This document shows positions 1 to 64,000 of a DNA stretch of 64,000 nucleotides, piece by piece; positions within the stretch are counted from its first letter, which is position 1; the number at the start of each line of letters is the position of its first letter. This DNA is from an uncultured Gammaproteobacteria bacterium. GTDB taxonomy: Bacteria > Patescibacteriota > Patescibacteriia > Magasanikbacterales > GWA2-37-8. The DNA lies in assembly GCA_964444705.1 (NCBI GenBank), contig CAYUHX010000002.1, positions 22,869-86,868 of the forward strand, given 5' to 3'. The translations under genes and the position numbers were made by a program. The notes under the pieces are model-generated. The model did no database searches. It had not been told where the DNA came from and saw only the letters and a list, made by a program, of their open reading frames with translations.

Positions 1-254
1 CGGGGGCGATGCGAGGAATTGGCTGGGCTATTTTATATTTTGATCCAAAAGGGGATCGTTATTTTAACTGTTGGGTGAATGAACATGATATGGGTCACCT
101 CGCCGGCTGTGTACCACTTTTAGTGATGGATGTTTTTGAACACGCTTTTATGCTTGATTATGGCACTAAGCGCGCCGATTATATCCAAAGTTTTGTAAAA
201 GCTATTGATTGGCAGAAAGTAGATGAGCGCCGGAGTGTGGTGTCTGCTGCGTAG
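1..254 (+). CDS. sodA: Fe/Mn superoxide dismutase, C-terminal part (5' end lies outside the window)
   Basis: Translation ...DVFEHAFMLDYGTKRADYIQSFVKAIDWQKV matches the conserved Fe/Mn-SOD C-terminal domain (DVWEHAYYL.Y.N.R..Y). The ORF runs from base 1. Confidence 0.8.
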   Translation, partial: GAMRGIGWAILYFDPKGDRYFNCWVNEHDMGHLAGCVPLLVMDVFEHAFMLDYGTKRADYIQSFVKAIDWQKVDERRSVVSAA

Positions 255-261
255 ACTCAGC

Positions 262-591
262 ATGATTGAGACGTGTGTGAAATTATTTTTCCCCAAAACC
301 ATTTTGAGTGATCCTGATTTTGCACTTCGACGGGCAGGATATGGTTTTGTTGTTGATCGACACAGTCGGCAGGTAAAAAGTTATGTGCATCGTCTTGACC
401 GAGATTCATACCCACGGTTTCATGTGTATGTAGAAGACGCGGGTGAAAAGTGGTCGCTCAATCTGCATCTTGATCAACGACCGTCAGTATATGAAGGCGC
501 GACTGCACATTCTGGAGAATATGATGGTGCGGTGGTGGAACGTGAAGCGGCGCGTATCACTCATGTGCTCGAGAAAAAAAACTCTGATTAA
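262..591 (+). CDS. hypothetical protein
   Basis: Open frame downstream of sodA (MIETCVKLFFPK...). No recognisable motif. The start is uncertain. Confidence 0.35.
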   Translation: MIETCVKLFFPKTILSDPDFALRRAGYGFVVDRHSRQVKSYVHRLDRDSYPRFHVYVEDAGEKWSLNLHLDQRPSVYEGATAHSGEYDGAVVEREAARITHVLEKKNSD

Positions 592-611
592 AAAATTAGT
601 ACAGCGCGTAA

Positions 612-1163
612 ATGGTGTTTTTGATTATGGAATTATTTTTCTTCCTCCTTTTTTTTCTATTACTTTTTACGTTTGTATATGGGAGTCTTTCGGCGGCGCC
701 GTGGGTGCCGGGACGAACGAGTGATGTGAAGCGATTTGTAGAGCTCGTGGAAATCAAACCTGGTCAGCTCATGTATGATTTAGGGTGTGGTGATGGGCGT
801 TTTGTGTGTGCCGCCGCCACGGCCGGAGCGAGAGCTGTGGGGTTTGAAGTTTCTCTGCTGCCTTATTTTTTGGCACAGGTACGCCGTTTAATGTTAACAA
901 AGGAAGCGCGTGCCCGTTGTGAGATACGATTTAAAAATTTTTGGAAAATTTCACTGCACGAAGTTGATGTGCTTTATTGTTTTCTTTTGCCGGAGGTGTA
1001 TGATCGTTTGAAAGAAAAATGTGAACGTGAGTTGAAACCCACAGCCAAAGTGGTGGTATATGTGTGGGCCATGAAAGATTGGGAGCCGGTAGTAGTAAAC
1101 AAATGCACCGATCGACCGGTGATGTACGTGTATGAAAAAATAAATTCAAATACAAAAAATTGA
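612..1163 (+). CDS. class I SAM-dependent methyltransferase with hydrophobic N-terminal anchor
   Basis: Motif I LYDLGCGDGRF (hh[DE]hGCGxG) followed by acidic motif II/III spacing. The N-terminus is hydrophobic. Confidence 0.6.
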   Translation: MVFLIMELFFFLLFFLLLFTFVYGSLSAAPWVPGRTSDVKRFVELVEIKPGQLMYDLGCGDGRFVCAAATAGARAVGFEVSLLPYFLAQVRRLMLTKEARARCEIRFKNFWKISLHEVDVLYCFLLPEVYDRLKEKCERELKPTAKVVVYVWAMKDWEPVVVNKCTDRPVMYVYEKINSNTKN

Positions 1164-1181
1164 ATAGTAATGGCTAAAATT

Positions 1182-1532
1182 TTAGTTGGAATTTTTATCA
1201 CTTTTTTGATGTTCTTCGGCAAGAGCAAGAAGCACATCATCACGTTGTTCGATTGTTTTTTGTCTGGCGCGCAACTCGTCACGTTTGGTTTCTAATTCTT
1301 TAAGGAGGGTAAAGAGTTCTGTAAGCTCGTGAGATTTTTGATCGATAGCTTGTTCGATTTTATGAGTCGAGCGTTTTCGAAGGAGAGGTTTGATTTGTTC
1401 TTGCAGATCAGTGATTGATTGAGACACCGTTATGATTGTCTGCTCGATTTGAGCGAGTAATTTTTTTGTTTCAGCAAGGAGTGTGCGTGTGTCAGAAAAT
1501 AAAATTTCTGGGGGTGGAACCGTTTCTTTCAT
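1182..1532 (-). CDS. hypothetical coiled-coil protein
   Basis: 116-aa ORF, heptad-rich and charged (LLAQIEQTIITVSQSITDLQEQIKPLL). No recognisable motif. Confidence 0.4.
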   Translation of the reverse strand: MKETVPPPEILFSDTRTLLAETKKLLAQIEQTIITVSQSITDLQEQIKPLLRKRSTHKIEQAIDQKSHELTELFTLLKELETKRDELRARQKTIEQRDDVLLALAEEHQKSDKNSN

Positions 1533-1589
1533 ATAAGAAAAATGGAGAGAGTGAATTTTGGGTAAAGATAGTTTGTGTAATGATAGTTG

Positions 1590-2174
1590 TTATTGTTTTT
1601 GTTCTGTTGAACTGGTTGTTTCGTCAAGAATAGGAAAGGTGGAAGTGGTATCGTCTAGTTGAAACATTTCATTTTGAGGAAGTTTTTTTTCAGGGTTAAA
1701 TAAAGGGGAAAAATAACTTATTACCACAAAATAGGGAACCCAAAGCAGCTGCAGGATAAAAAAAGCAATGCCGACTGGTCGCCAATGGGCTTGGGCACGT
1801 TTAAATTTTTCGACACTTTCCCATTCGTTTTTGCGCCAAGCCCATTCGTTGCCTTTGAGGCCAAGCACAATCCACCACACTAATTTAAATCCAGGAATAA
1901 AATTGAGTAGAAAGAACCAGCTGCGATGATATATTCCCCAGACCATTGGCACAAAAGCCGCGGCCCAATTCCAGCCAGCGATTTCTTTTGGTAGCTCTGA
2001 CATTTTTCCTTTTCCTGAGCGAGGGTCAATGATTGTGAGGGGTGCGTCTTGTTTTTTGATGGCTTGAATTACTAAACTTACGACGAGCACCTCTAGACCG
2101 CCAATGATAGCAATGAGTACAAGCATGGCTAAGAAAACAAACGCGGTGATGAATAGAATTGCGGGAAGAGGCAT
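1590..2174 (-). CDS. integral membrane protein (DUF-like, W-rich cytoplasmic loop)
   Basis: 194 aa with 3-4 predicted TM helices and a GNEWAWRKNEW loop. No catalytic motif. Confidence 0.5.
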   Translation of the reverse strand: MPLPAILFITAFVFLAMLVLIAIIGGLEVLVVSLVIQAIKKQDAPLTIIDPRSGKGKMSELPKEIAGWNWAAAFVPMVWGIYHRSWFFLLNFIPGFKLVWWIVLGLKGNEWAWRKNEWESVEKFKRAQAHWRPVGIAFFILQLLWVPYFVVISYFSPLFNPEKKLPQNEMFQLDDTTSTFPILDETTSSTEQKQ

Positions 2175-2246
2175 ATTTTAAAAATGAATAAAAATAAAGA
2201 TATTTTAGCTGTGTGAATGGTAATTAGTTGAATAAGTTGTTTTTGG

Positions 2247-2468
2247 TTATTCTTGAGTTGTTTTTGCGGCTATCCTTTCCCAAGCAAGAATGGTGGGTAC
2301 AACAAAGGGGAAAATTCCGTAGAGTAAATCGCTCACCGAATTAACGTGCTGGTTTACAGCAAATGTGGTGTGCACACAAAAAGTGAGAGCAGCGAGGGTG
2401 ATAAGCCAACCCTGCCAGGAAAGAGGATAATACCAAACACCAAATTTTTTAAACCAAGGTAAAGTCAT
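2247..2468 (-). CDS. small membrane protein
   Basis: 73 aa with two hydrophobic helices. Confidence 0.35.
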   Translation of the reverse strand: MTLPWFKKFGVWYYPLSWQGWLITLAALTFCVHTTFAVNQHVNSVSDLLYGIFPFVVPTILAWERIAAKTTQE

Positions 2469-2540
2469 AGAGCAAAGCTAAATAACTGATTGGTGCAATT
2501 AAAACATATCGCCTAGTTAATGTATAGAGTTTTTTAAAAT

Positions 2541-2566
2541 AAAAACTCCAGCTAAGTGGAGTTTTT
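2541..2566 (-). terminator. Rho-independent terminator (10-bp perfect stem, A/T-flanked)
   Basis: aaaaactcca-gctaag-tggagttttt lies downstream of the 2650..3156 minus-strand gene. T-runs on both strands. Confidence 0.55.
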
Positions 2567-2649
2567 GGAGGATCGCTCACGCTTCAGACCTCGGTTTTTT
2601 AGCCAAAGTCTCAAGTGTGAGCGAGCGATCGGTGGGGGGTGGCTCAGGT

Positions 2650-3156
2650 TCACCGTGAGATCGTGAAGTTCACGGTGAAAGGGTCGTCCCGTTTTGCTGC
2701 CTCACCCAGGTGGAAGAGGAGGTTTAAGAAGTTTTTGCGGTTATCTGGTATTTGTTGATACCAGACCAGGAATTTTTGGACGCTGTAGACATCCAGCCCA
2801 CTAGGGAAGAAAATGGTAAAGACCACGTTCGTGCCGTCCCGGAAGCGGACGGTGAATGTACTGCCATCTTCCAGGCGGAAGATGGGGTTCCACCAATAGC
2901 GTCCAGGGGGAATCGCCCAGACGATGTTGTAAGAAAGCTGCCACCAGCTTTCTCCCGGCTGGACGACCTGGTGGTTTTTGACCGCCCGATGCACGCTGTA
3001 GGCGACTAGCACCACGGCGGCAGTGCCCCACCAGGTGATGAGGCCAGAGATCGTGAGCAGGAACAGCCCAAGACCGCCGAGCACCAGGGCCGGCAGGAGA
3101 CGGTTTTTTGGTGCCTTTGACCAGATCGTAAAATCGTGGGGAGGGAGAAACGTCAT
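2650..3156 (-). CDS. GC-rich membrane-anchored hypothetical protein (likely horizontally acquired)
   Basis: 168 aa with N-terminal TM helices. Local GC is about 55-58% versus about 40% in the flanks. GAGGTG lies 7 nt upstream of the ATG. Confidence 0.45.
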   Translation of the reverse strand: MTFLPPHDFTIWSKAPKNRLLPALVLGGLGLFLLTISGLITWWGTAAVVLVAYSVHRAVKNHQVVQPGESWWQLSYNIVWAIPPGRYWWNPIFRLEDGSTFTVRFRDGTNVVFTIFFPSGLDVYSVQKFLVWYQQIPDNRKNFLNLLFHLGEAAKRDDPFTVNFTISR

Positions 3157-3222
3157 TGGAGCACCTCGCTTTCAGGGGTATCTTTACCATGAGGTGGGGG
3201 AGAGAAGCAAGGATGTAAGAAT

Positions 3223-3867
3223 CTAGGCTAAATTAAGAAAGGAGGTTTTGGTCGCAACAAACTCAAGTAAAGCCGCCACTGTGCGCCCTTCGCTGATTTC
3301 TCCATGGGCGCATTTATCTAAAATTTCAGTAAAGGTAAACCACTTGCCTTGGTGAATGTCTTCACCTTCTTCATGAAGTTTATTCGTGGCGCTGCCGCAT
3401 ATCTCTTCGGCCAGGATGTAGTACAAATCCCATTCGACGGTGGCACCACATTCTTTTTTGGCAAAAAAGCGTAGTTGTGTGGCTTCAAGCTGGGCTTCTT
3501 CGCGCAATTCTTTGGCCGCTGCCGCCAGGATCATAGCTTCGGGCACCGCTTGGGTAAGGTAGGGGCGATAGTCATTAAAACTATCGACGACTTTTCCTCC
3601 GGGTAAGCGCCAGTCCAAAACGTTATTTCTTTCTAACCGAGCCTCTTGTTGCAAATAAATAGTTTTATTTTGTACCGCAATAATTCGGGTGCCAGGTGCG
3701 CGGACAAATTTTTCAAACACTTTGGCTATATAACCCTTACCTTCATCAACCAGCACTGGAAATTGTACAATTGCCCCAATGCGCCCTTCGCTTAAAATGG
3801 TCGGCGCGCCATTAGGGATAATTTTTGGTTCGTCAGGAGTGCGGATTCGAACAACATTCATTGTCAT
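3223..3867 (-). CDS. NUDIX-like hydrolase (degenerate Nudix box)
   Basis: LPGGKVV...KELREEAQLEA resembles the Nudix box (GX5EX7REUXEEXGU) with substitutions. Confidence 0.5.
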   Translation of the reverse strand: MTMNVVRIRTPDEPKIIPNGAPTILSEGRIGAIVQFPVLVDEGKGYIAKVFEKFVRAPGTRIIAVQNKTIYLQQEARLERNNVLDWRLPGGKVVDSFNDYRPYLTQAVPEAMILAAAAKELREEAQLEATQLRFFAKKECGATVEWDLYYILAEEICGSATNKLHEEGEDIHQGKWFTFTEILDKCAHGEISEGRTVAALLEFVATKTSFLNLA

Positions 3868-3965
3868 ATTTTTTAAAAAATAATTAAATCATTAGGCTGA
3901 GCAATATTTTGAAATTTTGTGCATAGAGCTATACCCGCGCACCGGTTAAATTACCACTTTCGTAT

Positions 3966-4610
3966 TTACTTGCCGCTGATTCGTTGCACTTCAAATTCTC
4001 CGTTGCTTCGTTTAATGAGACGATAAAAAGCATATACCGTTTGTCCTTCATGTGGAGCGGCCACGCCAAAAATAAAAGGTCGGTCGGATGATAAATTACC
4101 TCGGGTATAATATTCTTCAAAGACGGCCATTGCATCACCATCTGATGGTTGCCAAGGGCGCTGGTGTGCGTCGAGTTCGTGTGTTTCCACCGGATGAGTG
4201 TGCACATCGCCAATGAATTCTAAATTTCTATACTGTGGATACGCCCTTCGTAGTTCCTCGATTGAGCGCTGAATGGCGGCTAAGTTGGGTAATACGTATT
4301 CAACATGCTCGGTATACAGCGCTTCGCCCTGAGCATCTCGAGAGTCATGCGGGTCAACTTGCATTACTGCTTCGATAGTTACATGGACTGAATTTTTTTC
4401 TTGCGGCCGCACTTTTCCTAGAAGTATGGCGTATTTTTCTCGTCGTGCCCTTAGATCACTCGGCGTAACTTCTGGGAGATGCGCACCAACTTTTTCAGTA
4501 AAAGAAAAAGTGACTCGCAAATTTTCATCGAGAAAATCTATCTTTTGCGATGTGGCGTCTCTGGCTTCGGTTGCCGATCCCCTTCTATTAAAACGATCTC
4601 GTGGAGGCAT
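3966..4610 (-). CDS. hypothetical protein with HxH...SDGD metal-binding-like motif (possible JAB/MPN-like)
   Basis: GDVHTHPVETHE...QPSDGD resembles a JAMM-type motif but with non-canonical spacing. Confidence 0.4.
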   Translation of the reverse strand: MPPRDRFNRRGSATEARDATSQKIDFLDENLRVTFSFTEKVGAHLPEVTPSDLRARREKYAILLGKVRPQEKNSVHVTIEAVMQVDPHDSRDAQGEALYTEHVEYVLPNLAAIQRSIEELRRAYPQYRNLEFIGDVHTHPVETHELDAHQRPWQPSDGDAMAVFEEYYTRGNLSSDRPFIFGVAAPHEGQTVYAFYRLIKRSNGEFEVQRISGK

Positions 4611-4613
4611 AAG

Positions 4614-5159
4614 TTAAAAAGTACAACCAGGTTTGGCGGCAGTTGAAAGCAGCATTTTAAAAATTGTGTCGAATAGCTCGTTCGTGCCCGAAGCTAAGAT
4701 TATTTTTTTCTTTCCGGCATCAGATGCTATCTCAATAAATAAACTGGCCCGGTCGGGGTTGGGCAAATGTGAGCCAATGATATCAGGTAAACTCCAAAAA
4801 GTCGGCCGACCGAAATAGCCATCAAGAGCGATCAGTTGCTCCATAGTAATTTTTTCATCTTTTTTAATACACGAGCTGGGGTAATCGGAAATAATTTTTC
4901 CGTTTTCGTTTTCAGTATTCGGTGTAACGCCCGGACTCAGAAGAGTAATAGTATAAGGTTTGATGTTGCCACCCATTCGGCCGAAAGAAACTTTACTAAA
5001 ACCAGAATACGCCCCCGCCGGATTTGGGTCAGCGGCGTTTGGTGTAGAGGTGGTAGTGCGAGGGGGTTGGTCGTTTAGAACTGAATTGGTTGCAGGAGTG
5101 TTACTACAGCCAACTCCGAGGAGTGAAATCAAGGGAATTAAAAATAGAAAATTTTTCAT
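4614..5159 (-). CDS. lipoprotein, hypothetical
   Basis: Signal peptide MKNFLFLIPLISLLGVGCS with lipobox LGVGC. The mature part is S/T/P/N-rich. Probably co-transcribed with 3966..4610. Confidence 0.55.
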   Translation of the reverse strand: MKNFLFLIPLISLLGVGCSNTPATNSVLNDQPPRTTTSTPNAADPNPAGAYSGFSKVSFGRMGGNIKPYTITLLSPGVTPNTENENGKIISDYPSSCIKKDEKITMEQLIALDGYFGRPTFWSLPDIIGSHLPNPDRASLFIEIASDAGKKKIILASGTNELFDTIFKMLLSTAAKPGCTF

Positions 5160-5240
5160 ATACTTTGTTAATTAGAGAATGATGTGAGTATAGCAGTATG
5201 CCTAAATTAGTTCGAGTTTTTTGCTGGAAAAAAATAAAAA

Positions 5241-5261
5241 AGCCTGGAACAGGCTTTTTTT
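5241..5261 (-). terminator. Rho-independent terminator 3' of tRNA-Gly (bidirectional)
   Basis: agcctg-gaa-caggct, flanked by A7 upstream and T7 downstream. Confidence 0.55.
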
Positions 5262-5262
5262 G

Positions 5263-5334
5263 AGCGGGTGAGGGGAGTCGAACCCCTGTCACCAGTTTGG
5301 AAAACTGGGATAATAGCCGTTATATGACACCCGC
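5263..5334 (-). tRNA. tRNA-Gly (anticodon UCC)
   Basis: Reverse complement folds as a cloverleaf. Acceptor GCGGGTG/CACCCGC; D-loop with GG; anticodon stem CCAGT/ACTGG with loop TTTCCAA giving UCC; T-arm AGGGG-TTCGACT-CCCCT; discriminator U. CCA is not encoded. Confidence 0.75.
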
Positions 5335-5512
5335 AGTGAGTGAAAAGAAAAAGATTTTTCTTTTCCGAACGAAGGGCGGTATATACCTTAGTATATGACA
5401 CCCGTAACAAGTGAAGGCACTTTAAAAAAGTGCTGTTTCTTTAAAGTGATTTTAAGTATACTATACGAAAAAGAAATGTCAATAATTTCTTTAAAAGTAA
5501 CCTTCAAATGGT

Positions 5513-5833
5513 ATGTGGCAGGAGTATTCTTCATATTTTACACCTTTAAACGCGCTTTTGGCCTATCTCGTGGGGATAAATTTTGTAGCCTTTTTGGCAT
5601 ATGGATTTGATAAATGGGCGGCACGGGCTGGTTGGTGGCGAGTGCGGGAGCGAACGTTGTTGTTGTGCGCCCTTTTGGGTGGCAGTCTTGGGGCAGCGCT
5701 CGGGATGAATTATTTTCGTCACAAAACAAAAAAAGAGTCATTTTTTCTTTGGGTACTTCTCATTATAGTATTTCAGGTAGCCATTTTTGGGTATCTATTT
5801 TTTCGGTTTTTTCTTTCGGAGCAAAGCACTTGA
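5513..5833 (+). CDS. DUF1294-family small membrane protein
   Basis: FDKWAARAGWWRVRERTLLLCALLGGSLGAALGMNYFRHKTKK matches the DUF1294 signature (DK.A....WR.PE..L....GG..GA..G...FRHKT.K). Confidence 0.6.
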   Translation: MWQEYSSYFTPLNALLAYLVGINFVAFLAYGFDKWAARAGWWRVRERTLLLCALLGGSLGAALGMNYFRHKTKKESFFLWVLLIIVFQVAIFGYLFFRFFLSEQST

Positions 5834-5864
5834 CGCTGTTTTCAAACCTGGTAAAATATTTTTC

Positions 5865-5888
5865 ATATTTTACTCTAGAGTAAAATAT
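5865..5888. promoter_or_regulatory. perfect 24-bp palindrome ATATTTTACTCT|AGAGTAAAATAT (candidate operator)
   Basis: Exact 12+12 inverted repeat centred on CTAG, 33 nt upstream of the acidic micro-ORF. Confidence 0.4.
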
Positions 5889-5920
5889 ACACAGTATTTA
5901 CTTACATAACCTTCCCCTAT

Positions 5921-6076
5921 ATGGCACTAGATTTTGCCTTGGAAGAAGACGTCGACTTAGACGGCGAAGACGAAGAAGAAGTGGATGAAGACGAAGAAGA
6001 TGATGATATGGACGAAGAGGATGAAGCTGGTGCCGGAGATTATACCGACGGCGATGACGATGATGATGACGAATAG
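5921..6076 (+). CDS. hyper-acidic 51-aa micro-protein (MALDFALEEDVDLDGEDEEEVDEDEEDDDMDEEDEAGAGDYTDGDDDDDDE)
   Basis: ATG-initiated ORF ending in TAG, followed by an intrinsic terminator. It is absent from the ORF track (<60 aa). The antisense 66-aa H/R/L-rich frame is judged spurious. Confidence 0.35.
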   Translation: MALDFALEEDVDLDGEDEEEVDEDEEDDDMDEEDEAGAGDYTDGDDDDDDE

Positions 6077-6089
6077 CGAAGAGTGGAAA

Positions 6090-6112
6090 ATCCCCCAAAA
6101 GGGGATTTTTTG
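6090..6112 (+). terminator. Rho-independent terminator
   Basis: atcccc-caaaa-ggggat followed by TTTTTT, immediately 3' of the acidic micro-ORF. Confidence 0.5.
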
Positions 6113-6150
6113 TTGAGTAAAGCAGTTTTCTTCAACCACGCTGTGCTACC

Positions 6151-6179
6151 CTTGACAATAGTGTTAAGGTGTGATTTAA
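6151..6179 (+). promoter_or_regulatory. sigma70-like promoter (TTGACA-17-TTTAAT)
   Basis: TTGACA, 17-nt spacer, TTTAAT, upstream of the GC-rich lipoprotein gene. GGAGGA SD lies before ATG 6350. Confidence 0.4.
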
Positions 6180-6349
6180 TACCGCGTCGTATGGTTTGAT
6201 ATGAATAGTTGATGGTTCTTTAAAATACTTAAAAGTGTGTGGTGAAGCGAAGAAAGCGCTTGCCCCAGCTGACAAAGGCAGAAATAGTTTGTGTCTTGTT
6301 TAGCTGGAGGCAAAGGCCTCGCAAGCGTTTTCAACCCTGGAGGATCGTC

Positions 6350-6865
6350 ATGAAGCGCAACACGTGTCTGTTCCCCGGTTTCTTCGCCATTGCGGCCGCC
6401 ATCGGCTGCGGCAGTGCCCCTCCTACCGACCAGAACTTCAGCATCCCGGCGCCGGCGGAGTGCGACCAGCGGCAGCTCGAGGTGCGGGGTGACCGCAAGG
6501 TGACTAAGATCGAGTTCCCCGTGCCGAACGCAGGCTCGTACTACGTCGTGCAGAACGGCTACTCCGTCCGGTCCCCCTTCCCGGACGGGTACTACCCCGG
6601 CGTGGATGTGGTCAAGGACAGCTGCGGCAAGCCGGCCGTGAGCATCGACACTAGCGGCGCCTCGGTCTGGGCGAACCCGGGGCAGAAGGTGGGCGCCTGC
6701 CCCAAGGGCGGCGCCCAGCCGAACGGTGGGGCCCAGTGCTACAACTTCGAGGTCGGGCAGGGTGGCGTCATCACGCCGTACCTGGCGCCGCCCACGGACG
6801 AGCAGATCCAGGCGGAGCAGGCGATGGTCGCGGAGATCGCGGCCGAGCAGGCCGCCCAGGAGTAG
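6350..6865 (+). CDS. GC-rich secreted lipoprotein, hypothetical (likely horizontally acquired)
   Basis: MKRNTCLFPGFFAIAAAIGCGS has signal peptide plus lipobox. About 65% GC in an about 40% GC context. GGAGGA SD 7 nt upstream. The track start at 6239 is judged upstream read-through. Confidence 0.55.
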   Translation: MKRNTCLFPGFFAIAAAIGCGSAPPTDQNFSIPAPAECDQRQLEVRGDRKVTKIEFPVPNAGSYYVVQNGYSVRSPFPDGYYPGVDVVKDSCGKPAVSIDTSGASVWANPGQKVGACPKGGAQPNGGAQCYNFEVGQGGVITPYLAPPTDEQIQAEQAMVAEIAAEQAAQE

Positions 6866-7051
6866 CCACTTCGGCAACTCCGCGGCAGCCCCGATCGCTC
6901 TACACCTCCGACTCCACCTGCCCACCGTCAGCGCTAACCAGCGCGTGCGGTGGGCCTCGACTGATCTCGCCTCCGTATGTATTTGTTCACTTGAGTGGAG
7001 AAATGCATACGCGAGATCAGTTTGAGTGAAGTGTGGTTGGGAAAATAAAAA

Positions 7052-7080
7052 ATCCCTCTTATCAAGTCGATAAGAGGGAT
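7052..7080. terminator. bidirectional Rho-independent terminator
   Basis: atccctcttatc-aagtc-gataagagggat flanked by A6 and T5. Lies between the convergent lipoprotein (+) and VKOR (-) genes. Confidence 0.6.
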
Positions 7081-7111
7081 TTTTAGTTGTTTCAAATTTT
7101 GTGTTGCGGAG

Positions 7112-7579
7112 TTATAGCGAAGGAAATAATTTTCGTTTTAGTCGAGAAAGCCACGATTCATTTTTTCGCTCAAGCAAATACCACATTCCCAAGCCAAAGA
7201 GCGTGGTTGACGTGGCGGCCGAGAGTAAACAATATTGGCAAAAGCTGTGAAGAATAAATGCTTGCAGAAATAAAAACCACAGTGAAGCGAGAAGTCCGGC
7301 GCTAGTGAACCAGGCAAGGTGTTCGAGAATTTTTTCTCGGGCGGTATCAAAATAAAAAAGCGCTCCCACCACAATGCCGAGATAATACAGCGCCCCAAGG
7401 AGCGCGACCGGTATTCCTGCCGCAGTGGCGTAGGGGCTCGTGAGTACACGTTCACAACCTTGCACCACGGAGCAAGGAGGGATGGTTCCTTGAAAATGTT
7501 CAACGGTTAAATAGGTAGCATCGAGAAAGCCCAAAAAACCTACAAAGAGAAAAAGACCAGCAAATTTTTTTGAAGTCAT
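7112..7579 (-). CDS. vitamin K epoxide reductase (VKOR) family protein
   Basis: Multi-TM protein with loop Cys pair CSVVQGC and TM CXXC (CQYC), typical of bacterial VKOR. Immediately followed by DsbA. Confidence 0.7.
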   Translation of the reverse strand: MTSKKFAGLFLFVGFLGFLDATYLTVEHFQGTIPPCSVVQGCERVLTSPYATAAGIPVALLGALYYLGIVVGALFYFDTAREKILEHLAWFTSAGLLASLWFLFLQAFILHSFCQYCLLSAATSTTLFGLGMWYLLERKNESWLSRLKRKLFPSL

Positions 7580-7592
7580 AGCAGGTGTCTGG

Positions 7593-8318
7593 TTATTTGG
7601 TTGAAGAAGGTGTTGTTGCTAGAGAGGAATTGTCGATCGTTTGTTTAATCGCATTTCTAAATTCATCAAAATTTTGGGGCTTTAGACGCACACCATTTAA
7701 AAAGAAAGAAGGTGTGGCATCAACGCCTGCAGCGTTACCACTTTTTTCATCTCGTTCAATATGGGCGGTGAGGTTGCCAGAAGAAAGATCTTTTTGAAAT
7801 TGTTCCACGTTGAGAGGAATTTCGCTGGCCAAACGAATAAATATTTTTTGAGCACCTTCATCGGTTTCGCCTTCCCAACTATTTTGGCTGGCAAATAATT
7901 TGTCATGCATTTCCCAAAATTTTCCTTGGCGTCCTGCAGCTTCAGCAGCCAGTGCTGCCGCTTGGCTATGCGCATGTTGTTGTAGGGGGAAGTGTCGGTA
8001 GACAAAACGCACACGCGTACCAAATTCCGCCATTACACGCACAATGAGAGGTTCAAAGGCGGCACAGGCGGGGCATTGAAAGTCGCTGTATTCAACCACC
8101 GTGACGCGTGACAGCACATTGCCACGTACCCAATCGGTTGATTCAACGGGAGCAAGATTGGCAGGGGTAGTGCTCATTATTGGGGTTTGTCCGCGTTCAC
8201 CAAGTTTGGCAATTCCCCAGATTGACAGAACAATCAATAGTAATACGCCGCCCCACAGCCCAATTCGTTTCCAAGGGATATTTTTTGCAGACGATTGTTT
8301 TTGTGTAGTGGAGGGCAT
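7593..8318 (-). CDS. DsbA-family thiol:disulfide oxidoreductase (membrane-anchored)
   Basis: QCPACAAF (CPAC) thioredoxin-fold active site, HFPL motif and an N-terminal TM anchor. Start chosen at MPSTTQ. The track ORF extends to 8453. Confidence 0.75.
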   Translation of the reverse strand: MPSTTQKQSSAKNIPWKRIGLWGGVLLLIVLSIWGIAKLGERGQTPIMSTTPANLAPVESTDWVRGNVLSRVTVVEYSDFQCPACAAFEPLIVRVMAEFGTRVRFVYRHFPLQQHAHSQAAALAAEAAGRQGKFWEMHDKLFASQNSWEGETDEGAQKIFIRLASEIPLNVEQFQKDLSSGNLTAHIERDEKSGNAAGVDATPSFFLNGVRLKPQNFDEFRNAIKQTIDNSSLATTPSSTK

Positions 8319-8468
8319 AGAAAAGATTAAAAACAAAGTATGTGTAGAAATAGTATCTCTCGAAATTGAAATTAGTTCAATGTGCGCCTTGATTGCTTGG
8401 GCGGTGGCAGACCCTTCTTTTTTTAGAAAGAAAGGCCTGCGAGGCAGAAACAATCGTTGGAGTAGTGG

Positions 8469-9452
8469 TTATTTTTTGAGTTCAGCGTCAATTGCTTGCT
8501 GAAAATCAGAGAGCGGTCGTGCACCGACGACGAGTTTGCCATTTACAAATGTGGCCGGAGTTCCTTGGACACCTTTCGCTACACCTTCTTGGTAATCTTG
8601 TTGCACTTTAGCAGTGAATTTTCCAGAATCAAGACAGGTGTTAAATGTGGTGGCGTTGAGACCAATTTCTTTCGCCCATTGTTTTAAGGATTCAAAGCTT
8701 AGTGCCTGTTGATTTTCAAACACCTTGTCGTGGAATTCCCAGAATTTGTTTTGCTCACCAGCACATTCAGATGCCTCAGCTGCTTTTATCGCATAGGGAT
8801 GAATTTCGCTTAAAGGAAAATGTTTGTAGACGATACGAACTTTGTTGCCATAGGTGGCGGCAATTTGTTTGAGCGTGGGGTAGTGGCGGCTGCAGTAAGG
8901 ACATTGAAAATCAGAAAACTCAACCAAGGTTACAGGCGCATTAAAGCTGCCGAGGATATGATCTTCTTTGGTAATGGTGAACGATTGTACTGGTGGTGGT
9001 GTGTTCGCGTCAGCACCGCTTGGTTGTGGTTGAGCTTGTGCCTGCCCGTTAGGAATAGCGATGGTGTTTGTGCTTGGTCGACGCAGGAGTACTACCGCGA
9101 GAGTGATGTTGATGATCAGCGAGAGTATGCTGAACGCACTCAAAAAACCAACGAACATAAGAGCGGCGGGTGATAAGCTCCAGATGCCATTGTGGGTTGG
9201 GGTAGAGGAAGGGGTTGACATAGGTGAAGGGGTTGGGTCAATTTTTAATGTTTCGTAGGGGCCCGTTTTATGCACGGTGGTTAGAATTACATTTTCGTTC
9301 ACGATGGTTTCATCGTAAGCAGCGGCACCTTTTTTTGATTCAAAATTTACTTTGGCATTGAGCACGCCAGGAATTTGTTTAAGCATTTTCTCAAGCTGCG
9401 CTGCGCCGGCGAGATCAGCAAGGCCAATGATTTGAAACGTGACTTTTTGCAT
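8469..9452 (-). CDS. DsbA-like oxidoreductase with N-terminal cysteine-less HMA-like domain and TM anchor
   Basis: C-terminal FQCPYCSRHYP active site with KHFPL. The N-terminus MQKVTFQIIGLADLAGAAQLEKMLKQIPGV has an HMA-like fold lacking the CxxC. A central TM helix is present. Confidence 0.65.
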   Translation of the reverse strand: MQKVTFQIIGLADLAGAAQLEKMLKQIPGVLNAKVNFESKKGAAAYDETIVNENVILTTVHKTGPYETLKIDPTPSPMSTPSSTPTHNGIWSLSPAALMFVGFLSAFSILSLIINITLAVVLLRRPSTNTIAIPNGQAQAQPQPSGADANTPPPVQSFTITKEDHILGSFNAPVTLVEFSDFQCPYCSRHYPTLKQIAATYGNKVRIVYKHFPLSEIHPYAIKAAEASECAGEQNKFWEFHDKVFENQQALSFESLKQWAKEIGLNATTFNTCLDSGKFTAKVQQDYQEGVAKGVQGTPATFVNGKLVVGARPLSDFQQAIDAELKK

Positions 9453-9483
9453 AGGCAAAAATAAATAAAAAAATAAATTAATA

Positions 9484-11058
9484 TTATAAGGCTTCAATCA
9501 CTCCGTTATACATTCCCATCGAGCAACTAAATTTGTATTTTCCTGGTCGCGTTACTTCAAATTCCTTCACACTCGTTTCTCCCTGGCGTAAAATTATTTT
9601 ATCGTTAAACAGCTCCCTGGCGATAATGACATTTTCACAGCCGCCGGCTCCTTGATCGGTAATTTCCCAGCGCACTGGTTTTCCAGTACGGATTTTAAAG
9701 TAATTAGGAGAATAGGCTCTCGGTATGGCGTTCATTTTGAGAAGTTGTTTTCCGTTGATGAGTGGAGCAAAGGCAGTGCCATCGTCTGCACGAGTGTGTA
9801 CACCAAAAGATAGATCGTTTAGGCTTGGTAATCCGAGTAGATTAAATTCAGAATTGATGGTGTAAAGAGAAAAAAAGAGTACCACAAATCCGGCAACTAA
9901 AGAAAAATAGCGTGAGAAGCGCGGAGTGGAAGCAAAAGAAATACTGCCAAGACCAATTGTAAGCAGAGTGGGGAGGGTGCCTAGGGCAAAGAAAAACATG
10001 ATGAGCCCACCGTGCCAGGCTGCGCCAGAGATAAGTGCAATTCCTTGAACAATGAGAGTGAAGCCACACGGAAGAAAAAAAGTGGCTGCGCCCAAAAAGA
10101 ATGGCATCAATCGACCAGCAAAATTTTTTTCGTCAGTAAGTTGTGTGGTAAATTTTTTTGGCAAATGAAGTTGTATTTTTTGAAAAAAAGGAATTTCTAA
10201 CATTTGCAACGCAAGCACGATCATTAAGAGTGAAACAAAAATAGTGAGAATAGAAGTGGTGGTAAGAGAAGGTGAAATGAGATTTCCTACTGTTCCAAGA
10301 ATCATTCCACCAAGACCATAAGCGGTGAGACGCCCCGCATTAAAAAGTAGGTGAGGTTGCATCCGGCGAAGACTTGAGACCTCGTTACCGTAGGTGGAAG
10401 ACCACTTTTTTGACAAAGAAAGTACGAGCCCGCCTACCAGAGCCGCGCAGGTAGAAAAACTTGCGATAAGACCAAAGATGGTAAAAGAAAAAAGTGAAGA
10501 GGTGTTCGTGAGGGAAAGTCGTGATGCCAATCCTTGAGTGTTTAACCACAAGAAACTAATAAGAAAGATAAATGCGATACAAAAAGCGCGCCACCATTCT
10601 TTGTCTAAAAAAGGCTGGGTCTTTTTTTGAGAGAGAGAAAAATGATAACCCTCATTTTTAAAAAGAGTATCAAGGGAACTGATTTCTGGTGCCGTGCCCG
10701 AGTGAGTGATGGTAAGCGTGCCGTGTGTAGTTGAGGCCTCAACGAGATGCACTCCCGGCAGAGTTGAGATTTTTTTCTCAAGTATGATTTCACAGGCGGC
10801 GCAGTGGAGGCCGGTGACAAAGTACAGCTGTTGTGCAGTAGCTGCAATCTCCTCTTTTTGGAAAGAAATGTTTTTTTCTCGAAGAAGGGTGAGAACTGAA
10901 TTCTTGGCGGTTTCAGAAGCAAAAGAAACAAAACAGCGATTTTTTTTGGGATTAAAACGTATTTCTTTCACTTCTCCAAGAACAGAGAGTTCGGTTTCAA
11001 GAGAAGTGCTGACCTCGACGGAAAGAGGGGGTTCAAAATGCAAAATAATGTGTGTCAT
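9484..11058 (-). CDS. HMA domain - CcdA/DsbD-like (or TauE-like) transmembrane - C-terminal cupredoxin-like domain protein
   Basis: N-terminal GLHCAACEIIL (HMA MxCxxC). About 8 TM helices with conserved Cys in TM segments (FSTCAAL, FLPCGF). C-terminal beta-rich region ends ...KYKFSCSMGMYNGVIEAL. Confidence 0.6.
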   Translation of the reverse strand: MTHIILHFEPPLSVEVSTSLETELSVLGEVKEIRFNPKKNRCFVSFASETAKNSVLTLLREKNISFQKEEIAATAQQLYFVTGLHCAACEIILEKKISTLPGVHLVEASTTHGTLTITHSGTAPEISSLDTLFKNEGYHFSLSQKKTQPFLDKEWWRAFCIAFIFLISFLWLNTQGLASRLSLTNTSSLFSFTIFGLIASFSTCAALVGGLVLSLSKKWSSTYGNEVSSLRRMQPHLLFNAGRLTAYGLGGMILGTVGNLISPSLTTTSILTIFVSLLMIVLALQMLEIPFFQKIQLHLPKKFTTQLTDEKNFAGRLMPFFLGAATFFLPCGFTLIVQGIALISGAAWHGGLIMFFFALGTLPTLLTIGLGSISFASTPRFSRYFSLVAGFVVLFFSLYTINSEFNLLGLPSLNDLSFGVHTRADDGTAFAPLINGKQLLKMNAIPRAYSPNYFKIRTGKPVRWEITDQGAGGCENVIIARELFNDKIILRQGETSVKEFEVTRPGKYKFSCSMGMYNGVIEAL

Positions 11059-11076
11059 AGCAGTGTGAGAATCTTT

Positions 11077-12045
11077 TTAGTGCGAACGGTTTGAAGAACA
11101 AGTTGTTACTTTATCCCATGATGAAAACAAAAGAGGAGTGCTGAGAGTTTGATTAAAGGTGCATTGATGCACTGTCGAAGAAGGTGTTTGGCGGGCAAAA
11201 ACGAGGGGAATAAAAGCTTGGGCAAAAAGTAAAATGCTTGCTATGACCGCAAAAATTGCATACCCAATTTGTCGGAAAGAATGGGGCGTAGCTTTGGTTG
11301 AATTAGTGAGGCGGTCGATGCGAGCTTCGAGCGTCGAAAAAGCAGCCGTGGTGCTCGTAGAAAAAAATGACGTACCTCCAGTTGAAATAATTTTGAGCAG
11401 TGCGCTTCCTAGGGTGTGGGGGGAAACCTCTTTGAGGGCGCCATTGTCGGCCGCAAATTCATGAGCAAGTTCCATTTTTTTAAGAAGGAGTTCGCGTGCA
11501 GGGATATACCACCAGAGTGCTAAGAGGCTGCGCAGTAAAAGTGTGCGGAGGGGATGTTTTTCTTCTTGATGAATTTTTTCGTGCGTGAGAATAGCGGTGA
11601 TTTCTGAAGGGGTGCAGTGTTGAAGTATTCCTTTTGAGAGATAAATGGTAGGTCGAAAAAAACCAATCGTGCAGGCAAAAGAACGTTCGTCATTGGGTAC
11701 ATACACTTGAATATTTGGGGAGGTAAAAGATGCGCTAAAGCTATGGGCGCGAAGTCGTCGTTCAAGACGCGCAGAACGCCAGATTTCAATGAATAAAGAA
11801 TATACTGCGAATATAAGACCGCTTCCAATGAGAAAGAGAGTAGCTAAGAGAGCGCGGTGTCCAGAGCTGATTAAAAAAGAGGTAAAAGAACTAAAGATTC
11901 CTTGGCAGCAAGAAGCAAGAAAATTTTGCCACTCAGTGCGGAGGTAGGTGTTGCCAAAAAAAAGCGCTTTTGCGCCGAGTGCAATTGTGGTTACCAGAAA
12001 AAAAATAAGAATTTTTTGTAGAGAGATGCGTTTGAAAAAAATCAT
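11077..12045 (-). CDS. BlaR1-type M56 family membrane metallopeptidase (sensor-transducer, no penicillin-binding domain)
   Basis: TM helices plus HEKIH (HExxH) zinc motif in M56 context. Directly downstream of a BlaI-family repressor. Confidence 0.65.
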   Translation of the reverse strand: MIFFKRISLQKILIFFLVTTIALGAKALFFGNTYLRTEWQNFLASCCQGIFSSFTSFLISSGHRALLATLFLIGSGLIFAVYSLFIEIWRSARLERRLRAHSFSASFTSPNIQVYVPNDERSFACTIGFFRPTIYLSKGILQHCTPSEITAILTHEKIHQEEKHPLRTLLLRSLLALWWYIPARELLLKKMELAHEFAADNGALKEVSPHTLGSALLKIISTGGTSFFSTSTTAAFSTLEARIDRLTNSTKATPHSFRQIGYAIFAVIASILLFAQAFIPLVFARQTPSSTVHQCTFNQTLSTPLLFSSWDKVTTCSSNRSH

Positions 12046-12046
12046 A

Positions 12047-12475
12047 CTAGTGTGGGTCGAGAGTATCTACAAATTGTTTTAATTTTTTTACTGTTTCTTC
12101 GTCAAGCTCATTTTTCATATCGGCAAAATGAGCGACACTGAAAAGTGATGGATCATGGATGAGAGCACGTAGAAAATGGTGTGCAATCATTTTAGTAAAG
12201 TCTTTGTACGATATTGTGGCGTGGTATAAAAATACACCTTCTTTTTTTTCTTTAGCCAAAAGTTTTTTCTCCACTAGACGGTTCATGACGGTCATGGTGG
12301 CGTTGGTTGAGAGTGGTTTGTAGGCGTGGTGCAAGATGGTGCGCACACCTTGAACTCCTAAACCTTCTTTGTTTTCCCAAATGGCGTGCATGATTTTGGC
12401 TTCCAGTTCACCGAGTACTTTGCCTACTCCTTCTGCGCGGGGGTGGAAAAGCGAAGGAATGAATGAAGTCGCCAT
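12047..12475 (-). CDS. BlaI/MecI/CopY-family transcriptional repressor
   Basis: Winged-helix penicillinase-repressor pattern (MHAIWE...TILHHAYKPLSTNATMTVMNRLVEKKLL). No C-terminal Cys cluster, so BlaI-like rather than metal-binding CopY. Confidence 0.7.
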   Translation of the reverse strand: MATSFIPSLFHPRAEGVGKVLGELEAKIMHAIWENKEGLGVQGVRTILHHAYKPLSTNATMTVMNRLVEKKLLAKEKKEGVFLYHATISYKDFTKMIAHHFLRALIHDPSLFSVAHFADMKNELDEETVKKLKQFVDTLDPH

Positions 12476-12501
12476 AGGGAAAAATAAAAAACAACACCCT
12501 T

Positions 12502-12530
12502 ATAATACTACAGTGTGTAGTGTGATACAA
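12502..12530 (-). promoter_or_regulatory. promoter (TTGTAT-17-TATTAT on minus strand) with embedded TACA-N3-TGTA dyad (candidate BlaI-family operator, 12509..12519)
   Basis: Minus-strand reading cTTGTATcacactacacactgtagTATTAT. The spacer contains TACACACTGTA, which resembles the BlaI/CopY TACAnnTGTA box. Confidence 0.4.
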
Positions 12531-12590
12531 GATGACTCGTGTGGATAAGAAAATATTCTTTTAACAGACACGGGTCGGTGTGTAAGAAAA

Positions 12591-13397
12591 TTAAATGCGA
12601 GCACTTATTTTTTCTACCTGGGCGAGTAATTCAGCGTTGGAATATTGGGTGCGATCAATTTTTTGCCATATATTTGACGAGAGAGATTGGTCGTAGGGGC
12701 AAATTCTGCGCACCCAATCAACAAAAGGAGAGATATCGTTGGGGTTTTGTGGGTTGACTCGACTGTATTCAATTATTTCGGTGTTATAAATTCTATCGGT
12801 TGGCGTTTTTGATTTTTCTAGATCGTGGCATTCTTCGGCAGAAAGTCGTTCGATCAGTGTCTGGAAAGTGCGCATTACTTCACCGTGACAGACGATGATA
12901 ATTCGGTTGTCTGTACATTCGCGATGGAGCGTGTTCATAATACCCGCACGAATACGTGTGCAGACCTCGGCCAGTGATTCGCCTTCTGGTGGATACCAAT
13001 AAAAACGATGGAGTGCGCGTTGGCGCAAATGTTCAGGAAAGCGTTCTTGGCGTTCATTTTCAGGCATCACCTCCATTATGCCTTTGTCACGCTCGCGGAG
13101 TCCGTATTCAATTCGCCACGACGCACCATCAAGCTCAAGATGAGCGGCTGTTTCGAGCGCTCGTACGTAGTTGGAGCAGTAGTATCGGTCAAAATGAGTG
13201 TGTCCATTTTCTTTTAGCCATTTTCCGGCAATTTTTGCTTGTTCAATACCAAGTGAAGTTAGCCGCCAACTGGAACCATGGCGATTGCGAAATTCGGGTG
13301 TGAAGGCACTGTTATCACCTTTTCGAGAAAGCTCGTTTGCTTTGTTGCCTTCTGACTCACCGTGGCGAACAAGAACAAGATGAAGAGGGAGGGACAT
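12591..13397 (-). CDS. histidine phosphatase (phosphoglycerate mutase-like) family protein
   Basis: N-terminal LVRHGESEGN (RHGE catalytic motif) and downstream H motif (VCHGEVM). Confidence 0.65.
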   Translation of the reverse strand: MSLPLHLVLVRHGESEGNKANELSRKGDNSAFTPEFRNRHGSSWRLTSLGIEQAKIAGKWLKENGHTHFDRYYCSNYVRALETAAHLELDGASWRIEYGLRERDKGIMEVMPENERQERFPEHLRQRALHRFYWYPPEGESLAEVCTRIRAGIMNTLHRECTDNRIIIVCHGEVMRTFQTLIERLSAEECHDLEKSKTPTDRIYNTEIIEYSRVNPQNPNDISPFVDWVRRICPYDQSLSSNIWQKIDRTQYSNAELLAQVEKISARI

Positions 13398-13430
13398 AGG
13401 TAGTGTGTGGTTACAATAGGCTGAAGAACA

Positions 13431-13454
13431 AAATAACCCTTTGCAGGGTTATTT
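13431..13454 (-). terminator. Rho-independent terminator downstream of recA
   Basis: aaataaccct-ttgc-agggttattt 10-bp stem. Confidence 0.5.
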
Positions 13455-13467
13455 TAAGAGTGGTCTT

Positions 13468-14547
13468 TTATTCAGTGGCGAGAGGTGCTTCCTCAGTAGC
13501 CGCTCCGGGTTCGCCGGTTTCTTCTTCTGGCGGTTCGCCTTTTTCAGTTACTTCCCAGACCGCGTCTTTAATTTGTTTGAGCAATTTGGGGTTTTCGCGT
13601 AAGAATCGTTTGGCACTTTCTCGGCCAACACCAAGTTTTTCTTCTTTAAACATGTAGGAGTTGCCTTTTTTATCTACCACTCGATAGGTGACCGCAGTAT
13701 CAAGCACATCGCCTGAAACAGATATACCTTCGTTATACATGATGTCAAATTCACAGGTTCTAAACGGAGCGGCCACTTTGTTTTTAACCACCTTCACTTT
13801 TACTCGGTTGCCGATAATTTTGTCGCCCTGTTTAATTTGGGCCGCGCGACGAACCTCAACACGCATGGAGGCATAAAATTTTAAGGCCACACCGCCGGTG
13901 GTTGTTTCTGGATTGCCAAACACAATGCCAATTTTTTGGCGGGTTTGGTTGATGAAAATTACGGTTGTTTTAGATTTACTAATAATACCAGTGAGTTTGC
14001 GGAGTGCCTGACTCATAAGACGGGCTTGGAGACCCATGTGTTGGTCACCCATTTCACCTTCGATTTCTGCTTTTGGCACAAGTGCTGCCACCGAGTCGAT
14101 GACAACTACGTCAACCGCATTGGAACGCACCAGTGTTTCCACAATCTCAAGTGCTTGTTCTCCGGTGTCAGGTTGTGAAATGAGAAGCTCGTCAACTTGT
14201 ACGCCAATTTTTTTGGCGTAGTCGGGGTCGAGGGCGTGTTCGGCGTCGACGAAGGCCGCAATGCCGTGCATTTTTTGGGTTTCAGCAACAATGTGTTGTG
14301 CGAGAGTGGTTTTACCACTGGCTTCTGGGCCGTAAATTTCTACAATGCGTCCACGTGGTACGCCACGTACGCCGAGAGCGATGTCGAGTGACAAACAGCC
14401 GGTAGGAATCACATCAACTTGCATGGTTTTGGCTTCGCCAAATTTCATGATTGATCCTTCGCCAAAGCGGGTTTTGATTTGCTCAATTGCGCTTTCGGCT
14501 GCTTTTAATTTTTCTTTTACCTCTTCAGAGATAGATGCTTTCGCCAT
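13468..14547 (-). CDS. recA: recombinase RecA
   Basis: Walker [11 protein letters not shown] and canonical RecA core ([31 protein letters not shown]...[21 protein letters not shown]). Full length. Confidence 0.9.
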
Positions 14548-14603
14548 AGAAAACAATTAGATTAAAGCTCAAGAACTAAGAATTAAGCAAAAATTAATCG
14601 CGC

Positions 14604-15320
14604 CTAATTCTTTGATCTCGAATCGTCGCCCAAACTCACTGTACCTAAGCCTTTTTTTAATACCACATGACGAGTGAGTGAGCTTGTTTTACTGCCATGT
14701 TTTTTGGCCGCTACCACGGTAATGGTGTTTAAACCTTGAGCCAAATTAATAGTCAGAGAAAAATGACCTTTTTCGTTTACGACAATGTCCTGGCCGTTTA
14801 CTAAAAGTTTTGTCTCTGGTTCAGTACTTCCCTGAATGAGGGTGTTGGCGCTTCCAGTGATCTCGCCCTCGTTTGGGGAAAATAGACTTAATGCAGGCGG
14901 TTTGAGGAGTGTATTTACTTGATTGATTGAATATCCTACAAATAAGACCACAAACCCTGCGATGAGACTGTTTTTTACCAAGAGGGAAATTGATCCAAAA
15001 GGAATTTTAGAGAGCTTGGTGGGAAGTTTGGTGAGAGTCGAAAGACCGTCGAGGCCACCTTGTTGGGTAAGCCTTGTAACACATTCCTCGCTTGAGAGAC
15101 GTAAAAACTCTGCAAGTTGTTTTACGTAGGCCAGTCGATAAAGGCGTGATTTTGGTAACCGAGCGAACGCATTTTCTTCAAGCGCGGTGATGTAGCGAGG
15201 TGAAAGTCGCAATTGCGCAGCAAGTTCGGTCAAAGACATTTTTCTTTGTTCCCGTGCCCGGCGAAATAGTTGACCGATAGTGACCGTTTCTTCTAATTTT
15301 TTAAAACAGAAAATGGCCAT
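14604..15320 (-). CDS. RodZ-like helix-turn-helix membrane protein
   Basis: N-terminal XRE-type HTH (LGQLFRRAREQRKMSLTELAAQLRLSPRYITALEENAF) similar to RodZ, a single TM helix and an extracytoplasmic C-terminal domain. Confidence 0.55.
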   Translation of the reverse strand: MAIFCFKKLEETVTIGQLFRRAREQRKMSLTELAAQLRLSPRYITALEENAFARLPKSRLYRLAYVKQLAEFLRLSSEECVTRLTQQGGLDGLSTLTKLPTKLSKIPFGSISLLVKNSLIAGFVVLFVGYSINQVNTLLKPPALSLFSPNEGEITGSANTLIQGSTEPETKLLVNGQDIVVNEKGHFSLTINLAQGLNTITVVAAKKHGSKTSSLTRHVVLKKGLGTVSLGDDSRSKN

Positions 15321-15379
15321 ACGTCATTTAACTTTTCAAAAATTGCGCAACGACTTTGAGGGATAAAAGAGAAAAGAAA

Positions 15380-17668
15380 CTACGGTGAAGAGTTGGTAGT
15401 GTTGGAAGGTGGGTCAAAAACTGTTCCGCCCGCATCCATGGTTTGTTCGTCTTCAGGTAATTCTTCTTCTGCTTCAGGGCGAAGATGTTCAGTAAACAAC
15501 TCGCGTGGTTTTGCTCCATCAGCCGGTCCTACTATACCAGCTTCTTCTAGTTCGTCAAGCAGACGCGCAGCACGAGCGTAGCCCACTTTTAATCGTCGTT
15601 GGAGCAGGGAAGCGCTGGCTTTTCCTGATTCCACAATTATTTTTTTAGCATCGTCAAACAAAGAATCTTGGGTGTCGCTGGCGCCGCCAAACATATTCAC
15701 GGTGCCAAGTGAGGAGGCTTTCGCCACAATAGATTCGTCGTAAACGGGCGGTTCATCACCTTTCAGATAATTCACCACCTTTTTTAATTCCTCTTCTGAT
15801 ACATAGGCACTTTGTACGCGCCGTGGTTTAGAAAGATCTGCCGTAAGAAATAACATGTCGCCGCGTCCGAGTAATTTTTCAGCACCGGAGCAGTCTAAAA
15901 TGGTGCGTGAATCAATGAGTGACGCCACAGAAAAGGCCATACGTCCAGGAATATTTGCTTTCATAAGACCGGTGATAACCTCAACACTCGGGCGTTGTGT
16001 GGCAACCACGAGATGAATACCCACCGCACGTGCCATTTGTGCCAAGCGAATGATTCCGGCTTCAACTTCACTTGCCGCCATGGCCATGAGATCGGCCAGT
16101 TCATCGATTACAAATACAATGAAAGGCAAGGGTTCGGCTGCTTCTTTGTTGTACGTTCCAATGTCGCGTTTTCCAGCCGCAGCTAAAAGATCAAAGCGAC
16201 GTTCCATTTCACCAATTGTCCATTTAAGTGCATTCACGGTTTTGGCTGGATCGGTAATCACAGGCGTTAACAAATGTGGAATGCCGTTGTAAAGCGTGAG
16301 TTCTACACGTTTGGGATCAACCATGATAAAGCGCAATGTTTCTGGAGTGTTTTGATAAAGAAGGCTGAGAATGAGTGTGTTGATACCCACCGTTTTACCT
16401 GATCCAGTCGCTCCGGCGATGAGTAGGTGAGGCATTTTGGGTAAGTCGGCCAAAATAGTCGTGCCCGATACGTCTTTTCCAACTGCCACATACATGGAGT
16501 GATCACGTTTTTGAAATTCAGGGCTTTCAAATAATTCACGCAAAGAAACCATGGCCACTTTTTGATTTGGCACTTCAATTCCTACCAATGATTGGCCGGG
16601 AATGGGCGCTTCAATACGAAGCGGGTGCGCAGCGAGCGACAAAGCAAGATCGTTTTGGAGGGCGGTGATGCGAGTAAGTTTAATTCCTTTGGCTGGTTTG
16701 AGTGAATACTGTGTCACCGTGGGCCCCACACGCACTTCGCCCATTTCTACTTCAATGCCAAAATTTTTGAGCGTCTCTTGAATCATGACGGCGTTGTGGC
16801 GGATATCGCCCGAAGTAGGTTTGCTCTTAGAAGAAACAAGAAGATCGAGTGAGGGAAGAGCTTTCACGTTGCTTGCTTTAGGCACACCCACCGGAATGAG
16901 AGGTTTTGGTTGGGGTAAAGTAGCGGGTTCAGGAGCTGATTTTTTGAGAGTAGCGGCAGATACTGGTTTTCGTTCAAAATGGTGATCTTCAACCGGTTCG
17001 TCTTCTGCGGCGTCGTCGGTCGTTTCTTCATCAGGCACTGTTTCGTGCTCCCCTTTAATACGAAAGGAAACATGATCTTCTTCTTTGTGAAAGACTGTTT
17101 TAGCAGCAGCAAATAGTTGGCTAAAAAACCAACCCACGTACCAAACCAAGCGGTGGGGTAATGATAAAAGACTGGTAAGTGTGGTGTTAAAGATAATAAT
17201 GAGCGCTGCCAGAAATAACCCTGAGAGAATGAGGAGTCCACCCCAATAACCAATAAATTTGGCGAGTGGCCAGGCCAAGAGTAGTCCCACCACACCACCA
17301 CCATAGCCGCTGCGGGCGAGAAGAGGCATCTCTTCGAGCGGTTTAGAAAGGTGAACCAATCCATTGAAGCTCAAAAAAAATAAAATGCCGCCAATGAGTT
17401 GTGCGGGTTGGTAGGTATATTCGGTTTCTTTTAAAAGCAAAATAGCAATAAGGGTAAGTACTGCGGGAAAAACATAGCGCACCTCACCAAACGCAATAGC
17501 CAGAAGAGCGTTGATAAATTCGCCCATCACGCCAGCGTAGGAAAAAAAACTAAGGAGGGCGAGACCGCTTACGATAAATAAAAAAAGAGCCAGCAAGCCG
17601 CGGCTGATTTCGGGGTTAAGGTTAAAGCGTTCAGAAAAAGTTGCTTTTTGTGGGCGAACTCGAGACAT
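15380..17668 (-). CDS. ftsK: DNA translocase FtsK/SpoIIIE
   Basis: N-terminal TM helices, a P/E-rich linker, Walker A GATGSGKTVGIN, and a C-terminal gamma winged-helix domain (LLQRRLKVGYARAARLLDELEEAGIVGP). Confidence 0.85.
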   Translation of the reverse strand: MSRVRPQKATFSERFNLNPEISRGLLALFLFIVSGLALLSFFSYAGVMGEFINALLAIAFGEVRYVFPAVLTLIAILLLKETEYTYQPAQLIGGILFFLSFNGLVHLSKPLEEMPLLARSGYGGGVVGLLLAWPLAKFIGYWGGLLILSGLFLAALIIIFNTTLTSLLSLPHRLVWYVGWFFSQLFAAAKTVFHKEEDHVSFRIKGEHETVPDEETTDDAAEDEPVEDHHFERKPVSAATLKKSAPEPATLPQPKPLIPVGVPKASNVKALPSLDLLVSSKSKPTSGDIRHNAVMIQETLKNFGIEVEMGEVRVGPTVTQYSLKPAKGIKLTRITALQNDLALSLAAHPLRIEAPIPGQSLVGIEVPNQKVAMVSLRELFESPEFQKRDHSMYVAVGKDVSGTTILADLPKMPHLLIAGATGSGKTVGINTLILSLLYQNTPETLRFIMVDPKRVELTLYNGIPHLLTPVITDPAKTVNALKWTIGEMERRFDLLAAAGKRDIGTYNKEAAEPLPFIVFVIDELADLMAMAASEVEAGIIRLAQMARAVGIHLVVATQRPSVEVITGLMKANIPGRMAFSVASLIDSRTILDCSGAEKLLGRGDMLFLTADLSKPRRVQSAYVSEEELKKVVNYLKGDEPPVYDESIVAKASSLGTVNMFGGASDTQDSLFDDAKKIIVESGKASASLLQRRLKVGYARAARLLDELEEAGIVGPADGAKPRELFTEHLRPEAEEELPEDEQTMDAGGTVFDPPSNTTNSSP

Positions 17669-17899
17669 AGAATATTTAAAAGTTATCGTAGTATAGCATG
17701 AATAGACAGCAGATTGTAGATAAACAAAAACAGACTTTACACAAAAGTCTGTTTAGAAGAGCGTGGAGCACGCTCGTGGTAACGTATCTCATCTCATTCC
17801 GCTACATCTGAATTTAAGCTTTAAATTTAGATGTAGGTGGCGGAACGAGGAAGTGGGCTCGAGTGGGGAGAAGCCACCTCGGAGCCGGCGCGGTGGCTC

Positions 17900-19129
17900 C
17901 TAGAACTCGGCGGCCGTGCGGCCGATTCCTCGGCAAAGGGGGTCGCGCTGGTCGGTGAATTCATTTATGTTCACCGCCGGGTCCCCGATTTGCGCCCTGA
18001 ACGCGGCCTCGTCGATCAGCAGGTCGCGCGAGCTACACGGTGATACCTTCACCGAGTTGGCATAAGGGTTGTCACCATGGTCCAGAAACAACCCTTCGGT
18101 GGGGAAGCTGATGAGTTCGTGTTCGCACACCCAGATGGGCTGGGTGGGGATGTTGATGCTCTTCAGCAGAGCCACCATAAAGCCCACACTTCCGTGACAG
18201 CCCGCGGTCCAGTGTTGGACCCCTGCGTCTGGATTGTTGGTATCAATAGTACCTTCAATGATTGCGCCCAGCGGTGCGAATCCTGCATACCCCCATACTG
18301 CTAGATGGTTGGTGTATGAGGATGGCCCATAGTAATGCGTCATCATGTGCCGCATCCAATCAATCAGGTTCACAATTGTGCTTAGGCGATTTTCACCGAC
18401 TATTCCCTGGCTCGCAAGCCAGTTGTACAGCGCTCGTGGGGGCGCGTAGGGTGTTTGTGCGCGGTTATCTTTTGTGAAATAAGGTGTGCCTATTTCACTC
18501 GTCCCAACCGTGTAGACTACGGGAGAATATTCGAGCCGCCACCCAATGGCCGCGCTGTCAAACAGTTCTCGGAGTTGTTCGTCGTTGTACCCGGTGATGC
18601 TCCACCCAAGGGTAGTGGAGGTCTCGAGCGCGAGCGAGAAGCCCACTTGGGCAACATAAAGTCGCCACATGTAGGTTTCTTCGAACTCCTTCGCAACTTT
18701 GCAGTTTGGGCAACGATCGCCGTTATTATTGTTCGACGGCCTATCGGTCAGACCATCGGCGATGAAGCCTACAGGCGTTGCTCCACCCCGTAGCCAGTCG
18801 TAGGCGGTTTTGTAGGCGGTTTCGAGGTCCGCCTTTTGGACAGTCGACCATTTGGTGTAGTTTTGTTTTTCGCTATCTGTCGGCGGTGTGTAGGCGTTAA
18901 GAGACGCCTGAGCGTGCTGCCACTTGATGGCCGTTGCCACCTGGGGGTGGTTGGCTAACCACTGCGCCGCGGTTGGTGGTTTGCTTGGAATGATTACTAC
19001 CGGTGGGTCATCCGTGGGTCGTTCGCCCATGTCTGCGACCGATGGTGGCCGCTCTTGATTTGTGGGGCTTGGCCCGCAAGCGGTGGTGCAGAAAAGCCAG
19101 AAAAGAATCAGACCAACGAGACGTTGCAT
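17900..19129 (-). CDS. GC-rich secreted lipoprotein, hypothetical (likely horizontally acquired)
   Basis: MQRLVGLILFWLFCTTACG signal/lipobox. About 60% GC. No recognisable catalytic motif. Confidence 0.5.
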   Translation of the reverse strand: MQRLVGLILFWLFCTTACGPSPTNQERPPSVADMGERPTDDPPVVIIPSKPPTAAQWLANHPQVATAIKWQHAQASLNAYTPPTDSEKQNYTKWSTVQKADLETAYKTAYDWLRGGATPVGFIADGLTDRPSNNNNGDRCPNCKVAKEFEETYMWRLYVAQVGFSLALETSTTLGWSITGYNDEQLRELFDSAAIGWRLEYSPVVYTVGTSEIGTPYFTKDNRAQTPYAPPRALYNWLASQGIVGENRLSTIVNLIDWMRHMMTHYYGPSSYTNHLAVWGYAGFAPLGAIIEGTIDTNNPDAGVQHWTAGCHGSVGFMVALLKSINIPTQPIWVCEHELISFPTEGLFLDHGDNPYANSVKVSPCSSRDLLIDEAAFRAQIGDPAVNINEFTDQRDPLCRGIGRTAAEF

Positions 19130-19345
19130 GGTTTTGATCTCCAAATTTCGGGCTCATGGCCCGGGTAGGGGTGATTTGGGGTGAAGTAATAATGCACCGG
19201 CATCTTAATTGTAAGATAATAATGGTGCGTTATCACGGATAAAAAGAGCCAAGATTTGACACTAGCACAAAAATGAAAAATGTCAAGTCTAAGAAGGTGT
19301 TTTTTATCTTAATTAAGCAAAATAGTGCGTATTTAAAAAAATAAA

Positions 19346-19376
19346 AAACCCGAGAATATCGGGTTTAGCTTTTTTC
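19346..19376 (-). terminator. orphan Rho-independent terminator (stronger on minus strand)
   Basis: aaacccga-gaata-tcgggttt with a T-run on the + side (agctttttt) and T6AT7 on the minus side. No annotated gene ends here. Confidence 0.45.
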
Positions 19377-19759
19377 ACCATTAAGCTGCGGGAAGATCTG
19401 CATGTTAAGCGCGAGTCGGATTCCAAAAAACGGCTCCTTTAAAACATGAGACACATTTTAAGGGAAAAAAGATTGTTTTAGGATTCTAATTCGATTGAAA
19501 CATCAAATCTACCGCAACTTATTAGTGAAAAATATGAAAAAGGTTTGGTCATTGTAAGCTTCACCCTGCCGACTGTCAAGTGCGCTTAAAAAACGAAAAA
19601 ATAACCAATAAATCGTATAAACTCGATTTCAACCTTGGGTATTTTTAAATCACTTGTTGATAAGTAAAGTAGGGCTGCAAATGCGAGTGGTGTTATTTTG
19701 GCATAATCTAGTTAAAAATAAGAATAAAATTGACAAACTAGCACTCGCTTGTTCTTCAC

Positions 19760-19788
19760 TTGACACGCGGAAAATATCCGGCTAAAAT
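19760..19788 (+). promoter_or_regulatory. sigma70-like promoter for rpoBC (TTGACA-17-TAAAAT)
   Basis: TTGACAcgcggaaaatatccggcTAAAAT lies about 240 nt upstream of the rpoB start. A second TTGACA sits 30 nt further upstream. Confidence 0.45.
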
Positions 19789-20027
19789 GAATCCACTTTA
19801 GAGATGTGCAGAGGATTGGCATGGCAAGACAAAAAAGAGATCGATGTACTTTTTCGTCTTTTCATTCCAAGTCCCTCTCTTGCCTTATAAAGAGGTGTTT
19901 AATTATTTGAAACCCTTATTTAATGTGGTTAGAGAGTGATTATTTCCACCAAAAACCCTTTTAGGGTTTCATTTTGTTTTCTTTAAAAAAATTAGTTTCA
20001 ATCATAATTTCATCCTTCTTTAAAACT

Positions 20028-23000
20028 ATGTCTATGAAGGTACCTATTTTTAAAAAGCAGCCAGTGAAGGGTCGGGAGCGTAAATTTTTTACGCCAGTTA
20101 AAAATTGCCCACTACCCGATTTGATTGAAATTCAAAAAAATTCCTACCAATGGTTTTTGCAATCAGGAGTTAAAGAATTGTTCGAAGAAATTTCGCCGAT
20201 CACTGATTTTACCGGTCGTGATTTAGAGCTATCTCTCGACAGTTATTACCTCGACGAGCCACGTTTCGATGAGGTTACCTGTCGTGATCGCAACATCACC
20301 TACGAAGCCCCGCTCCGTGCGGTTGCTCGTTTGGTAAACAAACGTGACAAACAATCTAAAAGTCAAGAAATTTATTTAGGCGACATTCCGCTCATGACCA
20401 GCCGCGGCACGTTTGTGGTTAATGGTATTGAGCGCGTGGTTGTGTCGCAGTTTATTAGAAGTGCTGGTGCTTTTTTTACCGCTGAATCAGTGCGTGGTCG
20501 TCGTTATTATGGTGCAAAAATAATTCCAAATCGTGGTGCCTGGATTGAAATTGAAACTGATCTTAATAACGTTCTTTGGATTAAAGTTGATCGCAAACGC
20601 AAAGTAGCAGCTACATCGCTTTTGCGTGCGTTTGGTTATGAAGATGACGAAAAATTACTTGAATGTTTTAAAGATGTTGATGTCCACCCAACTATCAACT
20701 ATGCCGAAGCGACCATCAAAAAAGATCTTGCAAAAAACATGGATGAGGGTTTGATCGAAGTCTATAAGAGAATTCGTCCGGGTGATTTGGCAACGGCCGA
20801 CAATGCCAAAAGTTTGATCTACGCCATGTTCTTCAATTTTGATCGTTATGATCTTGGACGCGTTGGTGTGTACAAATTTAATACTAAATTTGATCTTGGT
20901 TACACCGAGGGTGATTATGACAAAAAAGAACACCGAGTACTTTCTGCCGAAAAATTGTTAGCGGTTTTGAAAGAAGTTGTTCGTCTTAATGTTACCCAAG
21001 AAGAACCTGATGATGTTGACCATCTTGGTAACCGCCGCGTGCGTGCGGTGGGTGAACTTGTGCAAAATCGTTTTCGTGTTGGTCTTTCCCGCATGGAACG
21101 CATCATCAAAGATCGCATGAGCACCTATGAGCTCGATCAGTTAACACCAAACAAGCTTATTAACGCCCGCCCAGTCACGAGTGCCATTCGTGAGTTTTTC
21201 ATGAGTTCACAGTTGTCGCAATTCATGGATCAAACTAATCCTTTGGCTGAGCTTGAACACAAACGTCGTTTGAGTGCTCTTGGCCCTGGAGGTCTTGGCC
21301 GTGATCGGGCTGGGTTTGAAGTGCGTGACGTGCATACTACCCATTATGGCAAGGTATGTCCGATTGCGACTCCGGAAGGACCAAATATCGGTCTCGTTAA
21401 CCATCTGGCAAGTTATGCCAAAATTAACGAATTTGGTTTTGTTGAAACAGCCTATCGAAAAATTTTAAAAGAAGTTGCCAATGAGCCACGTTTTACCGAG
21501 GGTGAAATTTTGCGTGGAGATCAAGGTGGTTTTAAAGATGGCACACCCATCACAAAAGATGTGGCTGAAAAATTGGCGAAAGTAAAAGTAGAAAAAATCT
21601 TGGTGAAATCTCGTCTTACTAGTGAAGTGGTGTATCTTAATGCCTTTAAAGAAGAAAAAGTAATCACTGCGGCTGCCAACACACGCACAGATGAGAAAGG
21701 TTATTTCCTTGATGGTACGGTGCCTGCTCGTGTGTACAGCAAACCAGGCGTCGCGCATGTGAACGACTTAGATTATATCGACGCAGCCTCGAATGAAATT
21801 GTGAGTATTGCCACCTCATGTATTCCTTTTCTTGAACATGATGACGCCACACGCGCACTCATGGGAACAAACATGCAGCGTCAGGCGGTGCCTTGTATTC
21901 GTCCGGAGCCGCCACTCGTGGGCACTGGCATGGAAAGAGATGCGGCTCGCTACACCGGTCAAATTGTGATCGCCGATGCTGATGGTGAGATCACCGAATT
22001 TGATGGTAAACACATTGTGCTTACCACTAAAAAAGGTGAAAAATTTGTCTATAATCTAAACAAATTCGTACGCTCCAATGCGTCAACATGTATTAACCAA
22101 CATCCATGTGTGTCACTTGGTCAACAGGTGAAGAAAGGCGATGTGCTGTCAGACGGGCCTTCTATCAGTGATGGTGAGTTGGCACTCGGCCAAAATGTGC
22201 TCGTGGCGTATATGATTTGGGAAGGGTTCAACTATGAAGACGCCATTATTACTTCAGAAAAATTAGTACAACGCGACAGCTTCACTTCTGTACATATTGA
22301 AGATTATACTGTCGACGTGTGTGAAACCAAACTTGGACCAGAAGTAGTCACTGCTGATATTCCGAATGTCAGTGAAGAAAAATTAAAAAATTTAGACAGC
22401 GAAGGCATAATTCGTATCGGTGCCGAAATCAAATCTGGTGATATTTTGGTTGGTAAGATTACGCCAAAAGGTGAAACCGAGCTTAGCGCTGAAGAACGTT
22501 TGCTTCGCGCCATCTTTGGTGAAAAAGCTCGCGATGTACGTGATTCTTCTTTGTATCTTGAGCATGGCGAACACGGTAAAGTAATTGGTGTGCAAGTGTT
22601 TTCTGCCGAAAATGGCGACAAACTTGAACCAGGTGTCATTAAACGTATTCAAGTCACGGTGGCTGATCTCCGTAAGATTCAGGTGGGAGATAAGATGGCA
22701 GGACGCCACGGTAATAAAGGTGTGGTTTCGAAGATTGTTCCGGCTGAAGATTTGCCTTTCCTTGAAGATGGTACCTCCGTGGACATTGTGCTTTCCCCAC
22801 TCGGCGTTATTTCTCGTATGAACTTGGGGCAATTGCTTGAAACTCACCTTGGTCTTGCGGCGAATGCGCTGGGATATAAAGTCGCAACGCCGGTATTAGA
22901 CGGGTTAAACGAAGAGCAAATTAAGAGCGAGCTTGAAAAAGGAGGCTTTCCTCTCAATGGACAAGTGCAGCTTTATGATGGACGTACCGGTGAACCGTTT

Positions 23001-23447
23001 GATCACAAAACGACCATTGGTTACAAATACATGCTCAAACTCAACCACATGGTTGAAGATAAAATTCACCAACGTTCAATTGGTCCATACAGCTTAATTA
23101 CACAGCAACCGCTTGGTGGTAAGGCTCAATTCGGTGGTCAGCGTTTCGGAGAAATGGAAGTGTGGGCACTCCAAGCGTATGGTGCCGCACACACCTTGCA
23201 AGAAATGTTAACGATCAAGTCAGATGACGTACCAGGCCGCTCTAAAGCATATGAGGCTATCATTAAGGGCGAAAAGGTAAGTCGAGTCAACATTCCTGAA
23301 TCATTCAACGTGCTTGTACGCGAATTGAAAGGTTTGTGTCTCGATGTGAGCTTGCTCAAGAAAACAGAATCCGGTCAGTATGTTCCAGCAGAGGATTTGA
23401 AAACCCAAGAAGAACGAACTGCACAAAAAGAAGACATGCCGCTTTAG
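20028..23447 (+). CDS. rpoB: DNA-directed RNA polymerase subunit beta
   Basis: Full-length RpoB with conserved blocks ([48 protein letters not shown]). Start chosen at ATG MSMKVP. The track ORF begins at an upstream TTG. Confidence 0.93.
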
Positions 23448-23483
23448 TCTTATTCTTTTGCAATCTTTGTAACCTTACCTCTT

Positions 23484-26400
23484 ATGCGCGACCAATTACA
23501 TTCCATGGATTTTGACGCCATCCGCGTAACCCTTGCCTCTCCTGAGCGTATCCGAGAAGGATCGCATGGCAAGGTAGAAAAACCAGAGACAATTAACTAC
23601 CGCACGCAGAAGCCAGAAAAAGGCGGTTTGTTTGCGGAAGAAATTTTCGGGCCGATTAAAGATTACGAATGCTATTGTGGTAAATATAAAAAAATTCGTT
23701 ACAAAGGCATTGTGTGTGACAAGTGTGGTGTTGAAGTAACCCACTCATTGGTGCGCCGTGAACGTATGGGTCATATTGAGCTCATTGCGCCAGCTGCCCA
23801 TATTTGGTTTTTGCGTTCGGTGCCGTCTAAGGTTGGTCTGATTCTTGATCTCTCGGCGCAATCTCTTGAGAAAGTCATCTACTTTGCTTCGTTTGTCATT
23901 ATTCATGTTGACGAAGAAACCAAGAAACAAACATTCGACTTGTTGCGTCAGGAATATAAATCAAAAAAGAAACAGCTGGAAAAAGAATTAGCGACATATC
24001 TTGAGACCGCAGGTAAAGAAAAAGAGAAAGGCAAAGACGATGGGGCAGCTGAGTTTGAACGCAAAATAAAAGCGCTTGATTTAGATTTTACTCAAGCCGA
24101 AAAAGAATTGAAAGAACTTCAAGTAATGAAAATTATTTCAGAAAACAAATATCAGGAGCTCTCTCTGCGCTATGGTCATTTGTTTGAAGCATCTATTGGT
24201 GCCGAGGCGGTGTATACTTTGCTTAGTCGAATTAACCTTGAAGAAACAATTAAAAAACTAGAAGACGAGCAAGCCAAAGCTAAAGGGGCTAAATTGGAAA
24301 GAATTATCCGCCGCCGCAAATTATTGCGCAGCTTGCTTTTCACCAAAATTCGTCCGGAATGGATGGTGCTTAAAGTGTTGCCGGTTATTCCTCCAGATTT
24401 GCGCCCAATGGTGGCGTTGGACGGTGGTCGTTTTGCCACATCCGATCTCAACGATTTGTATCGTCGCGTAATTAATCGCAACAATCGCTTGCGTCGCTTG
24501 CTTGAACTTGATGCTCCAGAAGTGATTTGTCGCAATGAAAAAAGAATGTTACAGGAAGCAGTTGATGCGCTCATCGACAACAACGCCCGTCATTCCAAAA
24601 CGGTCACCGCTTCAACCGGTCAAAAAAGACAGTTGCGTTCCTTGGCAGATATTCTTAAAGGTAAACAAGGTCGTTTCCGTCAAAACTTGCTCGGTAAACG
24701 TGTGGACTATTCTGGTCGTTCTGTTATCGTCGTCGGTCCGCAGCTTAATATGGACGAATGTGGTTTGCCGAAACGCATGGCCCTCGAATTATTCAAGCCA
24801 TTCATCATGAGCGAAGTTATTCGTCGTGAGCTGGCACACAATGTGCGCAGTGCGAGCCGCTATATCGAAGCAGGCAGCCCTGAAGTGTGGGATATTTTAG
24901 AAGAGCTTACCAAAAATACGCGCGTCATGTTGAATCGTGCGCCAACGTTGCATCGTTTAGGTATTCAGGCTTTTCATCCACGCTTGATTGAAGGTAAAGC
25001 CATTCAACTTCATCCTTTAACCTGTACTGCTTTTAACGCCGACTTTGATGGTGACCAAATGGCAGTGCATTTGCCACTCACCGACGAAGCGCGTTGGGAA
25101 GCAGAGAACCTCATGGCCGCAGAAAAAAACTTGCTCAAACCGGCAACTGGTAAAGTTGTGGCCACTCCAAAGCAAGACGTAGTGTTTGGTTGTTATTATC
25201 TTACTAAATATCTTCTTCAAGACACCGCGCCAGTGACCAAAATATTCTCTTCTGAAAAAGAAGCTAAATTAGCTTACAAAACTCGCGCGATCACTTTGCA
25301 TCAACGCATCAAAGTGCGGTTCACCAGCATGGAAAAGTTTCCTGAGGGCACCAATCATATTATTGAAACATCTATCGGCCGCGTGCTCTTCAATGAAATC
25401 ATCCCACCGAAATTGCCGTATTATAATGAAGTCATTACGGTTAAAAAACTTGGCAACATTATCTTGCTCTGTCTTGAAATGTATGGCCAAGAATACACCG
25501 CACATTTCTTGGACGAATTAAAAAATCTTGGTTTCCGCTACATTACCAAATCTGGCTTCTCGCTGGGTATGGATGATTTTCCAAAGATTCAGGGAAAACA
25601 AGAATACATTGCTTCAGCCGATTCCAAAATTGTGGAAATGGAACAGCAATATCAAGAAGGTTTGCTCACGCAAGCTGAACGCCATGCTACCATTATTGAA
25701 ATTTGGACCGATGCCAAAAATAAAATTGCCGCTCGTAGTAAAGACTTCCTCGATAAGAATGGTCCAGTGTTCGCGATGATGGATTCTGGTGCGCGTGGTA
25801 GTGAAGCGCAGCTTACCCAAGTTACTGCTATGAAAGGTTTAGTGGTGTCGCCTTCTGGTGATATTATCGAGCTGCCAATCAAGGGTAACTTTAAAGAAGG
25901 TTTCAGTGTACTTGAATTCTTTATCTCTTCCCACGGTACGCGTAAAGGTTTGTCTGATACCGCACTTCGTACCGCGAATGCGGGGTACCTCACCCGTCGT
26001 TTGGTAGATGTGTCGCAAGATGTGGTAGTGGCCGAAGAAGATTGTGGTGACACTGTTGGTGAAATTTTTTCAACCGAGCAATCTAAGGAGATGGGTGAAA
26101 AATTAGCTGATCGCGTGTGGGGTCGCTATGTGGTGGCTGAAGTAAAAGTAGGTAAAGAGGTGATTGTTGAAGTTGGACAGGCTATTGATGATCGCGCTGC
26201 TCGCCGCATTGAAGAACTGGAAGTGTCATCTGTGCATGTACGAAGTGTGCTTCAGTGCCGTCTCTCTAAAACAGTTTGCCGCAGATGTTATGGTTTTGAT
26301 TTGGCACACAATAAGCCCGTTGAGTTTGGAACTGCGGTGGGTGTTATTGCTGCTCAATCAATTGGTGAACCGGGTACACAGCTTACTCTTCGTACGTTCC

Positions 26401-27377
26401 ATTCTGGTGGTGTGGCTGGAGGCGATATTACCCAAGGTTTGCCTCGCGTAGAAGAGTTGTTTGAGCTTCGTACTCCTAAACACCAAGCTTTTTTGGCTAC
26501 GGTTTCCGGCAAAATTGAAATTGAAGACGCTGATGGAAAAATGATTATTGGTCCAACAGGCAAGAAAGTTTTTGAAGGCCGCAGCGGACAAAAAATTGTA
26601 CGCGTGCATTTTGAAGGTATGGATGAAATGACCATGAAGTATAAATCTGAAGATGAAATTCGGGTGAAGGATGGTGAGCGCGTCGCAAAAGATCAGGTAC
26701 TCTTGGTACGCGGCAGTACTGGTGAAGAAATTATGGCCAAGTATAGTGGTCAGGTAAAATTTGCCAAAAATCAAATCAGTTTGGTGTACGAAGGTCCGCG
26801 TGTGCATGAGCATGTAGTGCCGATGGGGTATAAAATCATGGTAAAAAATGGTGATATGGTAGAAAAAGGCGATCGCTTGACTGATGGTAGTATTAACCTC
26901 CAAGAATTACATGAATTAAAAGGACGTGCTGCGGTACAGCGCTATATCTTAGAAGAAGTACAGTCAATTTATTCTTCTCAAGGTCAGAAAGTGAACGACA
27001 AGCATGTAGAACTCATTATTCGTCAAATGTTTAGTCGTGTGTATCTCGAAGATACTGGGGAAACTGAACTTATTCCAGGTGAGGTGGTTGAAAAACATCA
27101 GGTGGAATTGGCCAACAATTTGCTTAAGAAGGCAAGTGCCAAACAGGCTGTTGGGCGCGAACTCCTCCTTGGTATTAGTAAGGTGGCGCTTTCAACACAA
27201 AGCTTCCTCTCGGCGGCATCGTTTCAAGAAACCGCTCGCGTACTTATCAACGCTGCCTCAACCGGTAAGATTGATTATCTCGAGGGCTTGAAAGAAAATG
27301 TGATCATCGGTCGGCTCATTCCAGTGGGCACTGGTTTTAAATCTCCCTTTACCGCTGACGTAGTAAAAAATGGCTAA
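23484..27377 (+). CDS. rpoC: DNA-directed RNA polymerase subunit beta'
   Basis: FDAIRVTLASPE N-terminus, zinc-finger cysteines (CYCGKYKKIRYKGIVCDKCG), catalytic NADFDGDQMAVH, and a 1297-aa length. Confidence 0.93.
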   Translation: MRDQLHSMDFDAIRVTLASPERIREGSHGKVEKPETINYRTQKPEKGGLFAEEIFGPIKDYECYCGKYKKIRYKGIVCDKCGVEVTHSLVRRERMGHIELIAPAAHIWFLRSVPSKVGLILDLSAQSLEKVIYFASFVIIHVDEETKKQTFDLLRQEYKSKKKQLEKELATYLETAGKEKEKGKDDGAAEFERKIKALDLDFTQAEKELKELQVMKIISENKYQELSLRYGHLFEASIGAEAVYTLLSRINLEETIKKLEDEQAKAKGAKLERIIRRRKLLRSLLFTKIRPEWMVLKVLPVIPPDLRPMVALDGGRFATSDLNDLYRRVINRNNRLRRLLELDAPEVICRNEKRMLQEAVDALIDNNARHSKTVTASTGQKRQLRSLADILKGKQGRFRQNLLGKRVDYSGRSVIVVGPQLNMDECGLPKRMALELFKPFIMSEVIRRELAHNVRSASRYIEAGSPEVWDILEELTKNTRVMLNRAPTLHRLGIQAFHPRLIEGKAIQLHPLTCTAFNADFDGDQMAVHLPLTDEARWEAENLMAAEKNLLKPATGKVVATPKQDVVFGCYYLTKYLLQDTAPVTKIFSSEKEAKLAYKTRAITLHQRIKVRFTSMEKFPEGTNHIIETSIGRVLFNEIIPPKLPYYNEVITVKKLGNIILLCLEMYGQEYTAHFLDELKNLGFRYITKSGFSLGMDDFPKIQGKQEYIASADSKIVEMEQQYQEGLLTQAERHATIIEIWTDAKNKIAARSKDFLDKNGPVFAMMDSGARGSEAQLTQVTAMKGLVVSPSGDIIELPIKGNFKEGFSVLEFFISSHGTRKGLSDTALRTANAGYLTRRLVDVSQDVVVAEEDCGDTVGEIFSTEQSKEMGEKLADRVWGRYVVAEVKVGKEVIVEVGQAIDDRAARRIEELEVSSVHVRSVLQCRLSKTVCRRCYGFDLAHNKPVEFGTAVGVIAAQSIGEPGTQLTLRTFHSGGVAGGDITQGLPRVEELFELRTPKHQAFLATVSGKIEIEDADGKMIIGPTGKKVFEGRSGQKIVRVHFEGMDEMTMKYKSEDEIRVKDGERVAKDQVLLVRGSTGEEIMAKYSGQVKFAKNQISLVYEGPRVHEHVVPMGYKIMVKNGDMVEKGDRLTDGSINLQELHELKGRAAVQRYILEEVQSIYSSQGQKVNDKHVELIIRQMFSRVYLEDTGETELIPGEVVEKHQVELANNLLKKASAKQAVGRELLLGISKVALSTQSFLSAASFQETARVLINAASTGKIDYLEGLKENVIIGRLIPVGTGFKSPFTADVVKNG

Positions 27378-27392
27378 AATTTTAGCTGCTAA

Positions 27393-27425
27393 AACCATCT
27401 GTCTTCATGGCAGGTGGTTTTTTTA
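27393..27425 (+). terminator. Rho-independent terminator after rpoC
   Basis: aaccatctg-tcttcatgg-caggtggtt (one G-U pair) followed by T7. Confidence 0.6.
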
Positions 27426-27469
27426 TTAGCTTGTTTTTTATATTTTTTTGGCGTAAAATAGGTTAAACT

Positions 27470-29242
27470 ATGGATAAAAAATATATATTCACCACGGTAG
27501 TACTGGTCGCTAGTGCTAGTTTTCTCGCTTTTGTTTTAAAAACCACTAGTGCTGATTTTTTGTCAGCGAATGCCAAATCAGCGGCCAGAAATAGCATTAT
27601 CGGTATGCGTGAAACCGCTGATGTGCGCTCGACTACATTGGGCGCTTCTTCGACAAAGATGGTTCTACCGTCTTCAACCATCGTTTCGGCACTAATTTCT
27701 GATGAGGATGAGCATGTCGACGAAACGAAGGCGCTTTTAGCCGCGATTGAAAAACAGTCTCCCGAAACAATAGTAGTGTTTTTAGATTCTTTGATTGGTG
27801 AATCGTCTAGTGTTAAAACACGTTTTACCACAAATACACCAGCGGCAAATTCCGTCGCATTTATTACTCGTTTTTTTGAGCGCATGCACGAGCAAACAAC
27901 CGCGCCGATAGAAAATAAAGAAATAATAAACGAGCAACCAAAACTTATTTCACAACTTCAAGCAATATTTCCCGCAGCCACAGTGGTGCCAGTTGTTGTA
28001 GAAAATAAGATGAGTACAACCACTTTGCGTGAATTTGCACGTTTGCTTGCTAAAAATTTGCCTGAAAAAAGTGTAGTGCTTGCACGTGTACGTTTTTTGC
28101 CACAACGATCACCGGCAGTAAAAAAATTTGCTGCAGAGGTTTTTGAAAATGTACTTAAAACCGGGAATGCTGAGCGATTGGCCCGAACGCATATAGCTGA
28201 TTCAGCAGGGCTATACACATTGTTCCAATTTAACGCCTACGCAAAAGCTCAGACATTTTCACCGGTTGTTTTTATTGACACGCCAAATAGCACTTTTTTT
28301 CCTTTAGGCTATTTTTCTTCTGGGGCGCCAGATGACACCACTCTTGTTGGGGTGCATTTTTTTGGTGACATCATGCTTGATCGCAATGTGGCAAAAGCTA
28401 TGGGTAAAAAGGGTCTTGAATATGTATTCGAAAAAATGATACCACCAAAAGATACTTTTTTAACTGGAGCCGATTTTGTGATTGCTAATTTAGAAGGTCC
28501 GTTTGCCAAGGCTCGGGTGAAAACAAGCAAATCAATTGCGTTTCGTTTTGATCCCGCTCTTGCGCCACAATTAAAAAAATATGGCTTTTCTGGATTTAGC
28601 TTGGCCAACAATCATAGCCTGGATATGGGACTAAAAAATGTTGATTTTACTCGCCGTCTTCTTGAAGAAAATGGGCTCGGTCATTTTGGTGATCAGATTC
28701 GAGAAGGGGCAGAGTATACATGGTTTGCCCGTGTGCCCGGCACAACAACGACCATTGCGTTTGTGGGCATTAATACTACCGATCACTCAATTGAACGGGC
28801 GAAAGTAAAAAACGCATTGGCCGAAGCTCGCAAAAAAGCAACGTATGTTTTTGTGATGATGCATTGGGGAGTTGAATATAAACAAGTATCAAGAATTGAC
28901 GAACGTAATTTGGCACACCTGTTACTTGATGAAGGAGCAGATGCCATTATTGGTGCACATCCACATGTGGTGGAAGAGATGGAATTGTATAAGGAAAAAC
29001 CAATCTTTTATTCGCTGGGGAATTTTGTGTTTGACCAATATTTTTCTAAAGAAACCCAGGAAGGTTTGAGTGTTGGTCTCACTTTTGAAGAGGGAAAGGT
29101 TAAAAATATTTATCTCTTTCCGTTCGCCGAAGAAAAATCTCAGCCGCAGCTGATGGAAGGAAAAAGAAGAGATGATTTTTTGGAGTGGTTTAGTACAAGT
29201 AGTCGTGTGGGAGGAAAAAAAATCGAACAGGGAAAAATATAA
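27470..29242 (+). CDS. CapA/PGA_cap family (poly-gamma-glutamate synthesis-type metallophosphatase) protein with N-terminal signal/TM and unknown N-domain
   Basis: C-terminal half has CapA motifs (GDIMLDR, ANLEGP, LANNHSLD, MMHWGVEY, GAHPHV, SLGNFVFDQ). N-terminal hydrophobic segment. Confidence 0.65.
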   Translation: MDKKYIFTTVVLVASASFLAFVLKTTSADFLSANAKSAARNSIIGMRETADVRSTTLGASSTKMVLPSSTIVSALISDEDEHVDETKALLAAIEKQSPETIVVFLDSLIGESSSVKTRFTTNTPAANSVAFITRFFERMHEQTTAPIENKEIINEQPKLISQLQAIFPAATVVPVVVENKMSTTTLREFARLLAKNLPEKSVVLARVRFLPQRSPAVKKFAAEVFENVLKTGNAERLARTHIADSAGLYTLFQFNAYAKAQTFSPVVFIDTPNSTFFPLGYFSSGAPDDTTLVGVHFFGDIMLDRNVAKAMGKKGLEYVFEKMIPPKDTFLTGADFVIANLEGPFAKARVKTSKSIAFRFDPALAPQLKKYGFSGFSLANNHSLDMGLKNVDFTRRLLEENGLGHFGDQIREGAEYTWFARVPGTTTTIAFVGINTTDHSIERAKVKNALAEARKKATYVFVMMHWGVEYKQVSRIDERNLAHLLLDEGADAIIGAHPHVVEEMELYKEKPIFYSLGNFVFDQYFSKETQEGLSVGLTFEEGKVKNIYLFPFAEEKSQPQLMEGKRRDDFLEWFSTSSRVGGKKIEQGKI

Positions 29243-29253
29243 TTTATTATTCT

Positions 29254-29976
29254 ATGTCAGGTCACAGCAAATGGCATAATATTCAAGGGCGAAAAGGCAA
29301 ACAAGATGCGCTTCGCAGCAATTTGTTTACCAAACACGCCAAAGCAATTGCGCTCGCGGCGCGGAAAGGCGGTGTTGATCCAGCGACAAATTTTTCATTG
29401 CGTTTGGCCATTGATCGATCACGTGCCGATGGCATGCCAAAAGACAATATTGAACGCGCGGTGAAACGCGGCGCAGGCGACTCGGGCGAAGCTGAGATGG
29501 AAGAATATATCTACGAAGCGTTTGGCCCGGGTGGGGTGGCAATTATGTTGAAAGCAGTGACCGATAATAAAAATCGGACTATTTCTGATGTGAAACACAT
29601 TATGTCGGTTCATGGTGGCTCGTTTGCCAGTGCGGGCAGTGTGCAATGGATGTTTACAGAGTGCGGTCTTGTGACTATTGGTACAGAGTATTTGGCAAAT
29701 GGGCGCCTCGAGCTTGAGCTCAAACTTATTGAAGCTGGTGCTGAAGATATCACCGATGTTCCAGAAGGGATTGTAGTGAAAAGCAAGGTAGAACACTTGC
29801 AAAAAATACTTCATGAGTTAAAAGAATTGCAGATTACGCCACTGCGTTCGGGAATTGAATGGGTGGCGAAAGATGTGGTGATGGTCGATCAAGAAACCGG
29901 AAAAAAATTAGAAGACTTGTTTGGCGCGCTGGAAGCACATGATGATATTGAAGACTATTTCACAAACGCAGGTTGA
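29254..29976 (+). CDS. yebC: YebC/PmpR-family transcriptional regulator
   Basis: MSGHSKWHNIQGRKGKQDALRSNLFTKHAKAIALAARKGG.DP is the canonical YebC N-terminus. 240 aa. TGA stop. Confidence 0.85.
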   Translation: MSGHSKWHNIQGRKGKQDALRSNLFTKHAKAIALAARKGGVDPATNFSLRLAIDRSRADGMPKDNIERAVKRGAGDSGEAEMEEYIYEAFGPGGVAIMLKAVTDNKNRTISDVKHIMSVHGGSFASAGSVQWMFTECGLVTIGTEYLANGRLELELKLIEAGAEDITDVPEGIVVKSKVEHLQKILHELKELQITPLRSGIEWVAKDVVMVDQETGKKLEDLFGALEAHDDIEDYFTNAG

Positions 29977-30077
29977 ATTTCGTAAAAGAAAATGAGGTGT
30001 GTGTAAATGCTCAGTTGGTTTATTTTACGGAAAAGGATTCTGTTGTTCACGCTGAACAGTAATACTATATTGAATAT

Positions 30078-30656
30078 ATGACAGAAGTTAGGCATCTAGA
30101 AAAAGAAATTACATTTATTGAAGGACCGCATATTTTTTTAGATAAAAAAATTGCTGAAATTGATGAGCGTATTGCGGAGATAAATAGGGTGCTTGCACCT
30201 TGGCGGGCTTCGTTTCCCCAGCATGAGATGTATGAGCAGGATGAGTTGGGTGCTTTGCAGATTAGAAAAGATGTGGGAGAAGGGGTATTGCGGCAAAAAA
30301 GCGCCCTTGAAAAAGTGCAAAAAGAATTAGTGCTGCAACGACAATTGGAAGTCACCAAAAGTTGTCTGCTTGATTTTCAAAACCGCCTAAAGGTTTTAAT
30401 TAAAACGGTTGGTGCGGCGCGAAAAGAAGCGCGAAAAAATATTGTTATTGATTTAATGAAGCAGAAGGGAATTGAAGATGTAAAACTCAATAAGTGGAAG
30501 CATGATTATCTTCGTGATTACGGTCGAGATGGTTTGGATGAGAAAAAATTTTTTGAAGCGAGTCAGTTGACGCAGCTTAGTATTAATCTCATTGTTGAGC
30601 GTATCGAATTGCTTGAAGAACTTGAAAACAGATTAAATGATATGCCGTGGCATTAA
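30078..30656 (+). CDS. hypothetical coiled-coil protein
   Basis: 192 aa, charged and heptad-rich. No recognisable motif. Confidence 0.4.
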   Translation: MTEVRHLEKEITFIEGPHIFLDKKIAEIDERIAEINRVLAPWRASFPQHEMYEQDELGALQIRKDVGEGVLRQKSALEKVQKELVLQRQLEVTKSCLLDFQNRLKVLIKTVGAARKEARKNIVIDLMKQKGIEDVKLNKWKHDYLRDYGRDGLDEKKFFEASQLTQLSINLIVERIELLEELENRLNDMPWH

Positions 30657-30659
30657 TTC

Positions 30660-31175
30660 ATGTCTATGAAATCAGCTGCAACTGTTTCTATTCTTGGCAT
30701 TGATCCTGGTTTTGGGCGAATTGGCTATGGAGTGGTGGTGCAAAAAAAAGGAAAAGAATGGCAAGCGCTTGATTATGGATGTATAGAAACTAATCCGCGT
30801 GATTCTTTTTTAGAGCGTCTGGCTGAAATGCATCGTGAGATCACTAGGCTCATTGAGACATATCGGCCAGAGCGTTTGGCGGTGGAAGAATTATTTTTTT
30901 TTAAAAATGCAAAAACCGCCATTCAGGTGGCGCAAGCACGTGGTGTCATTTTGCTTACCGGTATTCAAAATGGACTTGAGGTTGATGAATTTACTCCACT
31001 TGAAGTGAAACAGGCCATCACCGGTTATGGCCGTGCTGAAAAAGCACAAATGCAAAAAATGGTTGCGGCTATTCTTGGAATTAAAGAGAAAATCACCTCT
31101 GATGACGCCGCAGATGCGCTGGCGATTGCACTTTGCGCCGGGCAAAGTTTGTGGGTAAAAAATCTTAGATCTTAA
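30660..31175 (+). CDS. ruvC: crossover junction endodeoxyribonuclease RuvC
   Basis: ILGIDPGFGRIGYGVV N-terminus (catalytic Asp), ...VEELFF, and C-terminal DDAADALAIALC. Confidence 0.85.
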   Translation: MSMKSAATVSILGIDPGFGRIGYGVVVQKKGKEWQALDYGCIETNPRDSFLERLAEMHREITRLIETYRPERLAVEELFFFKNAKTAIQVAQARGVILLTGIQNGLEVDEFTPLEVKQAITGYGRAEKAQMQKMVAAILGIKEKITSDDAADALAIALCAGQSLWVKNLRS

Positions 31176-31181
31176 TTCGCT

Positions 31182-31652
31182 ATGGCTGAAAGAAAAATAG
31201 TACTCGTAGTTCCCAATGTACGGAGTGGGCATAATGTTGGGGCGATGCTTCGCACTGCCGATGGTGCTGGTGTAGCTAAAGTCTATCTTACAGGGTACTC
31301 TCCGTGCCCGCCGCATCCGCAGGTTGATAAAGTGTCGCTTGGTGCTGAAAAATTTGTTCATTGGGAGCATTGCCATCAAACAGGGCCACTGCTTAAAAAA
31401 TTAAAAAAAGAGGGCTATACAATAGTTGCCTTGGAACAAACAAAGAACAGTGTTAGTATATATGAATGGAAACCAACTTTTCCTTTGGCCTTGGTGGTAG
31501 GAAATGAAAAAACGGGTGTGACAAAATCGTTGCGTTCGTTGTGTGATGTGATAGTTGATTTGCCTATGAGAGGAAAGAAAAATAGTTTAAATGTAAGTGT
31601 GGCCGCCGGTATCGCTTTATATCAACTGTCTTTTGCGCCATCTTTTTCGTGA
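31182..31652 (+). CDS. TrmH/SpoU-family (SPOUT) RNA 2'-O-methyltransferase
   Basis: LVVPNVRSGHNVGAMLRTADGAGV ... ALVVGNEKTGV ... SLNVSVAAGIALYQL are SpoU motifs 1-3. Confidence 0.7.
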   Translation: MAERKIVLVVPNVRSGHNVGAMLRTADGAGVAKVYLTGYSPCPPHPQVDKVSLGAEKFVHWEHCHQTGPLLKKLKKEGYTIVALEQTKNSVSIYEWKPTFPLALVVGNEKTGVTKSLRSLCDVIVDLPMRGKKNSLNVSVAAGIALYQLSFAPSFS

Positions 31653-32395
31653 ATTATTATTTTGAATCACGTATGCAGTCAACTATTGCGCTTTTTCGTC
31701 ACCTTTATAAAAACATTCCACCGCTTTTTCCTAAAGAGATGAGTGAGAAAATGGCTCATGCGCTTTCTCATTTAGAGAAAGATCAGACCGTCACACTCGA
31801 TGAAATTGAAGACACTATGATTGCTTTTGGGTACGAAGTATGGCCATGGAATCAAGCGTATAAAGAGTTTGTGGCTGCCGCAGAAACGCAAATTGGTGAA
31901 CACTCACTTTTGCCCAGGCTGTCGTTGCCGCTGCAAAAAAAATATCATGATTTTAAATCATTTGGTGGTTCACTTCGTGATTTGCATTCGGGTCGGCCGG
32001 CTGATTATTTTTCTCCAGAAGATCGAGTTGAGTTGTGTGAAGCATTGGTTGAAATGCAAATTGATTTGCGTCAGTATGCAAAGCAAGAAGTGTGTGGTGT
32101 GAGTAAACAAAAATATCTAAAACGTGTAGCAGAGTTTACCACGCTTTTGCAAGATATTAAAAAAAATTTAGATTCCATGCGCCAGCTTGCGGGCAAGGAA
32201 CAAGATCATCCTACACTCGCCGATGAAATTCGAGCACGCGTACGCGGTTTTGAACACGGGCTTTGTTTGCTTGGACCAGAGCTTGAATATCATGCGGTCT
32301 GCAACTCACTTGAATTTTTTCACGGCCGCAAACAAGAGATGAACAGAATGAAAGGAATTAACGAGCCGTTGCAGGTTGATTTTTATAATGAATAG
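31649..32395 (+). CDS. hypothetical protein
   Basis: 248-aa ORF overlapping the upstream stop by 4 nt (ATGA). No recognisable motif. Confidence 0.4.
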   Translation: MNYYFESRMQSTIALFRHLYKNIPPLFPKEMSEKMAHALSHLEKDQTVTLDEIEDTMIAFGYEVWPWNQAYKEFVAAAETQIGEHSLLPRLSLPLQKKYHDFKSFGGSLRDLHSGRPADYFSPEDRVELCEALVEMQIDLRQYAKQEVCGVSKQKYLKRVAEFTTLLQDIKKNLDSMRQLAGKEQDHPTLADEIRARVRGFEHGLCLLGPELEYHAVCNSLEFFHGRKQEMNRMKGINEPLQVDFYNE

Positions 32396-32491
32396 TCAGA
32401 AGTAAAAATATTCGTTTTAAAAAAATAAAAATAGGAGTTCTTTTCAAAATTAACCACCAAAGTTAGCTGGCACAAAAAAAGGAGAGTAATC

Positions 32492-32980
32492 ATGTTTCAA
32501 ACGATGCTGAGAGCGGACATTCTTCTTTTGGAAATCGAGGCTGAAGCTGATCCGCGGCGACGGAAGGCACGTGTGCTTTCGCAGCCTGAGGGTGCGGTGC
32601 AGCGCTTGGTCAACGCGCTCGCACCCGGGTCGTACAGTTGCCCACACAGGTTTCGCGGCACTCAGACAATCGCCTGCCTCAACGGCCGGCTCGCGGCGAT
32701 CCTATGGGACGCCGAGGGTGTTCAGGATGGTGTGGTAAAACTAGAAAAAGGTGATGTGCTGGATTTAATCGAGCCGGCGCCCTACCACGCGCTCGTGGCC
32801 TACGACGGCCCGGTGACGATCTTGGAGACGCTGACAGGTCCGTATCGGCTGGAAAACCGCGAGGATTTGCCTGGATTCCCTGTTGAGGTGGGAAAGCCCG
32901 GAGGCGCTTTTGACGAAGAAATTCGTCGGCAGGAAATGCTCAGGGTGTGGGTACAGAAAATCAAGGAATATTCTAGGTAA
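32492..32980 (+). CDS. GC-richer small cupin-like hypothetical protein (possibly WbuC-like)
   Basis: 162 aa with beta-rich composition. Strong SD AAAGGAGAG 6 nt upstream. Local GC about 58%. Confidence 0.4.
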   Translation: MFQTMLRADILLLEIEAEADPRRRKARVLSQPEGAVQRLVNALAPGSYSCPHRFRGTQTIACLNGRLAAILWDAEGVQDGVVKLEKGDVLDLIEPAPYHALVAYDGPVTILETLTGPYRLENREDLPGFPVEVGKPGGAFDEEIRRQEMLRVWVQKIKEYSR

Positions 32981-33060
32981 ACAGGAAGGTTTTTTAGTTC
33001 CTTCTAGTTCGCTAGGAAATTTCCTCTTACCGCGCATCGCGCACACGATCGCGGTCATAC

Positions 33061-33092
33061 AAAAACAGTTCTAAATTAAAAGAACTGTTTTT
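33061..33092. terminator. bidirectional Rho-independent terminator
   Basis: aaaaacagttct-aaattaaa-agaactgttttt 12-bp perfect stem between the convergent cupin (+) and PfkB (-) genes. Confidence 0.55.
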
Positions 33093-33165
33093 GTATAGTG
33101 TGTTTAAATTATTTGGTGAAACGGTGTTAAAATGAGTATTGTGGCAATGAATGCGCGCACCTTCG

Positions 33166-34152
33166 TTATATTTTTTGTGGGCGCTGGCTTTCAAACTCGC
33201 GAATGATCTCGGTAATTCCACTGAGATTTTGGAGTCCGCCATGTGGGCCATGTTTTTGAATAACGCTTGAGCTGTTTGCAATACCCCATTCTAGTGCTTC
33301 AGAAATGTGTTTGCCGTAAAAACGTGCCGCCAGATAACCTGAAGAAAACGCATCACCTGCACCAGTTTTAGAAATGGGAGTGACTGGATAGGCGGGTAAA
33401 TGCCACAACTCTTCTTTTGTGCCCGCCCAGGCACCCCGGGCTGCATCGGTCAACGCGACTTCTTTGGCGCCCAGTGAGAAGAGTCGGTGGAAGAGGCTGG
33501 AAATTGTTTTTTCATTAGACAAAGTTGTTGCAACGATTTTTTCAGCCTCTTCTAAGTTAAGAACCAAGAGATGGGTATGTTGAATTATTTCTTGGAGCGC
33601 GGGTAGAGCGTGCTTTAGCATGTACGAACCTGGGTTAACACCGAGGCGAATTTCAGGATGTTTGGCGAGATGTTCGAGTAATTTTTCTTGCACCGTTTCG
33701 TAGCCTTGGCTAAGGCCGGTGTAGTAGATCCAACCAATGCCAGGGAGAGTGGTTGGCCATAGATATTTTTTTTCATCAGAATAGGAAAGAATGGTGCGCT
33801 CCCCACGATAGTTGAGCACAATGGAATACCGGCTTTGGTGCTGCGGATCAAAACTGATAAGCGAGGTATCAACGCCATGATGTTTTAATTCATGGAGGGC
33901 AATTGATCCGTTGGTATCTTCTCCGACGGTGCTCAGAATTCCGGTGGAAAGCCCAAGCCTGCGCGCGCCAATAGCTACATTGGCTGCGTTACCACCAAGT
34001 GATTGAAAACTATCGGTGATCGCAATTTTTTCACCATATGCCAAACAAAGCTGGTTACGTGTTCCGGGCACCACCTGGCAATCTGTGCATGCTTCATCAA
34101 TTTGCACATGCGTATCGATGATGGGATCACCAATGGTGAGAAGATCAAACAT
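33166..34152 (-). CDS. PfkB-family carbohydrate/nucleoside kinase (ribokinase-like)
   Basis: N-terminal GG dipeptide region (SLGGNAANVA) and the C-terminal signature GAGDAFSSGYLAA. Confidence 0.75.
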   Translation of the reverse strand: MFDLLTIGDPIIDTHVQIDEACTDCQVVPGTRNQLCLAYGEKIAITDSFQSLGGNAANVAIGARRLGLSTGILSTVGEDTNGSIALHELKHHGVDTSLISFDPQHQSRYSIVLNYRGERTILSYSDEKKYLWPTTLPGIGWIYYTGLSQGYETVQEKLLEHLAKHPEIRLGVNPGSYMLKHALPALQEIIQHTHLLVLNLEEAEKIVATTLSNEKTISSLFHRLFSLGAKEVALTDAARGAWAGTKEELWHLPAYPVTPISKTGAGDAFSSGYLAARFYGKHISEALEWGIANSSSVIQKHGPHGGLQNLSGITEIIREFESQRPQKI

Positions 34153-34158
34153 AGTACG

Positions 34159-34497
34159 TTATTTTTTTTCAGGAGTGTATAATTTTCCTTTGGGATTTTT
34201 CACCACATCAGAAGGAAAACAGACATGGTGGTGTCGTCCGGTAAGAATTTGAATAAGTTCAAATAAGCTGGCAAGCACGAGGCCGCCCATAGCGAGCATA
34301 AAAATGGCATTATTAATCCAAAGCGCGTATCCAAAAAGACATGATCCGCCGACAATAAAAACTAAATCTTGACGTCGTTCTGCTTCTAAAAAAACTGCAT
34401 AGATGATAAGCAGCGCGCCAAGGAATGCAATAACTGTGGCAATGATTTGGCTAAGCGGCCAAGTGACTGCGGGTAGAAGAGTAAAAAGTGATGACAT
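34159..34497 (-). CDS. small 3-TM membrane protein (paralog A)
   Basis: 112 aa. Shares TM1 - (V/F)xGGxCLxxYxxxL - TM architecture with the next ORF. Confidence 0.4.
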   Translation of the reverse strand: MSSLFTLLPAVTWPLSQIIATVIAFLGALLIIYAVFLEAERRQDLVFIVGGSCLFGYALWINNAIFMLAMGGLVLASLFELIQILTGRHHHVCFPSDVVKNPKGKLYTPEKK

Positions 34498-34514
34498 ACT
34501 GTTTGGTTTAAAAT

Positions 34515-34778
34515 TTAAGATTTAAATGTGTGCTGAGGAGTAGTGGGTTCGTGTGTTCTATTTTTACCTCGAGTGTGCGCTATTTCGTAAAGACTCGAAA
34601 TAATAAACACAATTTGGAGAGGAATAAAGATGGGATCACGAAGGTATATGCTGTATATTAGCAAACACACACCGCCGGCCACAAAGATTTCATCGCGTTT
34701 GGTGGCTTTTTTTACCGAGACGCCGTAAGAGATGAGAAGAAGGCCGAGAATGGCGATGATTTTTAGTAGGTAGGTCAT
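34515..34778 (-). CDS. small 3-TM membrane protein (paralog B; LAB_N/SemiSWEET-like size)
   Basis: 87 aa. FVAGGVCLLIYSIYL motif is paralogous to FIVGGSCLFGYALWI in the neighbour. Confidence 0.4.
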   Translation of the reverse strand: MTYLLKIIAILGLLLISYGVSVKKATKRDEIFVAGGVCLLIYSIYLRDPIFIPLQIVFIISSLYEIAHTRGKNRTHEPTTPQHTFKS

Positions 34779-34852
34779 ATTGTTTTATAACTCATGATAC
34801 AGATCGCACGACTCATAACCCGTGCGTCAGGTTAGTTGAGTCGTGATTTGTG

Positions 34853-35797
34853 TTAAGGCTTCCACAAGTTAATATATTCAATCGCAGCTAATGCCGCAAC
34901 AATGCCCTGGCCGGTGGCAATGCCAATTTGTTTGTAGGGAATGTCCGTGACATCGCCAGCGGCAAAAATGCCGGGCACATTGGTACGGCAGCGGCTATCA
35001 ACCATCAGCTGCCCTTGGGCGTCTTTGGTGAGAAGTGTTGCAAATTGTGAGTTGGGAATCATGCCTATGTGCACCATTACTCCATCAACGGCGAGTTCTT
35101 TGGTTTCACCACCAGCAATACATTTGAGGCCAGTAACTTTTTTATCTCCCAGAATTTCGAGTGTTTTTGCTTCGTAGAGAATTTCTAAGTTTGGATATGT
35201 TTTTAATTTTTCGACTAAAATATTTTCGCCTTTGGGAAAACCCCAGGCCGCTTCTTTGGTGTTTGGGTATTTGGTGAGGAGATATACTTTTTGTGCGATT
35301 CCCACCATCATGAGTGCGGATTCAAGGGCACTATTACCCGCACCAATGGTGGCTGTGGTTTTGTTTCGAAAAAGTGGCCCGTCGCACACGGTGCATGTGG
35401 TAACACCTTTGCGAAGAAGTGATTCTTCGCCCGGCACACCAAGATGTTTGGGGTGAATGCCACTGCCAATGATCACTGCTTTTGTTTCGTAGGTTTTAAT
35501 TTCTCCGTTGCTGTTTTGCGCCGTGACTACATGATAATTTTTTTCTGGAGTGATACTAGTCACTTCTAATCCTTCTTCAATGTCGGCGCCATACGATCGC
35601 ACATGTTCGGTAAATTTTTGTGCCAATTCAAAACCTTGGATAGACAAAATGCCTGGCCAGTTGCCCACTTCACCCGAGAGAGCTACTTCACCACCGAGGT
35701 CTTTGGTGATTATTTTAAAATTAAGTCGTCGGCGGGCTGCATAAATTGCTGCGCTCGAGCCAACCGCCGCGCCGCCGATAATGATAAGATCAAGCAT
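34853..35797 (-). CDS. trxB: thioredoxin-disulfide reductase
   Basis: FAD site IIGGAAVGSSAAIYAARR, redox CTVCDG (CxxC), NAD(P) site GAGNSALE, and C-terminal GIFAAGDV. Confidence 0.85.
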   Translation of the reverse strand: MLDLIIIGGAAVGSSAAIYAARRRLNFKIITKDLGGEVALSGEVGNWPGILSIQGFELAQKFTEHVRSYGADIEEGLEVTSITPEKNYHVVTAQNSNGEIKTYETKAVIIGSGIHPKHLGVPGEESLLRKGVTTCTVCDGPLFRNKTTATIGAGNSALESALMMVGIAQKVYLLTKYPNTKEAAWGFPKGENILVEKLKTYPNLEILYEAKTLEILGDKKVTGLKCIAGGETKELAVDGVMVHIGMIPNSQFATLLTKDAQGQLMVDSRCRTNVPGIFAAGDVTDIPYKQIGIATGQGIVAALAAIEYINLWKP

Positions 35798-35839
35798 AAA
35801 ATTATTTCAGATTGAAAATTAAAAATAAAAAAGTATTTT

Positions 35840-36478
35840 TTAATTTTTAATTTTAGATCTTAAATCGTTGTGTGCTTTTTTTACATCTGGCATCCAAGTG
35901 AGGGCACTGCCCACGTTGGCAATGTCGACACCCCACGAATTGATAAGACGAATAGTGTCTGGTTTTACGCCACCATCGAGAGCGCAAAGTGGTCGATTGG
36001 TGCGCGTGGTAAACGTTTTAATTTTTTCACCCACTTCGGGTAAAAAAGGTGCACCATTTTTGCCAGGATGCACCGCCATGCACATGAGCACATCAACGCC
36101 TGACAGAAATGGTTCGGCGGCGCTGATGGGTGTTTCGGGGTTTAAGACGAGACCGGTGTGCCAGCCTTTCTTTCGGGCAGCCGCAAGGCTTTCGGCCAGA
36201 TTGTCTTTGGCTTCGGCATGGATGAGTGCACGAAAGACGCCATGAACTTTTGCCCATGCTTCAATTGCGAGAATGGGGTGATTCACCATAAGGTGCAATT
36301 CCCATTGTAACGTTGTGGCGATCTCATTTATTTTTTCAATATCAACAAACGATCGGCTGGGAACAAATTCTCCGTCCATCACGTCGATGTGTGCATAGGG
36401 AAAAAGTCCGTCAATTTTGTGGACGGCAATTTTAAAATCAGCAAATGTGGTGGCTAAAATCGTGGGAATTATGTTCAT
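35840..36478 (-). CDS. rpe: ribulose-phosphate 3-epimerase
   Basis: PTILATTFADF...HIDVMDGEFVP...HLMV...GLVLNP...VLMCMAVHPG..GAPF are canonical RPE motifs. Confidence 0.8.
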   Translation of the reverse strand: MNIIPTILATTFADFKIAVHKIDGLFPYAHIDVMDGEFVPSRSFVDIEKINEIATTLQWELHLMVNHPILAIEAWAKVHGVFRALIHAEAKDNLAESLAAARKKGWHTGLVLNPETPISAAEPFLSGVDVLMCMAVHPGKNGAPFLPEVGEKIKTFTTRTNRPLCALDGGVKPDTIRLINSWGVDIANVGSALTWMPDVKKAHNDLRSKIKN

Positions 36479-36486
36479 ACACGAAA

Positions 36487-36924
36487 CTATTCGATGGCGG
36501 CGATTTTATCTATCCGGCGTTGATGTCGGCCGCCGTCAAAAGCAGTTTCGAGGAATTTTTTGACAATGGCAATGGCATGTTCTTCTGAAATAACGTCTGC
36601 TGCCAGGCAAAGCACGTTGATGTTGTTGTCACGCCGAGCAAATTCGGCCGCCTCAATGCTGTACCCAAGGCCAGCGCGAATACCTTTTACCTTATTGGCG
36701 GCAATGCAGGTGCCATTGCCCATACTGCAAATGACAATGCCGCGATTTTCTGTTTTTTCGGCTACTTTTTGAGCGAGGGGAATGGCAAAATCGGGATAAT
36801 CATCTTCTTTGTTATATTCTGTTGGGCCAAGGTCAATGGCTGGCTGTTTCGTTTGTTTTTCTAAAAATCGGAGAAGATATTTTTTGAGTTGGTAGCCGCC
36901 GTGATCTGAGGCGAGGTAGAGCAT
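36487..36924 (-). CDS. rpiB: ribose-5-phosphate isomerase B
   Basis: LASDHGGYQLK..., GIVICSMGNGTCIAANKVKGIRA (RpiB/LacAB signature). 145 aa. Confidence 0.85.
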   Translation of the reverse strand: MLYLASDHGGYQLKKYLLRFLEKQTKQPAIDLGPTEYNKEDDYPDFAIPLAQKVAEKTENRGIVICSMGNGTCIAANKVKGIRAGLGYSIEAAEFARRDNNINVLCLAADVISEEHAIAIVKKFLETAFDGGRHQRRIDKIAAIE

Positions 36925-36933
36925 AGGTGTTAT

Positions 36934-37311
36934 TTAAGCTTGGGTATTGAGGTAGGCCTTCAACGCATCTTCAAGTCGACTTGTTTGTGGTGAAAAAAGA
37001 CGTATCCCGTTAACTGTAGTCGTTGGTCCTTCCGCGTGTACTTTTTCGTCCATACTTGGCCAGCTGGCGTTATCTTTAATTTGTTTTAATAGATCGGCTG
37101 CGACACTACCATTTAACTCAGGAAGAGGTATGCCCAGATTATCTATGACTGTTTTTAATTTTTCGATTGGATCAAGTGGGGCGAAATCACCGGTTTGAGA
37201 CATTCTTTCGCTCATAGAGTTTAAATTAGAGTAATTAATAGTTAAATTATAGCTTACTTTAGGGAATTTGTGAATATGTGTGTTACATGACAGAAAACAA
37301 AAACCGCCCAC
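36934..37311 (-). CDS. hypothetical protein
   Basis: 125-aa ORF. An internal Met at MSERMSQ may be the true start. No recognisable motif. Confidence 0.35.
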   Translation of the reverse strand: MGGFCFLSCNTHIHKFPKVSYNLTINYSNLNSMSERMSQTGDFAPLDPIEKLKTVIDNLGIPLPELNGSVAADLLKQIKDNASWPSMDEKVHAEGPTTTVNGIRLFSPQTSRLEDALKAYLNTQA

Positions 37312-37402
37312 GTCTCCTGCGCCGAGCGGCGAGAAATCTCGTCGCCACGCGTAGGGGTGTGGGCGGGGTTTGTGCGTGCGGCAACTTGGTGGGCAGCAGC
37401 CT

Positions 37403-38362
37403 CTATGGGGTTACCTCAAAGCGGTCTCGGGTGGTGGTGCCACGATCAAAGAATACTTCCTTGGCTGTAACCTCCACGTTGCCATTCGGCAAAAATTCAA
37501 CTAGCGCATAGCCGTTGAAGGGGTTTTCCCATCCTTCATGGAAGGCCGCACCGCCGTTGCCCACTATCACATCGCGGTAGTGTCCGCGGACGAGCGTATT
37601 CTTCACATGCTCATATTTGTGATCATGGCCGGCGAAGTACAGAGTGATGTTGTGCCGCTGCAGAATAGCTTTAATTTCCGCTTCGATCCACGGAGTGGTT
37701 CCGTGGGAGTCGAAGTACTGATGGCGGAGCACGAACGTGTATTCCGTGGGGATGGCCATCACGGTTTTGAGCCACTTGGCCTGAAGACGATCTTTGTCGC
37801 CCTTCCAGACGTCCGTGGCGATCGAGACGAATTTCGCCCGTCGGCCCTGTTCGTCCTCGATGAGGAACCACCAGTAGTATGGCGCCTCCTCGCCAAGCAT
37901 CCGCATTACCTGGAGACAGGGGAATTCGTGATTGCCGAGCGTGGTATGGATGGGGGCCTTGAGGTGGGCGCGGGCGGCGAGAAGGATGTTGACCTGGGCG
38001 GCGATGGTGTCGGCCGGGCATCCTCGATCAACGTACACTTGGTCGCCGGTGTCCCCAACAACCACCGCCTCATCCTCGTCGATGGCCTTGAAAATCGCTT
38101 CCACGACCTTTGCTGGATAGGAATTGATTTCATTTTTTTTTGGCGGCCGATGATCGCCCGTGATGGCGAACCGCGTCCTTGCTAGCCGTTTGACCTTGAT
38201 GGTCGGCTTTTGATGGAGGGGTGCCATCCCCAGGATGGCCGAGGCAGTGTGGGGCACGATGTCAGTGGCCAGCTGGGTCGCCGTTTCCTGGTTGCAGGCC
38301 GTGAGGCAGCTGAGGATGACGATGATTCCGAAAATTTTCACGTTGCCACTGTTCATACGCAT
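37403..38362 (-). CDS. secreted (lipoprotein) calcineurin-like metallophosphoesterase, GC-rich
   Basis: Signal/lipobox ILSCLTAC. Metallophosphoesterase motifs GDTGDQ, GNHEF and AGHDHKYEH. About 60% GC. A strong terminator hairpin lies 3' of the gene on the minus strand (37304..37365 + TTTTTGTTTTC). Confidence 0.65.
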   Translation of the reverse strand: MRMNSGNVKIFGIIVILSCLTACNQETATQLATDIVPHTASAILGMAPLHQKPTIKVKRLARTRFAITGDHRPPKKNEINSYPAKVVEAIFKAIDEDEAVVVGDTGDQVYVDRGCPADTIAAQVNILLAARAHLKAPIHTTLGNHEFPCLQVMRMLGEEAPYYWWFLIEDEQGRRAKFVSIATDVWKGDKDRLQAKWLKTVMAIPTEYTFVLRHQYFDSHGTTPWIEAEIKAILQRHNITLYFAGHDHKYEHVKNTLVRGHYRDVIVGNGGAAFHEGWENPFNGYALVEFLPNGNVEVTAKEVFFDRGTTTRDRFEVTP

Positions 38363-38550
38363 GGGCTACTCCTGTGCGAGTGGTTTTAAAGGGCGAATGT
38401 TCCCAACTGAGAGGAACAGATGACTCTATCAAATACAAGGCTGTTCAGCAAGTTTTAAATTTAAAAAACCAGATGCAGCCTTTCAACTCAAATTGCATTG
38501 AGACGAAGGGCTAGGGCATCTGGTTTTGTGGCGGAAAGATGTGCTGGACT

Positions 38551-39075
38551 TCAGTTGCAGCCGGCCGGAGTGCAACCACTCGGGCAGTCTTGGGTAGCTG
38601 CGGCGCAGTAGCCTTCGGGCAGGCACTTGCCCGTGGCGTACATCATCACGCCGCCGCCGCTGTAGTTGACGCACTTCTTCACCGTGCCGCTCAGCGAGCA
38701 GCAATCAAGATCGGATCGGCAGGCATTGCACCCTCCGATGACTGCAGTCTCTGGCGGTACGCACAGTTTGGTGCCGTCTTTTTGGGTGTGGCAGTTGGAC
38801 CATCTCCAGCAGCTGGTCACGAAGGGGCACAGCGCCCCTTCCGCCATTCCCTCGCACCGCCGAACCGTGTTCGGTTCGTACGGCCCGGTGCAGAGACCGC
38901 CAAGGTCGATGGTCGGTTGGGACGTCATCAGATCGGCCGGGCTGCCGCCGTCCATGATCGACATGAGGTCGTCGTTGGCAGGGGTGATTCTTGCCATCGA
39001 TCCGTCTGTCGACGGGTTGCAGGCGATGGTGAGAGCAGTCAGTGCTACATAAAGAGACAAACTCGGAGTGCGCAT
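38551..39075 (-). CDS. cysteine-rich secreted lipoprotein, hypothetical, GC-rich
   Basis: MRTPSLSLYVALTALTIAC signal/lipobox. About 20 Cys in about 150 mature residues (CNAC, DCCS, CPSGC). About 63% GC. Confidence 0.5.
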   Translation of the reverse strand: MRTPSLSLYVALTALTIACNPSTDGSMARITPANDDLMSIMDGGSPADLMTSQPTIDLGGLCTGPYEPNTVRRCEGMAEGALCPFVTSCWRWSNCHTQKDGTKLCVPPETAVIGGCNACRSDLDCCSLSGTVKKCVNYSGGGVMMYATGKCLPEGYCAAATQDCPSGCTPAGCN

Positions 39076-39255
39076 TGTGTTCCTTTCGTCGCGCGACGCC
39101 CCTATGGCGCCCGACCCTTTTTCTCGGGTCTAAAAAATGCCTCCCCACACGAGAGACATTGTTTGGATCAGAGATAAGAACGAACGCGTGAATTTAACCC
39201 AAGGAATATCATGAAATACTTAATTAGTCAATTAATATAGGGTGAATATTTCGAT

Positions 39256-40989
39256 TTATTTTTTTTCAGAATTACCACCGTGCGAGCCAGGTGTTCCTTC
39301 ATTGCCGCTTCTTCGGGTGGGAAAAGCCGCTCGTAATTTTGGAACTTCTTTTTTACGAGTAAGTTCGCCCGGAGCTTTTATTTCTCCGGTTTTAAAATAA
39401 TGAACGGCTCGGCCGCGACTTTCCTCATTAAAACCAGTATTAGTAGCATTGGGTTCTAAAAACAGCGCCTGTTTTTCGGGTGGTTCGGAGAAATAGGGTG
39501 CGAGCAGCTCCAGTACTCGTTCTACATTCACTGGTTCGCCGCCGTAATCTTCTAACCCCGCCAGCATTGCTTTGGCTTTTGTTTTAAATTCAGCAAAGCG
39601 TGCAGGTAAACTTCCTCGTACCTCGGCTGAGTCGGTAAAAATAATGGTGAGCGGTTTTCCGAGGCGATCAAGTTGTGAAATTTCTTTTGCCACTTCTTTA
39701 GGAGTAGTAAAAAAACTTTCATCAATTGCTACTAATCCTTTGGTAGAGCGTTCAATTTGCGTGCCCAAGCGTTCCGACCAGTTGGCCACGCCGCCGTCAA
39801 TCGACACATTCAGGCGAGCGAGCGCCAATACCGCGGGTGAAACTGTGGCGGCTGCTCCGGGTTTAGGTTCGGCGCGGGTAAGACGTTGTTGGTCGATTGC
39901 CATTTGCATGCCAAGTTGCTCGGAAAGCAAGGCGCACAGTTCAAGCATGGGGCCAGCCTTGGTGCTGCGGTATGATACAAAGAAAAAATCGAGACCGTTT
40001 TCTTTTAAACGATTGCGCAACTCTTCGCGTAGGCGGGCAACCTTGCCCAAAAATTTTTTGACCACGGCTTGATCGGGAATTGAACGGATATCTGCTGCCA
40101 ATTGTATAATTTCATCAGCCAGCTGTTTCCACGATCCTTTCATTTCGGCTGTGAGTTCTTTAAGAGCAGTCAAACCTTCAGTTGGAGAAAGTGTTTCAGT
40201 TGTAGTTGCGCCCGCTTTTGCTGCTTTCACTTCATCAAAAGTAAAATCATCATCATCATTGAGCACGCGGCCACGGCGAATAAATTCTTGGATAATAGTT
40301 TTTCCTTCTTGTGAGAAAGAGGTAGTGCCATCGGTGGTAATGCGACACGCATTAAGCTTTCTTAGTTTAAGCACTGCATCACTGCCTTGAGTTTTAGCCA
40401 ACTGAGAAAAATAGCCTTCTTTGCCCGGTTTATCGTTGAATTTAGCGAGCTCGGCTTGGGGCCCAAACCATACCATCATAATGGGTTTTTTAGCCGCCTG
40501 CAGGGCCTCCATTTTTTCAATCACCGAATTAAATTCAGCCGGGTTGGTAAAAAATTCAGGTGTAATAAATACGGCCGCATGTGAGCAGGAAGCAATGTCT
40601 GTCGTCGTGCCCACTGCTTCTGCCGAAGTGTGAAAACGATTGCCCAGTTTGGCTGCATTTTTTAATTCGGCATCAAGGCCAGCTTTGAGTTCATTAAAAC
40701 CAACGCGTGCAGACCCCTGTTCGTCGGCAAGGGCGACGCTCGTTTCGTCTAAAGACAGATATAGTCGCGTTGGTCGCCACACCTCTTTATTTTCTCCAAG
40801 GCATACTCTGAGAGCCTCACGTAGCTGTGCCAGGCCACGCAATCGTCTGCTTCTTTCACTGGAATCAAGAAGGGGTGGGGCGTCTTTTAATGCTTCACAT
40901 TTTTGCTGCAAAGCATCAAGTTTTCGATCAATGGCCTCGCGTTGCATTTGTTCGGCCGCCGCCGCACGAGAAGATTCAAAATCGGTCAT
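39256..40989 (-). CDS. protein with two tandem TIR-like domains, each preceded by a coiled-coil segment
   Basis: Internal repeat at aa about 75-180 and aa about 334-456. Unit B: DFFFVSYRS (TIR betaA-like DvFISY) ... GLVAIDESFFTTPKEVAKEI ... KPLTIIFTDSAEV (TIR betaD-like IPIFY.VDPS.V). Unit A: AVFITPEFFTNPAEF ... KPIMMVWFGPQAEL. Confidence 0.5.
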   Translation of the reverse strand: MTDFESSRAAAAEQMQREAIDRKLDALQQKCEALKDAPPLLDSSERSRRLRGLAQLREALRVCLGENKEVWRPTRLYLSLDETSVALADEQGSARVGFNELKAGLDAELKNAAKLGNRFHTSAEAVGTTTDIASCSHAAVFITPEFFTNPAEFNSVIEKMEALQAAKKPIMMVWFGPQAELAKFNDKPGKEGYFSQLAKTQGSDAVLKLRKLNACRITTDGTTSFSQEGKTIIQEFIRRGRVLNDDDDFTFDEVKAAKAGATTTETLSPTEGLTALKELTAEMKGSWKQLADEIIQLAADIRSIPDQAVVKKFLGKVARLREELRNRLKENGLDFFFVSYRSTKAGPMLELCALLSEQLGMQMAIDQQRLTRAEPKPGAAATVSPAVLALARLNVSIDGGVANWSERLGTQIERSTKGLVAIDESFFTTPKEVAKEISQLDRLGKPLTIIFTDSAEVRGSLPARFAEFKTKAKAMLAGLEDYGGEPVNVERVLELLAPYFSEPPEKQALFLEPNATNTGFNEESRGRAVHYFKTGEIKAPGELTRKKEVPKLRAAFPTRRSGNEGTPGSHGGNSEKK

Positions 40990-41224
40990 ACAGGTATAAA
41001 AAATAATTATGGTAGATAGTCAACTACCTTAATACAATCATTCTAAATAATCAATTTGAAAAAACAAAACCCCTATCATTATTGAGAAGGGGTTTCGGAG
41101 CATCAAGTGCTTCTTCAGCCTCTCGTTATTACTACAAAGCGTTTATAGAAATAACGAGTCTGGAGGTTGGAGAGGCGTCGCAGCTCGTCGGTCGTGGACG
41201 GCTGGCCGACCTGGGGCGCTGTCC

Positions 41225-42325
41225 TTAGAGGGCACCGACCCGACGCATAATCTCGATCGCCGCCTTGAGGAGCGCTTCTTCCGTCGCGTTCTGGCGGCGG
41301 TCGTCCAGCCCTTCCTCACCATAAGGACCATGATCCGTCTCGCTCTCAACGTACGCGCTCGCCGCAGGCGTGTGGTCTTCGGGCCAGACGCTGATACCTT
41401 CGAAGCGTTGGTCGCTCCCGAAATCAACCGCCCGGAGCATAAGGACGAGCTCCTCGGCACCGGTTTCCGTCGGGGTGTTATCCATCGCGATGTAGTCGGT
41501 GCTCATGCACCGAACAATCAACGCGGCCCGCTCCCACAGCGACGCAATCTTGGTTGCGGGCGTGTGCTCCGTCACCCGCTCGTAGCGCAGTGGCCTTCCG
41601 CTAAAGTGTGACAGCATCCTCTCGATCATGGTGAGATCGTCCATGGCGTGGTGGAAGAGTACAAGCGGGATCTTGCTCGCCGCGATCTCCGCATCCACCC
41701 GGGTCGCCTCCTTCGCGAGATTGATCTTGTCAGCTCGCACCCCGCCGCGAGTGAGGAGTTTGAAGCCACCGTCCGTTGCTTCCGTATTGATGTTGATACG
41801 ATGCGCATCGGCGTGGGTGGCTGCCAGGTCGGCGGAATCTTTAAGGTTACGTCCCTTGGCGATGCTGATGTAGAACCCCCGTGATGCCCGGGCCGCGACA
41901 TCGTCATATTCCGCTACCTCGTTTCCGAGAAGGAACATGAGACCGTCATTTCCCTCCACCAAGGGCGCTAAGGATGCTGCCCCCCAACACACGTTGGCGA
42001 AGATGCCGAGAACGCTGGGGAATTTTCGGACCAGTCGGGTGAGGTGCGCGGGGACGAGGATGAACGGTTCCCCATCCTCAGTCGTCAGGATGATTTCCGC
42101 TTCATTGCCGTGGCCGATGAAGTGGATGATGTGGGGGCTGAAATCCGTCAGAGCATCGGACAAGGCTTCGAGCGTGCCGTCCGCACAGAAGCGGAATTCA
42201 AACTCGTTCGTTCGTCCAGCCTTTTCAAGGGCGCTGATGATTCTTTCCATCTCCCCCTGGCCCACCTTGTTTGCAGTCTTTGGAATGGCCTCGAACACTA
42301 ATACGCGAATCGGCGGCATGTTCAC
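41225..42325 (-). CDS. CHAT/caspase-like (peptidase C14-fold) domain protein with C-terminal domain of unknown function
   Basis: HIIHFIGHGNE (CHAT HfaGHG motif, His72) and LGIFANVCWGAAS (catalytic Cys113) give the caspase His-Cys dyad spacing. C-terminal 200 aa unassigned. About 62% GC. Confidence 0.55.
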   Translation of the reverse strand: MNMPPIRVLVFEAIPKTANKVGQGEMERIISALEKAGRTNEFEFRFCADGTLEALSDALTDFSPHIIHFIGHGNEAEIILTTEDGEPFILVPAHLTRLVRKFPSVLGIFANVCWGAASLAPLVEGNDGLMFLLGNEVAEYDDVAARASRGFYISIAKGRNLKDSADLAATHADAHRININTEATDGGFKLLTRGGVRADKINLAKEATRVDAEIAASKIPLVLFHHAMDDLTMIERMLSHFSGRPLRYERVTEHTPATKIASLWERAALIVRCMSTDYIAMDNTPTETGAEELVLMLRAVDFGSDQRFEGISVWPEDHTPAASAYVESETDHGPYGEEGLDDRRQNATEEALLKAAIEIMRRVGAL

Positions 42326-42608
42326 CTCTCTGTTGGGATTTCAGAACTGCGGTCTTTGGCGTCCATTACCTGGAGCCTTCCGCAATAGCAACAGGGTTCT
42401 GTATAAACCCTGCTTTTATCGCGAAAGGTGTCAGGCTAGGTTTAGCCCAAGTTCACATTTTTATTTTTAAATTATGAATGAACGGTCGCAGATGTAATCC
42501 ATTCCACATGGCTCATTGATTTTTATGAGCAATCGGGAATGGAGGGGGCCGGCCGGGTGCAGAAGGCACCGGCAGCGAAGAGGCCCCACGTCCATGTGTT
42601 CTTTGTTC

Positions 42609-43652
42609 TTAGGCGGGCTGCGCAGCCGTCGGGGCCGGGCCGGCCCCGACCTGAGCCGTGGACTCGCTCTTGAACCAGGCGCCGGCGTTCGCGAGAAGCG
42701 CCTTCTCGACCAGTTCCACGAGCGCCTTGAGGTCGCTGCCCTCGTCCACCGAGATGGCGAGCGGCTCCAGCACGTTGAGGGTCTGGAGGCAGAGGGCGAG
42801 CCGAAGCTCGTCCTCCGGGCTCTGCCGCGCGGCCGAAGCGACGCCGACCAACCATCCGAGACCCGCGAGCGGCAGCACCGTCTCGAGCACCCCCAGCCCA
42901 CCGTTCAGCCACCAGACGCGGCTGGTGAGCATGGCCAGCTCCTCCTGCTTCTTGCGCAGGTAGGAGAGCTGGCCCTTGTCCACGTCCGTCAGCCTCTCGG
43001 TGACGTAGGTGGCCGGGGTCAGCAGCGCCGTTTTGAGGTTTTTCTCGATGTCAGCCATCTCATCAGAGCTGAGCTTGTCCAGCGCGCAGGTGGGGATGGC
43101 CGCTCCCACCTTGCCGATGAATTCCTCGCGGGTGAGGAGGCTGGCCCTGAACGTGAAGAGGAGGCTCTTGATCTGCTCGGACGCGACCCTGCACAGCTGG
43201 TGCACGCGTCCGTAGCGCGCCACCCCGCCCCGCAGCAGCCCCACCAGAGCAGCCAGTGCTGAAGCGCTGACCGCCGGGTGCCAGGCGTGCCAGGGGATGA
43301 GGTGGAAGCCGCAGGCCGCGATGAGCATGGTGAGAGGCAGGAGCACAATCGCTCGGCGTCGCCAACGCACGGGCTTCTCAAGCGGCGTCAGCCCCACCAC
43401 GAGGGTGAGAAGCAGGGCGCCGATGAGCGTCTCGTTGGGTAGCCAGTTCTTGGTCGCCAAGACGGCCGCCAGCACCACGATGGGCGCCAGCACCTTGACG
43501 AGGCGGTTGAGGCGCTGGGCCATGGCGTCAGCGCGACTCGCAGTCTTGCTGCACTCGCGCTGCTTGGTCGCCGCGTGCCGCAGCGCTTGGACATTGCCAG
43601 TTGTCGGGGTGTACGGTTTCGTCGCAGGAGTCGTCGGGTCGTCCATCTGCAC
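42609..43652 (-). CDS. multi-pass membrane protein (4 N-terminal TM + 1-2 C-terminal TM), hypothetical effector
   Basis: Hydrophobic helices LVKVLAPIVVLAAVLA, LIGALLLTLVVGL, AIVLLPLTMLIAACGF and WWLNGGLGVLETVLPLAGLGWLVGVASAA. About 65% GC. An AT-rich promoter region lies upstream. Confidence 0.45.
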   Translation of the reverse strand: MQMDDPTTPATKPYTPTTGNVQALRHAATKQRECSKTASRADAMAQRLNRLVKVLAPIVVLAAVLATKNWLPNETLIGALLLTLVVGLTPLEKPVRWRRRAIVLLPLTMLIAACGFHLIPWHAWHPAVSASALAALVGLLRGGVARYGRVHQLCRVASEQIKSLLFTFRASLLTREEFIGKVGAAIPTCALDKLSSDEMADIEKNLKTALLTPATYVTERLTDVDKGQLSYLRKKQEELAMLTSRVWWLNGGLGVLETVLPLAGLGWLVGVASAARQSPEDELRLALCLQTLNVLEPLAISVDEGSDLKALVELVEKALLANAGAWFKSESTAQVGAGPAPTAAQPA

Positions 43653-43870
43653 CTCTTTCAGGGGTGTGGGGTTACAGGAAAAACAAATCTCTAAATAACC
43701 ATCTTATAAAGAAACACATGGATTGTAATGAGCAAAATCAGTAGGAATCTGAAAATGATGTACTACCAAACCTTTTTCAAATTCTTAAGCTGAATTTTAA
43801 GTGAGAGAGAGTTTTTAGAGAAGAAAAATTAAGTGAATGAAGAAGAAAAAAATTGAAAATTTCTGGGGGG

Positions 43871-43916
43871 CCTGATCGCCGTCGTCTGCGCGTGGGGCAG
43901 GGCGACGGCGATCAGG
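43871..43916. terminator. 14-bp perfect inverted repeat hairpin (terminator between convergent or adjacent island genes)
   Basis: cctgatcgccgtcg-tctgcgcgtggggcaggg-cgacggcgatcagg. Confidence 0.45.
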
Positions 43917-43958
43917 TGGTCTTCTGTACGCGCACGGGGGTGAGATGAGGTAGCGGGC

Positions 43959-44441
43959 CTAGCCGCCGCGGATGCTACCGTCGCGGAGCTGATCGTCCTC
44001 GTCGCGCGAGGGGCGGCCGTTCAGTGGCTCGTCGATGCAGCGCAGGTGCTCGTCCCGGCAGCGGTGGCTGTTGTCCAGCTCGAGGAGCTTGCTCAGCTCG
44101 ATCGCCGGGAAGCTGGACGTCCAGCTCAGCCGCCAGCCGTTGCTGTGCCAGGCGGCGACCACCGCCTTCTCCACCTCGGGGTGGCTCATCAGCTCGATGA
44201 GCTGCTGCGCCTTGTCCCGGTGCAGGTCACCGCCGAGGCCGATGAACATCGACCCTCGGTCCTGGTCCTCCATCTGCATGAAGAAGGTGATGAGCGGGTT
44301 GGCCCGCCGCACCATCTCCTGCACCTCGTGGGCGGTCAGGGGCCGCGGCTTGGGCCGGTGCGCGTCGGGGATGCCGTCCCCGTTCGCGTCGGGGAAGGTG
44401 CTGCCCGGTGAAGTTGTTTCACGATCAGGGTTCCAAGGCAT
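43959..44441 (-). CDS. GC-rich hypothetical protein with DGDGIPD (thrombospondin type-3-like Ca-binding) motif
   Basis: Start chosen at MPWNPD with GGAGGA SD 6 nt upstream. The track ORF extends to 44543. About 65% GC. Confidence 0.4.
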   Translation of the reverse strand: MPWNPDRETTSPGSTFPDANGDGIPDAHRPKPRPLTAHEVQEMVRRANPLITFFMQMEDQDRGSMFIGLGGDLHRDKAQQLIELMSHPEVEKAVVAAWHSNGWRLSWTSSFPAIELSKLLELDNSHRCRDEHLRCIDEPLNGRPSRDEDDQLRDGSIRGG

Positions 44442-44779
44442 GGGTCGTCCTCCAACAGTGCATCGCCGTGGTTTCTCACAACACAAACGCTTGTGGGCGC
44501 TGTGTTCCCTATCGCCGGCGTGCGACAAGGGTAATAAACTCAAAAAAATGTAAGTTTAGTATCCTTGCCACATTTTCGGCGACACTGCGTACAAAAGAGT
44601 TATTTTTGGCTAATTTATCTGTAGTGGATAAAAAAGACACGAAAATAACTATTCATTATAGCATATTTTTACTCGTTTGTCAACGGAACCATGCGGACAA
44701 AATTTTTATATCCTGCACCATTGAATAGTTTAAAAATTATGCTATAGTGGCTAAGTATATACTTATTTTATCTTAATAT

Positions 44780-45388
44780 ATGCCCCGTGAACGAAGTTGG
44801 CCTCCGCAAGAAGGTGACGTAGACAAAAAGAAACCAAAAGAGAAGCCGGCTGAGCAACCTAAACCACCTCGAGAAAGAGCCAAGAAAAAAAATACTATAA
44901 ATGTGTACAGCGCGGATGGTCTGATTGAGGCGGCTGACCCTGGTGTAGCTACCTCAGCGGAGGAGGACGCATCCACATCTTCTGCCGCTGAAACTTCTCC
45001 AGACATTAAACTCACTCCTGAAACCGCGGAAGCGGGGCTTACAAGAGCGCTCGAATTAATACGTGCTGCACTAGAAAGATTATGTAAAGACTCGGGTAAT
45101 CGTGCCCGTTTAGAAACAAAGCTTCCCATTCCTTTAAGTAAAGGTATGGGGGAGTTACGCGGTCTTTTACTTGAGCTCACCCGTCTGTGGAAGGAAAAAA
45201 AATTAATGGAGCGATTGAATCAGGTGGCCCATCGCGGGCATATTGATTTGTGTGAACCAGATTTTGAATCTAGTTTTCCTAGCCTTGGGGCGCGATGGTT
45301 TGAAAAACCTGAAGAAGTAGACCCTGTGGATGCCATGAAAGAGGGGTCACCGGCGGGTGGGGCATCCGGCGGAAGATCGTGGGTATAA
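44780..45388 (+). CDS. hypothetical protein (Lys/Pro-rich N-terminus), uncertain
   Basis: 202-aa ORF overlapping the ileS start. An antisense ORF also exists. No recognisable motif. Confidence 0.3.
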   Translation: MPRERSWPPQEGDVDKKKPKEKPAEQPKPPRERAKKKNTINVYSADGLIEAADPGVATSAEEDASTSSAAETSPDIKLTPETAEAGLTRALELIRAALERLCKDSGNRARLETKLPIPLSKGMGELRGLLLELTRLWKEKKLMERLNQVAHRGHIDLCEPDFESSFPSLGARWFEKPEEVDPVDAMKEGSPAGGASGGRSWV

Positions 45389-45405
45389 CAGTCAGAACAA
45401 CTACT

Positions 45406-48400
45406 ATGCTCTATAATGCGAATCAGGAAGAAAAAGAAATTTTAAACTGGTGGGAAAAACATGCGGTCTTCGAGCGTTCGGTGTCTGAACGCCCGGACGA
45501 CAAACCGTATGTGTTTTATGACGGCCCACCATTTGCCACCGGCTTGCCGCATTATGGGCATATTTTAAGTTCGGTGATTAAAGATGTGGTGCCACGCTAT
45601 TTCACCATGAAAGGCTATCGTGTGCCGCGCCGTTGGGGCTGGGATTGTCATGGGCTTCCCATTGAAAGCTTGGTGGAAAAAGAGTTGCAAATTACTGGCG
45701 GCAAAAAACAAATTGAGGAAGAACTAGGAGTAGAAAAATTCAATGAAGCTTGCCGTTCGAAAGTGCTGACGTATACCAAAGATTGGAAAACCATGGTCGA
45801 TCGCATTGGCCGCTGGGTGGAGTTTGATAATGCCTACAAAACCATGGATGCCACATATATGGAAAGTGTGTGGTGGGCGCTCAAAACAATTTGGGACAAA
45901 CAATTGATTTATGAAGGGAGAAAAGTGCTCATGTATTGTCCGCGCTGCGAAACACCAGTATCAAAAGCCGAGATCGCGATGGATAATAGTTATAAAGACG
46001 TGACGGAAGAATCGGCCACCGTAAAATTTAAATTAAAGGAACAAGGAACAAGGAACAAGGAACAATTTAAGGATATTAATGGACCGATTTTTGTGCTTGC
46101 GTGGACCACGACACCGTGGACATTGCCGGGGAATGTGGCGCTCGCGGTTGGGGCTGAGATTGAGTATGTGCTGCTGAAGGAACAAGGAGCAGTGAACAAG
46201 GAACGGCCAGCTCAAGAATCATCGGCATATTATGTAGTCGCGAAAGAACGTTTAGGAGTTGTTTTTAAAGATAAGTCGTACGAGATCGTAAAAGAATTTA
46301 AAGGTTCAGATTTAGCTGGTCTTGAATACGAACCACTGTTCAATTTGTCAGCTGTGAGTGCGACGGGCAAGAAAGCGCACTACATTGCCGCGGCTGATTT
46401 TGTGACGACCACTGATGGCACGGGTGTGGTGCACACGGCGGTGATTTATGGTGAAGATGATTATCAGCTGGGCGTAAAATTAGATTTACCGATGGTGCCG
46501 ATGCTTGATGCCAAGGGGCATTTCAATGAAGCGGCACCTGAATTAGTGCGAGGTGAATATTTTAAGAAAGCAGAAAAATTAATTAAAAATAATTTGGAAG
46601 AGCGCGGATTACTTTTTAAGCGTGAACAGTTTACACACTCGTATCCGCATTGTTGGCGCTGTGACACGGCGCTTATTTACAACGCCATCTCAGCCTGGTT
46701 TATTGATATTCAAAAAATTAAGCCACGCCTCCTTGCGCTGAATGAAAAAATCAATTGGTATCCAGAGCATTTGAAGCACGGCCGCTTTTTGAACATTCTT
46801 GAAACTGCGCCAGATTGGAATATTTCACGCAACCGGTATTGGGCCACACCATTGCCGTTTTGGAAGTGTAGTGAAGGAAAAAGGAAAAATGAAAAAGGAG
46901 AAAGTGTCCCATGCACGAATGTGGTGTGTGTGGGTAGTGTGGCGGACTTGAAAGCCAAGGCGCTTAATTTTGCGGAAGTATTTTCTTCAGACAAGGTGGA
47001 AGAGATTGATTTGCACAAGCATGTTGTGGATAAAATAAAGCTGAAGTGTGACGCGTGTGGTGGTGCGATGGAACGAATTCCGGAGGTGATTGATTGTTGG
47101 GTGGAGTCGGGTTCGATGCCGTTTGCCGAGTGGCATTATCCGTTTGAAAATAAAGAGGTATTTCAACAGCGTTTTCCGGGGCAATATATTGCCGAGTATA
47201 TTGCGCAAACCCGCGCCTGGTTTTATTACATGCACGTGATGGCTGTGCTTTTGTTTGATAATGTTAGTTTTGAAAACTGCGTCACCACAGGCAATGTGTT
47301 GAACGAAAAAGGCGAAAAGCTTTCTAAGTCAAAGAAAAATTATCCTGACCCGTGGGGGCTGATTGAAACCCACGGTGTTGATGCATTGCGTTTTTATCTC
47401 ATGACGAGTCCAGTGATGCAGGCCGATGATTTATTTTTCAGTGATCGTGAAGTAAAAGAAGCGTACAACAAAGTGCTCAACCTTTTGTGGAATGTGGTTG
47501 AGTTTTATCTGCTGTATGCGGGTGAATATGATGGCACCACACAAATGCACCACAGCACCAACTTGCTTGATAAATGGATTGTGGCCAAAGCCAACCTTTT
47601 GGTAAAAGAAGTGACTGAACACATGGATCATTATGATACGGTTAAAGCCGGTCGCCCAATTAAAGATTTTGTTGATGAGCTTTCTACGTGGTATTTGCGC
47701 CGCAGCCGTGAACGTTTGAAAGGTGAAGACCAGCAAGGCAAGCAGCACGCACTCGCTACACTTCATCATGTGCTACTCGTGCTGGCAAAAGTCATGGCAC
47801 CATTCACTCCATTCATGGCGGAAAAAATCTATCAAGAATTAAGGAACAAGGAGCAAGGAACAAGGAGTGTTTTTAAAGAAAGTGTCCACCTTGAGGATTG
47901 GCCTCATTTCCATGAAGAGCATCATCATGAAAAAGTATTAGAAGAAATGATTGCTGTACGAAAGATTGTAGAAATGGGTCTGGCGCTTCGGGCTGAGCAT
48001 AAACTCAAAGTGCGCCAGCCGCTCTCTGAGCTGCGTATCAACAACGACCACTTGCCGCATGAGCTTTTAAATATTGTTGCCGAAGAATTGAATGTAAAAA
48101 AAGTGGAATACGCTGAGTTTGTTGAAGGTGATGAGTGGAAAGAAAAGAAAGATGGTGCGGTGTGTGTGTGGCTTAATACGCTCCTTGATGATACGCTGAA
48201 AGTAGAGGGAGTATTACGTGAAATAATTCGGGCGATTAATCAACTGCGCAAAGAGCAGGGTCTCACTATTCACGATCGGGTGGAGGTGTGGTATGCGGTA
48301 GCTGGTTCACGGTTGGCGGATATTTTTCAGACGCACGCGGCGGAAATTCAAGCCGCCACGCTTGCCAACGAGCTCGCAGCCACAACTCTCTCCACAGAAA

Positions 48401-48474
48401 CTGCAAAAGTGAAAATTGAATTTGAAGGTGAGAGTGCGGAAATTGCAATTTATAAAAAAGAAACCAACATCTAG
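45406..48474 (+). CDS. ileS: isoleucine--tRNA ligase (type 2)
   Basis: FYDGPPFATGLPHYGHIL (HIGH), KMSKS as KLSKSKKNYPDP, the CP1 editing domain and the zinc region. Start chosen at MLYNANQEEKEILNWWEK. Confidence 0.9.
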   Translation: MLYNANQEEKEILNWWEKHAVFERSVSERPDDKPYVFYDGPPFATGLPHYGHILSSVIKDVVPRYFTMKGYRVPRRWGWDCHGLPIESLVEKELQITGGKKQIEEELGVEKFNEACRSKVLTYTKDWKTMVDRIGRWVEFDNAYKTMDATYMESVWWALKTIWDKQLIYEGRKVLMYCPRCETPVSKAEIAMDNSYKDVTEESATVKFKLKEQGTRNKEQFKDINGPIFVLAWTTTPWTLPGNVALAVGAEIEYVLLKEQGAVNKERPAQESSAYYVVAKERLGVVFKDKSYEIVKEFKGSDLAGLEYEPLFNLSAVSATGKKAHYIAAADFVTTTDGTGVVHTAVIYGEDDYQLGVKLDLPMVPMLDAKGHFNEAAPELVRGEYFKKAEKLIKNNLEERGLLFKREQFTHSYPHCWRCDTALIYNAISAWFIDIQKIKPRLLALNEKINWYPEHLKHGRFLNILETAPDWNISRNRYWATPLPFWKCSEGKRKNEKGESVPCTNVVCVGSVADLKAKALNFAEVFSSDKVEEIDLHKHVVDKIKLKCDACGGAMERIPEVIDCWVESGSMPFAEWHYPFENKEVFQQRFPGQYIAEYIAQTRAWFYYMHVMAVLLFDNVSFENCVTTGNVLNEKGEKLSKSKKNYPDPWGLIETHGVDALRFYLMTSPVMQADDLFFSDREVKEAYNKVLNLLWNVVEFYLLYAGEYDGTTQMHHSTNLLDKWIVAKANLLVKEVTEHMDHYDTVKAGRPIKDFVDELSTWYLRRSRERLKGEDQQGKQHALATLHHVLLVLAKVMAPFTPFMAEKIYQELRNKEQGTRSVFKESVHLEDWPHFHEEHHHEKVLEEMIAVRKIVEMGLALRAEHKLKVRQPLSELRINNDHLPHELLNIVAEELNVKKVEYAEFVEGDEWKEKKDGAVCVWLNTLLDDTLKVEGVLREIIRAINQLRKEQGLTIHDRVEVWYAVAGSRLADIFQTHAAEIQAATLANELAATTLSTETAKVKIEFEGESAEIAIYKKETNI

Positions 48475-48477
48475 TTT

Positions 48478-49557
48478 TTGTGCATCTCAACCGATATGCA
48501 GCCACGTGAATCAAATTCACTGCCTCCTAAAACTGCTCAAGATTATAAGAAAGAGAAGAATGAAATAACAGTCACAGAATTGTCACTAAAAGTGGAGCGG
48601 CTGCAGCAGGCGCTTGACGTATTAGTGCAAGAAGAAAAAGAACTGCGTTCTCGTCTGCAGACTATTAAAAAGACTCAAAAGTCTTTGGCTCTTGGAGACA
48701 GCCTGCACGAGAAAAAAGTGAACGGGCCAGTGGCGATTACGCGGTGTGGTCAGGTCTACGCGGCGAAGCTCAACCGTTTTGATAGCGCTCTGTTAACTGA
48801 AGGTCAAATTATTGCTGGGCTTAGTGCTGGAGTAAGCTATTCATTTGATTGCAATGCACTTAAAAAAACAGATTTAGATCAGCTTGCCGCTGGTTGGTTC
48901 CGCGGTCGGAGAGAAAAAATGATGAGTGAGTTGCAGCTCGCAGAAGCGCTTGTGGTGGCGATAGAACGCGCACCGAATGCCCCGGAGACCGAGGCTTATC
49001 GAGAACTGTATCGCACCAAAGATGCCGAACGAATGGGTAAAATTGCTGAACAGATGGTCTATCGTTTGCTCCAGCGCGTAGCTTACGATTTTGGTAGTGA
49101 CTTATTTTCGGTTGAGCCAGCGAGCGCTGCTGAAGACGTTGAGGCCAAGATGGATTTTAAGGTAGTGTATAAGGGTGGTCGTGATAAAAAAATTAAGCGT
49201 GGTGTGGCGGTTGAAGCGGACGAAAAAGTAACGAGCAGTGCCGAGGTATTTGGTATACAGTTCACGCTCAAAACATCAGCTGCGGATCGTGCGTTTAAAG
49301 CACGTCAGATTGAAAATACACGCGGATTGCGGGAAGAAATTGCAGATACGGTGCTCGTAAGTATTAATTTAGACAACGTCCTCAAAATAGTGCGTGTGTG
49401 GGAAAAAGATGCGGAGCGATATTGTGCGCCTGAAGAAAAATTTCCTGTGATTGTGCAACAAATGATTGTGCGGGAGGTGCTTCGAAAAATTGCCGAGCCA
49501 AGTGAAATTGATGTGCTCTGTCGTGCTCTTGAATTAAAGAAGACCGTTGCTGATTAA
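48478..49557 (+). CDS. hypothetical protein
   Basis: 359-aa ORF with a coiled-coil N-terminus. No recognisable motif. Confidence 0.45.
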   Translation: MCISTDMQPRESNSLPPKTAQDYKKEKNEITVTELSLKVERLQQALDVLVQEEKELRSRLQTIKKTQKSLALGDSLHEKKVNGPVAITRCGQVYAAKLNRFDSALLTEGQIIAGLSAGVSYSFDCNALKKTDLDQLAAGWFRGRREKMMSELQLAEALVVAIERAPNAPETEAYRELYRTKDAERMGKIAEQMVYRLLQRVAYDFGSDLFSVEPASAAEDVEAKMDFKVVYKGGRDKKIKRGVAVEADEKVTSSAEVFGIQFTLKTSAADRAFKARQIENTRGLREEIADTVLVSINLDNVLKIVRVWEKDAERYCAPEEKFPVIVQQMIVREVLRKIAEPSEIDVLCRALELKKTVAD

Positions 49558-49562
49558 ACTAT

Positions 49563-50570
49563 ATGAATCATTCTCAACCGACTGGCTTTTTTCCGGTCAT
49601 CGCAGCCCTCTTGGGAAACATCTGCATCACCACCATGAAAATTGTGGGGTTTGTGCTAACTGGTTCTTCGGCGATGTTTTCGGAAGCAATACACACCGCC
49701 GCAGACACGGGTAATCAGGCTCTTCTCATGATTGGTATCAAACGCTCACAACGCAATGCCGATAAAAAATATCAATATGGATTTGGACAAGAACGATTTT
49801 TTTGGGCGCTTATCAGCGCGTGTGGCATATTTTTTTTGGGCGCAGGTGTCACGTTGTATCATGGTTTTGTGTCTTTGTTTACGCACGAACCAGTACACAC
49901 GAATCTGTTGGGATACATAATTTTGGGAGTTTCCACCTTGATTGAAAGCACCACTTTATTTTTTGCCTATTACGAATTAAAAAAACACAGCATCGAAACA
50001 GGCGTGCTGCAGATTATTCAATCAGCCGATCCCACCACGCTCGCGGTGCTCTATGAAGATGGCGTGGCGGTGTTGGGGTCTCTGCTGGCAGCCGTTAGCA
50101 TTGCCCTCTCTGCGTATACGCACAATGCGGTGTGGGATGCGATTGGTTCTTTGCTTATTGGTGGTTTACTTCTTTTGGTTGCAATAGCGCTTATTATAAA
50201 AAATAGAAGTTATCTACTTGATAAAGCTATGCCGCCGGCACTAGAAGAACGAGCGATGGCTATTTTAAACAATGAGCCGTCGATAGAGAAAGTGATTGAT
50301 TTTAAATCAACGGTACTTGATGTTGATGTATATCGCATTAAATGTGAGGTGGAATTTAATGGGAGTGAGCTTTTGAAAGAGATTAATAATTATGGAGAGT
50401 TGCGCGAAGATTTTGATGAGGTGCGTGCCGATTATTCACATTTTCTTCGTTTCTGCTCCGAGCTTGCCGATCGAGCGCCGCGTTTAATTGGTACCAAAAT
50501 AAATCAGATTGAAAAACGTATTATTGAGCAAATACCACAAGTGCGGCATATTGATATTGAAATCAATTAA
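49563..50570 (+). CDS. cation diffusion facilitator (CDF) family transporter
   Basis: 6 TM with SEAIHTAADTGNQ and HTN motifs, plus a C-terminal cytoplasmic domain. Confidence 0.8.
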   Translation: MNHSQPTGFFPVIAALLGNICITTMKIVGFVLTGSSAMFSEAIHTAADTGNQALLMIGIKRSQRNADKKYQYGFGQERFFWALISACGIFFLGAGVTLYHGFVSLFTHEPVHTNLLGYIILGVSTLIESTTLFFAYYELKKHSIETGVLQIIQSADPTTLAVLYEDGVAVLGSLLAAVSIALSAYTHNAVWDAIGSLLIGGLLLLVAIALIIKNRSYLLDKAMPPALEERAMAILNNEPSIEKVIDFKSTVLDVDVYRIKCEVEFNGSELLKEINNYGELREDFDEVRADYSHFLRFCSELADRAPRLIGTKINQIEKRIIEQIPQVRHIDIEIN

Positions 50571-50631
50571 ATTTTTTCATACGAAAATTTGAGGAAATTA
50601 TTTTTAGTATAAAAGGAATAAAAATTTTTTT

Positions 50632-50829
50632 ATGAAATGGTATAAAAAACAACTTGATGCATTAAAGAAAAAGAGCAGTGGTAATCAGGATGCAAAAAAT
50701 AATGATGAAAAGATTAATTCAGTGCACACATTAAGCGGCACAGATCGTACGACCAAAAAAGCATTTGTGAAAGGTGTTGATTCTATGGCGCAACGTAATA
50801 AAAATAGACCAAAGACAGATCTCTATTGA
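50632..50829 (+). CDS. small basic hypothetical protein
   Basis: 65-aa Lys-rich ORF followed by a terminator. Confidence 0.35.
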   Translation: MKWYKKQLDALKKKSSGNQDAKNNDEKINSVHTLSGTDRTTKKAFVKGVDSMAQRNKNRPKTDLY

Positions 50830-50876
50830 TGGGTAAACGAGGTTTTTGTGCGTGCAGGGAATTAATTATATTGAAT

Positions 50877-50903
50877 ACGTCGCTTGGCCGACGTATTTTT
50901 TTT
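50877..50903 (+). terminator. Rho-independent terminator
   Basis: acgtcg-cttggc-cgacgt followed by ATTTTTTTT. Confidence 0.5.
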
Positions 50904-50984
50904 CGGAAAAATACGGTATGTGATGGATGTGGTTTGTTCGTTAATATTTGCTTTAAGATTTAACAAGCATTTGCCGAGGATATC

Positions 50985-51013
50985 TTGACAATATCATGAA
51001 AATGTGCTATGTT
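50985..51013 (+). promoter_or_regulatory. sigma70-like promoter (TTGACA-17-TATGTT)
   Basis: TTGACAatatcatgaaaatgtgcTATGTT lies about 30 nt upstream of ATG 51046. Confidence 0.4.
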
Positions 51014-51045
51014 GAGGAGTCTTTAGTAATAATTTACACACGAAT

Positions 51046-52674
51046 ATGTCTTTTTTTAAAAAAATGAGTGTGGTTGTTGTGTTGGCAAGTCTGTGTGGAA
51101 CCTCTCTGGCAGAAGCGGCAACAATGCCGGGAAGAAGTGCGGAAATGAAGTTGGTTGCACCAATTAGCCCAGCGCTTTTCCCTAAACAGCCACTTTGTTC
51201 GCCGGTATCTAAACCAGGTGCACATTGTGTGAAACCAGAAATTAAGGTGCCACCTTGTTTACCGAAGATGGCGAGTGCACAGCCTATTTCTTGGACTTCA
51301 TTAGATTTTTCTAGTATTTCTGAATGGCTCAAACGGTTTCCAGTTGCAAACATGCCCAAAACATCGCAAACGGGCAAAAAGGAACCGCAACCATTTTCGA
51401 ATGCTGATAGTAAGAATTTAGAAGTATATAAAAAAGCCTTAGATCAAATTATTGGCCCAATTCCTAAAAATTGTGTGCCTCTAAATTTAAGCATTGATTC
51501 AATAAATTTGCATTTAACCGCGGATGAAATGGCTCAAGCCTCCATCACCCCAATTACTGCTGATGGTACGGATAGTGGAATGATACTTGGATATCGCTTA
51601 ACGCCGAACAAAACAGTTTTTGGCACCAGCCCAAGCGCCAGTGACTCAGCCCGGATTTTCTATATTACTTTCAGTGATGTGGTTGGACAAAAAGTGGCCG
51701 GATATATATTAGTTCCCGAGGACGCTGCTGGCCAAATAATGCCAGGATCCTTACCTTCAGTTGTTGCTTTTCATCAAACATATAATGAGTGTGGTAAAAA
51801 AGAACAAATCAACGCCTGTCCGTCTACTGTGCCGTGGGCTGATTTTGCGCCAGAGATGGTTCGCCGTGGTTTCGTCACAATAGTAGTAGACATGCCAAAT
51901 TATGGAGAGTCATGGGATCAGTCCACTGTCGAGAATATTGAATATAACTCAACTCCGGTACAGAATATTTTAAAATATTATCCACGGGCGAGTGAGCTTG
52001 GTATTGAATTGTCGTATACTGAACGAACTTTAGAGGTGCTTAAACAGCAAGATATTGTGACTTTAAACGATGATATTGGGATTATTGGTCATTCTAAAGG
52101 TGGAACCAATGCACTGCTTGCAAAAATTTATTTTCCCCAAATTAAAGCTGCCATTGTCAATGCCGGAGGTCTGCACATGTTTCGCTCTGACGATTTGATT
52201 GGCGACCATAACGGTATTGATCTAAAAGGAAGTTTGGGACGATGGTGTAAATACGGATATTTACCGGCATTATGTAATTACATCGGAAAAATTGACCAGT
52301 TACCTTTTGAATTGCATCATTTATATGCCCTGGCGCTTAAAGATGGAGCATTATTTAGTTACCAGATTCAGGATGACGGGTACCCTAAGTATGATGGCCT
52401 GGGTAATCAAATGAGTACCTATTGGGATTCAATAGATTTCGTTAACACCCAGGTAGCGCGCATTGCCCCCAAAATTAATGGAGAATATCACTATGCGGTG
52501 AAGCAAAGTGGACGGTTTGACACCTACCCTGGAACCAAAGAATGTTTTGAAACTGCAGGGAGCGATATCGGAAAGATTGAATATTGTTTAACATACTTTG
52601 GGTATAATCATGGTGTTTATCCCAAAGATATGAATCCATTCATGGATCGGTTTGAACAAATTTTGAAGAAATAA
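51046..52674 (+). CDS. secreted alpha/beta-hydrolase (esterase/dienelactone-hydrolase-like)
   Basis: Signal peptide MSFFKKMSVVVVLASLCGTSLAEAA. Nucleophile elbow GHSKGG (GxSxG) in the C-terminal half. Confidence 0.6.
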   Translation: MSFFKKMSVVVVLASLCGTSLAEAATMPGRSAEMKLVAPISPALFPKQPLCSPVSKPGAHCVKPEIKVPPCLPKMASAQPISWTSLDFSSISEWLKRFPVANMPKTSQTGKKEPQPFSNADSKNLEVYKKALDQIIGPIPKNCVPLNLSIDSINLHLTADEMAQASITPITADGTDSGMILGYRLTPNKTVFGTSPSASDSARIFYITFSDVVGQKVAGYILVPEDAAGQIMPGSLPSVVAFHQTYNECGKKEQINACPSTVPWADFAPEMVRRGFVTIVVDMPNYGESWDQSTVENIEYNSTPVQNILKYYPRASELGIELSYTERTLEVLKQQDIVTLNDDIGIIGHSKGGTNALLAKIYFPQIKAAIVNAGGLHMFRSDDLIGDHNGIDLKGSLGRWCKYGYLPALCNYIGKIDQLPFELHHLYALALKDGALFSYQIQDDGYPKYDGLGNQMSTYWDSIDFVNTQVARIAPKINGEYHYAVKQSGRFDTYPGTKECFETAGSDIGKIEYCLTYFGYNHGVYPKDMNPFMDRFEQILKK

Positions 52675-52781
52675 ACGATCGACTCAGCTATTCTGAGAGA
52701 GGTTTCAAAAAACACGCTTTTTGTTTGACAGAGCGTGTTTTTTTGCCTATAGTAAAAGAAATTTAGTTTAGATTTTTTTAT

Positions 52782-53744
52782 ATGAATGTAGCTCAAATTT
52801 TTGATCTTGGCATTAAGCTTGGCAGCGCCGCCGATCCGCGTGGCCAAAAAGGAGTAGAAAAATATGTAAAGATGATTAAAAAGGAATACGAAGATTTGAA
52901 AGATAAAGATAAAAAATATGTTGATCCCAGTAAATTAGTTAATCCTTATCCTGATAGTTGTATTCATGTCGACGATGGTCGTAAAGAAGTGAAGCGTATT
53001 CTTGCAGGTATTGATATTGATGAGGGCGAAGTGCTGCTTGCAAGTCAGCTTAATGAACGTGGTAAAAAAATTGATTTAGTAGTATCGCACCATCCGGTGG
53101 GAAATGCGCTCGCTAATTTACACGAGGTGATGGAAATGACAAGCGGTATTTTTGAAAGTTTGGGATTGCCGGTACATGTGGCGGAGCGTGTGGTGGAAGA
53201 GCGTATGAAAGAGGTTGGTCGCGGTCTTCACCCGGTGAATCACCATCGCGCGGTTGATATTGCTAAAATTTTGGGAATAAATTTCATGAGCACCCACACC
53301 ATTACCGATAATTTGGTGCATCAGTTTATTGTGGATCTTATTGAAAAAAATAAACCGGAAACAGTCGGAGAAGTGATTGAGCTTTTGATGGAAATTCCAG
53401 AATATCAAGAAGCCAAACGCCGTGGTGCTGGGCCAAAAGTGGTGGCGGGTAGTAGTAAAAAACGTATCGGTCGGTATGTGGTAGAAATGACGGGAGGTAC
53501 CAACCCTTCAAGTCAGGTGTACGAAGAATTTTCTCGCATTGGGTATAGCACCATGCTCAGCATGCATATGAAAGAAGACGCGGTAAAAAAAGCGCAGGAG
53601 CAGCATATGAATATTATTATCACCGGCCATATGTCATCAGATTCGCTTGGCATGAATTTATTCTTAGATGAGCTCGAGAAAAAAGGAATTGAAATTATGG
53701 CGTGTGGCGGCCTTATTCGGGTCAGCCGAAATAAAAAGAAATAA
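52782..53744 (+). CDS. Nif3/YqfO-family dinuclear metal centre protein
   Basis: DLVVSHHPV (Nif3 HHP motif) and a C-terminal ITGHMSSD metal-site-like motif. Confidence 0.65.
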   Translation: MNVAQIFDLGIKLGSAADPRGQKGVEKYVKMIKKEYEDLKDKDKKYVDPSKLVNPYPDSCIHVDDGRKEVKRILAGIDIDEGEVLLASQLNERGKKIDLVVSHHPVGNALANLHEVMEMTSGIFESLGLPVHVAERVVEERMKEVGRGLHPVNHHRAVDIAKILGINFMSTHTITDNLVHQFIVDLIEKNKPETVGEVIELLMEIPEYQEAKRRGAGPKVVAGSSKKRIGRYVVEMTGGTNPSSQVYEEFSRIGYSTMLSMHMKEDAVKKAQEQHMNIIITGHMSSDSLGMNLFLDELEKKGIEIMACGGLIRVSRNKKK

Positions 53745-53749
53745 ATAGT

Positions 53750-54334
53750 ATGATTGCACTTCTTGTTGGCAGAGTACAAAGTAATGTTGACGGTGAGCTT
53801 GTGGTGCTTACAAGTGGTGGTGTGGGGTATAAAATGCTCGCGAGCCCGGCGGCGCTGCAAAAAGCCAAAGTTGGTGAAGAAACAATACTTGAAACTCATT
53901 TAGTTGTACGGGATGACGCGCTTGAGCTCTATGCCTTTGGGAGCGTGACAGAAAAAAAATTATTTCAATCATTTGTTTCGGTGAGTGGGGTGGGGCCAAA
54001 AACAGCCCTGCATCTTTTAGAACTAGGCAGTGCTGAAGAAATAACCCGTGCGATCAGTCGTGGAGATTTGGAGTATTTAACTAAAGTGAGTGGTATAGGC
54101 AAAAAAACTGCTGAACGAATTGTGCTTGAGCTTAAATCAAAAATGCACGATCAAGGATTTAGTGCCGCTGATGAAGGTGGCTTTGAAGGCGATGGTGTGC
54201 TTGGTGATGTCATAGATGGTTTAGTGACACTGGGTTATTCTGCTCTTGAGGCGCGCGCCGTGGTCAAGAAATTGGATGCCGGCGGTAAAACGAGTGAGCA
54301 ACTGCTACGTGAGGCGCTCCAAACAATTAAATAA
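53750..54334 (+). CDS. ruvA: Holliday junction branch migration protein RuvA
   Basis: MIALLVGRV...LYAFGS...LFQSFVSVSGVGPKTALHLL (HhH motifs) and C-terminal domain III. Confidence 0.85.
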   Translation: MIALLVGRVQSNVDGELVVLTSGGVGYKMLASPAALQKAKVGEETILETHLVVRDDALELYAFGSVTEKKLFQSFVSVSGVGPKTALHLLELGSAEEITRAISRGDLEYLTKVSGIGKKTAERIVLELKSKMHDQGFSAADEGGFEGDGVLGDVIDGLVTLGYSALEARAVVKKLDAGGKTSEQLLREALQTIK

Positions 54335-54468
54335 AAATCATTAAAAAAAGTATGGATCCAGAAACAAAAAGGGCGCTAGAGACAAAAGGGAAGAAAAAAT
54401 CAGGGTTTCATATTGTGTTAATTTAAAATATTTATTAATTAAGCTGAAAAGCTGTTAAATTTAAATAT

Positions 54469-55227
54469 ATGGGTTGGATTATCGTCTTACTTATCATGGT
54501 TGTGCTCTTAGGCCTACGTACTGTTAAACAGTATGAAAAAGGCGTGATTTTTCGATTTGGAAAAATTGTCGGAATAAAAGAGCCTGGATTAAATTGGGTT
54601 ATTCCGTTTATAGATCAGATGCGTAAGGTTGATATGCGCACCGTCACATTGCCGGTGCAAAAACAACAAATTATCACCAAAGATAATGTGTCAGTCGATG
54701 TGTCAGCGGTTGCATATTATAAAGTATCTGATGCAGTAAAGAGTATTGTGGCTATTGAAAACGTCATGAGTGCTATCAACCAGATCGCTCAAACTTCGAT
54801 TCGCAACATTGTAGGTAAATTTCAGCTTGATCAAATTTTAAGTGAACGTGAAACCATCAACAAAGAAATCACTGAAGTGCTTGAAACCCACACCGCCAGC
54901 TGGGGAATAGATGTGACGTTGGTTGAGATGAAAGATATGGAACTACCAGAAGGTATGAAACGTGCTATGGCCAAACAAGCCGAAGCCGAACGCGAAAAAA
55001 GAGCAAAAATCATAGCCGCCGAAGGTGAATTTTTATCTTCGCAGAAATTGGCCGAGACAGCTGATGTGATGGCGGCACACCCGATCGCTTTGCAGCTCCG
55101 CAATCTTCAAACTATGGCCGAGATCAGTGTCGAGAAAAATTCAACTATAATTTTTCCTGCACAATTTATGACGACAATTGGTGACGTACAAAAATTTGTG
55201 AATCAAGAAATGAGTGTAAAAAAATAG
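54469..55227 (+). CDS. SPFH/band-7 (stomatin-like) domain protein
   Basis: N-terminal TM, then VTLPVQKQQIITKDNVSVDVSAVAYYKV...RNIVGKFQLDQILSERETI and the AEAEREKRAKII coiled-coil. Confidence 0.8.
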   Translation: MGWIIVLLIMVVLLGLRTVKQYEKGVIFRFGKIVGIKEPGLNWVIPFIDQMRKVDMRTVTLPVQKQQIITKDNVSVDVSAVAYYKVSDAVKSIVAIENVMSAINQIAQTSIRNIVGKFQLDQILSERETINKEITEVLETHTASWGIDVTLVEMKDMELPEGMKRAMAKQAEAEREKRAKIIAAEGEFLSSQKLAETADVMAAHPIALQLRNLQTMAEISVEKNSTIIFPAQFMTTIGDVQKFVNQEMSVKK

Positions 55228-55235
55228 GGCTTTCT

Positions 55236-56000
55236 ATGTCGGAAAAAAAAGATTCGTGGAAAGTTGGTGGTAAAGACACTGAAGAAGTGGTTGATTCCCG
55301 TGAGGTGGGCGCAGTTGTTCCCGAGGAGTATAAGGAAGATTTAAATGACTGGCTCAAAAAAATTTCTGGAGGAGAGCTCGCACAGTTTTTTAGGGCGCTG
55401 GCTGGTGTGATGAAAACTACTGTAGAGATGATTGAACCGGAACGTATGTTTCAAAAATCACCCGCCTTTGCTGCTCATCATCGCGCACATGGCCAAGAGG
55501 TATTTGAAGAGATGGGGAGCCGAGCTGATTTTCCACCCGATGTCGTGAGAGCTTTTCAAAATGATCCCTTATTAAATTGTGCGCAGGCGTTGACCGAGAT
55601 GGAAGGGCTCCGTTGGGATTGGCAAGAAAAAATTAAAGAGTGCCTTGCTCTTAGTGAGGTTGAATTTAAAAGATATTTGACCGAAGTGGTAGATGACTAT
55701 GTGGCAAATACTCTCTATGCGGCAGGGCGTATGGTAAAAGATTTCTTGTCTAAACTTAATGGTGCTGAGCAACTTCGATTTCTTGCTTTTTTAGAATCAC
55801 ATCGAATTGAGAGTGCGGTGATATCTCGTCATGAAGAGCTCGAAGAGTGGGTTGATTTTCGAGTGGTACAGCCACCACAGTCAAGAGATGATTTTTGGAT
55901 GCGCGCCGAGATGTTTGAAAAATTAGGAGAATATATCGGCGCTAGAGATTCCACACCCCGAGTCAACAGAAGAGTTCCAAGCAGTGGTTCGTTAAACTAA
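55236..56000 (+). CDS. hypothetical protein (downstream partner of the SPFH gene)
   Basis: 254-aa ORF starting 9 nt after the SPFH stop. No recognisable motif. Confidence 0.45.
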   Translation: MSEKKDSWKVGGKDTEEVVDSREVGAVVPEEYKEDLNDWLKKISGGELAQFFRALAGVMKTTVEMIEPERMFQKSPAFAAHHRAHGQEVFEEMGSRADFPPDVVRAFQNDPLLNCAQALTEMEGLRWDWQEKIKECLALSEVEFKRYLTEVVDDYVANTLYAAGRMVKDFLSKLNGAEQLRFLAFLESHRIESAVISRHEELEEWVDFRVVQPPQSRDDFWMRAEMFEKLGEYIGARDSTPRVNRRVPSSGSLN

Positions 56001-56020
56001 AACTCAAACGCACATAATAA

Positions 56021-56048
56021 AAATAGGCCTCTTAGGCCTATTTTTATT
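56021..56048. terminator. bidirectional Rho-independent terminator
   Basis: aaataggcct-ctt-aggcctattt followed by TTTTT, between convergent genes. Confidence 0.55.
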
Positions 56049-56056
56049 AGAGTGCT

Positions 56057-56875
56057 TTATCTCCAGCGATTTATTTCATCTTGTAGCTTCATTGCCTCTT
56101 CCCGTGATCTCTCAGCAAAGTTTTCTCCGCTTGATGCAAAAATGATACCTCGTGATGAATTGATAATGAGGCCAGATTTGTAGGAGTTGAGGCCGGCTTT
56201 GACTGTTTTTTCAAGATCGCCACCTTGAGAATTAACCCCTGGAGTAAGAATAAAAGTATCTCCGGCCAAGCGACGAATTTCGCCGAGTTCTTCGGGGTAG
56301 GTGGCGCCAGCAACAATAAAACAGTTATGGTTTTTGTTCCATTCGGTCACGGTTTTTCGTGTCACAATTTTGTAAAGTGCTTCGCCGTCAACAAGAAGAT
56401 CTTGAAATTCTCCTGCGCCAGGGTTAGATGTGCGGCACAAAATAAAAGAGCCTTTATCTTTTCTTTCTAGAAAAGGTTGCAATGCTTCCCCGCCAAGGTA
56501 GGGGTTTAGGGTCACAGCATCAGCTTGTAAATAATCAAATCCGTAGGCTGCTGAAGAGGTCATAGTGTTGCCAATGTCGCCGCGTTTTAAATCCACGAGG
56601 AGAAAAATGTCTGGATAGTTTGCGCGAATATAATCGCATGTGAGTTTTAATTCACGTACGCCGGCTTCACCACGGGCTTCATAAAAGGCAGGATTGGGTT
56701 TGTAGGTGCAGACAAGATCAGCGGTCGCATCTATTATTTTTTTATTAAAATCAAATTGAGGTGTAGGCGATGTCTTAAACTGTTCGGGCAATTTCGCCAT
56801 TTCTGGGTCGAGACCTATACACAAAAGTGAGTTATTTTTTTGAATGATGGTATCAAGGTTTTTTTGAATAAGCAT
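56057..56875 (-). CDS. pyrF: orotidine-5'-phosphate decarboxylase (type 2)
   Basis: LCIGLDP...LVDLKRGDIGNT are type-2 OMPdecase motifs. 272 aa. Confidence 0.8.
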   Translation of the reverse strand: MLIQKNLDTIIQKNNSLLCIGLDPEMAKLPEQFKTSPTPQFDFNKKIIDATADLVCTYKPNPAFYEARGEAGVRELKLTCDYIRANYPDIFLLVDLKRGDIGNTMTSSAAYGFDYLQADAVTLNPYLGGEALQPFLERKDKGSFILCRTSNPGAGEFQDLLVDGEALYKIVTRKTVTEWNKNHNCFIVAGATYPEELGEIRRLAGDTFILTPGVNSQGGDLEKTVKAGLNSYKSGLIINSSRGIIFASSGENFAERSREEAMKLQDEINRWR

Positions 56876-56878
56876 AGT

Positions 56879-57616
56879 TTAAAGTGAAAGCGAATCAGGA
56901 GACAGGTGTGAAAACTCGGCTAAGAGCGCGTGACGTTGTATGTCTGAAAGTTGTGGCCACACTTCAAGAATAATGTCGTCAATCGTGGCTACATAGCCAA
57001 TGGAACGGATGCCTTCTTTGGCCAAGGTGTGTAGTGCGCGCTCGGTTTCGCGTACCACACCAATTTCAAGATGAAAACGAGCGTCATTAAAAATTGATGG
57101 ATATTCTTTTTTGAGAAGAGCAGCTGTCTCGGCCACAGTGTTACCAGTGGTTAAAACACTATCAAGAAATACAAAAATAGGTTGGGCAGGCATTTCTCTC
57201 GGAAGACGGATCGTCTTGCCAGAACCTTTTTCTAATTCAGCTAAATGAGTGCTGATAATTTCAATTTGAGGTCTTTCGAGAAGGTAGGCGAGTGTACCGG
57301 TGAGTTGAGGACTTGTTTTGCCGTGTATGTTTATGAACACTGTTTGGTCTATTGGAAGTGTCGTCAAAATCGAATCGCGCATTGCCTCCACAAATGGTTT
57401 AAACGTGTCTGGTTGATTAATCACATCGCTGTGATCAATATAGATCCACGATTTTTTACCGCTGCGCAGAGTGTGCACGCCTTCGGGGTTGGTGTTTTTA
57501 TCAAACGGCTCATCGTTGCCAGCGATTTTTATGGCACCAGCCAGCACCAAGGCATCGATGTAGGCGGCTTTGGAGCGTTCTTTGTTTGGTTTAGTTAAGA
57601 GTGGCATTGAAGACAT
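56879..57616 (-). CDS. phosphoribosyltransferase-domain protein (second PRTase in the pyr cluster)
   Basis: PRPP-binding motif IFVFLDSVLTTGNTV. Confidence 0.5.
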   Translation of the reverse strand: MSSMPLLTKPNKERSKAAYIDALVLAGAIKIAGNDEPFDKNTNPEGVHTLRSGKKSWIYIDHSDVINQPDTFKPFVEAMRDSILTTLPIDQTVFINIHGKTSPQLTGTLAYLLERPQIEIISTHLAELEKGSGKTIRLPREMPAQPIFVFLDSVLTTGNTVAETAALLKKEYPSIFNDARFHLEIGVVRETERALHTLAKEGIRSIGYVATIDDIILEVWPQLSDIQRHALLAEFSHLSPDSLSL

Positions 57617-57624
57617 ATAGGTCG

Positions 57625-58272
57625 TTAAAGATGTGAAAAACGCGCGCTCCAGGCTTCAGGGTCAGCACTCCAATTAAGCGCTTGTTCTTTTTCTTGAGAG
57701 TTTAAGTAGTGTTCAGTTGTTGCGGTGTCTAATAAAGTAGAAAAATTACTGAGAGTATACAGATTAATATTTTTTTCGGCAAATGCTTTTTTTGCCTGGC
57801 TCATTTGATAGTCAAAAATTGCAATCACATCAGTGACAATCGCAGTGCGTTCATTCATGCATGCGGCGGCAGATTTGAGCGAGCTACCTCCTGTTGAAAT
57901 CAGATCTTCCACGATGAGCACGCGCGCACCATTTTTTAGTGCGCCCTCCACTTGTTTTCCTTTACCATGATCTTTAGGTTCTGGACGAATATATACCATT
58001 GGTTTGTTGAGTGTGTAGGCTAAAAAAGATGCCCAAGGCACGGCAGCTAGAGCAGTTCCTCCTATGACATCAAATTCAATCTTTTTTTCTTCAATAAGAC
58101 GAACAAAACCATTAATTATTTTTTTTCGTTCTTCGGGGAAAGAAATAAGTAGGCGATTGTCACAGTAAATAGGTGATTTTAGTCCGGATGACCAGGTGTA
58201 CGGTGGGTTCGTGCTGAGAGTAACCGCTTTGGCGCTAAGAAGAATATGGGCGATTTCTTGGTCTATAGACAT
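57625..58272 (-). CDS. pyrE: orotate phosphoribosyltransferase
   Basis: SGLKSPIYCDNR...VLIVEDLISTGGS are PyrE motifs. 215 aa. Confidence 0.8.
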   Translation of the reverse strand: MSIDQEIAHILLSAKAVTLSTNPPYTWSSGLKSPIYCDNRLLISFPEERKKIINGFVRLIEEKKIEFDVIGGTALAAVPWASFLAYTLNKPMVYIRPEPKDHGKGKQVEGALKNGARVLIVEDLISTGGSSLKSAAACMNERTAIVTDVIAIFDYQMSQAKKAFAEKNINLYTLSNFSTLLDTATTEHYLNSQEKEQALNWSADPEAWSARFSHL

Positions 58273-58290
58273 AGGTGTATGTATATAAAA

Positions 58291-58548
58291 TTATAATGCT
58301 CCCTCTTTTTTTAAAATAGAAATTTTTGTGTTTTCACCGCGATTGTAGCCGCCAGTTTTTCCATCAGAGCGCACTACCCGGTGACAAGGAATAGTGGGGT
58401 CAAAATTTTTATTTAAAATATTTCCCACCGCGCGATAAGCCCCCGGTCGCCCAGCGGCATCAGCTACTTGTTTGTAGGTGAGGGTTTTTCCTTTGGGAAT
58501 TTTTTTCACTACCGAGTAAACTGATTTGGTGAAAGAAACTTTTTCCAT
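58291..58548 (-). CDS. MGMT-family protein (O6-alkylguanine-DNA alkyltransferase-like DNA-binding domain only)
   Basis: 85 aa with IPCHRVV (PCHR active-site motif) and a helix-turn-helix YKQVADAAG. Confidence 0.6.
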   Translation of the reverse strand: MEKVSFTKSVYSVVKKIPKGKTLTYKQVADAAGRPGAYRAVGNILNKNFDPTIPCHRVVRSDGKTGGYNRGENTKISILKKEGAL

Positions 58549-58614
58549 ACGTTATGTGATTGGTTGATAGATGTTAAAAAATTTCTGTCACACATACAAA
58601 GTAAAAAACTTATT

Positions 58615-59361
58615 TTAGTTAGGTAGTTCGTTTTTTTTAACTGTATGACCATTGTCCATATTTTCCATTACAGCAGCTATTTCTTTATCAAGAAGTCTGA
58701 TTTTTTCTTCCTCATCTTGTTCAATTTGCCGAATGGTTTCTGGATCAAGCGAATCACGAAGAGCTGCCAGTTTATTTAGTTCTTCTTTATAAGTTGGGGT
58801 GGTGCCGAGAATTGTATCTCTCAATTTTTGCGCTCTCCTATCTCCTTCAAAATTTTCTGAGCTCGTTTTTATGCCTACACTTTTAAGAAGTTGTGCTTGA
58901 TTCCATACTTCTTTTGTATTATTTGAACTTTTTGGAAATGCTGCATCGTAGCGTATATCGTCTGCGGCATCAAGATCTTGCCAGCTTGCGCGGTGAAATT
59001 TAAGAGGTTCTGCGGCAGGATCTAATTCAGCAGAATCAATTGAGCGATATTTATTGTGTGAAGGAGGGTGATTTATAGTTTTTTTGGTTTCATTTATTAT
59101 ACGCGCTTCTGCTTTTTGTAAATTTTCTTCTGCAAGAACAGAGTCTTGAAGGTCAAAGACGCGTAGATCTCCTTGTCGTTTTGCATCGAAACTGGTCGCT
59201 ATACCGACACCATCGAGAAGTTCTCGATGTTTTTTTCTAGCCTCATCAGCTGAATTTTCTGGATCAAGTCTGAGGTTTTGAAGTCGATCGTTCTGTTCTC
59301 GAATCATATCGGCTGCTTTTAAAGCATCCTGTGAAGCTCGAGGGTTAATTTCTCCAATCAT
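58615..59361 (-). CDS. hypothetical coiled-coil protein
   Basis: 248 aa, charged. No recognisable motif. Confidence 0.4.
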   Translation of the reverse strand: MIGEINPRASQDALKAADMIREQNDRLQNLRLDPENSADEARKKHRELLDGVGIATSFDAKRQGDLRVFDLQDSVLAEENLQKAEARIINETKKTINHPPSHNKYRSIDSAELDPAAEPLKFHRASWQDLDAADDIRYDAAFPKSSNNTKEVWNQAQLLKSVGIKTSSENFEGDRRAQKLRDTILGTTPTYKEELNKLAALRDSLDPETIRQIEQDEEEKIRLLDKEIAAVMENMDNGHTVKKNELPN

Positions 59362-59373
59362 ATAGATGTTTAA

Positions 59374-60483
59374 TTATTTAGAAATATTTTTTAAAGTGTT
59401 GTGGTAATTTGTTGCAAGGTATGGATTCCACATCATGCCCGTGGCGACGAGTGCATATTCTGCTCCGGCGTGGATAAATTCATCAAAATGCTTCGGTTCG
59501 GTGATGCCACCAACGCCAATGAGAGTTAAACCAAGCTTCTCTTTATCAATTAGACTACGCGCTTCACGGACAAAATCAAGCGCCGCGGCGCGTATAGGGC
59601 CACCACAGATACCGCTGCTGAGCCGGCCTTCGCCTAGGGCTGGAAGGCCGTCAGTGGTAACCACTTTGCGCCCCACGGTGTTGATGCCCTCGATTGCTCG
59701 CACCCCAGCGCGGGCTGCAGCGACAAACACTTTTTTCATGAGCACCTTGTCGGGATATACACCAACTTTAATGATAAGTGGAATATCAATTCCCAGCGCT
59801 TTTACCAGCTTCTCGCTTATTTCTGCAACCGTGTCGGGATTGGTGAAAATGCTACCCTCACCACTACATACATTGGGACAAGAAAAATTAGCTTCGATGA
59901 TTTCGGCACCAGCCTCTTTGGCAATCATCGCTGCAGCGATAAAATCAGCGACAAAATCTTCACCTTCGCGTGGTGTGCCAACAACGGACACAATCAACAC
60001 CTGTCCGGGGAGGAGTGCTTTTTTAGCGCGGGCAATATCTTCTAAAAGAAAGGCGCGGTCATATGAAGGCATGCCAAACGAATTAGTGACCGCGAGTTCG
60101 GCCATAGAGTTGGGTAAGTCGCTCGTGGCAGAAAGTGTGGCAGAAGTTTCTCGAATATCGGTTGCGCCTTTCATATCGACATAGAGCATGTTCGGCAGTG
60201 GGTGCCCTGTCTGCGTCTGGCTGCGAATGGTTTTGTAGGTGACAATGTCAAAGCCGAGCTGGCTGGCAAGCGTCGTCCATTTTGAATTTAAAAGAGGGCC
60301 AGCAGGCACGCCAATCCGTGACGCAATGCGGTGGCCTAAAAAATCAATCCATTTTTCTTTTGGTGGAAAGATTCGTTCGGGAATGTGTCCGTCAAAAAAT
60401 GGGCCGTACTCAGCGTTATCGTGGTAACTTTTATTAATATCGTACAAAGGTGGATGAGATGGAAACCAGTTGAAAATAGACAT
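59374..60483 (-). CDS. pyrD: dihydroorotate dehydrogenase (class 1-like)
   Basis: GVPAGPL...ANFSCPN...GGPI...LIGVGGI are DHOD TIM-barrel motifs. Confidence 0.8.
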   Translation of the reverse strand: MSIFNWFPSHPPLYDINKSYHDNAEYGPFFDGHIPERIFPPKEKWIDFLGHRIASRIGVPAGPLLNSKWTTLASQLGFDIVTYKTIRSQTQTGHPLPNMLYVDMKGATDIRETSATLSATSDLPNSMAELAVTNSFGMPSYDRAFLLEDIARAKKALLPGQVLIVSVVGTPREGEDFVADFIAAAMIAKEAGAEIIEANFSCPNVCSGEGSIFTNPDTVAEISEKLVKALGIDIPLIIKVGVYPDKVLMKKVFVAAARAGVRAIEGINTVGRKVVTTDGLPALGEGRLSSGICGGPIRAAALDFVREARSLIDKEKLGLTLIGVGGITEPKHFDEFIHAGAEYALVATGMMWNPYLATNYHNTLKNISK

Positions 60484-60492
60484 AAAAAACCA

Positions 60493-61104
60493 TTAGGTGG
60501 CTAGATCACGCTGGCTATAGCCTTGTTTTCTTAAAGCAAGAAAGACAGGAAGTAAATAAATGTTGAGTGCATTAAGGGCGTCTCGAGATAGAGCTGCTTG
60601 ATTTTTATCAATGGCGTGACTTCGTTCGTCAATTAAGCGTTTTATTTCATCGCTCGACCGGTTGCACGCAACAAGAGTAGTATCAATTTCTCTCAAAAAT
60701 TCTTGATTATTTTGTCCTATTCGTCTTGGGCTTGAGGAAGTATTTTTTTCTTTTTTCATTTGAGTGTCTGGTTCTTTTTCTTCTAAGAGAAAGCGAGTAG
60801 AATTTAGTTGGTGTGAAAAATAGCAATGAAAATTATTAAGCCAGCGTGCTAAAATACGCAATCGGACACTTTTTTCATCTGGTGGCATGCCTACATCGCT
60901 CAGTGTCATACCCTGCTTGGCGAGAGTTTTATTGATCAATTCTTCTGATGCCAGTTGGTCTTCTTCAGTTTTTCTTAATTCCTCAATAATTGTTTTGGGA
61001 AGTGTAGTGGGAATATCCGGACAAAGTGAATAAAGCCACTCGGGCGTTGGTGCAGATTCTTTTTCTAAAAGATGCACAATTTCTAGCGGGTTTTGTTCAC
61101 TCAT
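60493..61104 (-). CDS. hypothetical protein
   Basis: ORF between pyrC and pyrD. Start trimmed to MSEQNPLEIV to abut the pyrC stop. Confidence 0.4.
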   Translation of the reverse strand: MSEQNPLEIVHLLEKESAPTPEWLYSLCPDIPTTLPKTIIEELRKTEEDQLASEELINKTLAKQGMTLSDVGMPPDEKSVRLRILARWLNNFHCYFSHQLNSTRFLLEEKEPDTQMKKEKNTSSSPRRIGQNNQEFLREIDTTLVACNRSSDEIKRLIDERSHAIDKNQAALSRDALNALNIYLLPVFLALRKQGYSQRDLAT

Positions 61105-62297
61105 AAGGTAGCAAGAGACAGGTATAGAGTAGGAAAAGATAGTGCGGTGGGCCAACCTTGTATGTCTTTTTCTGCAAATGGTGACCAGTGACATTTTGTT
61201 TTTAAATTTTCATTTTTAATTTTCTTTTTTAAATTTAGATCGACAATTACCCACTCGTTTGTTTCAGGTAGATTGAAAATTTTTTGTGGATTGGTGTGGG
61301 TAAGGGCAACAATTTTTTCGAGAGTAATTTTTCCTTTATGGTATGCATTAAGAAGAAGGGGAAGAGTGGTTTCAATGCCGGGTACGCCAGAAGGAGAAGC
61401 GGGGTACTCTACATTTTTTTCGGCAAGAGTGTGGGGAGCATGGTCTGAGCCAATGGTATCGATCGTGCCATCCTGCACCGCTTCCCAGAGTGCGTCTTGA
61501 TCTTCATTTGTGCGAAGGGGTGGATTCATTTGGGCGAGCGTGCCAAGTCGGTCGTAATCGTCAACCGTGAGGAAAAGATGGTGAGGGGTGGTTTCAGCGT
61601 ATACGCGCACGCCACGTTTTTTGGCAGCTCGGATGAGCGAAAGCTCTTCTTTAGTGCTGATGTGTAGAAGATAGAGCGAAGAAGAAAATTGTTCTGCGAG
61701 CTCAATGGCGCGGGCAACACCAGTGGCTGCCACTGTGTTTGAGCGAATGAGTGAATGGTCTGAAGTGGTTGGAGAAGGATGCGTGAGTTTGTTGGCGTTA
61801 ATCAGCGCCTCGTCTTCGGCATGGGCAACAATGGGTAAGTTGAGTTCGTGTGCAAGAGCAAATATTTTTTCTTGATCAGATTTTTTATCAACGAGCAAAG
61901 TGCCGGTGCTCGAGCCCATAAAAATTTTAATTCCAATTACTTCATTTTTACATTTACGTATCTCATCGGCGTTATTTGTAGTTGCACCAATGTAAAAATA
62001 CGGATGAATTGGGTAGAGAGAATTTTTGAGTAATTCATGTATCTGTTGTTTTTTTTGCTTGAGAAGGTCATAGGTAGTGATACTTGGCACATTATTTGGC
62101 ATATCACAGACTGTTGTCACACCGCCTGCGTGTGCGGCCATAGTTCCGCTCAACCAATCTTCTTTATATTCTTGGCCTGGTGTACGAAAATGTACATGGC
62201 AATCAATGAGTGCGGGTAGGGTGATATGGTGTTCTGTGAGCTCATTAACAATGTGTGGTAAAGAAATAGTTTTTCCGTGGTAGGTTTTAATCTGCAT
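61101..62297 (-). CDS. pyrC: dihydroorotase
   Basis: ALIDCHVHFRTPG (HxH metal site), ...GGVTTVCDMPNN, ...VAHAED and GSDHAPH motifs. Confidence 0.8.
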   Translation of the reverse strand: MQIKTYHGKTISLPHIVNELTEHHITLPALIDCHVHFRTPGQEYKEDWLSGTMAAHAGGVTTVCDMPNNVPSITTYDLLKQKKQQIHELLKNSLYPIHPYFYIGATTNNADEIRKCKNEVIGIKIFMGSSTGTLLVDKKSDQEKIFALAHELNLPIVAHAEDEALINANKLTHPSPTTSDHSLIRSNTVAATGVARAIELAEQFSSSLYLLHISTKEELSLIRAAKKRGVRVYAETTPHHLFLTVDDYDRLGTLAQMNPPLRTNEDQDALWEAVQDGTIDTIGSDHAPHTLAEKNVEYPASPSGVPGIETTLPLLLNAYHKGKITLEKIVALTHTNPQKIFNLPETNEWVIVDLNLKKKIKNENLKTKCHWSPFAEKDIQGWPTALSFPTLYLSLATL

Positions 62298-62302
62298 AGA
62301 GT

Positions 62303-62782
62303 TTAGGTGCGATAGTCTTTTATTTCTTTACGCAAGAAGGTGCGCTCGCAGTATTTACAAGTGAGGGTGAGGAGAGTTTTATTAGTTTGTGTGAGGTAGA
62401 AAAAACTATCCATGGGTTCATGGTTGGTGATGCATTTGCCGTTAGGGCAAATGATGAGACGGGTGATATGCGTAGGTACTTCCAAGATAAATTTTTTAAT
62501 AACCGCGTAGTTTTTGATGATATTGACTGTTGCGCCGGGAGAAAGCAGGGCTATTCGTTTACCTTCATCTAAAGTAAGTTCCCAATCTTCAATTTTTATT
62601 AAATCTTTGGTGCCCTTACTTTTGCTTGGCAAATTAATGCCAATAGTAATAATTTTTTCGTGAGTATCTTTTAAATCAAGCAAGTCAACAATTTTAAGTG
62701 CTTGTTTTGATTCAATGTGGTCAATCACCGTGCCGTTTTTAAGTGCGGCAACATGAAGTTTCTTTGGTTCAGGCATACGCAT
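62303..62782 (-). CDS. pyrI: aspartate carbamoyltransferase regulatory subunit
   Basis: LHVAALKNGTVIDHI allosteric-domain N-terminus and a C-terminal Zn domain with 4 Cys (CPNGKC...CKYC). ATGA overlap with pyrB. Confidence 0.85.
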   Translation of the reverse strand: MRMPEPKKLHVAALKNGTVIDHIESKQALKIVDLLDLKDTHEKIITIGINLPSKSKGTKDLIKIEDWELTLDEGKRIALLSPGATVNIIKNYAVIKKFILEVPTHITRLIICPNGKCITNHEPMDSFFYLTQTNKTLLTLTCKYCERTFLRKEIKDYRT

Positions 62783-63705
62783 TATTTAATTTTTCCTAAT
62801 ACCAAACCGAGCAATGCTTGTCGCACATAGAGTGCATTTTTTGCTTGCTCAAAATAATATGCTTGGGTCATAGTATCAATTGAGGTGTGAATCTCATTGA
62901 CGCGCGGTAGTGGGTGTAGAATTTTTAAATTTTTTTTGGTTTTTTCGAGATGCCGAGGATGAAGAATATAAAGATCTTTGAGCTGTTCGTATTCCAAAGG
63001 ATCAGGAAAGCGCTCTGCCTGGATACGCGTCATGTAGACAATATCTACTTCATCGATGATGTCTTCAATCTTTTCGTGACACGAAAATTTAATGCCAGCC
63101 TCACGAAGTGAAGCGCAAATGGCTGCAGGCATAGCGAGTGGTTCGGGCGCAACAAAGTAGAGGCGTGCGTCGAAATGAGTGAGCGCGTGCGCCAGTGAAT
63201 GCACGGTACGCCCATATTTGAGATCGCCAACCATGGCAATTTTTAGGCCAGTCAATTTTTTTTGACATTCTTGAATGGTGTAAAGATCAAGGAGGGTTTG
63301 AGTGGGATGTTGATTGGCTCCATCACCGCAATTGATCACTGGTTTCTCGGTGGCTTCGGCTGCCCGGCGGGCGGCGCCTTCAAGGTAGTGTCGGATGACG
63401 ATGACATCGGCATAGTGGCTCATCATTTTGGTGGTGTCGTAGACCGTCTCGCCTTTTTTGGTTGAAGTGACTCCGGCATCGGCAAATCCCACCACGCGAC
63501 CACCAAGACGTTGCATGGCAGTTTCAAATGACAATCGTGTTCGAGTGGAGGGTTCAAAAAAGCAACTTCCCATAATGAGTCCTTGAAGTAGTTTTGGTCG
63601 AGGACGTTTTCTAATTTCTTTTGCAACGCGAAGAACATGTTCAATTTCTTTTTTTGAAAATTCTTCAATTGAGATGATGTCGCGGTTATGAAATGAAAGT
63701 GTCAT
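62782..63705 (-). CDS. pyrB: aspartate carbamoyltransferase catalytic subunit
   Basis: FFEPSTRTRLSFETA (carbamoyl-P site), HPTQ and HPLP motifs. 307 aa. Confidence 0.9.
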   Translation of the reverse strand: MTLSFHNRDIISIEEFSKKEIEHVLRVAKEIRKRPRPKLLQGLIMGSCFFEPSTRTRLSFETAMQRLGGRVVGFADAGVTSTKKGETVYDTTKMMSHYADVIVIRHYLEGAARRAAEATEKPVINCGDGANQHPTQTLLDLYTIQECQKKLTGLKIAMVGDLKYGRTVHSLAHALTHFDARLYFVAPEPLAMPAAICASLREAGIKFSCHEKIEDIIDEVDIVYMTRIQAERFPDPLEYEQLKDLYILHPRHLEKTKKNLKILHPLPRVNEIHTSIDTMTQAYYFEQAKNALYVRQALLGLVLGKIK

Positions 63706-63834
63706 ACGATAAAAAAATAGCCACCCTGTTCGGGTGGCCGATTATAGATGAATGGTTTAAATTAAAGATGATTACTCGCATGAATTCTTAGTTATCTGTA
63801 TCTGACTCAGTTTATCAGAAGCCACTTATCTGGT

Positions 63835-64000
63835 CAAACAGGGGTAGTATCCACAGAGGAGTGTTGTGAGGTCATGTATTCTTGCCATGATGTGGGCTCG
63901 ATTATATCGTTATTTACTTCAACTAAACAGCGTAAAAATAATTGAGCAATAGGTAAATTTGTGATGAGAGGAATTTTGTGGTCAATGGCCTGGCGGCGAA
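63835..64000 (-). CDS. carB: carbamoyl-phosphate synthase large subunit, C-terminal (MGS-like) end, partial
   Basis: Reverse-strand frame ...RRQAIDHKIPLITNLPIAQLFLRCLVEV...* resembles the CarB C-terminal MGS domain. The gene runs off the window end. Confidence 0.45.

Follow-up and report, generated by a model that had tools for sequence, protein, structure and literature searches.

The gene described here encodes a CHAT-family protease that, on the reading we favor with moderate confidence, is a horizontally acquired, divergent conflict effector with a lineage-specific C-terminal tail, expressed as a separate unit. It lies within a window of 64,000 nucleotides, the whole stretch of DNA that was analyzed, and the features under discussion are collected in Table 1. 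An initial annotation, made from the letters of the window, had described a caspase-like protein paired with an adjacent "double-TIR" gene as a module for regulated cell suicide. That partnership is unsupported, and the gene is therefore a fairly ordinary new member of the CHAT family, not a new TIR–caspase suicide module.

Table 1. Features of the CHAT protease locus (positions are those of the window).
Feature	Position	Strand	Remarks
CHAT-family protease gene	41225..42319	(-)	ATG start at 42319, product of 364 aa; stop codon 41225-41227
CHAT (caspase-hemoglobinase fold) protease domain	41675..42319	(-)	Residues ~1-215, ATG numbering; from AF2, Foldseek, phmmer and HMMER
Orphan C-terminal region, ~150 aa	41228..41674	(-)	Residues 216-364; no homologue, no Pfam or PDB match
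Predicted catalytic His codon, motif HFIGHG	42110..42112	(-)	His72 counted from the GTG, His70 from the ATG; from the 8tl0 alignment
Predicted catalytic Cys codon, motif FANVCWG	41987..41989	(-)	Cys113 counted from the GTG, Cys111 from the ATG; from the 8tl0 alignment
Terminator-like hairpin (GAAACCCCU...AGGGGUUUU) followed by GUUUUUU	41058..41097	(-)	In the spacer downstream of the CHAT stop codon
Downstream neighbor, 577 aa, the "double-TIR" gene of the initial annotation	39256..40989	(-)	Internal duplication; host-like composition
Upstream neighbor, protein with 4-5 TM segments and weak similarity to SLATT	42609..43652	(-)	GC3 0.88; TM segments from a hydropathy scan

The list of open reading frames gives a minus-strand ORF of 366 codons that opens on a GTG (41225..42325), and both annotated motifs are present in it. 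HIIHFIGHGNE begins at residue 65 and LGIFANVCWGAAS at residue 106, which places His72 and Cys113 where they had been described. The in-frame GTG at 42325 is two codons 5′ of the ATG at 42319, and the ATG is the likely start, because it is preceded by GAGAGGTG and because the deposited NCBI protein P0001, to which the gene product is identical in sequence, has 364 aa. His72 and Cys113, counted from the GTG, correspond to His70 and Cys111 counted from the ATG. The possibility that a frameshift within a high-GC ORF had created the C-terminal half was considered and ruled out by GC content at the three codon positions. The values for the C-terminal half (0.64/0.44/0.77) resemble those for the N-terminal half (0.62/0.42/0.70), indicating that the C-terminal half is in frame.

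The N-terminal ~215 aa form a caspase-fold CHAT domain, which supports the assignment of the initial annotation and makes the protein a divergent relative within the large CHAT family of clan CD. The AF2 model has pLDDT values of 83–98 across residues 1–210. Foldseek comparison of this model to the PDB returned SAVED-CHAT (8tl0) as the top match (E 1.4e-12, ~210 aligned columns, rmsd ~3 Å), followed by caspase-11, -7, -1, -4 and -9, CED-3, gingipain R, legumain and C11 (E 4e-5 to 8e-4). There were 53 PDB chains at E≤1e-3, and the best 50 of these 53 are SAVED-CHAT chains, caspases, gingipain, legumain and C11. The same protein was matched by sequence, as phmmer against the PDB aligned residues 14–175 to 8tl0_A with an E-value of 9.3e-7. 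An exhaustive HMMER search with the CHAT protein found 1819 relatives at E≤1e-3 among 1.84 billion representatives; they align to residues ~3–210 only and have 25–35% identity over the whole CHAT domain. Pfam CHAT matches were present in 125 of 127 scanned relatives (40/40 and 85/87, with best E-values of 5.9e-15 and 4.5e-51). The query itself matches the Pfam CHAT profile (PF12770) at residues 30–74 with an E-value of 0.006, but its 16.5 bits are below the gathering score of 24. Peptidase_C14 (PF00656), the other profile that the initial annotation had named as a check, has no match in the query at E≤1; the likeness to caspases and metacaspases is at the level of the fold only. Weak C14 matches were seen in 3 of 40 relatives scanned.

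The predicted catalytic dyad likewise holds up as annotated. His72 aligns with the HFIGHG histidine of 8tl0 and Cys113 with the LNAC cysteine (SEQRES 355 and 402, which are H375 and C422 of the published protein, with an offset of 20 at both residues). Alignment of the HFIGHG and N-x-C motifs thus superimposes the query His and Cys onto the H375/C422 dyad of SAVED-CHAT, and the H375A/C422A double mutant of that protein is dead (bioRxiv 10.1101/2023.06.23.546230). The two residues are 41 positions apart in the query and occupy near-invariant columns of the family. Together with the 8tl0 sequence match and the 1819 relatives, these columns put the motifs well outside what chance would produce. 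Across aligned domains of relatives His72 is conserved in 154/161 and Cys113 in 146/161, with His68 in all 161, and both the His and the Cys are invariant in the subfamily alignment A1. Of the two outcomes that the initial annotation had named as refuting it, a structure prediction lacking any caspase-fold hit and a His/Cys pair not kept among homologs, neither occurred. Every subfamily-invariant residue is kept by the query, namely E25, H68, G71, H72, N111, C113, D141, F151 and Y152. The protein is probably a catalytically competent endopeptidase. The query departs from the consensus at 7 of 28 columns conserved at ≥80%, for example F147A, S115G, L110A and A119L, and its peptidase activity may therefore be lowered or changed.

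The CHAT domain reaches to about residue 215, so the region that follows it is ~150 aa and not the ~200 aa of the initial annotation, which had rightly left it unassigned. It is a complete orphan. A word-index search with the C-terminal 171 aa gave no homologue, local phmmer found no match to it in 150 CHAT relatives, no Pfam family and no PDB entry matched at E≤10, and there was no plasmid match. Among the ~15 billion proteins behind the searched databases it is without a relative. Structure prediction, which had been proposed for this half, was run twice with AF2 and gave pLDDT values no higher than 64 (35–64 for the full-length protein with an MSA, 38.7 from the single sequence); both models of the region are low-confidence and mostly helical.

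Comparison to the relatives indicates what kind of module may occupy this position. In the corresponding slot relatives carry TIR_2, EAD, TPR or TM modules, and a TIR_2 domain is fused to CHAT in 7 of the 127 relatives scanned. Other fusions in this set involve EAD11, EAD1, EAD7, LRR-Roc-COR, AAA_35, nSTAND1, kinase, Metallophos and WD40. Because relatives place TIR_2, EAD, TPR and membrane-anchor modules there, the C-terminal region is, by analogy, most likely a lineage-specific regulatory, targeting or second-effector module of the protease. Sitting exactly in the TIR/EAD/repeat slot of its relatives, this orphan module may represent a regulatory or effector domain that is new among caspase-like proteases.

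One relative, P0038 (380 aa), has the same layout as the query, and its C-terminal slot is occupied by a genuine TIR_2. The query could accordingly be imagined as a self-contained CHAT–TIR fusion, its tail a degenerate TIR-like NADase, signal generator or oligomerization module. Alignment with hhalign sets LVLFHH, from KIPLVLFHH beginning at residue 218, on TIR β-A and ALIVRCMSTDY on β-C, collinear over 66 columns, and by eye a Glu appears 12 residues past the β-C Ser, as in P0038. The P-value of this alignment to 10 TIR domains is, however, 0.045 (probability 1.2%) and was equalled by one of eight shuffles, the controls being reversed and shuffled sequences. Against an HMM built from nine CHAT-fused TIR domains the tail scores within the range of 400 shuffles. 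BLASTP of the whole CHAT protein against P0038 aligns the CHAT part only, and the helical AF2 models and the empty Pfam and PDB searches also weigh against a TIR fold. We consider such a fusion unlikely and prefer the lineage-specific module, whose sequence also had no significant BLASTP match to the downstream neighbor.

The pairing with that downstream neighbor is the part of the initial annotation that lacks support. The neighbor does contain an internal repeat (residues 42–174 versus 306–451, blastp E 0.004), but TIR identity is not supported by its sequence. The whole protein has no Pfam TIR, TIR_2 or ThsB match at E≤1; for its C-terminal half alone TIR_2 comes up at an E-value of 0.12 with no stretch passing, and ThsB does not appear. 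NCBIfam and PADLOC yielded no significant TIR match, the PDB no relevant match, and plasmid and phage searches no match. The TIR HMM of the CHAT-fused domains scored the neighbor no better than shuffles, and hhalign against TIR gave probabilities of 0.5–9%. Its GC3 is 0.39 versus 0.72 for the CHAT gene, which indicates that the two genes are of different origins. The spacer between them is 235 bp, AT-rich, and holds a terminator-like hairpin with a U-run; the CHAT gene therefore appears to be its own transcription unit and not a partner of this neighbor. RNA folding of the 91-nt stretch with the hairpin gave −22 kcal/mol (z −2.35). A consensus terminator scan missed the hairpin because its loop is longer than 8 nt.

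The known system that the annotated pairing recalls is type IV Thoeris, a proven defense system whose operons combine a TIR protein with a caspase-like protease (Rousset et al., bioRxiv 10.1101/2024.10.24.620036). By this model, the tandem-TIR neighbor would sense infection, and an NAD-derived signal would activate the CHAT protease, which would degrade cellular proteins. The locus resembles type IV Thoeris in that a caspase-fold protease gene adjoins, on the same strand, a gene suspected by eye of TIR-like domains: DFFFVSYRS and LVAIDESFFTTPKE, in β-α-β patterns, look TIR-like, and repeat 1 alone aligns to TIR with an hhalign P-value of 0.0035 (probability 9%). CHAT–TIR fusions among the relatives also fit the model. 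However, the published detection rule, a TIR_2 (PF13676) or ThsB (PF08937) match at i-E≤0.1 (bioRxiv 10.1101/2024.10.24.620036), leaves the neighbor out, the two genes do not look like a tight operon, and their codon composition differs. The type IV protease, PsCaspase, is activated by N7-cADPR and was likened to PCaspase (bioRxiv 10.1101/2024.10.24.620036), whereas the query protease is CHAT-type and closest to the CHAT domain of SAVED-CHAT. Its tail also lacks a recognizable ligand-sensing domain. A Thoeris-like two-gene system is, in our estimate, very improbable.

Upstream of the CHAT gene, on the same strand, is another foreign, high-GC gene, which encodes a membrane protein. Two libraries gave weak SLATT-type matches to it, NCBIfam SLATT_1 at residues 32–91 (E 0.0075, 16.2 bits) and Pfam DUF4231 at residues 98–168 (E 0.088, 13.7 bits). 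A perfect sigma-70 consensus promoter lies farther upstream still, at 44683-44655. These features would suit a protease and pore pair, in which the CHAT protease would, for example, release or activate by proteolysis a SLATT-like effector that disrupts membranes, in the way that bacterial gasdermins are handled by caspase-like proteases. No case of a SLATT protein cleaved by CHAT is known to us. SLATT modules do co-occur with caspase-like, TIR and calcineurin ones in conflict systems (PMC7159879). Yet the SLATT matches are far under their cut-offs (41 and 24.7 bits, respectively), the GC3 of 0.88 differs from the 0.72 of the CHAT gene, a spacer of 289 bp separates the two genes, and searches gave no homologues or conserved neighborhood. 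A protease and pore pair is thus improbable in our view. We give a similarly low chance to a combination of all three genes, in which the CHAT protease with its unique tail, the internally duplicated neighbor as a degenerate tandem TIR that senses or generates a signal, and the SLATT-like protein as a pore would form an undescribed abortive-infection module, all diverged beyond current profiles. If true, this reading would carry the TIR–caspase theme known from type IV Thoeris over to CHAT proteases and to pores of the SLATT type.

The genomic setting suggests a gene that was acquired separately. Between rpiB and ileS lies a patchwork, built gene by gene, of foreign genes with high GC, and the CHAT gene is one of them. 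Its GC3 is 0.72 compared to ~0.45 in host genes, on a chromosome of ~43% GC, and AT-rich spacers flank each foreign gene of the island. On these grounds the CHAT gene was probably acquired horizontally, and the genes of the island were gained separately, gene by gene. An integron-cassette or mobile-element origin of the island was considered and rejected, as no integrase, tRNA or flanking repeats were present. Rfam showed a single tRNA, distant from the CHAT locus. Searches with Pfam, PADLOC and NCBIfam recognized no sensor NTPase, cyclase, SAVED, CARF or TIR partner beside the CHAT gene. Among the island genes, defense models gave only weak PADLOC matches to the candidate family PDC-M01B (E 0.02–0.05), on the metallophosphoesterase. 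The locus is an unusually clean case of gene-by-gene capture of high-GC genes and may interest studies of how defense-type genes are captured.

Comparison to other genomes does not join the CHAT gene to a wider system. In word-index searches the whole CHAT protein, its C-terminal domain and the downstream neighbor returned themselves only or nothing, and since all three are singletons, no conserved neighborhood backs a system-level role. A scan of genome contigs gave only three distant CHAT relatives. The contigs that carry relatives are mostly too short to inform on neighborhood, except for one (L008), where a CHAT–TIR_2 gene adjoins two-component regulators.

Roles in development and regulation are also known for CHAT proteins, HetF being an example. 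The gene could be a HetF-like regulatory protease outside defense, or a functionless, decaying remnant of horizontal transfer, in either case with no part in cell suicide. A singleton orphan amid unrelated foreign genes, with several consensus positions lost and no partner genes detected, is consistent with such a reading. The 364-codon ORF is nevertheless intact, with coding-type GC periodicity throughout, the dyad and the other subfamily-invariant residues are kept, and the gene has a Shine–Dalgarno sequence and a terminator-like hairpin of its own. A remnant or a HetF-like protease is therefore unlikely in our assessment.

For the conflict effector that we favor, a mechanism can be proposed by analogy. 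Like other CHAT and caspase-like proteases, the enzyme would probably stay inactive until some trigger makes it bind a ligand or oligomerize, and once triggered it would cleave one or more target proteins. Its biology is most likely that of a conflict or abortive-infection effector, by analogy with SAVED-CHAT, Craspase and NTPase-linked conflict systems. As it stands the gene matters little, adding one divergent singleton to a protease family that is already very large and promiscuous in its architectures.

Among known proteins, the best match to the query in both sequence and structure is SAVED-CHAT of Haliangium ochraceum (8tl0), a protease of a type III-B CRISPR, CBASS-like system. Beyond the shared motifs the two differ. 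Identity is ~20%, and CHAT is N-terminal in the query (from residue 3) but C-terminal in SAVED-CHAT. The query also has no SAVED domain by Pfam or NCBIfam, and the PADLOC SAVED_CHAT model covers only residues 44–77, around the His motif (E 0.035). By Pfam, PADLOC and NCBIfam, the island showed no recognizable partner of the Cas10 or CD-NTase kind, nor a gene for a PCaspase substrate. Other clan CD peptidases, including caspases, metacaspases, gingipain and legumain, share the caspase-hemoglobinase fold, with a similar order and spacing of the dyad and with the His after one β-strand and the Cys after the next. Identity to them is only 8–13%, and the query has no p20/p10 organization, CARD or death-fold prodomain.

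The last comparison is with the short mobile CHAT modules of NTP-dependent conflict systems, which have the consensus ILFLAANP...IVHFSGHG...VVLNACYS (Kaur, Burroughs, Iyer and Aravind 2020, PMC7159879). Such modules mostly occur in fusion or linkage with an NTPase (STAND, AAA_35 or Roc), an EAD adaptor, TPR, WD40, LRR or TIR_2. None of them is present in the query, whose C-terminal module is unique, and the island contains no NTPase gene. By HMMER, however, the query belongs to their subfamily, and it has in common with them a core of ~170–210 aa and the invariant residues.

The minus-strand CHAT gene encodes HIIHFIGHGNE from residue 65 and LGIFANVCWGAAS from residue 106, and the predicted catalytic His72 and Cys113 have a spacing of 41 residues. 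The open reading frame and both motifs were recovered exactly where the initial annotation had placed them. This numbering counts from a GTG codon; an ATG at 42319, preceded by GAGAGGTG, is the more likely start and gives a protein of 364 amino acids, identical to the NCBI protein (P0001), a singleton on a contig of 110,449 bp.

The N-terminal domain is almost certainly a CHAT domain with the caspase protease fold. Family profiles match the query weakly: Pfam CHAT reaches 16.5 bits (E 0.006) against a gathering score of 24, over residues 30–74 only, and the PADLOC SAVED_CHAT profile covers residues 44–77 at E 0.035. A phmmer search of all PDB sequences returned a single chain, 8tl0_A, annotated as a CHAT domain-containing protein (E 9.3e-7), with query residues 14–175 aligned to chain residues 295–461 and the query His and Cys aligned to SEQRES positions 355 and 402. 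The catalytic dyad of this SAVED-CHAT protease is H375/C422, and its H375A/C422A double mutant is dead (bioRxiv 10.1101/2023.06.23.546230). Both SEQRES positions are offset by 20 from these residues, so the residues aligned to the query are the catalytic dyad. When 1.84 billion representative proteins were searched exhaustively with HMMER, 1819 matched at E ≤ 1e-3 (26 at E ≤ 1e-10), and the best 150 of these all match query residues about 3–210 only. Pfam CHAT is matched by 40/40 members of one alignment of relatives (A1) and by 85/87 members of a second (A2). The AlphaFold2 model, computed with A1, has pLDDT values of 83–98 across residues 1–210, and its top Foldseek match in the PDB is the SAVED-CHAT filament (E 1.4e-12, about 210 columns, rmsd about 3 Å). 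Lower in the ranking, at E 4e-5 to 8e-4, are caspase-11, -7, -1, -4 and -9, CED-3, gingipain R, legumain and a C11 peptidase. The caspase-like assignment made initially from the sequence is therefore borne out by the predicted structure together with the phmmer match and the HMMER relatives.

Conservation of the proposed His/Cys dyad was also confirmed. In a MAFFT alignment of 160 CHAT domains from relatives plus the query (n=161), His72 is present in 154 domains and Cys113 in 146, alongside H68 and Y152 (161 each), E25 (160) and N111 (158). The columns invariant in A1 are, in ATG numbering (two residues lower), E23, H66, G69, H70, N109, C111, D139, F149 and Y150, all of which the query keeps. 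The query departs from the subfamily consensus in 7 of the 28 columns conserved in at least 80% of members, for example F147A, S115G, L110A and A119L, and is a divergent member of the CHAT subfamily.

The CHAT domain reaches about residue 215, so the C-terminal remainder is about 150 amino acids long, not the 200 first estimated. Its lack of a family assignment stands: no relative was found among the 150 best CHAT homologues, and no match in the word-indexed database of 5.8 billion clusters (E ≤ 10), Pfam (E ≤ 10), the PDB (E ≤ 10) or plasmids. As judged by these searches, the region is a true orphan. It is coding and in frame, since its GC content at codon positions 1/2/3 (0.64/0.44/0.77) matches that of the N-terminal half (0.62/0.42/0.70). 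Its AlphaFold2 pLDDT is 35–64 in the full-length job and 38.7 from the single sequence.

This region occupies the variable accessory slot of CHAT relatives, and from that position it would have a regulatory, targeting or second-effector role. The CHAT module itself is mobile, occurring N-terminally, C-terminally, in tandem or alone (proteins of 174–200 amino acids). Across 127 relatives (A1 and A2), it is fused to TIR_2 (7), LRR-Roc-COR (4), protein kinase (3), Metallophos (3), nSTAND1 (2), WD40 (2) and Peptidase_C14 (1), as well as to EAD1 and EAD7. EAD11 fusions number six in A2 (E ≤ 1e-4) plus a weaker one in A1 (E 0.001), and AAA_35 is fused in three A2 members and one A1 member. P0038, a relative close to the target in size (380 amino acids), has a bona fide TIR_2 domain in precisely the target's C-terminal slot, and a TIR-reminiscent β-α-β rhythm can be seen by eye in the orphan region (PLVLFHH..., ALIVRCMSTDY..., ELVLMLRAVDF). 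However, against an HMM built from nine CHAT-fused TIR domains the region scores within the range of 200 shuffles, and although hhalign against ten CHAT-fused TIRs is collinear over 66 columns, its probability is 1.2% (P 0.045), equalled by one of eight shuffles. We consider a degenerate CHAT–TIR fusion unlikely and the resemblance a lead, not a result. P0038, which shares the target's layout, is encoded at 3270–4412 of L008 (Logan SRR34411019), beside genes for a response regulator/histidine kinase and for a sigma-54 activator.

The neighbouring gene had been described as a double TIR. The duplication is real, with residues 42–174 matching 306–451 (pairwise blastp, E 0.004); the TIR assignment is not upheld by profile, HMM or hhalign. 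Each repeat comprises a coiled-coil helix and an α/β-looking unit, with a common [F/Y]F-T-x-P-x-E motif. The whole protein matches no TIR family in Pfam at E ≤ 1, its C-terminal half alone reaches TIR_2 at E 0.12, its score against a TIR HMM equals that of shuffles, and hhalign against TIRs gives probabilities of 0.5–9%. Nothing relevant was found in NCBIfam, PADLOC, PHROGs or the PDB, no match in plasmids or phages, and no homologues by word-index search. Type IV Thoeris is detected by TIR_2 or ThsB at i-E ≤ 0.1 (bioRxiv 10.1101/2024.10.24.620036), a level that the neighbour misses. Moreover, its GC3 is 0.39 versus 0.72 for the CHAT gene, and a terminator-like spacer of 235 bp after the CHAT stop codon, containing the hairpin GAAACCCCU...AGGGGUUUU and then GUUUUUU, separates the two genes. 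On these three grounds the proposed TIR–caspase module is not supported, and a type IV Thoeris-like pair of CHAT protease and neighbour is very improbable.

The window is bacterial chromosome of about 43% GC, with rpoB, ftsK, recA, ruvC, pyr genes, rpe, rpiB and ileS present. Six same-strand genes occupy the interval from rpiB (36.9 kb) to ileS (45.4 kb), and their composition is mosaic gene by gene: in this island (37300–44600), five have GC3 values of 0.71–0.88 and one is host-like. AT-rich spacers of 180–300 bp (29–40% GC) border each foreign gene. The CHAT gene is of foreign origin, and the island suggests that genes from high-GC donors were acquired repeatedly, one at a time. Searches of the island for an integrase, a transposase, a tRNA or flanking repeats found none, and its proteins that could be looked up were all singletons.

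Features of the CHAT gene and of the island between rpiB and ileS
Feature	Position	Strand	GC3	Remark
Metallophosphoesterase lipoprotein	37403-38362	-	0.71	
Cys-rich lipoprotein-like ORF	38551-39075	-	0.75	
'Double-TIR' gene	39256-40989	-	0.39	
CHAT gene	41225-42319	-	0.72	
CHAT ORF, GTG start	41225..42325	-		366 codons
Predicted catalytic His codon (His72, GTG numbering)	42110-42112	-		GHG motif
Predicted catalytic Cys codon (Cys113, GTG numbering)	41987-41989	-		in LGIFANVCWGAAS
Multi-TM protein gene	42609-43652	-	0.88	
194-codon ORF	43959-44543	-	0.85	
Host genes, comparison			about 0.45	

Upstream of the CHAT gene, the multi-TM gene encodes 347 amino acids with 4–5 hydrophobic segments. In two libraries the product matches SLATT-type profiles weakly, below the cut-off in each (NCBIfam SLATT_1 NF033634, E 0.0075; Pfam PF14015/DUF4231, E 0.088); NCBIfam SLATT_3 matches at E 0.76, and plasmids gave no match. 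These profile matches make it a possible pore-forming conflict effector. A protease–pore pairing with the CHAT protein is conceivable but unsupported, and we give it little credence.

The island metallophosphoesterase has a lipoprotein-type signal peptide, a Pfam Metallophos match (E 2.7e-12) and high GC3; with Metallophos fused in 3/87 CHAT relatives (A2), its presence may be due to chance or may reflect a repertoire shared by conflict systems. A perfect sigma-70 consensus promoter (12/12; TTGACA, 17 nt, TATAAT, TG extension) lies at 44683–44655 (−), within the AT-rich spacer that precedes the 194-codon high-GC ORF, whose real start is likely the ATG at 44441. Just downstream of this ORF, at 43871–43916 (−), a perfect 14-bp GC-rich inverted repeat (CCTGATCGCCGTCG / CGACGGCGATCAGG, 18 nt apart) followed by a T-rich run looks like a terminator brought in with the foreign gene.

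Elsewhere, PADLOC models run on 39 further ORFs of the window matched mad2 (E 4e-13) at 612–1163 (+), and SspH (E 8e-58), mad8 (E 1e-33) and HerA-like (E 6e-6) in source ORFs that were not among the ten rescanned. The HerA-like match is probably FtsK, and these matches outside the island may represent further defence genes or paralogues of housekeeping genes. Several housekeeping proteins of the window (IleRS neighbours, PyrD, PyrC, FtsK) fall far short of the NCBIfam equivalog cut-offs, which suggests a poorly sampled bacterial lineage.

In the target, the CHAT caspase-fold domain is complete and keeps the dyad and every residue invariant in the subfamily, and the orphan region follows in frame; that the target is a functionless remnant or a non-defence protease is unlikely. 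Profile searches found no recognisable partner gene in the island. We propose that the target would be an active cysteine endopeptidase that stays silent until triggered via the C-terminal module or via oligomerisation, whereupon it would cleave cellular or invader proteins. A conflict or abortive-infection role would be the most likely one, as for SAVED-CHAT and NTPase-linked CHAT effectors. We favour this reading as a whole, if not strongly; the defence role taken by itself, argued by analogy, has slightly less than an even chance. The residual interest of the target rests on the uniqueness of its C-terminal module and on the odd patchwork of the island.

The target is a divergent addition to the known CHAT family and not a new kind of system. 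The SAVED-CHAT protease is its best PDB match by both sequence and fold. The fusion repertoire of its relatives is that described for NTP-dependent conflict systems, in which caspase-like peptidases, TIR domains, calcineurin-type phosphoesterases and SLATT pores serve interchangeably as effector modules (PMC7159879).

Follow-up and report, generated by a model that had tools for sequence, protein, structure and literature searches.

What does a predicted 345-aa membrane protein do beside a caspase-like protease gene on a foreign island of a Candidatus Magasanikbacteria genome, and is its reading frame a gene at all? The locus lies within a window of 64,000 nucleotides (the whole stretch of DNA analyzed, to which all coordinates refer). 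The original prediction placed a possible membrane-disrupting effector here, analogous to SLATT/2TM effectors that partner with TIR enzymes. Our leading reading, to which we give roughly even odds (a probability of about 0.5), is that the protein serves as membrane effector in a Thoeris-like cassette for defense against phages that relies on TIR signaling.

The surrounding island (about 8.4 kb, positions 36934..45378, supported also by the GC profile) is foreign and horizontally acquired. It is located between rpiB and ileS, while in related Magasanikbacteria trxR-rpe-rpiB directly adjoins ileS, and island genes are found in none of 80 related loci. Host genes have a GC3 of about 0.45 as opposed to 0.88 for the target gene. 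Island cargo also includes a metallophosphatase lipoprotein and a Cys-rich secreted protein. The target gene had been taken for the first of the island; it is, however, preceded on its own strand by an ORF of 194 aa (43959..44543, minus strand; no homologs, GC3 0.85), which lies behind a perfect TTGACA-17-TATAAT promoter at 44683-44655. A terminator-like hairpin (43871..43916, minus strand), in which a perfect 14-bp inverted repeat is followed by a T-rich tract, lies after this upstream ORF, and the target gene therefore starts its own unit.

The minus-strand frame at 42609-43652 is open without interruption. Its start corresponds to the ATG at 43646 rather than the GTG at 43652, which yields a gene at 42609..43646 and a product of 345 aa; the homolog P0001 begins at the same Met. 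A Shine-Dalgarno-like GAGGTG (43650..43655, minus strand), read directly from the sequence, is placed 4-9 nt 5' of this ATG. The ORF is a genuine gene, as indicated by its GC3 of 0.88 (GC1/2/3 = 0.68/0.48/0.88 in the minus-strand frame), by homologs at 90% and 35-38% identity and by a dN/dS of 0.23 across residues 241-330, which comprise the hairpin and tail described below. The rival reading that the frame is a chance opening in GC-rich DNA, where several frames hold long ORFs, and that the real gene lies on the opposite strand derives some force from the public protein set. On a 110-kb NCBI contig, this set contains an antisense ORF of 133 aa (43297..43698, plus strand; exact look-up) in place of the target protein, which is absent from it in all three start versions looked up. 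Yet the antisense ORF exhibits GC1/2/3 values of 0.47/0.63/0.80, a pattern unusual for a coding frame, whereas the target frame follows the order GC3>GC1>GC2. Full-length homologs at 35-38% identity moreover stay in frame across indels, the C-terminal part has the low dN/dS given above and the Shine-Dalgarno sequence is correctly spaced from the start. The antisense ORF is probably spurious, and a chance frame is hardly credible, as the conservation data have effectively refuted it already.

The family to which the protein belongs is small, consisting of four 90% clusters and one fragment among about 15 billion proteins. Beyond P0001, P0002, P0003 and P0004, no homologs were found in word-indexed searches with a single sequence and a profile or when HMMER was run in full on 1.8 billion representatives; likewise, contigs from genomes, metagenomes and viruses scanned for sequence patterns and plasmids searched with tblastn gave no match. 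The full-length homologs share 90%, 38% and 35% identity with the target and differ from it by in-frame indels, the divergent branch represented by P0002 and P0004 lying at 38% identity. Comparison of the window with L001, the relative nearest to it, which comes from an independent sample, reveals an approximate recombination breakpoint near codon 190 (43076..43077, minus strand), where nucleotide identity falls from 98.4% upstream to 79.2% downstream and dS rises from 0.02 to 0.48.

The target is a membrane protein, predicted to be helical throughout and to lie in the inner membrane with cytoplasmic N and C termini. The original prediction of four N-terminal TM helices agrees with four hydrophobic segments (Kyte-Doolittle 19-residue peaks of 2.01, 1.57, 2.28 and 1.65), and the loop charges are compatible with an N-in/C-in topology of four TM helices (K+R = 7, 0, 5, 0 and 16, loop by loop). 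The second and third of these segments are, however, lineage-specific. TM1 (residues 47-67; 43446..43508, minus strand; peak 2.01) is kept family-wide and aligns with a TM segment of P0002 and P0004, and TM4 (residues 125-141; 43224..43274, minus strand) is likewise conserved, whereas an insertion of about 55 aa (43281..43445, minus strand) that brings TM2 (73-89), a KPVRWRRR cytoplasmic loop and TM3 (100-118) corresponds to a gap in P0002 and P0004 in both alignments. Directly after TM4 follows a conserved basic helix, R..R....CR.A.E.I.S....R., at the beginning of a cytoplasmic stretch of about 100 aa; it measures about 102 aa, shorter than the roughly 130 aa first estimated. The layout is completed by a Gly/Pro-rich hairpin and a conserved tail of 72 aa, which agrees with the roughly 70 aa predicted.

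The Gly/Pro-rich hairpin (residues 244-273; 42828..42917, minus strand) includes the stretch WWLNGGLGVLETVLPLAGLGWLVGVASAA (residues 245-273). The predicted glycine-rich stretch is thus present, but as a TM hairpin it is weakly hydrophobic (Kyte-Doolittle peak 1.74), is interrupted midway by a charged residue that is conserved as E255 in the window branch and as K in the divergent one, and has a second arm of 9-10 residues. It is best described as a putative membrane-spanning element, unproven as such. Its invariant residues are W245, W246, N248, L251, G252, T256, L258, P259, L260, G264 and W265. The most conserved block of the family follows at residues 276-326 (42669..42821, minus strand), with invariant columns in both alignments and helices in the AF2 model; its motifs, EDExRxxLxLxTLxVLE ... 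NxGAWFK, correspond to an acidic amphipathic helix and a second helix ending in NxGAWFK, both predicted to be cytoplasmic. The conserved core of the family consists of a basic helix-TM-TM-basic helix unit, a cytoplasmic linker and a Trp/Gly/Pro-rich hairpin with two helices. The AF2 model of the target is helical throughout and poor (pLDDT 47), and a fold search with it gave nothing useful.

No enzymatic motif had been seen in the protein, which agrees with the lack of any enzymatic family match in Pfam, NCBIfam, PADLOC, PHROGs and PDB sequences. In PADLOC and PHROGs the target family has no match of any kind, which speaks against the membrane-effector reading. Homology to a housekeeping transporter, which would have spoken against the original prediction, was not found either: scattered sub-threshold matches to NuoN, YwiC and Sm_multidrug_ex have E-values of 0.02 or worse, and searches of PDB sequences and folds yielded no transporter.

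The recurrent best matches of the family are SLATT_1, DUF4231 and SLATT_3, all of them under the curated cut-offs (14-23 bits overall against cut-offs of 24.7-45; Pfam SLATT_1 PF18181, SLATT_3 PF18184 and DUF4231 PF14015; NCBIfam NF033634 and NF033610). With Pfam, the highest score is reached by P0004 (SLATT_1, 21.1 bits; cut-off 26.3), and with NCBIfam by P0002 (SLATT_1, 23.2 bits in two stretches, E = 5e-5; cut-off 41), while the window protein reaches 13.7 bits against DUF4231 (cut-off 24.7), a value that rises to 19.7 bits upon in silico deletion of the 55-aa insertion. When the N-terminal modules are reversed, SLATT_1, DUF4231 and SLATT_3 continue to match them at 13.7-16.1 bits, nearly as high as the 17.7-19.7 bits obtained in the forward direction; the N-terminal similarity therefore reflects largely architecture and composition and gives no indication of homology. 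Direction-specific similarity is seen in the C-terminal module alone, where Pfam SLATT_1 matches P0004 and P0002 with E = 3.3e-4 to 1.3e-3; the C-terminal modules of these two proteins score 16-21 bits forward and match nothing when reversed, and the corresponding module of the window protein itself is matched by no SLATT model. The SLATT_1 matches of P0001, P0002 and P0004 overlap the hairpin region. A tandem-SLATT arrangement was considered and rejected, as aligning the two modules with each other in hhalign revealed no internal duplication and reversed controls behaved alike.

Burroughs et al. reportedly described the SLATT clan in 2015 as predicted pore-forming two-TM effectors. The family resembles this clan in its helix-TM-TM-helix layout, its predicted cytoplasmic termini, its association with a nucleotide-signal enzyme and its lack of an enzymatic domain. 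P0002 and P0004, with a basic helix-TM-short loop-TM-basic helix, fit the two-TM architecture, which in the window protein is interrupted by the inserted TM pair, and the enzyme link expected of a SLATT neighborhood is found in four contigs (L002, L003, L087 and L088), where a TIR_2 gene is located 48-51 bp downstream. Unlike the clan, the family scores below the cut-offs, its N-terminal similarity survives reversal and no internal duplication is present. On these sequence comparisons, membership in the SLATT clan is inconclusive; of the analogy first proposed, the link to TIR proteins holds in the divergent branch, while the SLATT scores remain under every cut-off.

In all five contigs of the divergent branch that carry the homolog (L002, L003, L087, L088 and L089), a gene begins 48-51 bp downstream of it and encodes a product of 306-307 aa. 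Four of these five genes encode TIR_2 proteins, and the copy on L089 ends at the contig edge; all TIR-adjacent cases belong to one sub-branch and represent two levels of divergence. The protein on L002 matches Pfam TIR_2 with E = 3e-12 and has ThsB as its best PADLOC match (E = 8.5e-6), that on L003 shares 72% identity with it, and those on L087 and L088 are TIR_2 by record annotation. A Glu, E88, is invariant in the TIR partners at the expected catalytic position, and an extra region of about 160 aa follows the TIR domain in the L002 and L087 partners. A metagenome scan with the TIR alignment gave no match, and the plasmid TIR matches, all from Streptomyces, have no SLATT or TM neighbor. The family is thus genuinely linked to TIR signaling by conserved gene order.

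In the window, the adjoining downstream gene (41225..42319, minus strand) encodes a caspase-like protease of the CHAT type. It matches the CHAT domain-containing protein PDB 8tl0_A with E = 1e-6, its HFIGHG and N(V/A)C motifs being aligned, and Pfam CHAT at a sub-threshold 17.7 bits (E = 0.0025). The protein comprises a caspase-fold domain with conserved catalytic His and Cys motifs and an extra region of about 170 aa C-terminal to it. On L001, a gene homologous to the window CHAT gene starts at the same place, so that the order of target and CHAT-like gene is kept. Further downstream, an orphan protein of 577 aa (39256..40989, minus strand) contains two copies of a coiled coil plus alpha/beta domain, and its halves are weakly self-similar (E = 0.005). 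Its second half matches Pfam TIR_2 with E = 0.052, a FFFVSYRS motif is present, and the top Foldseek matches of its single-sequence AF2 model (pLDDT 42) are mostly TIR proteins (E = 0.06-0.7). In 5.8 billion proteins, the protein matches itself alone; a home-made TIR HMM built from five sequences gave no signal over reversed controls among the island proteins, and BLASTP of the L002 TIR protein against the window 577-aa and CHAT proteins found no match. On three cues, the 577-aa protein is possibly, and weakly, TIR-like. The predicted position upstream of CHAT and TIR genes consequently stands for CHAT, while the TIR identity of the second neighbor is weakly supported.

Spacing in the window gives room to the reading that the target is a membrane protein of unrelated function that was brought along with the island and lies near the CHAT and 577-aa genes by coincidence. 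The intergenic gaps of 283 and 235 bp are long and AT-rich, and since a stem-loop also lies between the genes, they do not form a tight operon; an operon link of the target with its window neighbors is not established. Codon usage differs between the island genes, with a GC3 of 0.88 for the target, 0.72 for CHAT and a host-like 0.39 for the 577-aa protein, the metallophosphatase lipoprotein and the Cys-rich secreted protein are also on the island, and with so few family members guilt-by-association lacks a statistical footing. However, an immune-type neighbor is found in every informative contig (TIR_2 in four of five, the fifth being cut, and CHAT-like in L001 and the window), the TIR cassettes have a spacing of about 50 bp and the target matches no transporter or housekeeping family. 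We therefore regard mere cargo as unlikely.

The closest precedents for a Thoeris-like membrane effector are Thoeris types VII and II; in our best reading, the effector is joined in the window by a type IV-like caspase. Type VII, which has been experimentally validated, consists of the TIR protein ThsB and the SLATT effector ThsH, and in the tested systems effector and TIR have consecutive gene IDs (bioRxiv 10.64898/2025.12.03.692087). The membrane genes of L002, L003, L087 and L088 stand in the same relation to their TIR genes, 48-51 bp upstream, and the target family resembles the type VII effector in being, by prediction, all-helical and membrane-embedded with basic cytoplasmic helices and in having SLATT_1 as its top sub-threshold match. 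Unlike that effector, it stays under all SLATT thresholds, is about twice the length of a single SLATT domain (the Pfam SLATT_1 model has 122 positions), carries additional TM segments (one at the N-terminus in P0002 and P0004, an inserted pair in the window) and possesses a unique conserved C-terminal block; furthermore, the adjoining gene in the window encodes a CHAT protease and not a TIR protein. In type II, a TIR protein is paired with ThsA, which has TM helices and a Macro domain for His-ADPR, oligomerizes upon the signal and destabilizes the inner membrane. The proposed mode, a TIR signal that would activate a TM effector, is alike, but the target family has neither a Macro domain nor another recognized ligand-binding domain, and neither SLOG, SAVED or CARF domains nor the ThsE C-terminal ligand domain were found in it with Pfam, NCBIfam and PADLOC. 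Its conserved Arg- and aromatic-rich cytoplasmic helices are candidates for the signal-binding parts.

Two further systems bear on the window arrangement. Type IV Thoeris (Rousset et al., 2025; preprint 10.1101/2024.10.24.620036) comprises two genes, a TIR and the caspase-like protease ThsE, which presumably binds N7-cADPR through its C-terminal domain. The window CHAT protease, with its His/Cys motifs and an uncharacterized C-terminal domain, resembles ThsE in layout; type IV lacks a membrane protein, however, and the window's TIR partner is putative. The Hailong effector HalA is a DNA-gated tetrameric ion channel that depolarizes the cell and would share with the target the control of a membrane effector by a nucleotide-type ligand, although its partner is a nucleotidyltransferase instead of a TIR protein and the target profile has no match in PDB sequences. 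According to the literature, many other TM proteins adjoin TIRs.

These comparisons also bear on the reading that the target acts upstream or as a regulator and not as the killer, that is, as a membrane sensor of phage DNA injection or envelope stress, as an anchor or scaffold for TIR or CHAT, or as an inhibitor until infection. A protein without a recognizable signal-binding domain, whose hairpin is too weakly hydrophobic for an obvious pore element, could serve in this way, as the extra domains of its partners (about 160 aa after TIR and about 170 aa after CHAT) could be effectors or sensors and TIR NADases and caspase-like proteases are able to kill alone, as in type IV Thoeris. Nonetheless, in the characterized Thoeris types II, V, VI, VII and X sensing is the task of the TIR protein and the effector is its TM partner, and the weak SLATT-like similarity likewise indicates an effector family, so that we consider a regulatory role rather improbable.

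For the membrane-effector reading, we infer a killing function for the target and propose the following sequence of events. The partner TIR enzyme would sense infection and convert NAD+ to an ADP-ribose-derived signal. This signal, or the activated partner itself, would then engage those cytoplasmic regions of the target that are rich in Arg and aromatic residues; the target may oligomerize and breach or depolarize the membrane, thereby aborting the infection. In the window lineage, the CHAT protease with its extra C-terminal domain holds the slot directly downstream. The orphan 577-aa protein would have to act as the TIR, and the island would thereby carry two alternative executioners. Signal sensing, oligomerization, membrane damage and co-operation with the window neighbors are all presumed steps in this scheme. 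More speculatively, and with a probability that we would set clearly below that of the effector role itself, the family may be a non-SLATT, unrecognized membrane-effector fold for TIR signaling and hence a new Thoeris type, which recombination in the window lineage has brought together with a protease of caspase-like type and an orphan, double-TIR-like sensor to form a dual-executioner (membrane and protease) immune island of a CPR bacterium.

Work on bacterial immunity turns increasingly to TIR signaling in which one effector can be exchanged for another, a field to which the target family would add an effector missed by gene callers and current domain libraries alike. The inserted TM pair, the breakpoint between the two halves and the swap of TIR and caspase-like partners speak to modular evolution, and the locus provides an example of a foreign defense island in the Patescibacteria (CPR), within a bacterium of tiny genome. 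If the membrane and protease effectors answer one TIR signal, the island would represent a two-effector Thoeris.

The open reading frame originally predicted at 42609–43652 (minus strand) is present in the window sequence. Translation almost certainly begins with the ATG at 43646, which makes the product 345 aa long: GAGGTG lies 4–9 nt upstream of this codon, and P0001, the closest homolog, has the same initial methionine. That the ORF is spurious is very improbable: its codon-position GC (GC1/GC2/GC3) is 0.68/0.48/0.88, the frame is kept through several indels in alignments with homologs at 90%, 38%, and 35% identity, and dN/dS against L001, the contig of the closest relative, is 0.44 for the whole gene, falling to 0.23 in the hairpin and tail. 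The frame is thus genuinely coding and the gene real. An antisense ORF at 43297–43698 (plus strand) has atypical values of 0.47/0.63/0.80. The gene seems to have been mis-called in public data, since the public proteins of the 110,449-bp NCBI contig do not include the 345-aa protein in any of three plausible start versions. They do include the antisense ORF, called as the 133-aa protein P0011, and the products of the neighboring CHAT, 577-aa, metallophosphatase, Cys-rich, and 202-aa genes.

The product is a membrane protein. Hydropathy analysis recovers the four N-terminal TM helices that had been proposed (Kyte-Doolittle 19-residue peaks 2.01, 1.57, 2.28, and 1.65); a further hydrophobic stretch, the fifth, peaks at 1.74. 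Loop K+R counts of 7, 0, 5, 0, and 16 are consistent with an N-in, C-in topology, by which the middle region and the tail would be cytoplasmic; the tail has 72 aa, in agreement with the predicted 70 or so, while the middle region exists but spans 102 aa rather than about 130. The Gly-rich hairpin (residues 244–273) is real in sequence and highly conserved, with W245, W246, N248, G252, T256, L258-P259-L260, G264, and W265 invariant across the family. Its description as a TM hairpin is less secure, given a conserved charged residue in the first arm (E in the window protein and P0001, K in the divergent branch formed by P0002 and P0004) and a second arm of only 9–10 residues; membrane-spanning, re-entrant, and pore-lining placements are all candidates. 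An AF2 model from a four-sequence alignment consists of helices throughout, its three-dimensional arrangement being unreliable (pLDDT 47).

Four 90% clusters and one fragment were all that came back from two word-indexed searches of 5.8 billion clusters (one starting from the single sequence, the other from a profile) and from a full HMMER run against 1.84 billion representatives. Members include P0001 (90% identity to the target, from a Logan run), P0002 (38%, ENA), P0004 with P0009 and P0010 (35%, JGI and Logan), and the fragment P0003; pattern scans of genome, metagenome, and viral contig collections yielded no further homologs. In the window protein and P0001, about 55 aa are inserted that contribute TM2, a KPVRWRRR loop, and TM3; P0002 and P0004 have no such insertion and possess one more TM at the N-terminus instead. 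Because these elements are branch-specific in the alignment, the conserved core consists of a basic helix-TM-TM-basic helix unit followed by a linker, by the W/G/P hairpin, and by an EDExRxxLxLxTLxVLE ... NxGAWFK block, the most highly conserved part of the family. Divergence between window 42612–43646 and L001 118–1143 shifts sharply, from 98.4% nucleotide identity (dS 0.02) over codons 1–190 to 79.2% (dS 0.48) over codons 191–345, which implies a recombination breakpoint where the N-terminal TM module meets the linker and C-terminal module.

SLATT-clan models are the recurrent best matches of the family, all under the curated cut-offs (24.7–45 bits). The window protein matches Pfam DUF4231 (E = 0.088) and NCBIfam SLATT_1 (E = 0.0075) below these cut-offs, as do, for SLATT_1, P0001 (E = 0.0074, full model, positions 1–122 of 122), P0004 (21.1 bits, E = 3.3e-4), and P0002 (NCBIfam model, 23.2 bits, E = 5e-5, in two stretches). 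In silico removal of the TM2-TM3 insertion raises the window DUF4231 score from 13.7 to 19.7 bits (positions 8–88 of 103). In a reversed-sequence control, which retains composition and the symmetric helix-TM-TM-helix layout, N-terminal modules still match SLATT_1, DUF4231, and SLATT_3 (13.7–16.1 bits), so the N-terminal similarity is largely architectural. Reversed C-terminal modules gave no SLATT match, and the forward C-terminal modules of P0002 and P0004 match the first 45–58 SLATT_1 positions; that of the window protein has no SLATT match. SLATT homology of the C-terminal module is plausible, and the protein is SLATT-like in architecture and context. A tandem SLATT arrangement is unsupported, as the N-terminal module shows no similarity to the C-terminal one in hhalign. 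PADLOC, PHROG, and PDB sequences gave no match, and transporter models matched at noise level only, not with the clear housekeeping-transporter homology that was to count against the proposal; the protein has no enzyme or transporter homology in these searches.

In the divergent branch, a gene begins 48–51 bp downstream of the target homolog in all five contigs (L002, L003, L087, L088, and L089), a conserved adjacency. TIR_2 status covers four of the five, the contig end cutting the gene in L089: the L002 product matches Pfam TIR_2 (E = 3e-12; top PADLOC match ThsB, E = 8.5e-6), those of L087 and L088 are TIR_2 by record annotation, and that of L003 is 72% identical to the L002 protein. Full-length products have 306–307 aa, and E88 (in DWVLAEIE), which we take from known TIR catalysis to be at the position of the catalytic Glu, is invariant among them and three Streptomyces TIRs. 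Since the upstream genes are ordinary (YtxH, BrkB) and the L088 contig stops 306 bp past the TIR gene, the unit appears to be a cassette of two genes. The cassette genes are GC-rich (0.57–0.63) and the L002 DNA upstream is AT-rich (0.32) in the regions concerned (L002 1–332; L087 1–1917), which suggests GC-rich cargo in low-GC hosts, as in the window.

TIR and membrane-effector cassettes are an established, expanding class, including Thoeris II (TM-Macro effector, His-ADPR signal) and Thoeris V, VI, and X with various TM effectors (PMC13434031; bioRxiv 10.64898/2025.12.03.692087). Closest to the target family in layout is Thoeris VII, which pairs a TIR with the SLATT effector ThsH through canonical cADPR; effector and TIR gene IDs are consecutive in the tested systems, and AF3 predicts that ThsH forms TM filaments in which basic pockets lie between the protomers (bioRxiv 10.64898/2025.12.03.692087). 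The best-supported reading, at a probability of about 0.5, is that the family serves a Thoeris-like TIR cassette as its membrane effector, in which the protein would sense the signal, oligomerize, and damage the membrane. A role as sensor, anchor, or regulator is an unlikely alternative.

In the window, the target had been placed immediately upstream of CHAT and TIR genes. The CHAT gene (41225–42319, minus strand) does follow after 283 bp; its 364-aa product aligns by its N-terminal domain with the solved CHAT protease 8tl0_A (E = 1e-6, including HFIGHG and N(V/A)C) and continues into an unassigned C-terminal domain of about 170 aa. It resembles in architecture the caspase-like protease of Thoeris IV, a protease presumed to bind N7-cADPR through its C-terminal domain (10.1101/2024.10.24.620036; PMC13434031). 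In L001, from a different sample, a CHAT-homologous gene starts at the same place (MSIRVLVVTAIPQG versus MPPIRVLVFEAIPKT). The 283-bp spacer (42320–42608) is 88.5% identical to L001, above the adjacent coding half (79%). Within this spacer are a CAGGGTT-N7-AACCCTG stem-loop and, at 42498–42471, a weak site resembling a promoter; it may be a regulatory element. The TIR assignment is only plausible, if in our estimate rather probable, for the 577-aa gene (39256–40989, minus strand) 235 bp past CHAT. Its product found only itself in 5.8 billion clusters and escaped a home-made TIR HMM (5 sequences). Its halves are weakly self-similar (E = 0.005; a coiled coil and alpha/beta domain, twice), the second matches Pfam TIR_2 (E = 0.052), a strand-like FFFVSYRS motif is present, and the top Foldseek matches of a single-sequence model (pLDDT 42) are mostly TIR domains (SNC1, Roq1, RPPT, RPP1; E = 0.06–0.7).

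These genes lie in an insert of about 8.4 kb (36.9–45.4 kb) between rpiB and ileS. The window IleRS is at best 69% identical to those of Magasanikbacteria MAGs, which assigns the window to a Candidatus Magasanikbacteria (CPR) genome; in relatives trxR-rpe-rpiB directly adjoins ileS, and none of 80 related loci has any of the island genes. The island is foreign in origin and a mosaic by GC3 (target 0.88, 194-aa ORF 0.85, Cys-rich protein 0.75, CHAT 0.72, metallophosphatase 0.71, against a host-like 0.39 in the 577-aa gene and 0.45 in host ileS), with AT-rich intergenic DNA. The target heads its own unit only, not the island as proposed, because it is preceded on the same strand by a 194-aa orphan ORF (43959–44543, minus) with a perfect extended sigma-70-type promoter (TTGACA-17-TG-TATAAT; 44655–44683, minus) and a perfect 14-bp hairpin with T-tract at its 3′ end (43871–43916). 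The consensus quality of this promoter is notable for a CPR genome. The distal end (37403–39075, minus) encodes a calcineurin-like metallophosphatase lipoprotein (Pfam Metallophos E = 2.7e-12), which bears the lipobox-like signal LSCLTAC, together with a secreted Cys-rich protein of 174 aa that has no homologs. In earlier work, Aravind's group noted that TIR, calcineurin-type phosphoesterase, and caspase effectors accompany SLATT genes (PMC7159879), sets that the island metallophosphatase appears to echo, although it is predicted to be exported. At the ileS junction, a 202-aa Lys/Glu/Pro-rich ORF (44780–45388, plus; GC3 0.38, host-like), which the public set includes as P0012, shares 10 nt with the start of ileS and has no homolog upstream of ileS in the 80 related loci. 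Elsewhere, two further GC-rich islets, at 6239–6865 (plus) and 17900–19144 (minus), reach GC 0.55–0.60 where the background is 0.44. The proteins they encode, with signal peptides ending AAIGC and TTAC, are putative secreted proteins or lipoproteins; GC-rich genes for exported proteins seem scattered across this low-GC CPR genome.

The window's own genes may be functionally coupled, a link weakened by the long intergenic gaps and discordant codon usage; that the target is unrelated cargo is improbable. On the effector reading, the window lineage would have exchanged the adjacent TIR gene for a caspase-like protease of type IV-like architecture, with a candidate TIR one gene beyond CHAT, which suggests that the island is composite and perhaps carries two effectors. 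A TIR with a TM effector is already a known concept; the family itself is unannotated, extremely rare, under all family thresholds, and overlooked when the public genes were called, and a CHAT protease in a CPR genome is an unusual partner for it.
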